From the NCBI GenBank assembly GCA_053919585.1, contig CM132786.1: a DNA stretch of 64,000 nt; one strand, written 5' to 3'. The notes beneath the pieces were generated by a model. That model had not been told where the DNA came from, did not search any database, and worked only from the letters and a program-made list of their open reading frames with translations. The stretch is from Euprymna scolopes. Taxonomy: Eukaryota. A program made the position numbers and the translations under genes. Shown here piece by piece: positions 1 through 64,000 of this stretch (positions within the stretch are counted from its first letter, which is position 1; the number at the start of each line of letters is the position of its first letter).

Positions 1-644
1 GGCTCTTTAAATCGAATAAGTTTTTTGAGATATTTGCGGTAGAATTTTTTTCTCTCTACATCCAATACAATCATAAACCAAAGATCTATAGAACAGAAAA
101 ATGTAATACACATCTCTCAAGCTGTTGCAAATAGACCATCGACATCACATATTCTTTAAATGTATAAACAATAATACATATGTACAATCATTCATATTTT
201 TTTTTACAAAAGTGGTAAAATATTATCAGAGTGACTCAGTTCGATATAACGTCGTGCAAATATAAACAATAAATGAAAGGGTGCGATCAAGTATTTACGT
301 GTCCCACTCGTATAAAATGATATATTTAGACACACTGATGATGACAGAAAAAATTAATACGCAAAAACAAGCAGATGAAAAAGGCAACATTAATTAGTTG
401 AGTGGATATATAACAGTATATAGTTTGTTTTCCTTACGCTTGTCTAAATAAAAATAATACATTTTATTTTCTCCATCTTCAAATGATCAAACGCCGCAGT
501 AAGGACGCAATGAAAAATAATGCATCTTTCTCAAATAAGTTATGCATGATACAAATAATTTCCCCGAAAAGTACAACTGGTTTTCCAGATTGTTAAAACA
601 TACAAATATTCCTAGATGTACAGTGTGACAAAAAAAAAAAAACT

Positions 645-1700
645 GATGTTTTGAAGAGCGTGACCTCGATCCAGCGTCGATCAGTGCGTCTATCGGTCTA
701 CGTCTTTTTTAACTAGGCACTCAATTCCGGAGATCTAGTTTGGGATTTTATTTCGTCGGGTCTCTCTATTTTCTCGTGTTTTCTTGGCCGATTTATTTCA
801 TTGGTGGTCCCGTTTAGGTCTGCTCCCACCACTGTCTAGACGTCCATGACCTCTGGTGTTTATCCGTCCCAGGGTTACTCCTTTCTTTGAGGGTTTGTCG
901 TGGTTGCATGTCCGTGTATTTTACCTGTGTGGCGGTCGGTGGTGAGTGGGTTTCGAGTGTAACCTGGCCTTGCTTTTTCCTGAAGTGAAATTATTTAATC
1001 TTTCTTCAGTTGCGCATTGCCAGTCTCGTTCTAACCTGTTATAGTTGGACCCCCCTCGCTGCAGTCTTTCCGAAGCACACCCCAAAAACTTATATCTTAC
1101 AGTGTTACATATGCTCTAAGGTTCGGTTTTGGGTACCCTAAATCTAGTTGGGGCTCTCCTTGTCCCTGATACCTATTAAAACACTTATTTAAGAAAGCTT
1201 TCTCTTTCTCGTTGCCACATTTAAGTCGCCCATAACACATTTCGCTTTGTCTAGCAGCTGACAAGTCCTCCGATAGTGTTGTCGGGTTCGATCTCCTCAT
1301 CCTCCTTGATAAAGAGTTTATTTAACGCATCTATGAAGATTTCAGCTAAGTGCACTTGCTCATCTCTGCGTCCCTATGGGCGCACTTAGCAATTTTTTTC
1401 ATCCCACTTGCTAATCGGCGAGTACCTCACCTCGATCTTACTTTATTCTCATTAAAGCCCGAGCAGCAGCGTCAGCATTTATAAACTCGCCGCACTGGGC
1501 TGCTACTTGGTCGATTGATTGGCATTTATTGCTTGGAGTTCTCTAGGCGACTTTATTTTAAAAATATAATGTCTTAACCAATTTAAGTAATGTTCTCCTG
1601 ATGCAATGTTGGAAGAACATTCAGGATTGTTGGACATTTTTGGAAGATGCGTAGATGTATTTGCTGAAATTGAACTAGTCAGACGCATTGTTTAACTTTT
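645..1700 (-). mobile_element. Decayed Gypsy-type LTR retrotransposon gag-protease fragment
   Basis: Minus-strand translation across stops and frameshifts gives a capsid-like run (AARALMRIK*DRGEVLAD...RDEQVHLAEIFIDALN...RRSNPTTLSEDLSAARQSE) and, near 660-700, an aspartic-protease-like motif PIDALIDAGS (D-T/S-G variant). Truncated just after the protease motif. Confidence 0.6.
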
Positions 1701-2199
1701 AGCGCAGGTGTCGCATCGATATGAGCGCCTGCAAACCGTCCGAGTCAGCTATCGAGTATCGGGATATTACTTAATGGAAAATGATAAAGTAGGTTTTGTT
1801 ATACTTTATTTATAATATTTCCGAGACAAGCGAGGAAACTAAACTGCATGATGTATCCACAAGACTTGCTAATCATCCATCAACACCGGATAGCCAAGTA
1901 GGTTTGTGAACAATCTAAGTAAGTTCTTATGAGAGGGAGGAATCATAACACAATCCCGTCTGTCATCTGTTTTTTTAGTCAACTTCCATTTATCATTTTA
2001 GAGCATTAAAATATCAAAAGACGCTTAGTTTGTTAGCGAAAAACAGGCAGCTTATGCTCAGTTTTCCTATTGATACTGTCAATGTTAGCTACTCTATCAA
2101 TGTGAGGACGGTAGATGGCAAATATAAATTCGGTGGTGTGTATAAGCGCGACTCTAGAGCACATGTATAAAAACGTGGTTCTTCTTCTGAGATTTCCCT

Positions 2200-3450
2200 T
2201 TCACAAGCCAATTCATGTATTATGTATGCCCATCTTCCATGTCCACGGCGGTAGTGAATGCAGGATTTACATATGAAGTTTCACTTGACTTTAACGGAAA
2301 AATCGGCTAAGTAAACAGTTGAATAAATACAAGTTACAGGCACTTGCAAAGTTGAAAAGTTACACTCTGATGTTAGAGAAAGAGATTTGGGGGTGTGGTC
2401 TACAAAAGGGAGTGAGACGGCCGTAGTCTTTGACACATACAAGGTTTTGCCAATGTCTAGCATAAAGTTTTGCTAATAAAAATTAAATTGTACGGTATAC
2501 CTTGTCGAATACTAAATATAATTAGAAAAATCGAAGGCCATGGGATCATCTACGTTGCCATTGATGGGCTCACAATCAAACAGCGTAAAGTTAATTCGAA
2601 AGTGCCTCAGAGGTCGACTCTGTGTAATTCCTGGTATATATTAACGACTTCCCTGACAGATGTTCGAGATGGGTATCAATGATCAAAAGGAGAACAGATG
2701 CATACAAATTTAAGACAATAGCAGAAACATTAAAATTACATCCAGGCCGTAGTTGAATGGACCCCAAAATGAATGGCAATGTTTAATACTTGTAAGCCTA
2801 AACCTCTGTTCTTAAACAATTAGTATGAACCTGTCCAACCACCGGTATCGGTAATTTATATTACTATAATTGAGTTATCTTCCTTCAAACTCATTTGCTA
2901 GAAAGCCACAAGCAATATAAAATAAACAATATGAATTGAGGACATTGTGAACGCTGTTGCAGAAAGGTGCTGCCCCACTATAGAGCTACATGACTACTCA
3001 CACTTTTTCTTCTACAAAGCCACTATTCGTCGATTGAAAATTGTTGCTATATCTGAACTAGTGTATCTATTACTAGTATCCCTCTCTTGGATAAGATCCA
3101 TAAAGCCCTCCACTTTAATAACTCTTACTTTGTCAACAAACTCCAACCCCTCTCCCTTCGCTACACTCTTGCATTCCTCTGTCTGTTTTCCAACTATTTT
3201 AATAGAATGTGCTCTGCTAATCTCGTTGCACTGATGTCCCCTTGATATACATACTCTTAAAAAATAAAAAAAGTACACCTCTTCACTGTTGAGTTTCCTA
3301 AATGCCAGCTCGCTTTCTACTGTTTTAATTTCTTCCCTCGCTGAGGCAGACTTTTGACTGATGTTCCTGCTTCACAGACTGTACTCATACGCAGAAATTT
3401 TTATGTAACGTAAATCAACATCTTGTAAATATTTCCTAAACATTTCACTT
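2200..3450 (+). mobile_element. CR1-group non-LTR retrotransposon (LINE), RT and 3' fragment, decayed
   Basis: LIKIKLYGIPCRILNII...VAIDGLTIKQRKVNSKVPQRSTL is the RT GVPQGS region, and FFYKATIRR matches the LYKATIRP motif. Same family as the copies at 53.6-55.7 kb and 61.3-63.3 kb. Confidence 0.8.
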
Positions 3451-5458
3451 TTATGTTAAAATGTGCGCCCTACACGTTACACATTCAGCACACGTTGTTG
3501 CTGCTTCGCGTTTGGTTTCGAATTAAGTATAACAGTTCCATTTTTTTATTCAAAACTGCACTACACACCATCTGACTGTGAAAGTCAACATATCATATTT
3601 AGTTATGTCCTTCAATCTCTGTGTATACGTAATTTGGTGCTTAATACTCGAATCTCCATCAGTTTTGTTCTTGATTAATATAATTTTACTTTGTAAAATG
3701 TCATAATTAATAGAAAGCGTTGGACACAAGCACTATTATTCATGCACAATTATCTCTTGGAATCGAAAATGAAGGACAATGTATTGTTAATTAGCAACAT
3801 ACGTGAACAAAAACGTTTTCAGTTAAGATGATACAAATGCAGATTTATGTTATGGGTGTATGTGAATGCTCCACACTGTATTTGCATCATGAGTGAGATT
3901 TTGTTTTCAAAGAATTACACAGAATTGTTGAGATAAATACGCGAATATTTTCAGTTTAACTAATACAAAAAATCTACGATAAAACGCGGCACCTAGCCTC
4001 CATTGTTTCTCCGATAATTAATTACAGATTTATAATTTAATAATTATGATTTACGCATCTGCTACTAATCATTGTGAAAGTGAACCACCGATTATAACAT
4101 TTATGATAATAATTCTAGATTGAGAAAGATATGTTGGGTGTATGCTCATTAATTTATCCGTGTTTAATTTCTGGCTTCGAGAATACTTTTTTTATATAAC
4201 GTTTAGTTCATATTCTGCTCGTAACTTAACAATTGTGACCTTAAAAGCAACGCGCTATAGACTATTCTATTTGATATATGAGTTAGGCTAAACTGTCATG
4301 CATATTGTTAAGAAAAATGTGCATTAAGTCATTTGTCTTTATAAAGCTGTAAAATATTTGTTTGCAAAAGTTATTTTAAACCCCCTCACTAAAGATGTGG
4401 TGTGTAGCTTTGAAACTATAACATAGTTAAGTAATGTCAATGACACTTTTTAATCGTAACAGTTCTTAATCCGTAAATAACTTTGACTAATAAAAGTAAT
4501 ATTTTGACGGGTGCATAAAAATCATCTAAATTTTAAATACTCGTACAAGATCTTCCTTTCAAGTACTTATTTCTTTATTCATGGTGATGGGGTTAAATAT
4601 GACTGAAAAAAGTATATCAGTTTTAGGGAAAAACACTATCTAAAGTAAATTAAACTTTTACGTTATCAATAATTTTAACATTTTCCTATTTAAATGTATT
4701 TCTATTTTACGGGGTTCTCTGCTAAAAACACTTTTATTTTTTAATTTCTGAGGGTTGAGATCTTTGATTGTCTCCATTTGGTATGTTAAATTTGGTATTT
4801 TTATGCATCATAACGAAAAATGTAACTAATTATGTGATTTACAGCTTCTTTGCCCACGTGCACTCGAACTATTGTATACCTATTAATGTTGATTTCCTTG
4901 TGAATATATTTGTCCGCATTGTTTTGTACTTGTCGCTCCTAATAGCAATTTCTCACGTGTTGTTTTTCGTTTATAAGTTGGTGTGTATTCGTGCGACGTT
5001 TTCTTTGAGAACACAGTAGCTGATAACTTTCTGACATTTTTCTTAGGTGGCAAATGTGATATCTACTTTTTATCTATTTCTCTTTTCAGTAAATTCCTAT
5101 AGTGTATCCAAATGAGTGTTTTTTTATTGTCGAGGAGCTATGTGAACGACTGTGCATAACAAATAAATTATATATATAAACCTTCAGGTATTTACATATC
5201 CATTGAATGGATATAACGTGTGCATATGTATGAGTGACTTATGATCGTTTGGTGTTCTCATTAAGTTACATGTCGATATATTTACAGAAACAGGTCAACA
5301 CATATAAAAGACTTACAACAAAAACGGATGTATAACAGTTTTCAACGCATTTATATCGGGCAATAGGAGCGACATATTTGGCCACTTTTTAACCTTGGAC
5401 TGCAAATAAGATTTTTCTCAATGAAGCAACAAGTCTCGGGCTTGTTTTTTCTCAGCTT

Positions 5459-5496
5459 TATTTATTATCATTATTATTATTATTATTTTTATTATA

Positions 5497-5534
<38 letters not shown>
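5459..5534. repeat. (TAT)n microsatellite
   Basis: Visible trinucleotide run. Confidence 0.95.
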
Positions 5535-6522
5535 CCCATTAAAAAGCTGCGCGATGAACCTACGTTCTTTACATGTGATAGGCATTTAACCCCGATTCTC
5601 TGGGTGCTTCGAGCCATTACGGTCACTCGGCTGGAATCTCGCTCTGTGACTTTCCAGCTCTAAACAGTTACTCACAAAAATTATACAAAAATCGTTCCCT
5701 TTTTAAGATGTAACCATATGTATCAATCATACCATTCGACTGATATCTGTCACGTCTCTATGTTTATCTAGCTTATATTTCTATTTGTGCCATTTATGAA
5801 AACTAACATTCCTTTGCGTTTCTAACATAAATAGTTTTTACCCTAAAGAATACCATTTCGCGTTGATGCAATACTTTTTAACATTTGTTGCGACATACAT
5901 AGCGATCAAAATATTAATAATCCAGTCCTGACCGAACTCATGAATCATAGTGAAAGGAAGTGGTTCTTTATATTTGAGTTTAACTCATGACAGATCTTAC
6001 GTGAAGTCTGATATGTCCGTATTAAACTCGGCTATAGTATCATATTTTGCCATAGTGGAATATCTAGTACACATTGACCATGAAAGTATGTATATAAAAA
6101 ATAGAACACAGGAACATTTTCGTCATTTAATATTCTATTATTGTTTCTTTTAGAGCAGTGTATACAAAGCATGAGCAATTTATCGAGGAGCATTCATAAT
6201 GGTGAGGAAAAAGACTTATGACTAAATACAATAAACACTTCTGGCATAGAAAAATATTTCTCGTCGTTCTGTCTTAAGAGCCAATACTGGCTAGTGAACA
6301 AAATCCAAGTTCCTGTGCACTTGTCTCAAGTTGTACACTTTTGAAAGGAGATTCCGTAATTTTACTCAATAGAAATTTTTCTACTGCTAATGTTGTATCT
6401 AAAATCACTTATATCACACGAGCGTATTTGATATTATAACATGCTCATATATACGATTATATATACCTGTATATATGCGAGTGTGTTTGGACGCGAACAA
6501 GTGTGGGTTTGCTTATGTGTAC

Positions 6523-6526
<4 letters not shown>

Positions 6527-6579
<53 letters not shown>

Positions 6580-6586
6580 CATATAT
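6527..6586. repeat. (TA)n microsatellite
   Basis: Visible run. Similar (TA)n/(CA)n tracts lie near 10290, 10515, 14120, 15492, 17090, 19291, 19845, 28030, 28478, 30410, 32503, 33330, 37660 and 40650. Confidence 0.95.
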
Positions 6587-6648
6587 GCGTCAGGGAGTGT
6601 GTACGCGTGTTAATGTTATATTGAATGTGTGATCTAATAAATATTAAA

Positions 6649-7410
6649 TCTATAATATAAAGCTGAACGTCTGTGTGTGCGTCTGGTCACGAATAGGCTG
6701 CTATATGGTTGGCTTTTATTGAAAACTAATCACATATAATGATGGAAGATGTATCGAGACACAGGAATGGGTATGCTTGATCTGGCATAATGATGATTCA
6801 TTAAAATTGTCGGGTCTGTGTACGCGCCTGGTCCACAAGGTATGGAAATAAAACATTTAAACATTAAAAAGACGTTTACAAGTGTCTTTGATATAGGTGT
6901 ACATAAGAATACTTTGATGAGTATGTTTTAACTTAAATAGGGATGGTATAATAAAATTGCAGCGTTTGCGTTCGCGACTGATCTCCATAGAATGGAAATA
7001 GGCACACACTTTAATAAAGATTTTTCATATCTATCTGCGTAAGTATACTTTGATTATTATGTTTCAGTTTGAAGAAAGCTGGTATAATATAATTATGGGG
7101 TGTTCGTTCGCGCCTTACCTTCATAGAATGGAAATATGTCACAAAGTTTAACAAGTTTTTTTTTTTAAATATAGATGCACAGAATATTGTGATAAGTGTT
7201 TCAGTATGAACAGGTATGGTATAATAAATTATGGGGTTAGTTTATTTCATTTTTTAATTTCATCATATTTTGCTTTGGTTTTGATACCCCCAAATTCGAA
7301 GCTATCCCTTTACAACCCTTCCTTTTCATAACCTATCATACTTTCATAAATCAGCATCCATTTTCTATAGGCTGTTTTTGAACCCAGTCATTGAGGGGTA
7401 CTTTTGCTAG
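6649..7410 (+). mobile_element. Non-autonomous Helitron with internal ~135-bp tandem repeats
   Basis: A|TCTATAATATAAAGCTGAACGTCTGTGTG 5' end. 3' end CCCAGTCATTGAGGGG...TGCTAG|T. Inserted between A and T. About three diverged internal repeats (GGTATAAT...TTCGCG...CATAGAATGGAAATA). Confidence 0.7.
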
Positions 7411-7470
7411 TAAAATATAAAATTGCAATTATATATTCGATAAAATAATTCCCACAAATTATTAAATCCG

Positions 7471-7602
7471 NNNNNNNNNNNNNNNNNNNNNNNNNNNNNN
7501 NNNNNNNNNNNNNNNNNNNNNNNNNNNNNNNNNNNNNNNNNNNNNNNNNNNNNNNNNNNNNNNNNNNNNNNNNNNNNNNNNNNNNNNNNNNNNNNNNNNN
7601 NN
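7471..7602. other. Assembly gap (N run). Others at 14930-15091, 37290-37495, 42152-42381, 58352-58536, 58585-58723 and 59303-59483
   Basis: Runs of n. Confidence 0.99.
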
Positions 7603-8199
7603 CATTTGTTTGTGTGTGAATCATTCAAATTATCTTGAGGAGCTGATTGCATGAATATACGAAATCAACTATTAGGCCAGTCACAATTTTCCTTTTTTAT
7701 AATGACAGTCTCGATCGGAAATTGAATTGAAAATCAATTTCGAATGGTATCTCGTATTTTTTGCGATGGCCGCTCTCATATTTCGCAGGACAAACTTGGG
7801 TATTTTCATGCTCAATCATAGCCGTAAATAGATATATGCAATATGTTATCGGAAATCTACTACACACTAGCAAACATACCTTGGGGTTTGTCGGAATAAG
7901 GGCATTAGGAAGTATGTGTAAGATATTTAATAAAAGATTCCATCTTTCTAAAAATCTAAAGTGTTAAAACACTAAAACCACTGTTTCTTTTTCTCTATTT
8001 TTCTCTGTGTTTATTACCCCTCTAATCTAAACTATTAGAGGTTATTTGTATTTCAATTTGAAAAAGGAAAGAAAGTTAAAGTCAAACTGCTTCCTGTATT
8101 TCTTACCAAAATTAAACATTGATTAATAACAACTTACATACAAAGCTAAGAAACTATTATGAGTTAACATTCGTATCTATAGGTTACCTTACGAATGAC

Positions 8200-10200
8200 G
8201 ATCTCAGCATCTTCACAAATGATTGGCGTCTCAAGATTAGTGTACTGCATAAAGTATATTTTCATGTTTACTCCGGTGACTTTGAAGGTCTGCATTTCAA
8301 TTACAAGGACGATCGCGTACATGATACACCAGGCTCAATGTCTTAACGTGGTTGATTGCTTCCGAGTGAGGAATAGCAACTTTGTACAGAACCATGTGCC
8401 TTCTTAGTCCGGGTGTAGAGCTGCATACATTACTGCATATTACATACACTGTGCTATGAGTTCGGTATATAACATTGAATGATGATGGCCTGTTATTGTG
8501 AAATTCAAGGGGCTCACATACCCTGGCCTTGAAAGGAGAACGCTTGCCCACATTGCACGGATTTTATTTGCATGGTTGCCTAGAAAACATGCAAGATCTC
8601 CCTTTCGACATGACTTTTCATCTTTGCACGCGCCATCCTCCATACTTGTAGAGAACAACAGCTATTTTCCTCAATGTCACACAATCAAACTATGTTTCTT
8701 CACAAGTGTCGTTATCAATATTTCACCGCCCAGGAATTCTTTAGCCTCCATCTTTGCCGCGTCTTGTGGGCTTATGGTCTTGACGCTTACTACTTTGAAA
8801 TTTTCGATAGAATAGTCCTTCAGGAGTCGATCATAATTCATATGTACAGTGTGATTTCAAGGCTCGGACACCTTGCTTTTTCTTTTTCCTCTTCGTCCGG
8901 TATGTAGTTTTGCCATACTATACAAAAAAAAAAAACCTCCGTCGCTTCTCAGACGCTTAGAGTGGAAATATTCTAGAGATTTCTGTGTCTCTGATAGGTC
9001 GTCAATTATTATGTAGCATATATTATTATGCAGCATATAGAGGAACTGTGACAACATACACAATACACAGATCCGTCTTTGGTTTTAATAGTTACTTTCC
9101 AATCACTTATCTCCCTCTTCTCCAGTTTCTAAAACGCAACAGAACCTTTGGAATGCTAGTGTATACCCAGCATCCGGTACACTTCAAAGCTAGACAAATA
9201 CACTTACCACTTCAAGCATAGTACCACTAACCAAGCTGTTTGGCTCAATATACTCCTCTCCAGGGATACGCGGGAACATAAAATTCCTTTTCCTCCAACT
9301 TATGTTTAGCCCAAATTACTCACAGGCTAATGAAAAATCGTTTATAATAACCTGTATGTAAAGCGCAGTCGAGCGAGAAGGTCTGCGATATCTGCAGCAG
9401 AATTTCCCTGAGTAGATCTTGGAACACTTTTGATATTGCATTTAATCTTCTGAGGTTAAAAACATTTCCAACAGACATGAAGTGTAATAAGCCACTTATG
9501 TCACAACTTGGAAATGCATGTCTCAACAGAACCGAAAAATAGATAGAAAAAAAGAGTTAAGCCAGTATTATCTCCTAGCTTTACAAAATAGTCCATGGAT
9601 ATGTCATCTGAGATCTGACCCTTGAATGCAACTCTAGCTTTCATATCCTGATGGAATTTCGTTAAATTATATAAGATATCGCCGGATAACCAATCTTACA
9701 CAGCCTCCCCCGCAAAGCATATCTATTAGCTGTGTTGAAGGCTTTTGTCAGATGCTCAAAACCTGATACAAGGGCACGCGTTGCTCAAAAGATTTTACCT
9801 GTTCCTGGCGAGCGGATAATATCATATCCACACAGCGTCTTCCTGATCAAAAGACGCACTGCCTTCAATGGGGTGATTCTCTCCAACAATTGGTTAAATA
9901 AAACTTGCGCAAGACCTTTACCAACAGACTCTAGAAGAGTAATTAAAATAGCTGTCACTGATCGAGTGTTCTCCTTTATTCTTGTATAGATGCATTAGGA
10001 TTCCATAAATCAAGTCTATTGAAATGGTTTCAATCCAGTCCTGCACAATTAGGTCAAACATCTCAGACGCATATTCTTACTACCTGTTTTCCTGAGCTTT
10101 ACCGTTATGTGTACTAGTGATTTATTACTTCCTCCACTGTTGGAATGTTAGTCATTGAGAACTGTATCTCTAGTTATGGTAAACATTCAATCCCGGCCTC
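8200..10200 (-). mobile_element. RTE-clade LINE, 5'-truncated and decayed (copy A)
   Basis: Minus strand: RCVDMILSARQEQVKSFEQRVPLYQV and LRHAFPSCDISG...GNVFNLRRLNAISKVFQDLLREIL (RTE RT signature FNLRRL...ELLYADD), followed by C-terminal C2H2-like remnants. Confidence 0.85.
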
Positions 10201-10314
10201 ATCAACAATAAACGGATCATAGAGGAGTTATGAATATACACACAGAGACGCTGCCACCCATAGACATAAATACACGCAAACACCCTCTCTCTCTCACACA
10301 CACACACACACACG

Positions 10315-10345
<31 letters not shown>

Positions 10346-10522
10346 TGCTTTAAGAGAGATATTTTCAGTCTCGTTACATGTTTATCTTATGCAGAAGAAT
10401 GAGTATAACACGACATATTCTCACATAAGAAAACACGATGCCATCAATGAAATTAGAACCTCCTAGAAAACATCTATAAAAAACGCAGAAAATTACCAAA
10501 ATCCTTGACCACCTATATATAC

Positions 10523-10579
<57 letters not shown>

Positions 10580-10583
10580 TATA

Positions 10584-13500
10584 TGGTGGATTCTCTCATC
10601 TAAGACGATGAGGGGGAGTTCAATATTCAATCTTCAGCATCTCCTACGCTCTGTGACACCGCATGCATAATTGCAATCCTGTGAACGCCCGACACACTCC
10701 TCCGCAGATGGTGAACTTTCATCTGTCGTCGGTCAAAGATGGCTTCTCAAGTTAACAGATAACACTTCTTTGCTGCGTGCTCTGAAGCCACAGTGGCATA
10801 CATATTCATTTTTACGTGGATTTTTCTTGTGTTTTGCCTTCGTATTTGCACGAACGACGTCCCTATGACAAAGGCGGTTATGTTCACATTATTTGATTCC
10901 CAAGAAACACATCTTCCTCCATTTTCTGCGACCCCCTGCTGCACTCTCCCAGGAACTCAGAGAAATTTCACAACGTTTGAGGTTGTCTTTAATTTATCTT
11001 TGTAACGAAGCAGGGGACGCCCTATTGGACGGCAAGAATTTGTCAGTTATCCATAAGAAAGTTGCTTAGGAACTCTTCAGTCATCCATTCTCACAAGATG
11101 ACCCGACCACCGCATTTGTATCCTGAACAAAAATGATTCAATACCAATGATTTTTACATCTCTCCAGTAATTCTCTATTCAGAACACGATCCTGCCACCC
11201 AACATTGCAAATAAAACGCAGGTATCTCATATGGAAGGAGTCAATCTGATTTATATGCTTACGGTACAATGTCCACGTTTCGGCACCATACAGAAGAGTA
11301 GGCAGAACAACAGATTTGTAGACTGCCACTTTATTTTTGGAGAAACATCGTGGCTGATGCAGATCCTGTGTCGCAACCTACCAAATACTTCACTAGCTTT
11401 AATAAATTCTACATTGGATGCCCTTTTAAAAATTATCATCATCAGCCACAACATATCCTATGTATGTAAAAGTGGGCACTGTTTTTAAAGCTTCCCCATC
11501 AACATATATCACTGTATGTGAAGAGGGCGTAGCGTTTGGTTTTGGCTGGTGAATAATTTCAGTCCTTTTTATGCTAATTGTAAGACTGAAGGCCTTACAT
11601 GCGCCAGAAAAGCTATTGAGGGTGTTCTGCATGTCATTAACACTATGCGTGACAAGAGCGCAGTCATTAGCATAAAGGAGGTCAAGCACAGTCTGCACTG
11701 AAGTCTTGGGTTGAGTCTTGAACCGTTGCTTGTTAAGTAATCCTCCATTTGATCGATACTCAACACATATGCCTTTGAGGTGTTCCTGAAAGTTGTCTCA
11801 GGCATCACTGAAAAGAAAAGAGCAAATAAGATGGGATCACAGTTTTACAGATTGATCCATTGAGTCTGTTTACGACTACATGGACTAGAATTTTAACAGC
11901 AACATACAAAAGAGAAATTCCTCTACGGTTATCACACTTACACTTATTTTCTTTGTACTTAAACAGGTAAATAATTGACGCGTATTTGAACTGCTGTGGC
12001 ACGGTACTAAGTTTCCATATAAATTAAAACATGGCAGTTAGTTTCCTGATTAACAGTTGACTTCTACATTTGTATATATCTGCAGGTATCCCGTCATCAC
12101 CTGGACCCTTACCATTTGAAAGTTGCTTTATATCCCATTCAGTCTCTAACATGGTAGGAGTATCAGCAAGCGCCTCGATGGTTGGCCCCTGAGGAATATC
12201 ATCAATAACTTCTCGACCCACTGTCTGTTCTCTGTTTAAAACATTTGAAAAGTGTTCAGCCCAGCGCTTAATAAGTTCTTTCTCATCAGTGAGGAGAATG
12301 CCATTTGACGAACATGTTTGAAATATCCCCTTAAAATGGGACAAACACCCCCTTTAGGTGTTGGTAAAATGATTTAAAATCACAACTATCCGCCGAATCT
12401 GGTAAGGCGTCAGCTTTCTGCTCCCATGTTTTATTTCATTTTCCGGAGCCGATATTTTGCCAACATTTTGGCCATTCGGAAAGACTTGTGTTTCACTGAA
12501 GAATTTTTGTCAGTAATGACTACTTGATGGGTTTGATGCATGTTATTGAAAAGTGGGACCATAGTTGGATAATTTTCACCAAAGCAATCATGTTTTTTCC
12601 TTCGAACACATCTTAATGACTCTTTGGCAGTCTAATACACTGCAGTTTTAAACTCTCTTCAAGATGTCTCACCTGTCATTCCCCCATACAACGTAGGGCG
12701 GATTTTCATCAGTAGCCTTTTGAATGAGTACATCATCTCCTTAACTTCAACTTGGCTACGTCAATTCTCTTGATGGAAGAATTACGCTGGTTCCGAACAG
12801 GGCGCTTGATTTTCATCCTGACTGTGGAGCAGATCAAATTATGGTCGGACAAACATTCCCCGATGCTGTAAGCGCGGTTAAGATTTATATATTGTCTATC
12901 AGAACGACGTACAATGACATAATCAATGAGATGATAATGATTAGACCGGTTATATTTCCAACTGGCTTTCATGCAATTAGGCAGCTAAAACACTGTATTA
13001 GTGAGTAAAATATCGAATTCACTGCAAATAGACAATAAGAGAACACCATTTGAGGTGACTTTACCAATTCCATGTGAACCAATGACATTTCTCCAAAATT
13101 GTGTATCACTACCCACACGAGAATTGAAGTAACCCAAGACAAAAAAACTTATCCTGTATACAGACCTTGTTAATCTCTTTACATAAAGAGGAGTAAAACC
13201 TCTCTTTTAGCTCATCAGATGAATTAACTGCAGCCGCATAGCAACTCAAAAATGTGGCATAACCGTCTTTTTCTACTGTAATGCGCATGGGCATAAGTTT
13301 TCGTTTATACCATGGGCAGGGGCTCAAGATTTTTGGCAATATCATTCATGATGGCAAAACCAACGTCAGGTTCACGTTTCTGAGAACTTGGTTTTCCAAC
13401 CCAATAAAAAGTGTATCCACCTCAAACTTCCTCTAGCTGTCTTGTATCAGCAAACCTAGTTTCAGAAAGAGCTGCAACAGAAATTATATGATGTCTTAAC

Positions 13501-13640
13501 CCACGTGATATGAAAGTGTTATTTCGTTCAGTGTTCTTTTTGTAATCCTGGAGTGTTCTTACATTCCAAGTCGCAATGGACATATTCGTTCCATATATTT
13601 TGTTTCTTTTCTCCAAGTTTGTTTTACTCCGGTGGGAAGA
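10584..13640 (-). mobile_element. RTE-clade LINE, near full length, decayed (copy B): APE endonuclease + RT + C-terminal zinc finger
   Basis: MSIATWNVRTL...VAALSETRFAD (APE N-terminus), HYHLIDYVIVRRSD...SDH, KRWAEHFSNVLN, KGPGDDGIPADIYK, DLLYANDCAL, VYKSVVLPTLLYGAETW, YVCHCGFRARS zinc finger. 3' stem-loop abuts a (TA)n tail. Confidence 0.95.
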
Positions 13641-13644
13641 TGGG

Positions 13645-14115
13645 TAATTTTGCTGTTGAATAATAAGTAGAGGACATATAATAATCTATTTTTTTAGACA
13701 AACCAAGAACGCAACGCATGATTATATGACAGGAGCAGCATGTGATTAATAACAGATGCGGGTTAAACACAACCAAATCCTTTAGATCAAAAACTTAATT
13801 TATATAGTTATTTTTTAAATAAGCCATTGTAGCACGTTCTGGACCTATCTGATTAAATTAATTAATAAATCATAGTCGCCTTCAAGTAATCAATGAACCG
13901 AAAAAAACGGCCTGAATTACCTCCCTTTAACCATTATAAGAAACAAAATCGACCTAGTTCAAAACAGAACTAACTAGCAGTACTTAACAATTTAATTAGA
14001 TTATCTCCCTTCAAATGTTCTTAAGCAACGACATAAAAACATTTCTCAAGTAAAATAACTATGAATCTTCAGACAGTAAATAGTTTAGAACACTTCACCC
14101 GAAATGTCCTACAAG

Positions 14116-14191
<76 letters not shown>

Positions 14192-14929
14192 AATACACCC
14201 ATTTTACCTTATTCCAATAATCACTATAAATTACAAAAACGGAAATGAGATTATATCCATATACCAATAGAACGATAATATATAAACATTACTTGCCACT
14301 AATACGAAACTAAAACTAAGCGTAACATCTTTACAAGGTTGTTACGACCATAATATAATTATAGATACCAAACTTTTAAAAATGCTTTTTACAGAAATTC
14401 AATCATTAGGAAATAATGGAATTTAGGAACCTAAAAAATGGGATATATTAAAAAAATATATTTTTTTAAATGGCTGAGGGCTCCCCGTAAAAACTTCAGA
14501 TAACTCTGATCTTAAATAAGGATACAGAAAATTAGGCGAGCCATTCATATTTAAATGGGCTTTTCCGTAACCACAACCAAGGTAAATGTGTCTCGTATGC
14601 TTTTCCCGTAAGGGACCCCAACCCCACTTTTTTTTCTTTATAAAAATGCTACATTGCTTAAAGTGTATTTATTCATAAAGTCTAAGGAAATGCTGGTTTT
14701 TGAAAATTGTCAAACGATATAATGCTTGAAATTGGCGAACTAGACCTTGAAACAATTGTAACGTAAAATGAAATACACTTTTTGTTGCCATCAACACATG
14801 GTCTTGAAGTCTTGATTTTGCACACACAAGCTCAATTATTAAATGTGATAATTTTGTAGCTTAATCCTTAAGTCAACCATTTTTTGTTAAAAGCTATTGG
14901 TATATGACAATTTACTGAATTACACGAAC
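13645..14929 (+). mobile_element. Copy 1 of a ~1.3-kb interspersed repeat (probable non-autonomous Helitron), runs into an N gap
   Basis: Colinear with 18515-19841 throughout, for example GTGATTAATAACAGATG, AAACATTACTTGCCACTAATACGAAACTAAAA and GAAATACACTTTTT...TGCCATCA. Confidence 0.7.
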
Positions 14930-15091
14930 NNNNNNNNNNNNNNNNNNNNNNNNNNNNNNNNNNNNNNNNNNNNNNNNNNNNNNNNNNNNNNNNNNNNNNN
15001 NNNNNNNNNNNNNNNNNNNNNNNNNNNNNNNNNNNNNNNNNNNNNNNNNNNNNNNNNNNNNNNNNNNNNNNNNNNNNNNNNNNNNNNNNNN

Positions 15092-15488
15092 TGTTGCTCG
15101 GCTGTTTGAGGGTCTATGTTGAGAAAAACAAAACGGTCAATTTTTTTTTAATTCGACCACTATTATGGCCCCTAAACTTTTATTGGTTCGTGCTCAAATG
15201 AATTTATTAATTGTGATCCATGTCCAAGTAACCTATATCTAAAATCTCAAGTGTTTAGACCCCAATTGGCGGAGGCGTTTGCTAGAGTTCCAAAAGTGAA
15301 ATCGTTGAAATTTGACCCCTTAACAGCCAAATTTCTGCCTGAAAATCGATCACGAAGATGTTCCCTAATCTCAGTACACTGTATATCAAATTTCGAGTGT
15401 AGCCTTTAAATTGACAGAGTTATTGCGTAGGGAATGTACACACACAGACTCACACAGACACACACATACACAGGCCACAGACACGTTC

Positions 15489-15495
<7 letters not shown>
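15092..15495 (-). mobile_element. Non-autonomous Helitron, short (A) type, 3' end lost in gap
   Basis: Reverse complement matches the 28472-28852 and 29764-30170 units (GTGTACATTCCCTACGCAATAACTCTGTCAATTT...). Confidence 0.8.
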
Positions 15496-15537
<42 letters not shown>

Positions 15538-15550
15538 TATATATATATAT

Positions 15551-17093
15551 TAGTACTGACAAAAAGAAAGTCCGCACTTTTCATTTTTTTTCAGCAACTG
15601 GAAATTTAAGTTAAATTGAATGTAACTGTTCAATAAACCATACACCATTTTATTTGTTTATATTGGAATTTTAATTGAAATATTCCAGTGTTCAAGTCAA
15701 TTATTAAAAAAATAACTTCAAATTGAGGCGACAAAACAACGTCCAAAATGGATTTTTTTTAATGTAACTTTCGGGCATTAATGCAACACTAATACAACAG
15801 GAACACAACCAGGAGTACATATCTAGTAGCAAAACTCTTCTGCAATTTGACAGCCTGTCATCTTTTGGGAATTCCGTGAATAAAACTGCAGCACTACTCC
15901 GGGTAATGCCCAATCTCACTTTTCTTTAATTGTTGTCCAAAGTCGTCTCACAGTTTACATTTTATCACTGTGTATTATTGTTGCTTGATGAAATGCCATG
16001 CCTTTTCTATAGGGTTAATTTCTGGAGAATGTACAGGCTAATTCACGCACGGAATATCTTGCTCTTCCAGGAACCTCGTCACATGCCCTGTGTGAGTGGG
16101 AGCATTATCCTGAATGAAGATGGGATTATCATCCAAATTCCGACTAAAGTAGGGTGGAAAATGCTCAGTCAACGTATTAATGTACTTGATATAATTAATT
16201 CGACCTAGCAAGCGAACTATAGGCACTGGACCATTAATACTAATAATGCCCCACAGCGAAACTGAACCTCCACGCACTTGCAGCGTTGAAACTGAGCACC
16301 TAGGATTACATTTTTCGTTTTTCTTCCGGCGGATGTGCATCCTACCATCACTGACTCGCCTATTGATCTTGCTTTCATCGCTAAAAAGCATTTTTTTACC
16401 AGACGGCGCTTTCTGTTCTTTACAGATATCATTGACTTGCGTCTTGCAACACATTCTCGCAAATTAAATCCCTTTAATTTGTTCTTGACAGTAGAAAGAA
16501 ATCTCTGCTTAACAAGATTGCACTGCTGTTGGATCGTGTGAACTGTTTCTTTTCTGTTTATCAGGCTGTGGATCTTGATAGCATTGTCTTCCATGTAAGA
16601 AGTAACTCTAGTACGACGAGATTAAGGGGCATCACGAACGTTGCTGGTGCTTTTGCACAGTCTTCCATACCGTTTTTTCATCACATTTCAATCTCTGGCT
16701 GATTTCTCGATGGGATTAATGTGATCATTTAGAAAATGGTCGAGGCATATGGACTAAATGTTAAATCGTATAACCAGGTACAATAACAATTACGAGTAGA
16801 GTTGCTTTGTTGCCTGTTTGCGGATATGTTATACTAAGTAAGGCGCTTTAATTAAAGCTGGTGTAAGCGCTTTTTTGCCGAAGACTTTCTTTTTGCCTCT
16901 GCAATAGGAAGGTTTTTTTTTAATTGACATGACCACTAGAATATTTCAATTAATCAAAAATGAACAGTGAAAATTATAGAGGAATAAAAGCGAATCAAAT
17001 GACGCATTGGTTGTTAAAACAGTAACAGTAAATTTACCTGGAGGGTAAAGTTTTTGAAAAAAAATACAAGTGCGACCTTTCTTCGGTCGCCTC
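15551..17093 (-). mobile_element. Tc1-family DNA transposon, full length but decayed
   Basis: Transposase motifs LFSDESK, GGSVSLWG, FIQDNAPTH and *PVHSPEINPIEKAW. Degenerate TIRs: TAGTACTGACAAAAAGAAAGTCCGCACTTTT at 15551 versus AAGTGCGACCTTTCTTCGGTCGC at ~17068-17090. Frameshifts and stops are present. Confidence 0.92.
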
Positions 17094-17099
17094 TCTCTC

Positions 17100-17143
<44 letters not shown>

Positions 17144-17144
<1 letters not shown>

Positions 17145-17978
17145 TGAATGGGGTGCCCGTCGTTCTCCGGGTTTTTTAAGGATTGTGTTGAACAAATAAA
17201 AAAAGTGGTAGTAGGAAAGCCAGCTCGGACCCCTACCTCCCAGGAGAAAAATAACGAGAAAACGCCTGTTACGACATCCGCCAAACCGGAAGTGACGTAG
17301 GTTTAATTTAAGCCTAGACAGTCGAAAAGAGGGGATGACTTTCAAGAATACCGGCGAAAAAAGCGACAACTTCCAGTTGATGGTGCAGAAATTAATGTTT
17401 CTAGCATATTTTTCGGTATTTGTTGTCTGCAGGGTCGAGCTTTACATCGACACTGATCTTGTTAATATCCGTCGCCTCTGTAAAATGGTTTAGGTAGACA
17501 GGCAAACACACATTTATATATTGGTAGCTCAAATTTTCGACACAAACCGATTAAAACGCTTACCGTATCTCTGAATACCATTAGTGTAAAATGTTTAGAC
17601 CAGAAATTTTCTGAGTAATTTGGTAGAGACAGTAGAGGTCATTTTTTAAAATTTTATATCCTATTATGACCCCTTATCATTCATTCTTTTGGGCTTAAAT
17701 CAAGATATAAGTTAGATCCATGAGGAAGGAACTGATATCGAACATTTCAATTCTTTATACACTAAATTGTCGGTCGAGTTTGGTAGAGTTCTCAAAAGTC
17801 AAATCTTTGAAGTTTCTGGCCGAAAACTGATTAATAAGGTTTTCCCAAACTTCAATACATATTATATCAAATATCCCGTCTGTGGACTGATAATTGAAAT
17901 AGTCATTGCGTAAGGAAATGTACAAAGACAGACAGACAGACAGACACACAGAATGTTTCACTTTTATAAAAGACTAGA
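17144..17978 (-). mobile_element. Non-autonomous Helitron, long (B) type
   Basis: Minus strand starts A|TCTAGTCTTTTATAAAAGTGAAAC...(TCTG)n and ends with hairpin CCCGGAGAACGACGGG. Colinear with 28861-29761. Confidence 0.85.
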
Positions 17979-18514
17979 TGTCATAAAAGGATATCTTCGC
18001 AGGAATAGATTTCTGCTATCACGCCTTAAATGTAACAGGGGTATAACCTTTTACAACAATAAGGATCATTGGATGCTAGGATTACATTTTAATGTAGAGT
18101 TAAATAGCTAGAAATGTTATAATCTAAATTAAGGATGCAAACCTAACATGCGAATATTGTTTCTACTACTCTAAACCGGGAAGAAATACAAATAAATTAT
18201 AAAGCTCATCTAATAATGGCATTTTTCTCCATAACGGTGGGCATTTTTGTATTCAGTTGTAGCAGTATTGACGATGAAATAAGCAATACCCTCTTCAAAT
18301 CAATAAAACAACTTAACAACTAAACTAGTTTTTATTAAAAATTAAATTTTCAACTTGGTGGCTGAAAATTATTTTAATTGATTTTGTCATCTAGCATCTT
18401 AAGTTACTAGAATCCATGATTTACTTATTTACTTACTTTACTCTCTGTTCTAAATGTTTTTTACCCATAAATGCATGAGTAGCCATCTTCTAATCGGAGT
18501 GGAAAGCAGTTGTA

Positions 18515-19288
18515 TCTATTGGTTATTTAGATGTCAGAATAATAAGTAGAGTATATATACTATTTTATTTAGAGACCCAAGAATACAACACAGGAATTAT
18601 AAGACATGAGCAGTATAAGTGATTAATAACAGATGTGGGTTAAACCCATGAGTAAAAGCCAATTTTTTTAAAGATTAAAAACATAATTTATATACTTAAT
18701 TTGAAAAATAAGCCATCATAGTACGTTTTGGATGTGTCTGATTTAATTAATTATTAAATCATAGTCGCCTTCTAGTTACAAAGAACCGAAAACACCAATC
18801 GGCCTGAATTAGCTCTCTTTAGCTGTTATAGGAAAAACCGACCCAGTTTCCAACAGAATTCACTATAGCAATTAACAACATAATTGGCTTATCTCCCCTC
18901 ATAATTTTCTTTAGAAATGATATGAAGACATATTCAAGTAGTATGACAATAAATTTTAAAACATGAAATAATAATAAATAGATTAGAATAGCTTTCTCGA
19001 AATGTTATACAAGGATTTATACATACAATACAACCTTTTTATCTATTCTCATATTCAATTAATCTTTAATCCTTAAATGGTCTTTGATCTAAGTACTATA
19101 ATAATGAAAATCTGTAAACATTACTTGCCACTAATACGAAACTAAAATTATCCGTAACGTCATTGCAAGGTTGTTACGTCCATACTATAAATATAGAAAT
19201 AAAAATAAAAAAAATATATATTTTTATAAAAAAAATAATTATTTGGAAATAAAGAAACAGTGAGATCTAATTTAAGAACTCAACGAAT

Positions 19289-19356
<68 letters not shown>

Positions 19357-19841
19357 TTTAATGGCTTAGGGTTTTCTGTGAAAACCTCTCTGTTCTTAAA
19401 TAAGGATATGAAAATTAGGCGTATAGTAATATTTAAATGGGGGTTTCCGATCCTGCAGCAAATGTAAATGTTTCTTTCATGCTGTTCCCGGTATGGGAGT
19501 TTTTTCCATTTTTTTCTTACTCTTCAAAAATGTTCTATTGTAAAAAGTGGGTTTATTCATAATGTCTGAAGAAATACTGGTTTTTGAAAATGTTCAAATG
19601 ACATAACGTTGGAAATTATTCGAGTGGACATGGAAACAACCCTAACTTTAAATGAAATACACTTTTTTGTTGCCATCAGCACCCTATTTGAAGTCTTGAT
19701 TTTGCTTTCACAGTGTATTAATGCTCAATTACGAAAGATAATAATTTTGTACCTTACTCCTTAAGTCAACTTTTTTTGACTTAAAACTCATTGGTATATG
19801 AAAGTTTACTGAATACACGAACTCAGTATATCACAGACTAG
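18515..19841 (+). mobile_element. Copy 2 of the ~1.3-kb repeat, probable non-autonomous Helitron
   Basis: Begins A|TCTATTGG and ends with hairpin TACTGA-atacacgaac-TCAGTA, then 9 nt later CTAG|T. Homologous to 13645-14929. Confidence 0.65.
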
Positions 19842-19865
19842 TCTATATATATACATACATACATA

Positions 19866-19901
<36 letters not shown>

Positions 19902-19903
<2 letters not shown>

Positions 19904-20500
19904 AGCAGGTCCGCCCGACTTGGCTCGGAACCTATGTATTGTTGCTAGAGGTTATGTGCATATGCATATATAAAAGTTTGAATATGTAATGTAATGCCTT
20001 TCTGTATAATAGTCTGCCTTAACTACCATTGATATCTAGATAGATAAATAGATAGATAGATTGGATGCAATATATAGTAATGATTTTAATAGTATTTAAA
20101 AAAAGACTCATGTGCCACCACCGAGAATCGAAACTAAAACGTTTAGTTCACGATTTAATTTGCCTCTGCAGTCAATGATCGGGCTAGTAAAACATGCTTA
20201 CCGCAAGGCTAAAAATTAAAACATGAACCAATAGCAACTACGGCATACATTAACAATGCCGGCTTTCGACCTTTTACCTGGCAAATTTCGTTTTTTTTTT
20301 TTTTAATTTTCACACTTTTGCACCGATTTTTCTGGGATAAAACAAAATATCAACTTTGCTTGGGTTTAAATACCTTATATATGAAATTTCATGTCTGTAG
20401 ACCAAAAACTCTAGGAGGAGTTTCATATGCACATCTTATTAAACAAAAATATATACGTATACATAAACATATATGGAAACGATTTTCTGTTTACTATAAA
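19902..20500 (-). mobile_element. Non-autonomous Helitron-like element
   Basis: Minus-strand 3' end CCGAGCCAAGTCGGGCGGACCTGCTGG|T (hairpin + CTRR). Contains (GATA)n. 5' boundary approximate. Confidence 0.55.
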
Positions 20501-20957
20501 CGTTTTACGCAAATATTATAAAAATATAAATCATGTAGAATATCTGCATGAATATAATTACACCTAATAGTTAAGTAAAGATATATAGCGGTATCATTTA
20601 CAGATTCAGCTATGATGATAGATTTAATATACCTCACATCTCCAGTAAACTCATTAAAGATGAGACGATGAAACTTTATCCTTCCACATTTGAATATATA
20701 TTTAAACACGCCAAAGCAAATGAAAACATTTAACGTTAAATTAGATGCGATTTTAAATGTACAAATTGTATTTATTTTTATTTTAAATTAGGAGCTTATA
20801 AAAAATCAAAGAGAAATGCAATTTATGTTTAATCGCTCTAAACTCACCAACAATGTCTGATCCAATACATATAAATCTATTTTTAAATCCGAAAAAAAAA
20901 CTTCCACACAAAGAAATGCTATGACGTTTATGACATTTTAAGATAAGGATTCGTTAT

Positions 20958-21355
20958 ACGTACTATTTTGATCCGTCGGACTACTGTTCTCGTGTTGAGT
21001 GTGATTCTACAATATTTCGGCTGATGTAACCTTCGAACTTTTTAAGGTGTATCTTGTCGAACTCAGAAAAAGGCATGTCTTCTGAAAAATAAATCATCAG
21101 TGTGGGCAACTAAAAAATACAATTACGAATTACTTAGGCCCTTTAACGCTTCACGGCTGACGGAACAAGAAAATGCTACCCCCGTGAAATAAATAAAGGG
21201 TTCCGCTCTAATGTTCGTCCAGATTTCCGAGTTTGACAGAAGCATGGCCGAGTTCGATAAGATACATCTGAAGAAGGTCGGAGGTTACATCGACCGAAAA
21301 ATTGTATAATCAAACTCAAGATGAAAACAGTAGTCGGATTAATCACAATGATACG
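20958..21355. mobile_element. Inverted pair of Penelope-like pseudo-LTR segments carrying a hammerhead-ribozyme-like core
   Basis: The ~105-bp arms (20958-21066 and 21248-21355) are reverse complements. The right arm has CTGAAGA-A-GGTCG-gaggttacat-CGACC-GAAA. Confidence 0.7.
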
Positions 21356-23699
21356 AAAATATATACAGTTTGGTAAAATGAATCGAATCGCAGCGTTTTA
21401 AAAATATAAAAGGAAAATAAAAATAAACCATCTCTAAGCACAGTCTGTTGTGTTTAATAAAATCCTATTGTTCTTTTTAGTTTACTATCTAATTTTATTT
21501 CGAGTTATAAAGTTTACAACTCAAATGGTTGAAATTATAACTGATATTTATACATAAAATGCAACAATTAAACGATAATATTTCCCTAATTAATAAATGT
21601 GTCCACTTAAACTATAGGAATTTTGGTGCTTTAACTATTCTTCTGTATAACAATATTATATTCACAAAAGTGGCACACTCTGTTGCTAATGCCATTAATA
21701 TTCTATATACATGGGTATTCCATTCCCAAATTATCGATAAATAACACTTTCTGAGCATTTCAAAATATGGGAACAAAAACGGTGTCTGCTGATGTTTCAG
21801 CTTTGGCAACTTCAGATTTGGTCACCTACAATTGTCCACGTTGTCATCTATTCCTATCCATCTAACTGATTACCAATTTAACATTGGCGTAAAATATTGA
21901 ATCTAATGAAAAGCACACTCTGGGTGAGAACAATAGTCCGCTGAACGCAAATAATACAAAGTGATGCTATACACGCATGAAACATTTTACAAACAATTAC
22001 ACTGAATCTATACTATTTAGATATATCACAACAACAGAAAGAAGAATAACGATTATTCGAGTTCTATTCTGTGTTATTTAAACGTAGAAAATAATGATAT
22101 GTCACGTTTCTTCATTTAATGGCCCTTTCATATTTTGAAAAATAAACACAAGCAATGCAATATATAAGAGTAGCGATAACGTAAAAAAAATTAATTGTAT
22201 AATAACAAAATATTAAGTGATGAGAGTTTTTCTAAACAAGAGAAATATAAAATTAAAAAAAAAAACACTGAAAGATTTTGCCAAACAAATAAATCAAATT
22301 ATCGCATTAAACAATTGTTTGCCATGCCAGAAAAATGATGAAACACATTTTTTTTTACTTTATTAAACATATATTTTTCCGTGTTTTAGGAGGTGTATTA
22401 AAATTTCGTTTATCCCTCGAGCATAATTGAGGATAATATTCGACTTTTATTTTCATTAGTTACACTTATAAATCAGAGTATAAGTATATACCCCTATGTA
22501 TCGATTACCGATCCGTAAGCAAAATAAAATTCTTTCTAAAAAAATATTGAACTTTAAAATATTACTTGTAATGTTGTTTCGAAGATTTCGTTTTCTAATC
22601 TTAATTATACTATAATATATGTTACTGTGCAATATACATTTGGGGGGTGTTAAACTACACAGAACTACATATTCAAATAACAAATAACGCGTTATGCGCG
22701 TTAATAAAACCTTCTTCGATTTCATTCACAAACATATAACGACACTTGGAGACCGATTGAAAACTACATTGATTAAAATATTTATATTTGTTCTTAGAAA
22801 AATGGCGTCGTAATATTATATTTAATTACATTACTTGTATTATTTTAACCAATGATTGCATGTATTATTATTTTTATTGTTAGTTTTGCTGTATATTTGT
22901 TTACTTTAACGAGATAAAATATAAGAAAGGAAGAAGCTTTATAAGTAGCATAAATCGAATAATATTTATAGGTTTTGAACAATCATGTACATGCTCGAAT
23001 GCAGTTGATATATTTGCAAATTGAAACAGGACTTTTAACATGATTAAAATAATGTTGTAGAAGCAAGCATGTAATCAAGCAACATTATCCCCAAGAGTTT
23101 TATCCGGCAGCGGCAAATAACGAGCTTCACAAATAATATATTTTTGTGAATTTTTTTCTGAGATATATACTAAAATGTTACAAATTGTATTTCACAATTA
23201 AACGGTCTCATGCGTGTGTAAATACTTAGCATTTTTCAGATCAATGCAAAAACTTACCATGAGATATTCATTTTTTTATAAAAATACTATAATCTCATGA
23301 ATATATTAACGCGACCTGCATATATGCTGACAATTTAAGTATATATGCATTTAAATAGGAACGAAAGAACACCAGGAAAAGAAAAAAATGCTTCTTTATT
23401 CCTACAGAAAATAAAACATGAAATCCATTAGAGAATAGCCCAAAAAATATGCGTCAAACATTTATTAAATTTAATAATTAATATGCATGTTATTCTATCT
23501 ATCTATACATGTGTTATGGTGTAAGTGTTAGAAAAATATGAAAAAAACACGGGAAACGTGAAATGAATATTTTAAACAGAAAATCCAGAAAAAGATGTTG
23601 GTTGATTGGAAACCCCGCTCAACTAAAGAAAAAATAAAAGTTGCGATTGCCTCTCATCAAGTCCTCGATCCAGACTACTGAGGAGAAGAAACTTGTAAC

Positions 23700-26600
23700 T
23701 GAAATGACGTCAGGAATATTCTGCTGTCACAATTAGTCAAGGTGTCACCCCAGCACTTCCTTCTCAAGTGTTTTTTTACTCATAAAAGCTGATAATATTT
23801 CGTCCGTTAAGGAGCGCTTATTAATGGCTAGTTGACTTTCCCCTACCGAATCGAACGCCGTTGATAAGGGGTTGATAGCGAGGGGTCGGAATCGAATGTT
23901 TTGAAATTGGAATGAATAGATCATGTATTTGATCCTTTTACGGATCGAACACAGATCACAGAATGTGTTATTTTTGTAGCTCTTGAAGAAAGTTGTGTCT
24001 AATGGTGAAATGTTTACTGTGTACGGAAGTATTCACTTGAGGTTTTATCTGATTTGGTAATAGAGTGTGTCAAAGACGGGTCTCACCTTCCATGTAACAG
24101 GTTTCTGCCAATGTGACATCTGTCAGAGTTTAGGATTATTAGTATGTCTATGGACGTCGGCGAATGTTAAACCTTATTCAGTGCTTGTTGGAATGTACAC
24201 ACGAATCGTTCCTCGCGTTCATTCAATCTTAGTTTATCGTAGTGGTAATGTTTTTTTTTTGTTATCTTGATTGTACCGCAAAAGCATTTGAACTGCAAAT
24301 GTATACTGGTTCTATTAGTGCTAAAGATTTAATCTACTAAATTGCAACGTATAAACAGTGCAAGTAAACCATCAACAGTTATCACAATTGTGGGCAATTT
24401 GGACTATAATACATCAGACAACATGGTGTAAATATCGACTACGATTAATAAATAATGGTCATCGTTTTCGGTCAGGGTTTAAACGTGATGGGCAGTAGAT
24501 TTTGCAGCTAGTTTGCAAGACATAGTTACACATTAACATTTTAACATGTTTTGTCCAGAAGTTTCCTTGTGAAAATCTCGTACACTTCTTTTCTGCAGAG
24601 TGACCACTCTCTCGTAATATAATAGGACCTCGTTGCAAAGCCAAAATACTTCTGGAATTTATTGTCCTCTATAGCGATTTTGCTTTTGATATTGGAGATA
24701 GAGTCAGATTTTTGACTTAAATTTGTATTTCAGGTGGGACACTAGAAGCTTTCTAATTTGTTTGCATATTGTGGCATTTATTCGCAATCGGTGCGGAGCA
24801 CAGCAATTATGAAATCCTCAAATTTTCCCTTTCATTTGGTATCAGTCTTGATAGGCCATAAAATGTCTAATATATTTTGATGACATACACTTTATCTTAA
24901 TTATAATTTAGTTGATTTGTACTCCTGTCTTAATAGTTGTCTGATAGTTTACATCGATAAGCGCTTTCTGGGGCCGAAATGTGCGATAACGTCTTACGAT
25001 CGGTTTGCAACGTGAAAGTTATGCCATGTAAGGTCTTATGACATTTCATTACGTCGACTGTGATACTTAGAGCTTATTTTACTATTTGTGAGTATTGTCG
25101 ATCAGCTGGCAGTAGCGTTCTCGATTCATCGGCGAGCGCTTTTTGGTACCATAGAACATTATATTGAGTATACAAACTTTAATACCATATCAGCGTGCGT
25201 CGCTCGCTGATAATATTTTACCTGTGTCATAATTAGGGCTAAGAAAATATAATATTCTTATCATCGTTTTGACTCTCGAATATTTATCGGCACAGTTTCA
25301 CACAGTTATTAAAGCGATAAACACATCAATCTGTACAAATGCATTAGCGATTGAGATGGATAATGCACTTCCGTACAACTCATGCTCACGACCAATTCAA
25401 GTCATTCTAAGGAGCCAGATAAAAGATATCAACTTATATACACTCGAGGATCAAAATAATCCACTCATATGCTGTTTTCATTGCCCTAGTAATATTATGC
25501 AGAAAACAGTTCCAATGTAAGAGTATACTTTCTTTAATAAAAACGCCACTTGATATACAGGCGTACATTTGTTGCTTTTACTTCTTAATGAATTCATTTA
25601 GTGGAACTCGTTAGTGCTGCGTGTTCTTTATGGAAACTTGGAAGTAGTGTTAAGTCCCAGAAAGCTTTGGAACGCTGGTATATTATCGGTAACAGGCATG
25701 GTCGTCTTCTCAGTGTCGCCGCGAATTTGCTTTCTTTATCAATTATATGAGCTATTTACTTTATATCGTGCATGAAGAATCACTGTCCCCCATTTACTTT
25801 AAATCAGAACTTGATTTTTTTAAAAGACTTTGTGCATTTGTTTGCGATGTTCGTGTGCAGATATACTGGTAATATGACGTCGTCCAATCGGCGCATGCAA
25901 ACTCGAGACCGTCTGTCATGGTATCCCTAATTTGTTGCAAGATCGCAGGTGCGGGCTTGCCCATGAATGCTAACATCTAAAAGTTGTACAGACTCTTAAG
26001 TCGATTGATGCAAAGAAGTTCAGAACAGTCCCCATTGACGGTGATCTGTACATACGCGTCACTTATGTTACGGTTGTTGTATACCCTCTCTGGTGTTGGA
26101 AGGATATAGTAGTAATCTTTCAGGACCGTTTTCAGGCACACATAGAATTTGATTTTTCTTTTTTTTTATATATATATATAACACAAAATGTAGGTGTAGC
26201 CCATTCACGTGTGCTTATTTCGATATTATTTTGGGTGTTTCATGCCAATCCAGGTCTTTATCAATTTTCTCGAGTGCCGCAAAAGGGATGTTTTGTTTCC
26301 TCTAAAAAAGTATACAGTGTTTTCTTTTAGTTAAAATCTGGCTATAGCCCTTGCCCATCGTCCGAGTCCAGATGATAAAACTGATTGTTTTCCCTTTAAC
26401 TCGTGCTTCAATTGCGGTTTCATAAAATAATTTGTTTCTTGATGGGTCCACAGTTTAAATCGATCAATCCAACTGTTCCGAAAAAATTTTCGATATTTTT
26501 GTGTACAGACTTTTACTTTTTGTTGGTACCTTTAATGCCACCGAAAGTGTAAGCCTTCTTCAATGTTCTCGTTGCACGCCCGGAACAAGGAGCATGCCTT

Positions 26601-27100
26601 TTTGACAAGTACCGGAGGAAGTCCGGCGAATTCTCGATGTATGCGGTTACCAGGCTTGCTTTGGTGTTGTGCGAGGTCATGTTAGTGATGTTCTCGACGT
26701 ATGACAAAATGGATTTTCCTGCGGGTTAAGGTCAAAGTAATAGAGGGGAAGCGAAGGAAAGGGTACAAGGTCGTAGCACTTTTCCTGAAGCTAAACCTCG
26801 GGTTCTTTTGACTTGTGTGCCGGCGACGACTCCTGCTGCAACACACAAGGTCTGTCTTCCGCCGGCTGGTTGACCCAGAAGACCAACGCAAATCCAGCTA
26901 TACTTCGTTTTTGAATTTCAAGTCGACTTAAACAATGTGAGCTAACATGATATGCCCCTCATTTAAAACGACACCGAAAGGCTAATCGTACCCGGAAACT
27001 TCGTTGAACTCTGCCCTCAAGCGTTGAACCGTCTGAATTTGAATTTAGAGCGTACTGGACATGGTCCCGTAATCATAACTTGCATCGTATGTGAGCAGGA
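23700..27100 (-). mobile_element. Decayed Gypsy (Mag-like) LTR retrotransposon pol: RT, RNase H, integrase
   Basis: Minus strand: NIPFAALEKIDKDLD; KPAPAILQQIRDTMTDGLEFACA (RT); ILSASDAR*YGI...SRTLLPADRQYSQIVK*AL...FTLQTDRKTL (RNase H); integrase Zn-finger remnant near 24.6 kb. Purine tract GAGAAGGAAG followed by TG at ~23755. Outer boundaries uncertain. Confidence 0.85.
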
Positions 27101-28026
27101 GTTCAAGAGAGGCGCATCATCGATCTGAATCATTGAAGATTGTGTAACTTTAAAACATGATAGAAGGTTTTTATTTATCTTGCGATTTGTATACAACTAG
27201 ACAATTCGTAGATGGTCTGCAACGAAACCAGAAAACTAGTTTTCTTTAAACGGTACTAGAAGAATGTCGTCTTTTTTTAAGCCGACAATTTTACTGTTCA
27301 TCATGGAGTCTACATTGCACTGCAAAGAATATACTGTTTATTTTACAAAACTATTTCGATATACATATAAGGACTTGCATTAAAGTGTAAAATTTATAAG
27401 TCAAGTATAATGCTTCAATACTACTAAAACAGAAACATTCATTTTTAACGGGTTATAGTCATATTAACTAGCTTACTGTTTATTTTATATGTATGGTGGT
27501 TGTATGGTGATAATGCTTCAATTAGAGTTTCATATGGGAAATCATTGTGAAATTGTACTTCGGACAGAAACATTCATTCTGAACATGCCAGGAACATTCT
27601 GTTGAATTTATATGTTGAATCTTTCTGCTTGTGTGGTTAAATTGTGTTAGATGTTAACGTTGGTAAAATACCTGATCCTTCTTTGCGTCGGATTATTTCG
27701 ATTATTATCGATTATCGATTCTTATCAGTAGCATTTTTATGTAAAATATATCTAATAGCGTTGCAGGAGAAATAAAGTAGCTTCATAAAAATCGACCAAG
27801 ACGTTTTCTTTGCCATAGGAAACAAACTCACACGCACACATTCACACATATACATATACAGGCCATTTTATATAAGAGAAGATACATAGGTAGATATAGC
27901 TTCTTTCAGATGTGCCGTTACAGGGAAAATCACACGAGCTTTAAAGTTTACATTCAAGACTAATGCCAAATTATCACCCACTAATACACATACACGTACA
28001 CACAAACGCAAACACACACATATAAT

Positions 28027-28083
<57 letters not shown>

Positions 28084-28471
28084 TCTATGTGTCTAAATCT
28101 CTAATTATTGCTTTAGTAAATCACACTATATAACTGGTTTTCATAAAGGGAGCACTTCCCTATAATGATTTGGAAAACAAAGCAATCAAACATCCATTTG
28201 CTGTTGGAAAAATAAGTATACGATAAAAAAATACTAATATTAATGTTGATTCGTTTCCAAGACGATAAGATGGAGACATAAATCGATAAACCCGTTCTGT
28301 CAGAAAAATTAGGTGAAAGGTATATAAACTAATAATGTAAGTGTATGTGACTTCTAAAGAGAACATTCATCGATAAATGATAAATTGTATAATAATTCAA
28401 ACGTATCGAGCACGTGTTTATTAAAAAAAGTTACGTTACGGTTATCTTAACCAAATGGAGCTACAAACATA

Positions 28472-28473
28472 TC

Positions 28474-28524
<51 letters not shown>

Positions 28525-30255
28525 TAAACGTGTCTGTCTGTGCGTGATTGTATGTATGTCTGTGTACATTTTCCTACGCCATAGCTCTGTCAATTTTCAG
28601 TCTACAGACACGAAATTTGATATACAGGATAATGAGAAGTCTACTAAATCTCTCGGTGAATTTTCAGTCTAAACACTCGATATTTTAGGTATAGGTTCCT
28701 TGGACATCGATCTTAGGAAATTGATGTGAGCCCAAAATAATAAATGTTAAGCGGTAATAATAGGGGTCAAATAAAAAAAAATGGCCGCTTTTTTCTTCTT
28801 TTTGCTCAACATACACCTCCAATACCCGGTCAGCGCCGGAGTTAAATGCTAGTGTATATATCTAAAGCAGTCAATGTGGCTCTGTGTGTGTCTGTATGTC
28901 TATGTGTCTGTGTGTGTACGTTTTTCTTAGAAATACCTCTGCCAATTTTAAGTCTCAAGACTCGACATTGGATATACAGGGTAATGAGATTTGCGAAAAC
29001 CTTTGTAATCCGTTTTCGGACCGAAATTTGGCTGTTAAATGGTGACAATTCCACGATTTGACATTTAAGAACTCTACCAAACGTCTCCGACAATTTTGGG
29101 TATAAACAATTGAAATTTAAGATATAGATTCCCTTGACATGGATCTAACTTTATAACTTGATGTGAGACCTAGAGGATAAACCTTAAGGGGTCATAATAG
29201 GGGTCAAAGTTTTAAAAAAATTACCTTTGCGGCCTCTACTAAATTACTCAGTAAATTTCTTATATAAACTTTTTAAATATTACATAAAGGGCATGCGGTG
29301 ATCGGGCCAGCATTTTAATCGGTTTCGGTCGAAAAGTTTTAGTCACCAATATATAAATGTATGCATGTATATATGTTTGCATGTCTGCCAAAAACTTTCG
29401 ACCGAGGCGACGGATTTTTACAAAATCAGTATCGTGTTGAAGTTCGACAGTTCAAACGGCAAATACCGGAAAATTAGCTAAAACCATTAATATCTCCACA
29501 TTCAACTGGGCACTTTTCTACAGGGGGTCACTTTTTTCGCCGATATTTTTGAAAGTCATTCTCTCCTTACGATCGTCTAGCCTTTATTAAACCTACGCCA
29601 CTTCCGGTTTAGCAGTGGTCGTAAGAACAAAGACGGCAGAGATTTCCCGTTATTTTCCTTCTTCGCAGTACGGGTTTGAACCTGCCTTCCTACTACCAAT
29701 TATTTTTTTTTACTAAACACAGACACCCAAACTCCCGGGCAACGCCGGACACCCATGTTAGTATCTATAATATTGAACATGTATGTGTTTCTGTGTAAGT
29801 TTCCTCACGCAATAACTCTGTCAACGTTCAGGCTACAGACTCCAAATTTTATATACAGGGTACTGAGATGTGGGAAAATCTTCGTGATCGGTTTCGGCCA
29901 GAAATTTGGCTGTTAAAGGGTAAAGGTTCAATGATTTTGCCTTGGTGAGCTCTTCCAAACTCCTCCGACAAGTTTGGGTCTAAACACTTGACATTTTAGA
30001 CATACGTTTTTTGGACAAGGATCTAACTGAAGAATGTTATTTGAGCGCCAAACAATGAAAATTAAGGAGTTATAATAGGGGTTAAATAAAAAAAAATGAC
30101 CGCTTTTTAAAAATATTTTTGGTTAAGATACACCTCGAAACAACCGGACCCTATCGGGCTGAAATGCTAGTATTATAATAGATACGAAATGTAAATTTAT
30201 CAAATGTAATATTTAAGCATATTTGGCGACCGCGCAGTGCCGAGTGGCTTGCTAG
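28472..30255 (+). mobile_element. Head-to-tail Helitron array: short A (28472-28852), long B (28861-29761), short A (29764-30170), extra 3' terminus (to 30255)
   Basis: Each unit begins ATCTA plus a TG-rich tract and ends with a hairpin and CTAG/TTAG|T: CCGGTCAGCGCCGG...GCTAG, CCCGGGCAACGCCGG...GTTAG, CCGGACCCTATCGGG...GCTAG, CCGCGCAGTGCCGAG...GCTAG. Confidence 0.88.
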
Positions 30256-30408
30256 TACCAAATATAATGATTTTGCAGAAATTGGAGCCATCTAAATTGT
30301 CCACTAAGACTATAATCTTTTTTCAAATATTCATAGTGAGCATTTATTTGATTTGAAAAATAATCATATACGCATGAATATATATAAATAACATACATAA
30401 CAGACCTT

Positions 30409-30451
<43 letters not shown>

Positions 30452-30687
30452 CTAAACATCCTTTTTTATTTTTGTGTACTTATATTCATATTAAAAACCA
30501 TCCTTTCTATTAGTATTTATTTGCTCTCCCACCAAAGCAAAATATGACACGAGGTCGTGTTTAATGTGGGGTAAAATTAGCTCCTAGAAAAAAAGGCACT
30601 TTGTTTGGGACAAAAAATAATAATTTCCCAAATATAGAGGGTTTTCCCTCCATTGATCGGGAAATATGAACTTCAGTGCATATCTGC

Positions 30688-30730
30688 AGAACAGATACTA
30701 CACATTGCTCCCGGCCCGAATGCCAAGATC
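30688..30730 (-). pseudogene. U2 snRNA 5' fragment (head of downstream monomer)
   Basis: Minus strand TCTTGGCATTCGGGCCGGGAGCAATGTGTAGTATCTGTTCT. The last 16 nt match the conserved U2 sequence GUGUAGUAUCUGUUCU exactly (U2 recalled from memory). Confidence 0.75.
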
Positions 30731-30918
30731 AACAGTGTATTTATTTACGTCCCAACTGAGTAAATCGTTTTTTTAGAGATTGGGGAAATCCGGACCAGCT
30801 CCCCTTGGAGTAGGGGAGCTGAATTGTGACAATTGGTATAAAGGGTTTTCCCTACATCGGCCAATAACTTATATATGGGGTTGCCCCCACATATGGTCTT
30901 TGCTTACATTATCTGCCG

Positions 30919-30960
30919 GATCAGATACTACCCTTTGATCCCGACCAGAAGGCCAAGAAC
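30919..30960 (-). pseudogene. U2 snRNA 5' fragment (head of upstream monomer)
   Basis: Minus strand TTCTTGGCCTTCTGGTCGGGATCAAAGGGTAGTATCTGATC versus invertebrate U2 TTCTCGGCCTTATGGCTAAGATCAAAGTGTAGTATCTGTTC: about 33/41 identical by hand alignment. Confidence 0.75.
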
Positions 30961-31284
30961 AACAATAAAAGGCACCCCTCTTTTCTGTTTATTTAAGAGA
31001 AAATACCATTTTCTTATATATGGGTTGTGAAACTGCATTCACTATCACAATATCTAGCTCATTTGCACATTCTTTTAAACATTCATTTTAATTAATTCCC
31101 TATTAGTTTTTTTTTCGGTTTTCTTATGAGATGATCATCTTTAGTTAAGTATTACGGATAATTATATTCATGCATATATTCTACATGATTTATATTGGCA
31201 TAATATTTGCGTAAAAAGTTTACAGTAAACAGAAAATTGTTCCCATATATATTTATGTATACGTATATATTTTTGTTTAATCAA

Positions 31285-32499
31285 TCTATATATCTACAAA
31301 AGTGAATACATCTGTGTGTCTGTGAGTGTATGTGTATGTACATTTTCCTACGCAATATCTCTGTCAATTTTAAATCTACAAACTCGAAGTTTGATATACA
31401 GGATACTGAAATTTGAACAAACATTTTTGTGGTCGGTTTTTGGACATAAATGTTGCTGTTAGGGATAAAACCTCAACGATCTGGCCTTTGAAAACTCTAC
31501 CAAACTTCGAAACTTTTGGGTGAAAACACTTGATATTTTAGATATAGGTTTCTTGGATATTGGTCAAAAATAATAACTTGAGACGAGTGCAAAACTATAA
31601 AGATGAAGGAGTCATAATAGGTGTTGCAGTTTTAAAAAAAACTGACCTTTTTTTTTTGCTGCACATGCACCTCCAAAAACAAGCGCAACACCGGGTTGAA
31701 ATGCTTGTATATCTATATAAGATAAGGCATCTATGTGTGTGCCTATGTGTGTGTCTGTGTACAGTTTTCTACGGGTACTGAGATTTGGGAAATCTTTGTA
31801 ATCCGTTTTCAGCCAGAAATTTGGATGTCAAAGGGGTCAAAGTTCAACGATTTGACCTTTAATAACTCTACTAAATGAACTCGAAAATTTTGCGTATACA
31901 CACTTGAAATTTTAGATATAGGTTCCTTGGACATGGATCTAACTTAATTTGATATGAGCCGAAAGGAATATTTATTAATGGGTCAAAATTACAAAAAAAA
32001 AATGACCGCTGCGGTTTCTACCAAATTACTAAGACAATTTCTGGGCTAAACATTTGAAATTTGACATGAAGGATATTCAGAGATAGGGCACGCTTTATAA
32101 TCGGTTGATCGAAAATCATTAGTTACCAATATATGAATGTGTGTGTATGTATGTTTGCATGACTGCGTAAAACTTTCAACAGAGGCGACGGATTTTACCA
32201 AGATCTTTACAGTTTTGAAGCTCGACCCTTCAGACGATGAATGCTAAAAACAATAATATCTTCAACTTACATTTGCAGTTTTCTACAGGGGTCGCTTTTT
32301 TCGCCGATATTTTTTAAAGTACCTTTCTATCGGATTGTTTACCCTTAATTAAAACCTACGTTACACCTGGTGTGGCGGTGGTACTAACAGCAAAGCCGTC
32401 GCATTTTTCCCGTTCTTTTCCTCCTTCGCGGTACGGGTTGAGGCCTGCCTTTCTACTAACAATTTTTTTATTTTTTTTGCTCAATATACACATCCGCTC

Positions 32500-32556
<57 letters not shown>

Positions 32557-33325
32557 AAAGTGTTTGTCTGTCTGTCTGTACTTTTTCTGTCTGCATTCAT
32601 TGCCCTACGTTATATCTCTGTCAATTTTCAGTTTACAGATTTGACTTTTGAGAAATCTACCAAACTCCTCCGATTATTTTGTGTCTGAAAGCTTGAAATT
32701 TAAGATATAGGTTCCCGGGAGATGAATCTAACGTAATAATAGGAGGTTAGCCCAAAGGAATAACTGTTGTTTTGTCATAATAGTGGTCAATTCTTTAAAA
32801 AAATGACCTCTGTGGTCGCTACCAAATTTCTCAGACAATTCCTAGTTTAAACATTTAAAATTTGATATAAAGGATTAAAGAGATAGGGCAAGCTTTTTAC
32901 TCGGGTTCGGTCGAAAATTTGAGCTACCAATGTATAAATGTATGTATGTATGTTTGCTTGTCTAACTATAACATTCGACAGATGTGACGGATTTTCAAGA
33001 GATCAGTATGGTTTTTGCAGTCGACAAATACAAAAAACTGACTAAAAACGTTTATTTCTTCATATTAAACTGGCCACTTTTCTACAACGAGGGGTCGCTT
33101 TTTTCACCAATATTTTCGAAAGTGATCCCCTGTTTACGATTGTCTAGCCTCTATTTTAACCTACGTCACTTCCGGTTTGGCGGTCATCGGAACAGCAAAG
33201 ACGTCACGTTTTTTCTTCCTATTTTCTACTCCTTCTCGGAACCGGTTCGACCCTGCCTTCCTCCTACCACTTTTTTGCTCAACATACACCTCCGAACATC
33301 CAGTCAAGTCGGGCTGAAATGCTAG
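31285..33325 (+). mobile_element. Second Helitron array: short A (31285-31707), long B (31712-~32500), long unit with A-type terminus (~32555-33325)
   Basis: Same body sequence as 28472-30170. Termini GCGCAACACCGGGTTGAAATGCTTG|T and CAGTCAAGTCGGGCTGAAATGCTAG. Confidence 0.88.
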
Positions 33326-33327
33326 CG

Positions 33328-33412
<85 letters not shown>

Positions 33413-33859
33413 TTGTAGTAATCAACTTTTTAGAAGCACAGAGTAAACGGAATTAAAAATTTGAGGTTAGAAACAATGACCACGTGCGTATCTGTATTTT
33501 CGGTTTATAAAGCCTTAATCAGGTATTTTATTTTTAAACAATACAATATATTCTTGCAGCCGGTCTGTGATTGCTTTAAAGTTGAATGTGGCAGGTGATT
33601 TTACTTGGTGCCTTTTTGTATTCATGCATTTATTTTTCAGTCTGAGAAAGAACACGGAACAGTATAGACGCAAACCAGCGGCTCCCTCACTAGAGAGCCA
33701 AGGCAATTCCTTCATGGACACAAAACAGTCACTGAACGGAGTACAAATCTCTACAATCAGAGACAACTTATTTTGCTTAACGAATCAAGGTGGACATTCT
33801 ACTACTGTTCGGCATGTTATTGTCCAGTTATTGGATCTTATCTTATTCTTCTGGAGTTC

Positions 33860-34650
33860 CAAGGAAAACGAATATGCTAACCGTAAATGCTAATTATGTT
33901 TTAATCGGCGATGTGTTTTAAAAGGTTGGTTTCGTTGTGACAATGTCTACGTAGGAAACGGTGAGATTATTAATAGGTGAAATTATGATTGTGAAGGGTT
34001 AATGTTTTTTGTAGGTGGTTTTATATTTATAAAATGATTGCTTAATGTATTGAGAGACGCATAGGCGTAGCAGAACTCACGAACACACGCACAACCAAAG
34101 TCATGAACAGGAGCATACAAACACGCACACACACACCAACATACACGAACACACTTCGAAAATAGTAAGATGTAGACATTTTAAATTCTTTAAAACTACA
34201 CATAAGGACATTTTTAAGCACAAACACTGTCATTGATGGCTATGAAATAATGTTAATATTAAGCATTGTAATTAATTTTGTAAAGAACAAACAAATTAGT
34301 ATGTTTATGTGCCTGAAAAAAGAATCGAAGTAGGAAAAGAAACAATGCTAACCGTAAATGTAGTCTATTCGAATGATTGTATTTTACGGATGCGTACTGG
34401 AAAAAAATCACATTAAAAGCATTTAAAAAAAACCCTGGAAAGTGAAAGGTACGGAGAATAAAAAAAAAACAACCGTAAATGTTAATGTTGTTTGTATCAG
34501 GGATTTTTTAAGGTAGTTAGTTTCGTGGTTACAATGCCTGTGTAGATTACAGCGAGGATATTATTACGTACATTTAAGATTATGAGCGTTTAAGTGTAGT
34601 TTGTTTAACATTCATAAAACGATTGCTTCGTGTAGAGATCGAGAGACAGA
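33860..34650 (+). repeat. Local diverged direct repeat (~200 bp at 33860-34060 and 34460-34650, partial copy at ~34330-34360)
   Basis: Shared AACCGTAAATG...GTTTCGT.GT.ACAATG...ATAAAA.GATTGCTT...GAGAGAC. Confidence 0.65.
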
Positions 34651-35519
34651 TACCATGTTTGTGAATGTCTGACGCGTTTGTTTTTTTAATAAGTTATTTA
34701 ATCTTTAAATAATGAGACTCTGTTCTGAGCCAATTAGAAAAAAACGGGAATTTCAAATGGAGAAATTATTGCGTTGTAATAATGCATTGTAAAGATAATG
34801 GTATGCATATGATGATATAAATCAGTAACAAACGCTGTAATGTGGTTGAATTTGAATGTTTGCGTGCATGTACCTGTCTCTATTCTCTATCTAGTGGTTC
34901 CTCTTCACTATATGATCCCAAGTTATACTTGTGACCCATTTGAGTTCTTCCTGTGATAATCTAAGTGGTCTTATGTGTGTGTGAAAGGTGTCTGTCATAC
35001 ATGCTTGGGACATACTTTTTCAACTACGTCTCTTATCTTGTTGTCTACCTTGGTTTCATCTGTTCTGTGATGGACTAAAGGATGTGTATCCTGCTTGTAA
35101 ATCGGGGGCCTCATTTTGGTAGCTGCACATATCATTAGAGCTAATGTTGTGGCATATCGGTTTTAATCAAATTCATATAAAAATGATGATATTTCTAAAA
35201 TATAACAAACATCTTAGGTACAATCTTATTTATTAGTATGAGAAAACTTGATATTACATCGGAAATATAATTGTAGAGTAAAGATCAGAGAAGATAATCA
35301 CTGACAAAATATAAACACAATGTGTTGCTCGCCCTGGCTAGTTGAAGAACCATTAAATATGAATGTAAAAGTTATAATTAGAAATAATATTTCAATACTT
35401 AGATAAATTCATAAAACGTGGTGGACCAGAATAGAACAAAAAAGACTTAGATATATGAGACCAAATATTCAACTTTGATTGCCCTTCATAGTACGTTTCG
35501 CAGTGGATAGCGATGTAGA

Positions 35520-35770
35520 ATCTCTATAGTTCTAGGTGTTCATTTTCTGAAGATAGTGGTTGTAACTCACGCCAAAACCGACAATAGGCATACTTGGCCA
35601 AGGCGTGATGAGACAACAACCACCCTGAAAGGCAGTAAATAATGAGGATACAGTTCAAAGACTCGGAATTCCTATCCCGTTGCGGTTTACCACCTGATGA
35701 ATGCCAGAGGAATAGTTGGCTGAAGTAGGGCAATATTCCTTAAATAAATACAAAATAAATAAGTAAATAA
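35520..35770 (+). mobile_element. Possible Penelope-like 3' end with degenerate hammerhead core and (TAAA)n tail
   Basis: CTGATGA-AT-GCCA-gaggaatagt-TGGC-TGAAG at 35694-35725, followed by TAAATAAATACAAAATAAATAAGTAAATAAA. Confidence 0.35.
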
Positions 35771-36439
35771 ATTTGTCAATAAAAAAGTCAATAACACGGT
35801 AAATGGCGAAGCAAAACAACTAAACTACATGTTTCTTTCTTGGAATATTACGAATTTCCATGGCTTAAAGTAATATAGGTTACATTTTCTCTCCCCGTCT
35901 AAAATGGATGGCCCATTTCCGATCAGACTTGGAAAAATTCCAGTTAGTAAATGGGGTTTCTGCGATTAGTAAATCAGCACAGATAAGTATATATTCACAA
36001 GGGTATTTTAAACAATTTGTAAATTGGATGCCCTATATTTGCACTGATGATTTCTTCAATAAACGCATTTAACGTTATAAGGTAGCTAGAGAATAAAAAA
36101 AATAGACAGTTAATTAATTTTAGGAATATAGATGTGCACTCAGTGAGTAAGGTTAAAAGAAAAAAGACTACCCAGATTAAACCAAAGCGAGTGCATTCTG
36201 ATTAATTTAATTATATAATCTACTTGCTTTAAATTGTCCAATTTTTACATAATCAATCACGCTATTCTTTTAATTGTAAACAATAGACCTATAGAAATAA
36301 ATTAATAGGTGAACTTTAGAGATGAGTAAATCATTGTTACAAATGTGATGCTTAATTATATTTAAACTATATTTAGATATAATATACACACATACATACA
36401 CACACATATATATACACAAAAACACACACACACACACAT

Positions 36440-37289
36440 ATATATTATATAAATGTGAATGTGTTTGTCTATGTGTCTGTCTGTGTAAATTTCCCGACAC
36501 AATAACTCTGTCAATTGTCAGTAGACATACACGAAATAAAATATGCAGTGTATGGAGATTTAATAAACTATTTATAATCCGTTTTCGGCCAGGGATTTGG
36601 CTGTAAAGGGGTAAAATTCAACGATTTGTCCTTTGAGAATTCTACCAAACTCCACCAATTTTGTGCCTTAGCACATGAACTTTTAAATATAGGTTCCTTG
36701 ATCATGGATCTAACTAAATAACTTAATATGATCCCAGAATAATAAATGTTAACAAGTTATTATAGGGGTCAAATAAAATAAAATTGACCTCTTTGGTCGC
36801 TACCAAATTACTAAGACATGTCCTGGTCTAAACATTTGAAATTTTTCATAAAGGGTATCCAGAGATAGGTTTTAATCGGTTAGGGTCGCAAATTTAAGCT
36901 ACCAGTATGTAAATGTATGGATGTATGTATACATGTATGCATTCTGCTTAAAAATGTCCACATAGGCGACGGTTTTAAACAAGATCAGTATCGTTTTGAA
37001 ACGGCACCCTTCAGACATCAGATACCGAAAAATTGTCTAAAAACATTAATTACTTAACTCTCAATTGGGCACATTTCTGCAGGTGGGGATATTTTCGAGA
37101 ACCATCCTGTCTTTTTGATTTTCTAGCCTTAATTTAAAGCTACGTCACCCCGGTTTGGCGATGATCGTAACAGGAAAGACGTCACATTTTCCCCCGTTCT
37201 TTTCCTCCTTTTTATACGGGTTCGAGCATGCCTTCTCCTACCCCTTTTTTCTGCTCAAGACACACTCCAAAACCAAACACGCGTGCAAC
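36440..37289 (+). mobile_element. Non-autonomous Helitron, long type, 3' end runs into N gap
   Basis: Colinear with 28861-29761 and 32555-33325. Confidence 0.85.
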
Positions 37290-37658
37290 NNNNNNNNNNN
37301 NNNNNNNNNNNNNNNNNNNNNNNNNNNNNNNNNNNNNNNNNNNNNNNNNNNNNNNNNNNNNNNNNNNNNNNNNNNNNNNNNNNNNNNNNNNNNNNNNNNN
37401 NNNNNNNNNNNNNNNNNNNNNNNNNNNNNNNNNNNNNNNNNNNNNNNNNNNNNNNNNNNNNNNNNNNNNNNNNNNNNNNNNNNNNNNNNNNNNNNGTATG
37501 TATTTTTATATATGTGTGTATCTACGAACAAATAAAACTGGGTAAATGTGTTCAACAATTACATGAGCAGTTGTGTAATTTATCCATAGTATGCTGGTTG
37601 CCGGTATGCAGCACATGATGTCCTATTTTCTAGTGTTGTTACTCTGATTGTAGCTCTG

Positions 37659-37712
<54 letters not shown>

Positions 37713-38299
37713 ATATATATATTATCTGTTGTATTCATGATCTTAATTCATTTATTCATACCATATTTTGTTTTAAAATTGTTTTTAAATAGCATAAAAA
37801 CTACGTACGGTATTTGCTATATTTACAAAAATAAATCAGACAAATTATTTTTACAACCACCTGTATATACTTGTGATGCTCGTCTGCAAATTTCCTGGCA
37901 ATTACGATGTCATCATACAAGATTATTGTTCTACACATTGTGTTATTGGGAATGGTTTCATTTGGCATTTGTGTATATAATTCATATTCCCTATTTCTAT
38001 CTATTCTGTATCAGATTTAAAATAAGAACATATTTTTCATTACTTTTGCTTCCTTAAGATGCTTACATTTACCGTGTTTTTTTTTTCAAGAAAGTATTTA
38101 CAAATGCGGGTGTTTTTTTTATTTTTTCAGAAATGTATATGTACATAATTTTTTTTTTCATTGGTTTCATTTTTATTTCAATTTTGTTTTACAATATAAA
38201 AAGAGTCACCGAAAATTTTCATAACGTGTATTTCCTTTTGATTATTGTAAGTGTTTTTGTCCGAGTTAAATATATTTGTTTTTCATGAGCGATTTGTCT

Positions 38300-39980
38300 A
38301 TTTTTTTCCAATAATTTTTTTAATGATAATTACCGTGCATACCTCTGATGCTGTTTGATATGATTTCCATGAACAAACTGCATGCCATTTCTTCATAAAC
38401 TCTTCGTAAATATTCAGAATAGTCTTTTTCGGCAGGCTTCATATTGTATAGATTCAAGGTCATACAAGACGCTTGACAACTTTTCTATCGCTATATTATT
38501 TCATACAATCTCATGCCTGGGTTACGCTCTGTTTTATTTATTTATTATTTTCTCTATTTTATTTTGATCATCGGTGAAGCCATGCACACACTTGATATAG
38601 ATAAAAACGAATACAGCAGAAAAAACAAATACGAACTAGTAGAGAAGTAAAAGGTTGACTTAAAAGTCATTGAGTACATATGAAAATGTTGTAATTCCGA
38701 TAAATTCAGCTTTACACTTACACAAAAAAACAACAAAAAATAAATATAAATTCAAGCAAACCAGTAAACTCAGCATTTATTCAAAATAAAAATAGACATG
38801 CACATTACTGGAAAAAGGTAAGGTCACAGAGACGTTTTAACTGTAAATTGTATATGAGAGACTATAATCTGCACAAGCAGTAGTTCATAGCTGAAGAGAC
38901 ACTTTCAAATATGTGTCCCATGCCTTTGGCTGGAACTTATTGACGTCCGCCATCACACTCTGAATACTGTTGGTTTCATTGGGACTCTGTGATATCAGTA
39001 TCTGGTTATGAGGTGTTTGCATCTGACTGTATTCTCCACCGATATTCTGGGTCCTCGAGACTTTTCCTCTTTCTTGTTTGCTTATTTCTACTGTCTATCT
39101 TTTTAAACTATTTTTTATACTGCCTTTTCATAACGAAATACGATATAGTCTTTTATATTTAATTTGGAGTAGTTGCAAACGTGTGGACCAGCAATGCTGA
39201 GTCATCTGTCGAGGTGAAAGGCACGACTACTGGAGGAAAAGGCTCATTTACACTTGATGTTTAAGATTCAAGCTTCATATCAGCGTTTATGTATGACTGG
39301 ATGTGGAAGCAATGTTGTTTGATTCAAAAATGCATGACTTTATTTATTGAGAGACATGTCCGTACAGTCAAGCACAAAAAAAACAATGAAAAAATAGGGA
39401 ATAATAACGGATTCACAAGTAAAAAAAAACGAGAGAACAAAATATGTAGAAGGAAACATTTTTCATTGTAAACACCCATTGTTTTGTGTACTGGTATCTT
39501 TCGGCAATTGCATACCCAATGAGGTATGGAATTTTCCCAGGCACGTGTTAATCTAGCAAAGTATGAAGTCAGCATCAGATCATGCAGAGATTCTTTAGAC
39601 ATTATTTCATGGTTTATATACATAACTCACGACGCATAACAAATTTAGAACAGAAAAGGAAACATGAACACATATATTAGAATGACTAAAAAGTGTAATT
39701 GTTGTGCTTGCTTATGGATAGCTCTGGATTGTATCGCAGAATTAATTGATGTTCACTGAAGACACCAGATGCAGCGCTAATTATTTGAGGAAAAGTCACC
39801 GACAAAATCATCTTCTTCTTGGGGCTTGTTATCTAAAGTACTGAATTACTTTCCTTAAACTGTAAGTCTTCGGAACTGAGAGGGTACGGACTTGTCTCAG
39901 ATAATCTTTCTGCATAATTCTTGCGTAAGATCCGGGAATTATTACATACGATTCAAGCGTGTTTTTAATTAAATTGCATC
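38300..39980 (-). mobile_element. Heavily decayed coding relic, possibly a pogo/Tigger-like (DDE_1) DNA transposase
   Basis: Weak fragments: YFARLTRAWENS, then an S/T/P-rich linker, TTPN and a K/R-rich tract TRKRKSLEDPE. The order resembles pogo-like C-termini, but no catalytic motif is readable. Confidence 0.25.
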
Positions 39981-40671
39981 TAACCTTAACTGTCACTGAA
40001 TAATCTAAACAATGTAGTGTTATGAATTTTTAGTGTAAGCTTGTTCATAGAATATGTATTAATGTACACTAAACAGCGATTCTAGAATGATAATAATTGG
40101 ATATTATGCATAGATTTCTCTGTTAAAGAGTCTTGCAACAATGTAGGTATTCACAAGCTATTTTTCTAAAGTTTCTATGTAGTTCTCTTTTATTTTAAAA
40201 ATCGACATAACAAATTTAACGGTAACACCATAATAGCCAAATAAATCTTTTTTTTATATCAAAACTAAATGGAAATACGCAATTCATTAATTCCATCACT
40301 AAGATAACTCGTGCTTAGCACATACACGATGCATTAGAATTTTTTTATTAGATTTAAAAAAAAAACTGTATCCTATTTAAGCACAGGAGCAAAAATGAAA
40401 CTATTTATAAAAAAATACAAAAGCATTACGGTTTAATAACAAGTTCCATGATTATAGTATAGTATTTCAGGAGTATATTATGTTAGTTTAGCGAAATAAA
40501 TGTAAGAAACACGCTGGTCATAATGACGCTGCAGTACATACGAAGCATTCAAGAAAACTGTTTCAATCCGAATAAAAGCAACTTCTTGAAAGTTACCTGA
40601 TTTACATTGAACGAGTAACTGGTCAATATCACATATAGCAACACCCACCCACACATACAAACACACACACC

Positions 40672-40734
<63 letters not shown>

Positions 40735-42589
40735 CTATCTATATATATATTTTTCAACATGTGTAGGTGAGCAATGTCTTTCAAGATTACTGTGCAAATA
40801 TTAGTTAACTTTTAACCCCTTCATTCATCATAAAATGCATACATTGTAACGTTAAAATGATTGTAACAGTTTGGCTCACGTTATTATTAATTCCGATCTA
40901 ATGTTACAATAATAATTATTCATGTGATTATATTTTAAACATTGATTGAACATATCTCAGCGAGAGTAGCAGCTAAAAAAATAACAAGATTAGTAACACA
41001 CTGATCGATAGTAAGAAATTAACGAGAATACTATGTATGCTAAAATACTATATCTTAAACTTGCCCGCCTGTGTAACTATCTTTTGTTTTTCTGCTTTCC
41101 AGCTGATTGCAATATGGTCGTTTTCAAGACATGAAGCAGTTCTTGGTGAGATTACCAAATTTCAACTACTTAAAATTACTACGATATAGTTAATTTGACT
41201 ACTGTACACTCAGTAGCTCTTATACTCGATTGGCTTCCGGACCTTGATAAGGAGTGACTTAAAAAAAAACTATAAGTTGTCTAGCTGGCAGAAAATGTTA
41301 GTAAATTACCTCGAATAAGATGAAAAGCCTTGCACATATTAAAAAAAAATATTAAACAAGTGATGTAAGTTACAAGTGTTTTGGAATCAGACTGCGATTG
41401 GTTTAATGTACACATTTGTTCTGTTTTCCATTTTTGTTATTTTCGTGTATACTGAATAAAAAAATAGCAAAATGAATTCAAGATGAATATTGCGGCTAAA
41501 TTTGTAAAACTCAATAAAACAAATTTCAAGGTCAGAATAAAAAGTTGTTCTGGTTGTAAGCTTTCAGCTTTTGATTGAAAAATGGTTCTAACCATAAGCT
41601 GGCTATAACAAAAAGAAAATATCAGCATTAGACATGTAATGAATTTGCAGCTATATAAAAACTCATTTTTAATGTATTGATTTCGGCTTGTACTCATTTT
41701 AACGTGTGCACCGATTAAAAGAAAGGGTTTACGATGGTGCCCATTTACTCAGAATACGAAATAAGCGAAGTCAATATGATTTTATTCAATACGACTTATA
41801 AATATGCAGTATAATTTTAAGGGATTTTGTACCATGAATATAAAAGCGTAACAATAATCGGTGTAAGGTTGTAATGCACACTATTCTTATTATTGTTACT
41901 GGAAAACATTTGCAAATTTTATAATCATTGTAAAAAATCAAGTATTATTATTATTGGAAAAGCAGTCGGATGTTTTTTTTCAAATTATCACCATTGTGCA
42001 ATAGCTGAAAAACATGTTTTCTAAAAGCGTCTGAGACATAATGAATCATTCAGCTTCCAAAAAGTTTCTTTCTAATCATATATTTGTATCTAAAAGTCTG
42101 TTAAACTCCCCGCGTTTCCGACTTTTTACAGTAAAGTTGTCGATAGAGTGCNNNNNNNNNNNNNNNNNNNNNNNNNNNNNNNNNNNNNNNNNNNNNNNNN
42201 NNNNNNNNNNNNNNNNNNNNNNNNNNNNNNNNNNNNNNNNNNNNNNNNNNNNNNNNNNNNNNNNNNNNNNNNNNNNNNNNNNNNNNNNNNNNNNNNNNNN
42301 NNNNNNNNNNNNNNNNNNNNNNNNNNNNNNNNNNNNNNNNNNNNNNNNNNNNNNNNNNNNNNNNNNNNNNNNNNNNNNNNNCTTTAACACAAGTCAGTTC
42401 TGACGAGCATACGCGGAACAATCCCAAGAAGTGTTTGTCATTATCTGTGTCGGACCTAACTATGATGAAATTGTTTTCGTCCAATGGCTACAAAATGACG
42501 AGCCGTTCAGGCAGTATCTGGCCAAGTTACTTTAGTAACGTGTCGTTTAAATAAAGTTTATTGGAATCGTATGTGGCCATTTATACGGG

Positions 42590-42870
42590 TTAATTTGAGA
42601 CCGCGTCGTGTCGTACCGGCGTAGTGTTTCGGAATCGAGTTCGGTCTTATCGGTGGAGTTGTTCCTGAACGCGTTGGGTCTTTTAAACGGAGTTATTCGA
42701 GATTGTGTCCGGTCGTTTCGACAAAGATGTGCGTTATCGTACCAATGTTAAAGATCAGATGGACGCAGTTAGGGGGAATCGTGTCGGGTCATATTGACGA
42801 AATTGATCAGGATCATGTCGCGAAATTGTATGCTACTATGTTGGGTCGTATCGAAAATATTTCCGCATTG
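42590..42870 (+). repeat. Degenerate 34-bp minisatellite (left block)
   Basis: Units related to GATCGTGTCGGGTCGTGTCGACGGAGTTGTTC. Confidence 0.75.
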
Positions 42871-45599
42871 AATAGTAGGCGGAAGCGTTCGGTTTCTGAT
42901 TATGTTCCAGTAGACGACTGCTAACATAGTCGTACCGTAGCCTATGATATTTTTCGTCTTTCTTCTCCCGTCAATCCATAAGCTATTTCGGTCAGTAGAC
43001 CGTTGACTCCAAGCAATTAACAATGATTCTATAATGGAAATTCAGGAAAGTCAATAGTGAAATCTCTATTTAAACTTAGCTAATAGTTCAATTAAGGATG
43101 TTGAAGCGTATCTACTGCATCATCTCGCTGCGCTTGTCGAGCTGTGCTTATAGTGTGTACAAGCAACTATGTGAGAAATAGCGTGATAATTTTGATTGTG
43201 TAAAGATTGTGTTGGATCTTTTGGCTTGTATATAAGCCGTTTTCAGCTTGTTCAGTTTGCAGAAAATCACAAGAAAGGACCGGCCCCTTATGGATTACTG
43301 GGAGCTAAATAATGACGTGGGGGTTTATACTGTTAATGAGGATATTTTTTTACAAATACTAATATAATTGTGACGGCAAAGAACACACTTTGTCGTGTTT
43401 AACCTATGTCAAGCCTATATTCAAGTGCATATCGATAATTGTCTTAAGTTGTTTAAAATAGTGGAGATGAAGCAACAAAGATTCAGATTATGACTCAATG
43501 CCACCCATTTAATAATATGGGCTACTGACAATGCCGTCCACAATCAAGATGGCATCATGAACGCGGGCGGTCTCTATATTGATGACCTTTAAGTGAACAA
43601 TAGCGTGTGTACTGGAGCACATATAATAAGAATATTTGTATTCTGTCAAGTAAGATCCAATAACAGCGGAGATTGGGCTCAATCGTGTTAAATCACGTGT
43701 CTAGAAGGACCAAGGAAAATTCATAACGGCGTCAGAGTGATTATTCAGTAGTCCCTGTTAGACTTACTAGGCGAATTGCATAGTAAATGCGCTGGACATT
43801 TACTGACTTTTTCGCGATGTGTGGCGTGTTACATGTCGCCACTACGTTTATCAAACAATAAACAAAGACTGTGACCAATGAATGAAATTACGATGTGCGA
43901 GATCCTCTTTTAACGGATAATGGAATAACTTTGTTTGACAGTATCCCTAACACGTCCAGTAAAATGTGACTGGTATATTTGTGGGCACGATGTTACAGTG
44001 TGGGCAGACATGAGTCTCGTTGCAATCAACATAGTTGTGTAAAGCAAGACTCCCGTTGCGGAAAATGTAAGCTGGCACCCAGTGGTCCATGCAAACATGC
44101 ATAGATAATTGAATGAGATGGATGCTATTCTGCGAAGTGTCAACTTTGTATTGCATTGCAGTGGAAAGCCAAACATATTTATGTGTATCTCGGTGAAAAA
44201 CTGAAGCATTGTCTAAACAGACAAAAGTGTTCACAACATCAGCCTCTGAAATTTAAATAAGGCATCACCTTTCTACGTTCGGATTGAAGTTGGGCTGAAA
44301 TTGATGTAGGGTTTGTTAAAACCTACGTTAACATAGCAGACCAACTTACACGGATATCACAGCGATGATTTAATGAACTCCTTAAAATGACAGAAATAAA
44401 AGAATCTGTGTGTGGTGTATCATCATAACACGCTATTTATCAAGTACAGACAATTTGTCGTTTCAGCAGACATCCGTGTGTGCAGAGTGCGTTGTACGTA
44501 CGTAAAGTTTATGCACAGAGTAATAAGGAAAGCTGAGATAGGGCACGGTGGTTTGGGATTTTTGTAAATGCTTATACACAGGTCCAGCCCAAATGCATCG
44601 GAAGCAAGGTAGGTTTAATGTCACGGAAAATTAGAGCTGGGCTTTGCACTCACTTGCACATGGCATTTGTAGACGGTGACCCTCGCCGCTTTGCAATCTG
44701 GAAGACATTGCACCGACAAGATTCTGCTAGCGTCAACAATCATTCAGAAATGTTGTTCGAATAATATGGTCAAGTTATTAAGTTTCTAAATGAAAATGTC
44801 GTGAGGTTTTGCGGGAAAAAACATCGTTTATACAGATATGGAGCGTGCAAAATTCATTTCAGTACGTCCACGTATTTTCAGGTCCCTAAGTTCGATCACA
44901 CGATAAAGCACATTACGGCAAAAAACGATGCACGATCTTGGAGGCAGTTCAATGGCACAACGTTTCGCCTAATGACGATAAGACTGCTACGACTGCACCT
45001 GCGAAAGTTATATATTACTATAAGTTGTGTGTCCAGAATCCCCATGAAATGATGGGGGCCGGCAATACAGTTGCGATTCCGTACGTGGAGGGAAATGATG
45101 TCTGGTTTAAGCATCCACATACAATTTGTACGACACACTTAACAAGAATACATTAACGAACGTCTATTGTCCAGACTCAGTCAAAATGGAATACATCGCA
45201 GCACAAATGTTGAACGTCTAACATGATAAAATTATTGTTATATTCGTGACGACATTTCCTCCTCAAATTTCGAATACTAATTGCTATACGAACGACAACA
45301 TGAAAAATCTCCTCAGATAGTAATGTATCCAAACATCTAAAGCATGAGGACTTCAGGGAGGAGGTTCCTGAACCTGGACGGTCAAAGCGAAGTACCAGAA
45401 AAAGTGGCTTGCTCAACATTGCTCTCTCTGATTTCGAGATCGGGGAAGAGCAAGACAAGCGTGCGCGGGAACTATTAAGGAGTGTGTCTCAAAGTTTAAA
45501 TCGGACCTACCTACGGAAGTTAATGAGTTCGTCCAAGTGCTACCTAAAGCCGACTTAGGAGTGGCAATCGAGGTTTGTTTGGTACCGTGGCATTTATTT

Positions 45600-45860
45600 A
45601 TATCAGATGGTTTCGACAGAGTTGCTCGCGATCGTCTCGGGTCGTGTCGACGGAGTTTTCCTAGATCGTGTCGGGTTATTTCGGCAGGGGTGGTCGGGTT
45701 CGTTTGGAGTCCTTCTGATAGCGGTGATCGAGATCGTGTTGATGGTGTTGTTCAGGATCGTGGCGGACCGTGTTGATGAAATTGTTCGGGGCCCTGGCGG
45801 GTCTTGTCGACGGAAGTGTTTGATAATATGTCGGGTCGTATTGATAAGATTTTCTTCGTT
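45600..45860 (+). repeat. Degenerate 34-bp minisatellite (right block)
   Basis: GATCGTCTCGGGTCGTGTCGACGGAGTTTTCCTA / GATCGTGTCGGGTTATTTCGGCAGGGGTGGTCGG / GATCGTGGCGGACCGTGTTGATGAAATTGTTCGG and so on. Confidence 0.8.
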
Positions 45861-47995
45861 GATTCACGTAGAAGAAAACGTGTCCTTACGTTTTTTTGGA
45901 GAGTTGACTTGAAGATTGATGCAATCGTCCTAACGTACGGTATGTTTATTCTTTTTTGAGATTACATGGATTCTTAGGTAAGGGGCAGAAAGGAAGTACC
46001 CACATTCATGTGTGTATTACGTAATATTTAGTCATGAGATAAGCATATGAATGGGTCTCTGCTAATTTATTTTCTATTGAACTATTCCAACGTTTGTACT
46101 ATGTATTTATTCCTTTTAAATTGTATGAGGCAGATTAAGTCATCTTAATATTTTTTCATGGCGTTTTAATACGAGGCAGTTATCCTGGTATTGCGCCTGT
46201 ATTAGCGAGTATGTTTGCTGATTTCAATAAAGGATAACTGCATGCAGAGTCATCAGCGTATATGATCCATTCGTGATGCATCTCATTTAAGCTGATCAGA
46301 GGATACCGTTTCCGTGTATATTTCTAGTAGACAGATGTGTCATTCATTGTAACAGCTATAATTATAATTGAAAAACTGGCAGTCGGTTTTTCGTAAATAA
46401 TTATTGCAGCGTCATATTTGGAGTATCTTAAAATAGAAAGAAAGAAAAAAAAACTAGAAAATGGATGTAATCTAATAACTCAGACGTATAATAAAAATAC
46501 ACATGGCAACATTAATAACGATGAATATCGCTAATAAATTGGCACACTATAAGCACGAGCTAATGATAAAAACTAATTAAATACATACAACAGAATACAA
46601 GGTTTTCATGAAAAGTCACATTGCTGTGAATTGGAATTTACATAGTTTTCAGGAAGCATCCTATAATCATAATATTAATGTAAACAAATACGTGTATATG
46701 TTCATAAAACAATTTCTTATGTGATTTTTACCTGATTTCTCGTTTGATGGTTTCTATATTACTCTTGTATACGCATCCTTATTTGGATAATTATTATATT
46801 TGTAGCAATTCTTACCTTTCATAAAGTCGTGGAGTAACTTTTCGTTTTTAATCTACACGGTTTATCTACCTCATTTACAGTGTGCACTGGTCGGAATCAA
46901 GTTTTCTCTTTGTAATTCTCTTTGGTGTTATCTTCTTTGTAATAGCCGCTTTTATTAACGATACTAAATAAAGCATGCCATTCTGAAAACACTGTTCTAC
47001 CAAATGATTCAGAAAAAAATTGACACATCTGTTTATCTATTTCCTGTGTACATGAGATCGCCGCCAGGACGCCGAATATTTTTTAAATTCTCAACGAAAG
47101 TTTCCAATCTTCCAAATAATTAATTCTATAAATACTACAAATTTCGGCACAGGCTTATTTAATACTTCTACACAACTGTGCTATGAGTTCATCATATCAC
47201 AGCTTCATAAATTATTGCGCCGATAAATAAATATATTTATCGACTGATGTGAAACTGTAAAAGCATTTGACAAGCCTGTGCATAAAATTCTTATATGAAA
47301 ATTATCTCGTAGTAGTATTTAGATGGTAGATTGAGAATTTTTGTTAAGCATTTGAGAAATATTCTGTTTTGTGGCTGCGGTCTCATTTACACATGATGTA
47401 GATAAACGGCTGCTTCAATGTAGATGAAGTCTTTCTACAGAATCATCCGATAAAACGGTTTGCCTATTGAATAGTCCGTTTAATATATATGTATCTATGT
47501 TTAAAAAAAAAAACTAAACTCCTAATTTTTCATTTACCGGCGTACATATCTTTACAGTAGCTGAATACCACACTTTCGCTTATTAGCTTGTATATAACCA
47601 GAAACTCCTGTTCTCTAGGTGTTTCTTACCTCGCACTATTGTGCTTTGGAAGGTTCTCTCTGTGGCCTTATACCTTCACTGTACTAAGAAGCTATTTTTT
47701 ATGTAATGGAGCAGCTTTATTGCTGTTCAAATAACTACGGTGGTTTAATAACGATTCAAAAAATAGCACCTTTAATTTTAATATATTTTATTTGGGGATG
47801 AAAATAGTAAAAACAAGTGGGGATGCAAGTAAAAATTATTTTAGTCTAATTAGAACTCCGTTGTATGCTATACAGGTTGCTTGTTTTCAATCACGCATTC
47901 ACTTATCTTCTGTCTTTTTAGATCATTTAATAACCAATTATATGAACTATTTTATCTAATAAATATAATTATAAAACGCAAATGATCTTGTAACG

Positions 47996-48014
47996 ACTTC
48001 CGGTAGCGCATGCG
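47996..48014. promoter_or_regulatory. Adjacent ETS (ACTTCCGG) and NRF1-like (GCGCATGCG) motifs, possible promoter
   Basis: ACTTCCGGTAGCGCATGCGT in otherwise AT-rich, apparently unique sequence. Motif match only. Confidence 0.25.
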
Positions 48015-48142
48015 TAAATAATCAACCCTACAATAAAACGCATTGTTTCACTGTGTACGTTTTCAGCGTCCCAATTGTTCTTTTTGCGATTAAATTAAAA
48101 GATATATCAAAATTTTAATTAACTGTGAGTATTATGGTATCT

Positions 48143-48850
48143 GGGTACTTTATGGCGCGTATGGACCCTGCGCCAACATTGTTCTATTTTAGGTCATACA
48201 AAGTAATAATAAAATGTCAAATAAAATGCTAAATTGTTTGTAAACTCAAAATAATCGAGCGTTTTTTTTTTTACTTTTTGTCTTTGAATAAATTTCATTC
48301 ATCTTTGTATTTTGTGCTTGTTTGTATTTTATTTTACTTTGTTTTAAATGTATTTTTTAATTTTATTTCATTCTTATTTAATTTTAAATTCATTTTTATT
48401 TTATTTTCTCTGTGAAATATTTGTGTACATTTATTATAAAAAAGTGCTTACGCAACTATTTGAATGATTCTTCTCATAACTTCCTCGAAAAACGACAAAA
48501 ACTTGCATCTCCGATACAATGTAATGTTTTTCATCAGGAGATACCTCTCATAAAGTATCGTGACACGAAGATTTTTCGATGCAATATTAATATGTCAGAA
48601 GACATCCACTAAAAAAGAATATAAAAAAAACCCTTAGTGAACTTTAGAAGAACTTATAAACATTGTGTATATCTGTTCTAGACAGATCACTGGTGATGTC
48701 GCTTCTTATCTGTGCGAATTAAATGTGACTACCATTTTTCAATTTGGCATTTTCTTGGGTGTAATTTTTTTTTTTTTTTTGCCTGAAAAAGTTTTTCATG
48801 GCTAAATAGACCAATGTTGTGTAGGGTCCACACTCGGCATCAAGTGCCGG
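48143..48850. mobile_element. MITE / non-autonomous DNA transposon with ~50-bp imperfect TIRs
   Basis: Left GGTACTTTATGGCGCGTATGGACCCTGCGCCAACATTGTTCTATTTTAG versus reverse complement of right end GGCACTTGATGCCGAGTGTGGACCCTACACAACATTGGTCTATTTAG. AT-rich non-coding interior. Confidence 0.75.
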
Positions 48851-51800
48851 TGTCTATTCAGTGCTCATTTAAGTATGCCAGACCACTTATAATTCAATTG
48901 CTGTAAGTTTTTATTTTTAAAAAATAAATAATTATGAACATAACGACTCACAGAAATCTATCCATATTCTTTTTTCCTTTTAATATACTTTCATAGAAAT
49001 GTTTCTGTTATTTCACAAAAATACTATTTTATTTACCTCACAAGTGTCACGCTCATACATTAATTCCATAGCTAATATAACATACTGACCCAACGTGTCA
49101 CGGGTAGCCTAGTACATGACTATAATTTGAGTTCATAGATTTACTCTACGCCTTTTTCGCGGACTCCTTTGGCTAAATTTTGTGGCTAGCGAACCTATTC
49201 GTCATATTTCTTTCGATTACTCTCGACTTCTTCTGATTTTATAGAATTATGTTTCTTCTTCTGTACATTATCTTTTCATCTAATTCCTTTCGATTTCGCT
49301 TTCTCCCACTTCTTTCATATGCGGCTACCGCTGCTAATTCGCTTTTACGCTCCGTTCTGTATTTTCTTCCTAGTCAGCGTTCATGTTTTTCGTTGCAATA
49401 ATTTTGATTTTACTTCTCCTATAATCCTAAGTATTCTTTTTCTTCCTAGGGGAAATTTTCTTCCTCTGAATTGTGTCTGCCTATCTAAAATCTATTTATT
49501 TATAGATGCATTTACTTGCATTTAATAGTTAAAATAATTCATTCATGATTGAGATTAAAGTCTGAAAACATTCAATTTAAACGCCATGTATATATCATTC
49601 GAAATCTATTTAGTAGCTGACGTAAATTGTATTAAAAGCGAAAATGTAAAACAGGCATTGGAACGTTTTCTATCCAAGTCAATCATCGCTAATAAAGTTA
49701 TGTGCATCTAAAATAAAATAAAAACAACACATCCCCGATTAGGTGTTGTTTTCAACAATTTAGTCTTGCTATTTATTTTGCAAGACATAATTTATTTTAG
49801 AATTCAAACAGAGAATCAGTGTTGGCTAAATGATTTAACAATGCCATGAGTTTGACATGTTCATCATGTGCTTAAATTTATAAATACGCTTTAAGGCGTG
49901 CATATCCTGAGAACCGTTAATCAAATGCACGGGATTATTCAATTTATTTCATCTTTTAAACAACTCACACGCTGTTACAATTACAGTTGAACGGTTTGTA
50001 ATAGGAATAAAGCTGCCGGATTCCTGGAACTATAAATGTTTAATCAAAATGGAAGCAGGTATTTGCATACACGATCCTCATGCAAGTCAACTCGAGCAGA
50101 TTGATGAGAGAACACAGACTTAATGATATACAATCGATAAACAATCTGCAAACAGAGAACGCGCATTTCCCTTTGACTGATACGTTATAAAATGCCACCT
50201 CAATAAGCAACACGTTACTATAATACGGAGATATGTTTATTGGCAAAACGCCGAATCGAAATATAGTATTTGAAATGTATTTATACAGATTCACCCGATT
50301 TGTTTTCATTTTTTTGTTCAGTATTACAGTATTTGTTATGTGAGTAGCATTATTTAATTTATATTCAGATTAAATTCAAATTCGAAATCTGTCTTACTGG
50401 AGAGGAACCAATGCTAGAAATGGAATGTTTGTAAATTATAAAGGTTCCTTGAATTATAATTATTAGTTTACGGATACATGCCTCTATATTTTCCACTGTT
50501 AACAATTATTTAAATGAAAAAATATGACCTGCAGCGAATACGTTAACTTTGCGTGTGTGCTTCTCTTTTGCCTGATATTGATTAACAACTATTCCCTGCT
50601 TTTAATAATATACTTAAGATAATTTAGTATAAACATACGTGTTTTTATATAAACAATACTATATTGCACATTTTATAAGTGAAATAAGATTTAAAAAAAA
50701 ACATACCATGAACTGTATATTTATTTTAGTGCAAAAATAGTTGAGACAACTTGTTTGTAATTACAAGGGGCATATACTATTAAAGATATTTTAATTCATA
50801 GGCTACTTAAATGGTATTACTAATTGAGAGTACTACTAGCTCTCCAATTTACGGCTCTGGAAAGATTATTTTTTTATTGATAAGTTTTGAGAATATAATA
50901 TTTTCCGAGATCACATATGTTTCAGGATTTTTTCATATCATGGAACAGTATAAAGTTTAAAGTTTAATATTTTATTAAATCCCTTGACAGATATACGTGA
51001 AACAACAATATTTACCTTATATTTCAACATTTTATCGAGTTGTTCCGGAATTGTACGCCCACATGTTTATTTTCCCATAAAAAAAAAACACAACCTATCG
51101 TTTAAAGTTGCCGTTGGATGTTTCCTAGAAATTATCCAAAGTCTATTTTACTTTGGTTATTATTATAAAATATGAAAGCTTGTACGGCGTATTTTTTCTA
51201 ATTTCCTTTTAATTACTACCATGCTTAGCAAAGTAAACTTAATGTTTAATTTAAATTTTTGCTGTCAACCCTTTATGTAAAGGACCTTATCGCAGTAAAA
51301 ATAAAATAAAACAAAATATTTTCCTAACAATTTTCATAAAAAATGTACTTTAGTCGAACGCAAAACTACAATATACGTATGGAGTCTTTTTAGCGGTGGT
51401 GGATTGTATTCGTAAGAAACATACTTTGTAAGCTACTGCGCACCCGTACACCAGATGTGTATTTATTTCGATGATTATATTTCTATACGGTTCAGTAATA
51501 TCTCGAGGTTGGTAGTCGCGCTGAAACCACCCAATGGTATAAAACAACAATATAAAAACAGGCTAGATAGACATGATACTTCCGCAATTCTCGCTAGTTT
51601 CATATTAATTGACGAATTATTTTATGCAAATTCTGTGTTATTGCGTGCCAAATGGCGTTAAAAATTAGAAAACCGTCTGGTAAACCAATATACTGTGATT
51701 ACTCTATATCTCTTTCATGGCATATCCTTAATTTACCCATTTGTATTTTTTTTACTTGCATAACACATTATGCTTTCCCCCAGATGGAAACAATACAGTT

Positions 51801-52591
51801 TTATACGAAAATATATCAAGCTACAGTATATGTTTTATTAAGAGAATATATAAGTAAAATTAATTTAGACTGAAAGTATAATGAGAATGTTTTTTTTTCT
51901 TTAAAAAGTTAACATTTGCAAATATTTTCAATAAAATTTCGGTTGACTCAAATGTTTTGTCAACTGTTATAGCAATATTTCCGAGTTTCTGAAGATGGTT
52001 TAATATTTTAATATTCAAATTTTCTATTTTTGTAGAACCCATATTCATAAGTAGGGAGTACTTATTTTTTTTTACTAGAATTCCGAGCCTTGAAAGAAAA
52101 TTGCAACGAAAGCCCTTGTTTGTTGTTCCTGTGTTTTTTTCCCTTACCTTAGCAAAATTTATTTCAACGTACAAATGCCCGTAAAAATATGTCATCTCTG
52201 TTCGATCACGATTGTTATGAAATGGATGCGCCAACAAAGATTTGTTTATGTCCGCAAAGACAATTTTACAAAAAAAAATGTTTATCGATCTGACCTACCA
52301 AATATTATCAACCCTGATCAAGTAATTGCAATGGTTTTACGATATTCCTATTTGGCAACAAGAAACATAGTTTCCATTCTCATGATTTGGAGCCCGAACA
52401 TTAAATTACATTTCTAAAAAAAAGTTATGTTTTTAAATTCAATGTTTGTATTTCTCCTACAAACATAAAGAAAACTAGAAATATTTTACATGTGCGTAAA
52501 AACATATCTGTATGACAAAAAAGCCATGGTATTCCTAAACGAATGTACGGTAAATACATTTGTTTAATTAAAAATGATATTATTTGTATTT

Positions 52592-52601
52592 TTCATCATC
52601 A

Positions 52602-52636
<35 letters not shown>

Positions 52637-52718
52637 TTTATTCTATTTTTATTATTATTATGGTGATGCTCATTATCATCACCATCACCATCATCGTCAT
52701 CATCATCATCATCATCAT
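52592..52718. repeat. Compound (CAT)n/(TAT)n microsatellite
   Basis: Visible trinucleotide runs. Confidence 0.95.
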
Positions 52719-52879
52719 GAATATATGAATACGCTAATTCCCTTCGATCGTTACCATCCTGAATATATTTTAAAATAAAAATACAATGTTCCAAACTGCA
52801 TCAACTGCCAATATACTGATTGTCCTTAATATCAAAATTGGATATTTTAAAATGCTTAAAAATATGTCCAATCGATATG

Positions 52880-53600
52880 TTATCGCTAGCTGAGTGTCTA
52901 ATGTGTGCAAATAACAATACGAATAAGTTAATAATCGCTACTTCAGTAATAACAATACGAATAAGTTAATAATCGCTACTTCAGTGTCAAGTAAGTGCAA
53001 ATCCAAATACTAATAATTTATATATCGACAGACAGTGTCTGGGGAATACAGATAACAATACTAATAAGATATTTATCCCCAGCCAATGTCTGATGGGTGC
53101 AGATACCAATAGTAATACGTTAGTAATCATCAGCTACTTCATGGTGGGAGAAAGTCACAATGCTACTAAGTTATTTATCGCCATCCAGTGTCTGCTAGGT
53201 ACAGATCACAATATTTATACGTTAGTTATCGCCAGCCAGTGTATGGTGGGTACAGATCACAATAGTAATAAATTAATTATGCCCAGACAGTTTTGGTTGA
53301 GTGTAGATGACAGTACTAATGCGTTATTTATGGCAAACCAATGCCGGGTGGGTAGGGGAAACAATACATTTTAGTTATTTATTGCCAGTCAGTGTCTAGT
53401 GAGTACAGTTAAAAATCTAAGAAGTAGGTTATCCCAATCTAGTGTCTGGTAGGTGAAGATCACTATACTTATAAGATATTTATTTCCAGTCGTTGCCCAA
53501 TGGATGAATATAACAATAATAGTAAGTAAGTTATCACCAGACCTTTTCTGGTGAGAGCAAATCACAATACCGATGAGTTATTTATCGCCAACTAGTGTGA
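52880..53600 (+). repeat. 51-bp minisatellite, left block
   Basis: Consensus about GCAGATCACAATACTAATAAGTTATTTATCGCCAGCCAGTGTCTGGTGGGT, roughly 14 diverged units. Confidence 0.9.
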
Positions 53601-55720
53601 AATGTTTTTTGTGTATTATATTTTCAACCCAAACAAGGAACATTGCGACTTTTGTGTAGGAGATCACTATCATGGACATAATCTACTGGGGTACAATGTA
53701 GAGAGCTGGGCAGTAAGATGTTGGTTCATGTTACACTTGAACTTCTGCATGCCAGTACAATAGGGAAGCAGGAACCCGGACGTGAGTAGAACGCTCTCTT
53801 ACATTTTGGGATCTCCACTGTGTAGGGGTGGGATTTAGCTGTCGAGAGTATTTACGCCGTAGGGCCACAAGTGCTTGTAGTACATCAAGGCATTCACCAC
53901 TAACGTACATGTAGAACAGGAACAGGGGTGAAATATTTTGTCGGTGGGACAGAGGCTGAACCTTAAATGACAGTTCAGGGCATATCAGGTTGGAGACTCT
54001 CTTTTGGACCTTGTGTAGGAGCGAGAGACTAGTAGCAGATGCACCAGCCCAAATATGAAAACAATACTCCATACATGGGCGAATTGTGGCCTTATCAAGG
54101 CACATGCCACTTTCGGGCGTTCGTAGCTCTCTAACATGGTAGACAGACACTTCCTTTTCGCAGCGGTCCTGGCAATGATCTTAATGTAATCATCCCAAAT
54201 TATGTTTCCAGTGAACGTTAGGCTTAGGAGTTTAAATAAAATACTTTCAGCCAATGAATCTTTGACCATTGCTATTGGTGGTAGAGAAGGTTTCTTGTAA
54301 TTATAGAAGGAAACAAGTTTAGTCTTGGTAGAATAGTATGTGATGATCCAGTTGTGCCCTCATTCCACTACAGATTGGAGGACATCCTCAATTGTTTCTG
54401 TCATTTCTTTAGATTGTGTTTATTTGTTCTCCTGTTGTGCCTGTTATATAGCCTGGTGTCATGAGCATATCCACCCATCTCAGATGCAATTTTGTCGGGG
54501 AGTTCATTTATGAACATTAGGTATAATAATGGTCCAAGTGTAGACCACTGCGGTAGTCTCGCATTTATATCATATTGCTTAGATGTACGACCATCGAGGA
54601 GAACCTGGATTTTTTTCTTATCTAAGAAGGATTTAATTATGTTTAGTATTCGTCCAGTGACACCGTGTGATCTGATTTTCCTGAGAAGACCTTCATGTCA
54701 TACCCCGTCAAAAGTTTTATATATATCTAGAACTATCGCACTACCCTTCTCTGCTTTGTCCAGTGAATTGTATATACGTTCAGAGATTACATCTAGGATA
54801 GGATGTGGAATGGGCTTGTCTGAATACATATTGTTGATCGGTCACAATTTCAGCATCTGTAAGGTGCTGGTCTATAGCTTCATTAATTAAAGACTCACAT
54901 ATTTTGGCGAAAAGCGAGAGGTAGCAGATGGGGCGATAATTTACTGGGACACTTCTTTCGCCGGAATTTATGAAAACTGGTACGACAGACGCAATTTTAC
55001 AGCAGTCCGGAACGCAAGATTCATTAACACCTTTATTGTAAAGTTAAGAGAGAACTGGATCTACTTCAGCGGAGCATTTTTTAATAGCACAGCCGGGATG
55101 AGATAAGATCCACATGTTTTTGAAGTGTCAAGTTGGTTATGATAGTGCACCTGAGATGGGGTGATTTTCAGATCGTCTAGCATGACCTCTATCCGACAAG
55201 GAACGTAAAGGAGGGGGTGGTTGGCAGGGTCCAGTGTGGAGTTTGAGGCAAGCCGACTGGCAAGCATATTAGTCTTCTCAGTTACTGAGCAAACAACCTC
55301 ATGATTGTTGGTTAGTTATGGAATTGTTGATTTCCCATTATTTACTACACTGTTGTAGATTTTGCAGAAGTCGCAGGTTCCGGATCTTTGTGCTTCGATA
55401 CGGTGTTTGCTGGTTTCAGTAAATTCTCTCTTAGTTGTCGCGCTTTCGATCTTACAGTTATTTCTAGCTTCTATATACTTCTGCCTGTTTGAACTAGAAT
55501 ATGTCGGTTAAATCTGGCTTTGAACAATGTCAGTTGCACAATTAGAAGTAAACCATTGGGGAGACTGTGGCTTGCTATATAATTTCCGCGGGGAAACATG
55601 TGCTTAAACTGCCGTTTTGAACCATCTCATTTGCGCACTGAACGGCAGGAAGAGAAAATATATTTCCCCATAGGGGCATCTCTGATGAGATGCCTGATGG
55701 CTTCCCAGTAGGTTTTTTTT
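53600..55720 (-). mobile_element. CR1-group LINE, 5'-truncated, inserted in the 51-bp minisatellite
   Basis: LDKATIRPCMEYCFHIWAGASATSLSLLHKVQKR, WDDYIKIIARTAAKR and LDTSKTCGSYLIPAVLLKNA, plus an RT core at 54.5-54.9 kb. Confidence 0.92.
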
Positions 55721-55729
55721 AATAATATT

Positions 55730-56128
55730 TAATACTAATAGGTTTTTAATCGCTAGGCATAATAATAATAATATGAATACAGATAATAAATAGGTAATCT
55801 CCAGCGATTCTCCGATCGATGCAGCCCATAATATTCATAAGTCATTTATTCGCAGCCAGTGTCCGCTGAGTACAGATCACATTACTAATTAATTATTATC
55901 GCTAGCCTGTTTATGGTAGGTGAAGGCAACACACCTATTTGTTAACCCAGCCAGATGACGGTTGGTAGAGCACACAATACTCTTAAGTTATTTATCGCCA
56001 GCCAGTGCCTGATGGGTGCAGTTAACAATTCTAATAAGGTATGTATCGCCAGCCAACGTCTTGTAAGTGCAGACCACAATACTAATAAGTTATTTATTGC
56101 CAGCCGGTGTATGGTGGGTGGAAATCAC

Positions 56129-56183
<55 letters not shown>

Positions 56184-56750
56184 TTAATAATAATAAGTTA
56201 TTGCCATATAATATCTGGTAGATGCAGATCATAATACTAATAAGTTATTTGTCGCCAGCTACCGTATAGTAGGTGTAAATAACAATCCTAAGTTTTTTGT
56301 CACCAGCCAGTCTCTAGTGAGTGCATGTTACTATACTAATAGGTTGTTTATCGTCAACCAGTTGCTGATTGATACAGAACACAATACTAATAAATTATTT
56401 ATCGCCAGCCGATTATTGCTAGGTGCGGATTACAATACTAATAAGATTTTAATCCCTAGGCATAAATGGTGGCTGCAGATCACAATATTAAAAAAATATA
56501 TATTTATCGCCAGTCAGTTACATGGTAAGGTTAGATCAAACGACTAATAAGTTAGTTATAACAATCCAGAGTCTGGTCGGGTCAGACTACAGTACAACGT
56601 TAATTAATATTAGCCAGTTTATTGACGGTAAAGATCACAATAATATGTAATTTATGGGCAGCCAGATTTTTGGTCACAATAATACGTTAGTAAATGCTAG
56701 CTAGTGTAAAGTCCGTGCAGATCAAAATAATTATGTTATTTATTGCTAGG
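55730..56750 (+). repeat. 51-bp minisatellite, right block, with embedded (AAT)n
   Basis: Same consensus as 52880-53600. (AAT)n expansion at ~56129-56196 inside one unit. Confidence 0.9.
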
Positions 56751-59700
56751 CGTGTGGCAGTTTTATTTCTTGTAATAATTTATCTCAAGCAGGTGTTCAT
56801 AGTTCTTTACAAAAACATTTCTTTTTTAATTAACGGTGGACTAATAATATGGTGTTGTTGGGAGAGTATTCTAACCCTAAGTATATTAAGGGCCGTATAG
56901 ACAAACTCCATTTTCGATTAGAGCATATAAATTTGAAAAAATATATAGACATTTTAAAAATATCTGCGTTTTTGTATTGATGCTTTACATTATATCGTTT
57001 AGAAAATGACTTGGCACAGTCTACATAAATACAACAATAGTGATATTGACGTAATAATACACACGAGGTAATCGGAAAATTGATTAAATAATTAATTCCC
57101 TCCATTTTCTCGGTCACTACGGAGATTATGCAATTGAAGGATCTTGGTATAGCACGAAAGTAAAATATAATATTCTGTTTTCGTGTTGAGGCGAACATCC
57201 TTCTAGACTCAAGCGTCAAGAATTGTTTACCTCTGTATGGTACATTTTAGAAAACTGAATATTTTCCATAGTAAACCTTTAATTGTATAACCGTGTCTTC
57301 GGTGTCAGATGTAATCATAAAACATTCCTGATCTTGTTTGAGTGAGTGAAATGAAAGCGTTCTTTTCTGTCTGTCCAAAATAAATAGGGGTTTCGGTGTT
57401 AATACGATAATCCAATCTTTCTGTTTTTTTAATAGTTCATTGAATGCGTTCGTGTTCTTTAGTTCGTACCAGTGGTCCATAGCATAAACATGGTTAGCTT
57501 TCTTCTTGTGGTCAATCTAAGGTACAACGAGCTGCACATATGCCGTGAACAGATTATTTATGAACATTTTATTTACTGCCGTCTCTCAGGTCTTTGTTGG
57601 CAGTGCTATAGCTCCCACCAGTACCTGGAATATTTGTAACTAATTTTGAGTAACAAAGAGTGCCTGCAAAAAAAAAAACTTAATTTAGATCAAGCCCTGC
57701 CTATATTATGTCACAAGCTATTGCAAATCATATTAAGTTTAGTTCCGTATCTATTGACAATCAACGAAACAAGAAATAACGCCCTTATTTGTTTAGTTAT
57801 TATGAATCGCTCAACCAATGAGAAAATTAAATATATATCGCCATTAAAAACTATTCTTATATAATTATATTCCAAATGTTAGCGTATATTCTTATATTCC
57901 AGATGTTAGGTTCGATTATTTCTCCTTTGCTTCTTTTATATTTATTTGCTCTAACTGATTTCACCAACATATGTAATATATATAGTGATATTGTATAAAG
58001 ATATCGATATAAACTAAATGTATAAAAATTAAATTCAATTTACAAGTAAGTTACCTATTAAACAAGAATTCTATGTATATGATACCCTCTTTTGTGTTTC
58101 GAATTTCTCTGAAATATTATCTGCGACAGAGTAAAATTTCGTGTGTACGTCTGAGAATAATATATACGTTATCGAATAAAATGGGTGTGTGTGTGTGTGG
58201 GTGTGGGTGTGTTTGTGCAAGGATATTTATGGTATTTTGATCAAGTTTGAATACACTAAAAAAAGGAATAATATACTTGTAATATCTTAGCTTTAAAAAT
58301 AAAGGTCTTCTCAATTCCTAGAAATTTAATTCATCTCATTTTGCTACGAACNNNNNNNNNNNNNNNNNNNNNNNNNNNNNNNNNNNNNNNNNNNNNNNNN
58401 NNNNNNNNNNNNNNNNNNNNNNNNNNNNNNNNNNNNNNNNNNNNNNNNNNNNNNNNNNNNNNNNNNNNNNNNNNNNNNNNNNNNNNNNNNNNNNNNNNNN
58501 NNNNNNNNNNNNNNNNNNNNNNNNNNNNNNNNNNNNTAATATATACTCATTATATATACATACATACACACATACATACTCATTNNNNNNNNNNNNNNNN
58601 NNNNNNNNNNNNNNNNNNNNNNNNNNNNNNNNNNNNNNNNNNNNNNNNNNNNNNNNNNNNNNNNNNNNNNNNNNNNNNNNNNNNNNNNNNNNNNNNNNNN
58701 NNNNNNNNNNNNNNNNNNNNNNNATGAGATGAACAAAATTTCTTGAAATTGAGAAAAAACATTTTCATACCAAAATTATATTTTTTACACTTAATATATA
58801 AAAAAAAATGGATTATAATGGCCTGGAAATGAAACTTTTTTGCATTTTATAGTAAAATAGCATGTTAATTGAAAACGCGAGTTATCGGGAAAAATCAAGA
58901 AAATCCACAAATTGTGTTTCTTTCAAATCAGATACACACATTATTATATTTATATAAAATATTATGTATCCCGGATAACATAAGATAAACGAAAATATAA
59001 AAGGAAGTAATCTGGATTTAACGTGCTTGTATTTATTTAATAATGAATAGTTTTTGATTAACTGTTGTTGCGTTTAATCAGTTTCAATATTGGCGTAAAT
59101 TATATGCCCATGTTTAATCTTAATACACATAACAATACTAATCGCAAATGGTAGTTGCATCCGTGACATCAATTGCTAGGGTGTTCGCGACATTTGCTAA
59201 TTTTCTCAAAAAATGTGGAACGTAGTTAAAATTTGTGTAAAACTTGTTGTAACCAGGGGCACCATCAGTATTTATAAGCGAATAAACTCTGATGTCGGCA
59301 GANNNNNNNNNNNNNNNNNNNNNNNNNNNNNNNNNNNNNNNNNNNNNNNNNNNNNNNNNNNNNNNNNNNNNNNNNNNNNNNNNNNNNNNNNNNNNNNNNN
59401 NNNNNNNNNNNNNNNNNNNNNNNNNNNNNNNNNNNNNNNNNNNNNNNNNNNNNNNNNNNNNNNNNNNNNNNNNNNNNNNNNNNTAGTGTGAAATCAACAG
59501 TAAATGGTTGCTGCAGTAACCCACAATCATTTGCACATGATATAATCGGAGTATGGTGAATCTTAGTAGACCTTTTCGCATTCGGCCTCTAATAAAACGT
59601 ATCAGTTATTATTTAGGCGTATTTCATGAGATGGACCAAGTTTGATACACACAGGTGCAAAAAGACTCAGAAAAAAAGACTCTAGGCCGAGAACATGTCT

Positions 59701-60277
59701 ACTACAACGTGGAAAATACCCACGATCTAACGGAAGGAACCAATTGATAGTTCTCTTCAAAATCACATACTACTCGCGGAGAAATAGAAAGCATGCCAGT
59801 AGGAAAGGAAGCAACACAATATAGAAATGAAAATGACAATTGTTTTCTATTTCATTTCTTCTCTTCTTTATAAAAATAAAATTAACTCATTTCTTCCCGT
59901 GTGAGTTTGAACTTAATAGGAGTAAAAATCAAGATATTACAGTACAAATGTAATGTGCACAAACTGCAGCACAGGATCTGAGGTCTATTGCCCTTATATT
60001 TACTTGATAACCGTACATTCCTATATTTTTCCCGGTGAGAGTTAACTGCCAAAATCGGTTATATACAATGAAAGTTGTAAGATCTTTTCTCTCTATTAGA
60101 TTCCTCCTTTTCCCGCTCCCTATTTACACCGCATCATATGCGTTTGCAAGGAACAGTACGAGGAACAGCGGTTTAGAATCGTACTAGGTTATTAATGCCG
60201 TTTATTTATCTTCTTTCTTTGATTTATGCTTTCTGCTTTCACCCTAAATAAAATGAAAAATATAAAAAGAAAATGCG

Positions 60278-60279
<2 letters not shown>

Positions 60280-60334
<55 letters not shown>
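60280..60334. repeat. (TAT)n microsatellite
   Basis: Visible run. Confidence 0.95.
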
Positions 60335-60599
60335 GTAGTTAGTGTAAGACACAGCGTGCGGGACTTACCAGTTCTTACCTCCGGTATTAAGGACTCTTCC
60401 CTTGAAATACAACTATACCTTTATTTATTATTGCTTTCAACTAAACATTTATTTTTATATAAAAATGAATTATTTACTGTTTATTATTACAACGCAACGA
60501 TATCGTAAATTCACTTGCATTCCACTTCAATTAAAATTAAGACAAATAAATTCATTTAGAATTCGAGAAAAAAAACCATTTAGAATTCGTTAACTGCGA

Positions 60600-60912
60600 A
60601 ATTGATATTAGACTTAATTGACTTTTTTAGTTAATTCATCACGTTTTTTGTTGCTTTTTTTGCGCTTTCCTCTTAATGATTCGAGTTCGTGACCCCCTCA
60701 CATTTTTGGGGTTTTTTCAAACACCCGGGCACCTCCGGACCGGTCGTATTGCATCACGTCCATTATTTTAATTGTTTTTTTTTCCAGGATTTTGTTTTGA
60801 TAGTTTTAACATTGTTTTTATAATATTTATTACTTCGATTTGTTTTCATTTTACACACCCCCAAGACACACACATCTAAAAACACGAGCAATGCCGGGTA
60901 CCTATTGCTAGT
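60600..60912 (+). mobile_element. Helitron 3' terminal region
   Basis: CACGAGCAATGCCGGGTACCTATTGCTAG|T terminus, with an earlier terminus-like CCCGGGCACCTCCGGAC at ~60724. 5' end not located. Confidence 0.55.
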
Positions 60913-61369
60913 TTATAAATATTAAAGCATATACCATTTTATGTATGTGGATAATATGGAAATGTCCGCAAATAAACAGAAGCACCCAGGGCCTCTATTA
61001 AACACAAACAGAATATTTAGTCAGGTCATCCGACTTAAATTCTGTATGGATAATTACGCACTGTTTATTATTAAAGAACAACAAACTGGAATAACCAGAA
61101 CGGAGGTTAAGGCATTAGTTGGGCATGATAACTTCAAATGATTGGTACTGCAGCATACCCCACTATAAGATAGAAGTGAAAATGAAAATTAAAAAAAGAA
61201 TACTACAGAAGAACAAGAAAACTTCTCGTACTAAAGTACATCGTAGAAACCTAAATAAAAATATCAGCACATGTTTAGCGTAACTTATAATATACTCTGA
61301 ACCGTTCCTGAAGACGAAACAGGAACTGAGACATTGATCCTAAAACACAGGAGACTCATGATTAAAGTG

Positions 61370-63330
61370 ATTGCACTGCGTTAAAATAATGATACTGACC
61401 GACGGCCTGGGAAAGGATAACATCTGCATTTTTATCATATTGTTTGGACGTACACCCATCGAGAACAACCTGAATTCTTCTATCATTTAAGAAGGATTTA
61501 ATTATGCTAAGCATTCGTCCAGTAATACCAGATAGTTTCCTGAGAAGAGAAGACTTAGATATATGGCTACCGGTAAACCCCTCCATGCCTTATGAAGTGC
61601 TTCGTATATACGTTAAGAGATTACAGTTAGAATATCTGCAGTAGAACGGGGTTACCTAAATCTATTTGATGGTCAAACAGAAGTTTAGCAATGCAAGGTG
61701 GTGGACTAGCGTGATTAATTAAATACTCAAATATTTTGCCGAAACGCGGGATGAGATTTAATGATTCAATTCGTTCGCCCGAGATTTTGTAAACTGTTAC
61801 CACAGAAACATTATTCCATCTGTGAGGAAAGTAAGATTCGGTAAGACATTTGTCAACGAGTTCAGAGAGAACTGGAGAAACCTCAGCGGATTTTTTTTAA
61901 TTGCATAACCTGGATTAGATCAGGTCCACATGCTTTTGAGGTGTCTCGTTTTTTATGTTATCATGTCCTTTAGAAGGGGTGATTTTCAGATCATCTAGTG
62001 TGGTTTTTATCCACAGAGGAACATCAGGGAGGTAATGGTTTGCTGGGTCCACACTAGAGTTTGAGAGGAAATTATGGGAACACATGTAGCTTTTTCAGGT
62101 GCTGTGCAAACACCTCATGATTGTTGGATAGTGAGGGAATTATTGATTGCCCATTAGTTACTATACTATTATACATTTGCCAGAAATCATGAGTTCCTGA
62201 TTTCTGCGATTTAATGCGTTTCCTGGTGGTTTTAATATATTTACTCTGAGCTGTCGCCACTTCTTTCTTACAATCACTTCTAGCTTCTATACACTTTGTC
62301 TGTTTGTACAGGACTTATACTGGATAAATCTTCGATATGCATGTTGCATCCGCACAATGACAGCTGCGCAAGTAAAAGAACACCATTGGGGAGAGTGGGG
62401 TTTGCTATAGAACTTCCCTGTAGGAGCATGCTCTTCAATTGTTGCTTTGATCCATTCAGTAGTCTCATTTGTGCACTGTTCTTCAGGAAGACAAGAGATA
62501 TTTCCCCATATGGTGTCTATGTTACTATCTCTAATTGCATCCCAGTCATCCTTATTTTAAGCATGTTATCGTTTTGAGCAACTGTTCTTCAACTTGGGGT
62601 CGAGAGTTTAGAGTGATTAAACATTAGCACACCATGATGAACATTTCTAAGTGTGCAATCAGCATTTGTTACACAATTCCCAGGATCTCTTGTCTGAAAT
62701 AGATCAAGAAGTGTGGTTTGCTGGTCCTGGCGATTTGGGAGACGGGCCGAGAATGTTATTGTGTGTGTCAAGTAATGGGATATTGCAAAGTTGTGGATGA
62801 TGCTACTAGCTGTGCCAGTGTAGTTAGAGAAGCCAATCAAATTTCTGTGCTAAGGGTTAGAGTCACAAAATACATGTATTTGTGGGCTAGTGTCAAGGGA
62901 GAGTGTTACATCTCTGCTGTCAAAGATATGATGGATTATAGTACAATCCTGGGTTTATAGAGCCCAATGAAGAAAATACAGCTAGATAATGCTATGTTGT
63001 AAAGTTAGTTTAAACCCGGATCACCCTCTTCTAGTTTAGATTCCCTATAAATGTGGAGGGGGTTACAAATAAATACTCCAAGTACGTTCCTGTTAAAGCC
63101 CTTACGATAAAATGGAAGACAACCAGAGATGATGATGTTAGAGGGAATGGAGGAGTGCAAGTTAATTTGACTTAGTGCTAAGATATCTGGGGAGTTGTCT
63201 AGGAGAAATGAGTCTACATCATCTAAGTTAGTTCTAAGTCCTCGGATGTGTGTAAACGCAAACCTCAAAGGAGGAGGCTTGAATGTGTGCCCGGTTTGAA
63301 AATTGTGGGGGGGGTTGAGCTATCTTTTCA
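61370..63330 (-). mobile_element. CR1-group LINE, endonuclease through mid-RT, decayed and 3'-truncated
   Basis: RFAFTHIRGLRTNL...SPDILALSQINL (APE), TLLDLFQTRDP, SQKSGTHDFWQMYNSI, LLRKLSGITGRMLSIIKSFLNDRRIQVVLDG. Homologous to 54.5-55.7 kb. Confidence 0.92.
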
Positions 63331-64000
63331 TTCTATTTTGTATTTTTACATCAACACTGATGTGCTAGGCAAAACGGATGTGCATGGCCACAATTATGCA
63401 ACACGAGTAGACCATCGGCCGGATCCTCATCCGCAGAAATGTGGCATCTGGAATGCCCACCAGAAATGAGTTCAATCTGCCCTTCTATGCGCGACCATGC
63501 ACTACAAATATACGAATATTACTCAACTGATGATAGAACAGCCGCTCTAAGCGCTCTAAGCGCTTCCAAAAAGTTATGGATTATTTACTTTCATTTGAAA
63601 ATAGCAGCAAGCAACTACAAACCGGTACTATAAAACTTGCTCGACAGTAGTAGCATAGTCCAATCATGTAAGCAGGTATGGTAAATAGACACTCCCAAGA
63701 TGCCCAGATATAGGGGAAAGAAAATAAGGCAAATGTGGGTGACGACATTCATTGCCCTTGTAAGGAAACAAGGCGGGGTATCTTACTTTAAAGTTTTCTT
63801 CTCTATTCTTCATAAAAAAGCATGATGTGAGATAGATTCACCTCTGACATTTACAAGAAATTTTATCTTTCAAATAGCAACCTGCTCTAGCAACTAATTT
63901 GTTTTAAATACATAAACATAATATTAGTAATTATTTGAATATTTAACAGTATATAAAGCAAAGAAAACAAAAGAAATGATAGGACTAAATCAGTATAAAG

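What the first reader, a model, noticed from the sequence alone, without database searches (positions are those of the whole stretch)
30513..30962. Candidate U2 snRNA-headed SINE-like retroposon, present as a head-to-tail dimer
Seen: two ~230-bp minus-strand monomers, each starting with ~42 nt resembling the U2 snRNA 5' end. One has an exact GTGTAGTATCTGTTCT that includes the GUAGUA branch-point recognition sequence. Both then switch to non-U2 sequence at about the same point (..GCAGAT), share GGAAAACCCT, and end in TGGGA..AAATAAATAC. Known: snRNA-headed SINEs are rare (SINEU in crocodilians), and the non-LTR elements Utopia and Keno insert specifically into U2 genes near this position. Inference: this is either a U2-derived SINE family in an invertebrate-like genome or a non-autonomous derivative of a U2-targeting element. 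It is not a plain truncated U2 pseudogene, because both heads carry a related body and tail.
Basis: partly seen in the sequence, partly recalled or inferred. Interest (0 to 1): 0.8.

Follow-up and report, generated by a model that had tools for sequence, protein, structure and literature searches.

The report
U2-headed retroposon pair, self-stacking family
The two repeats are old copies of two subfamilies of a very abundant short mobile element whose front end was copied from spliceosomal U2 RNA; that front end holds the site where known U2-homing LINEs cut, which would explain why the family piles up head to tail tens of thousands of times.

Summary
On the minus strand lie two head-to-tail units, A (30965-30737) and B (30736-30513). 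Each starts with about 41 nt that match this genome's own U2 snRNA (33/41 and 32/41) and leaves U2 at nt 46/47. They are not two copies of one monomer. They are two subfamilies with the same head, different bodies and a shared tail of about 55 nt that ends in AAATAAATAC.

The family is large: 7,505 candidate loci, and copies bounded by 15-18-bp target-site duplications. Its main junction is tail + C + ATCTGTTC, that is, the tail followed by U2 from nt 38/39. This 19-mer occurs 46,134 times exactly, against 0 for the control. Published Keno and Utopia LINEs leave downstream U2 starting at nt 39. None of about 1,200 genuine U2 genes is split there.

My best reading is a LINE-dependent, U2-headed SINE that carries its own landing pad. 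I did not find the partner LINE, and how the element is transcribed is unknown. The window copy is old (85-87% identical to consensus), non-coding, and sits in a nest of other retroposons.

The scan has already reported this family on other DNA of the same genome. snRNA-headed SINEs are published only from crocodilians.

The parts
30987..31285 (-). Unit 'X'. A separate short retroposon-like repeat directly upstream; it ends in TTAAATAAAC. It is not U2-derived.
   Evidence: Eight loci carry contiguous homology. Copies have variable 5' truncation points and different upstream flanks. L004 and L057 hold copies with no U2 units attached.
30960..30986 (-). Non-U2 leader AGAAAAGAGGGGTGCCTTTTATTGTTG in front of A's head. 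The family consensus is (T)AGAAAAGAGGCTTGCCTTTTTTCTGTTG.
   Evidence: The leader is present, in full or 5'-truncated, at the 5' end of arrays with unrelated flanks (L019, L023, L027, L028, L008). It does not resemble the upstream flank of real U2 genes.
30919..30959 (-). Unit A head, copied from U2 snRNA nt 6-46. It includes stem-loop I and the branch-point-binding GUAGUA.
   Evidence: 33/41 identical to the genome's U2. Rfam U2 scores 22.5 bits, below threshold.
30793..30918 (-). Unit A body (A subfamily: ..GCAAAGACCATATGTGGGGGCAACCCC..GTAGGGAAAACCCT..CAGCTCCCC..GGGGAGCTGG). No similarity to U2.
   Evidence: Consensus built from 33 A units. The window copy is 84.7% identical to it and has deletions near the tail.
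30737..30792 (-). Unit A tail. It holds a 3' hairpin (TTTAC..GTAAA in this copy) and ends in AAATAAATAC at 30737.
   Evidence: Alignment of 68 tails. The helix is paired in 92% of cells. This copy carries the single GC->AU double change.
30688..30736 (-). Unit B start (ACTGTTGA) and head. 30728-30688 matches U2 nt 7-47, with GTGTAGTATCTGTTCT exact.
   Evidence: 32/41 identical to the genome's U2. Rfam U2 scores 29.2 bits, below threshold. The junction type 'tail then full head' has 537 exact genome matches.
30570..30687 (-). Unit B body (B subfamily: GCAGAT..GGAGGGAAAACCCTCT..). It contains T6-T7 runs.
   Evidence: Consensus built from 33 B units. The window copy is 86.6% identical to it.
30513..30569 (-). 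Unit B tail, homologous to A's tail. Hairpin TTTGCTTT..AGAGCAAA; ends in AAATAAATAC at 30513.
30440..30512 (-). 'ext'. A conserved stretch of about 70 nt (TAATAGAAAGGATGGTTTTTAATATGAATATAAGTACAC...) that follows the last B unit in most loci. It starts like the leader.
   Evidence: It follows 20 tails in the 28 loci examined. L057 and RNA reads show X joined directly to ext with no U2 units between them.
30402..30459 (.). (TA)n microsatellite that closes the composite.
   Evidence: Other loci end in (TA)n or (GATA)n at the same place.

Best explanation
The locus is a two-unit stack (A, then B) of a very abundant family of non-coding, LINE-dependent retroposons, that is, SINEs.

Each unit has three parts:
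1. a head copied from about the first 47 nt of this lineage's U2 snRNA;
2. a subfamily-specific body of about 120-135 nt;
3. a shared tail of about 55 nt with a conserved 7-bp hairpin, ending in AAATAAATAC.

Inferred mechanism. A site-specific LINE, not identified here, recognises the tail in trans and nicks DNA in the conserved U2 sequence GTAGTA^TCTGTTC. Keno (Tx1 clade) and Utopia use this same site. Every element carries that site in its own head, so new copies land mostly in older copies. This gives: head(1-47)-body-tail-[ATCTGTTCC-body-tail]n. The repeated ATCTGTTCC is best read as the target-site duplication, which would also explain why the heads stop at nt 47.

The window copy belongs to the rarer class in which a tail is followed by a complete head. 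It is old and shows no sign of a function of its own.

Shown: family membership, three-part anatomy, copy numbers, target-site duplications, the position of the junction, and the absence of split genuine U2 genes.
Inferred: the LINE partner, the cleavage chemistry, the TSD reading of nt 38-47, and transcription from flanking or upstream promoters rather than from the head.
For: - Head: identity to the genome's own U2 includes the lineage-specific extra A in GAUCAAAGUGUAGUA. Similarity ends at nt 46/47.
- Family size: the dimer query finds 7,505 candidate loci, and the 63 scored matches are 73-82% identical.
- Anatomy: the A and B consensus sequences share the head and the 55-nt tail but not the body.
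- Tail hairpin: paired in 92% of cells, against 43-65% when the partners are slid. One pair alternates UA (26 sequences) and CG (20) between subfamilies.
- Retroposition: arrays bounded by target-site duplications of 15 bp (L019) and 18 bp (L008), and variable 5' truncation.
- Self-targeting: AAATAAATACCATCTGTTC occurs 46,134 times exactly (control 0), spaced about 183-218 bp. Intact SINE-type heads number 2,773 and tail-to-full-head junctions 537.
- Published site: downstream U2 starts at nt 39 for Utopia, and Keno's 3' flanks are identical to Utopia's (PMC4640811).
- Array make-up: arrays mix A, B and C bodies. Adjacent A units are barely more alike (median 91.1%, n=10) than A units from different loci (88.8%). 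In 8 of 12 runs of nt-38 units, the unit just upstream carries a full head.
- No ORF of 70 aa or more lies in the units.
- Contigs of two other coded organisms hold the same sequences and junctions.
Against: - I found no LINE that shares the tail. The three youngest LINE families (ORF2 of 1323, 1051 and 1231 aa) do not share it. The one RT-bearing element seen next to a U2 head is a Ty3/Gypsy fragment.
- None of about 1,225 genuine U2 genes is interrupted at the site. This is odd for a U2-homing enzyme.
- An extra C follows the tail in nearly all stacked junctions, whatever the next unit's start point, but not in solo copies. That pattern could instead mean template jumping or copying of ready-made multimers.
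- U2 genes have no internal promoter, and the leader and B body contain T6-T7 runs, so transcription is unexplained.
- PolyA RNA-seq shows reads on both strands and no discrete ends.
- The loci were retrieved using the dimer as query, so the frequency of A-B arrangements is biased.
Confidence: 0.72

Rival explanations
1. Multimers form in a single event by template jumping. The LINE reverse transcriptase reaches the 5' end of one SINE RNA, adds an untemplated base, and continues on the 3' tail of another SINE RNA. Heads stay next to tails without any targeting of U2 sequence. This may apply in particular to the window's 'tail then full head' A|B junction.
For: Nearly every unit that follows a tail starts with the same extra C, whether it begins at nt 38, at about +1, in the leader or inside the body. 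Solo 3' ends instead read ATACA or ATACT. Target-site duplications bracket whole multi-unit arrays (L019, L008). Full heads that follow a tail begin within 1-2 nt of the U2 +1 position.
Against: This does not explain why one start point, nt 38/39, outnumbers all others by about 85 to 1 (46,134 against 537). Nor does it explain why that point coincides with the published Keno/Utopia cleavage site. It would need a dominant RNA species that starts exactly there.
Confidence: 0.15
2. A U2-derived satellite. An ancient chimeric U2 pseudogene became a tandem repeat of about 210-250 bp that spread by unequal crossing-over and segmental duplication. It would resemble U2_sat of Ciona, and would not be mobile as single units.
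For: Long regular arrays with periods of about 183-218 bp. L006 holds four nearly identical 260-bp units in tandem, and their adjacent pair is 96% identical. The junction 19-mer is identical across 46,134 copies.
Against: - There are thousands of dispersed loci on all large contigs.
- Solo copies and short arrays are bounded by 15-18-bp target-site duplications in unique DNA.
- Units show 5' truncation.
- Arrays mix subfamilies with different bodies.
- Adjacent units are not markedly more alike than units from different loci.
Confidence: 0.08
3. Variant U2-like snRNA genes, or some other functional small-RNA gene pair.
For: Stem-loop I and the branch-point-binding sequence are kept. The stem carries compensating changes and a UUCG loop. 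The Rfam model aligns end to end, although weakly.
Against: - Scores of 22-29 bits against a threshold of 46, and against 161 bits for the real gene.
- There is no stem-loop IIa/IIb, III or IV homology, and BLAST finds nothing past nt 47.
- Tens of thousands of copies, 8-15% diverged from their consensus.
- No PSE-bearing conserved upstream flank.
- No discrete RNA ends.
Confidence: 0.02

Closest known systems
SINEU (SINEU-1/-2/-3 of crocodilians; Kojima 2015, PMC4494074)
   Same: Short non-autonomous retroposons whose 5' head is a piece of U1 or U2 snRNA. The head has no known internal promoter. Some copies have 5' extensions that imply transcription from flanking DNA. Insertion favours one specific repeat. 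A target-specific Tx1-type LINE is the suspected partner.
   Different: SINEU ends in polyA, and the paper reports it from crocodilians only. It prefers a Mariner element as target, not its own head. The present family ends in a specific hairpin plus AAATAAATAC, and its head is cut at U2 nt 47. It stacks into its own U2 piece (46,134 junctions) and lives in an invertebrate, probably molluscan, genome. Sequence homology to SINEU bodies could not be tested.
Keno (Tx1 clade, APE endonuclease) and Utopia (restriction-like endonuclease): U2 gene-targeting LINEs (PMC4640811)
   Same: The 3' junction is the same. Downstream U2 begins at nt 39 (TCTGTTC..) if the terminal A seen in solo copies is assigned to the tail, and 1 nt earlier otherwise. 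Occasional tandem insertion is described for Utopia-1_NVit.
   Different: Keno and Utopia are autonomous, protein-coding elements found inside genuine U2 genes. Here the units are non-coding, genuine U2 genes are untouched, and the targets are U2 fragments carried by the elements themselves. No cognate LINE was identified here.
U2_sat of Ciona (a U2 gene-derived satellite that serves as a landing site for YURE/Utopia-like LINEs; mentioned in PMC4640811)
   Same: A repeated U2-derived sequence, outside functional U2 genes, that is associated with U2-site-specific elements.
   Different: U2_sat is described as a satellite target, not as a retroposon with a body, a LINE-type tail and target-site duplications. 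No sequence comparison was possible.
Ceph-SINEs and other mollusc SINEs (tRNA-headed; PMC5786205, PMC4758252)
   Same: Short LINE-dependent retroposons of molluscs with a three-part structure.
   Different: Those have tRNA-derived heads with Pol III promoters and CORE/Ceph central domains. This family has a U2 head and unrelated bodies.

Membership tests
SINE (LINE-dependent short retroposon) | Short, non-coding and highly repeated at dispersed sites | tested here: met
   Units are 225-235 nt with no ORF of 70 aa or more. There are 7,505 candidate loci on many contigs.
SINE (LINE-dependent short retroposon) | Marks of retroposition: target-site duplications and 5' truncation | tested here: met
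   Target-site duplications of 15 bp (L019) and 18 bp (L008). Units have variable 5' starts. The window copy itself has no clean duplication of its own; it lies within the X...ext nest.
SINE (LINE-dependent short retroposon) | 3' tail shared with a partner LINE | tested here: inconclusive
   Subfamilies A and B share a tail of about 55 nt with a conserved hairpin. No LINE carrying it was found.
SINE (LINE-dependent short retroposon) | Head derived from a small RNA with an internal Pol III promoter | tested here: not met
   The head is derived from U2. U2 is a Pol II gene with an external promoter (established knowledge; PMC4494074). T6-T7 runs lie in the leader and the B body.
SINEU | Head derived from U1 or U2 snRNA | tested here: met
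   33/41 and 32/41 for the window copies, and 36/42 for the consensus, against the genome's own U2.
SINEU | 3' polyA tail | tested here: not met
   Units end in AAATAAATAC(A), not in polyA. The paper states that all SINEU groups have polyA tails.
SINEU | Sequence homology of body and tail to the crocodilian SINEU consensus sequences | not testable with these tools
   No Repbase or Dfam sequences are available here.
Non-autonomous derivative of a Keno/Utopia-type U2-targeting LINE | 3' junction at U2 nt 38/39 | tested here: met
   Tail + C + ATCTGTTC occurs 46,134 times exactly, control 0. The published site is nt 39.
Non-autonomous derivative of a Keno/Utopia-type U2-targeting LINE | Insertions in genuine U2 snRNA genes | tested here: not met
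   A pattern requiring non-U2 bases in front of TCTGTTCTTATCAGCTTAAT... gave one hit, and that is a point-mutated pseudogene. About 1,225 intact U2 copies exist.
Non-autonomous derivative of a Keno/Utopia-type U2-targeting LINE | A cognate autonomous LINE (APE or restriction-like endonuclease plus RT) with the same termini | tested here: inconclusive
   I did not find one. Earlier notes of this scan report Tx1-type LINEs with the same U2 leader, but I could not check them.
U2 snRNA gene (Rfam RF00004) | Covariance-model score at or above gathering (46 bits) | tested here: not met
   29.2 and 22.5 bits, with no hit at gathering level. The real gene scores 161 bits.

The most novel reading that the evidence does not exclude
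This is the first snRNA-headed SINE family outside crocodilians, and it shows how such heads arise. The head would be the upstream target flank (U2 nt 1-47, including the target-site duplication) of a U2-homing LINE system, co-transcribed and then retroposed. Each element would therefore spread a new landing pad for its own machinery. The system has left the few genuine U2 genes and now feeds on itself, producing more than 46,000 stacked units in a genome class that is currently reported to have almost no SINEs.
Probability: 0.5. Interest if true: 0.75.

Novelty: new variant of a known kind. Interest (0 to 1): 0.6.

Why it matters
- Origin of snRNA heads. snRNA-headed SINEs are known from a single vertebrate order, and how they acquire heads and get transcribed is an open question (PMC4494074). 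A second, independent and far more numerous family makes a concrete origin testable. Its head ends at the edge of the Keno/Utopia target site, which suggests the head is a target flank plus target-site duplication captured by read-through.
- Escape from a scarce target. The family shows how a target-specific retroelement system can stop depending on a low-copy target by carrying the target with it. That problem is raised explicitly for U2-targeting LINEs in PMC4640811.
- Repeat annotation. If the genome is a decapodiform cephalopod, this bears on the statement that such genomes contain almost no SINEs (PMC13218726). The taxon is my inference from three facts: 5.9 Gb, at least 46 chromosome-scale contigs, and sequencing runs labelled as mollusc. 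Tens of thousands of these units would then sit among the 'unclassified' repeats.
- The window copy. It is an old, inert member of the family.

Tried and rejected
- Whole-genome Rfam U2 search failed twice. I replaced it with exact-pattern searches.
- A 48-nt vertebrate-type U2 pattern found nothing. A 24-mer found the real genes.
- Search for genuine U2 genes split at nt 38/39 gave one hit, a point-mutated pseudogene inside another element.
- Search for the partner LINE:
  - A Pfam RVT_1 search of the genome gave 270,508 candidates.
  - Full-length members of the three youngest families (L055-L057) lack both the SINE tail and the U2 head.
  - L054, an RT-bearing element that abuts a U2 head after ..TCTGTT, looked promising. 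It is a 5'-truncated Ty3/Gypsy-like element (CCHC gag, YTDAS RNase H), and its other copies have no U2 flank.
- RNA evidence: polyA RNA-seq reads laid at 85% or more come mostly from paralogues, lie on both strands, and show no common start or end. This is no evidence for or against a discrete SINE transcript.
- The leader does not derive from the upstream flank of the real U2 gene.
- My first idea was that AGAAAAGAGG on both sides of the array is simply a target-site duplication in a host element X-ext. That is only partly tenable, because the same bases head solo copies that have their own duplications. I keep it as a hypothesis about where the master copy sat.
- Reading the units as functional U2 variants is rejected (see rival explanations).

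Full report
**What is there.** On the minus strand the window reads: leader AGAAAAGAGGGGTGCCTTTTATTGTTG (30986-30960), unit A (to 30737), unit B (30736-30513), then TAATAGAAAGG.... Both units open with a U2-like stretch. B has the exact string GTGTAGTATCTGTTCT. Both continue with ..GCAGAT, share GGGAAAACCCT, and end in TGGGA..AAATAAATAC.

**Is the head really U2?** The genome (G000; 5.9 Gb; 925 contigs; window = C4:75888001-75952000) has genuine U2 genes in a 764-bp tandem array on contig C9. The 24-mer that spans the head/body boundary of real U2 occurs about 1,225 times. One copy scores 161 bits with Rfam RF00004.
- Against that gene, A aligns at 33/41 (U2 nt 6-46) and B at 32/41 (nt 7-47). 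The alignments stop there.
- The B consensus is 36/42 identical, and BLAST finds nothing further downstream.
- Heads share the extra A of this lineage's U2 (GAUCAAAGUGUAGUA), so they derive from the host's own gene.
- Rfam hits on the single copies are sub-threshold: 29.2 and 22.5 bits against 46, and none at gathering level.
- The units are U2-derived but are not U2 genes.

**Family.** The 456-bp dimer finds 7,505 candidate places. The 63 scored matches are 73-82% identical and lie on many contigs. I cut the arrays of 28 independent loci at the tail motif.
- This gave 33 A-type and 33 B-type units. Their consensus sequences share the head and a tail of about 55 nt (CACATTAAAAA-CG-CCTTGTG-C--ATTT-GCT..GGTGGG..AGCAAATAAATAC) but have unrelated bodies. 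A third body type, C, also occurs.
- This is the classic three-part SINE layout.
- The tail folds into a 7-bp hairpin seven bases from the 3' end. In 68 tails, 92% of cells pair, against 43-65% when the partners are slid. One pair alternates U-A (26) and C-G (20) between subfamilies. The window's A copy carries the only G-C to A-U double change. The sequences are related, so I treat this as supportive only.
- The window units are 84.7% (A) and 86.6% (B) identical to consensus. The median for other copies is about 92%, so this is an old copy.
- No ORF of 70 aa or more overlaps the units.

**Mobility.** Two arrays in unique DNA are bounded by target-site duplications:
- TTAAACTATATCGGA (15 bp; L019);
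- TAATAAAATATATCATTT (18 bp; L008).

Units that follow a tail begin at many positions, including the leader, about U2 +1, nt 9, nt 38-41 and inside the body. This is expected from incomplete reverse transcription.

**Stacking.** One class of junction dominates: tail, then C, then ATCTGTTC.., which is U2 from nt 38 onward.

| Sequence counted | Exact matches | Reversed control |
|---|---|---|
| AAATAAATACCATCTGTTC (tail + C + U2 nt 38 on) | 46,134 | 0 |
| SINE-type intact head 24-mer | 2,773 | 0 |
| Tail followed by a full head (the window's A\|B type) | 537 | 0 |

- The 46,134 matches lie in runs spaced 183-218 bp.
- The Utopia paper states that U2 downstream of insertions starts at nt 39, and that Keno's 3' flanks are identical (PMC4640811).
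- Solo copies end in ..ATACA. If that A belongs to the tail, the downstream remainder here is TCTGTTC.., the same nucleotide as in the paper.
- The head ends at nt 47, and every stacked unit begins with nt 38-47. The simplest reading is that ATCTGTTCC is the target-site duplication and that 'heads' are target flanks carried along. This is inference.
- Arrays mix A, B and C units.
- Adjacent A units are hardly more alike (median 91.1%, n=10) than A units from different loci (88.8%, n=478).
- In 8 of 12 runs of nt-38 units, the unit just upstream carries a full head.
- These points favour repeated insertion over local tandem duplication. L006 also shows a nearly identical tandem quartet, so some duplication or multimer copying occurs as well.

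**Points that do not fit neatly.**
- No genuine U2 gene is split at the site.
- An extra C follows the tail in nearly all stacked junctions, whatever the next unit's start, but not in solo copies. That hints at template jumping or at propagation of ready-made multimers.
- U2 has no internal promoter. The leader and the B body hold T6-T7 runs that argue against Pol III.
- The leader is not the real U2 upstream flank.
- Solo copies keep a leader, in full or 5'-truncated (from AGAAAAGAGG down to GAGG), in front of the head. The same bases open the 70-nt 'ext' that follows most arrays.
- A paralogue (L057) and RNA reads (joint 30511->30998; 36 reads from 23 starts) show X joined directly to ext with no U2 units.
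- I therefore suspect that a master copy sat inside such an X-ext element and was transcribed from its flank. SINEU-2B was inferred to be transcribed in the same way from a Mariner flank. This is a hypothesis.

**Partner LINE.** I could not identify it.
- The three youngest LINE families lack the tail.
- An RT-bearing element that abuts a U2 head turned out to be a truncated Gypsy-like element.
- Further fetching was blocked.
- Earlier notes of this scan, made on other windows of the same genome, report Tx1-type LINEs with the same U2 leader. They also report about 50,000 stacked units and about 1,187 unsplit U2 genes. My own counts agree with the last two. The LINE claim remains unchecked by me.

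**Distribution and expression.**
- Contigs of two other coded organisms (runs X3 and X7) hold the head, A, B and X sequences at 85% or more, including tail-to-head joints. The family is therefore not private to one assembly.
- Some runs that hold part of the stretch are labelled as mollusc.
- PolyA RNA-seq of the same species covers the units on both strands without defined ends. This fits passenger transcription and says little about a source RNA.

**Comparison and novelty.**
- The nearest described class is SINEU: U1/U2-headed, polyA-tailed, reported from crocodilians only, preferring a Mariner target, with a Tx1-type partner suspected (PMC4494074).
- The present family shares the head type, the promoter puzzle and the link to target-specific LINEs.
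- It differs in tail, host phylum, copy number and, above all, in targeting its own head at the Keno/Utopia site.
- Full-text searches found no U2-headed SINE described from molluscs.
- A 2026 cuttlefish genome paper states that decapodiform genomes have almost no SINEs.
- I class it as a new variant of a known kind. The same family has been found repeatedly by this scan elsewhere in this genome.

Noticed in passing
G000:C9 ~168.867-168.969 Mb (loci L035-L042): Genuine U2 snRNA genes form a tandem array with a 764-bp period. The diagnostic 24-mer occurs about 1,225 times genome-wide. The 199-nt gene scores 161 bits and has one extra A before GUGUAGUA.
   Followed up: partly
window 30987-31285 (-); L057 70-361; L004 824-1041: 'X' is a separate retroposon-like unit of about 300 bp with variable 5' truncation. 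It ends in TTAAATAAAC, an end like that of the U2 units. In L057 it is joined directly to the 70-nt 'ext' with no U2 units between them. RNA reads show the same joint.
   Followed up: partly
window 28537-30140 and 31311-33300: Several copies of another repeat, 'R' (pieces of about 400-880 bp), bounded by (TA)n tracts, flank the nest on both sides. In L057 the R end reads ..GGAGTTTGGTAGGCAACATTTTTTAAATAAATA. Several non-coding families may therefore share one 3' end motif and one mobilising enzyme.
   Followed up: partly
28 of loci L001-L030 (L011 and L020, which overlap L002 and L015, left out): all tail junctions: Nearly every unit that follows a tail begins with an extra C (CATCTG.., CCTGTTG.., CTTGCC.., CATATG..). 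Solo 3' ends instead read ATACA or ATACT. This is unexplained. It may be an untemplated base at 5' junctions or a sign of template jumping.
   Followed up: partly
L054 623-2552; L064 3986-6274: A Ty3/Gypsy-like element (CCHC gag, RT, YTDAS RNase H; about 69 candidate copies at 85-92% identity). One 5'-truncated copy abuts a U2 head right after ..GTAGTATCTGTT. This is probably coincidence.
   Followed up: yes
L055 (C15:99.78 Mb), L056 (C1:0.11 Mb), L057 (C35:19.70 Mb): Three LINE families have many copies with intact ORF2 (1323, 1051 and 1231 aa) and near-identical RT scores, so they are very young. RVT_1 has 270,508 candidates in this genome.
   Followed up: partly
L043 1470-1575 (G000:C4:3.234 Mb): A 3'-truncated U2 pseudogene with GTGTACTATCTG lies embedded in what looks like a transposase-like ORF region.
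   Followed up: no
L013 ~270-560: A GC-rich insert of about 290 bp (CGCCTGGGTAATACCTAGGAGG...GCAGCATTTAAATAAAA) interrupts a B unit. Its end is again AAATAAA-like.
   Followed up: no
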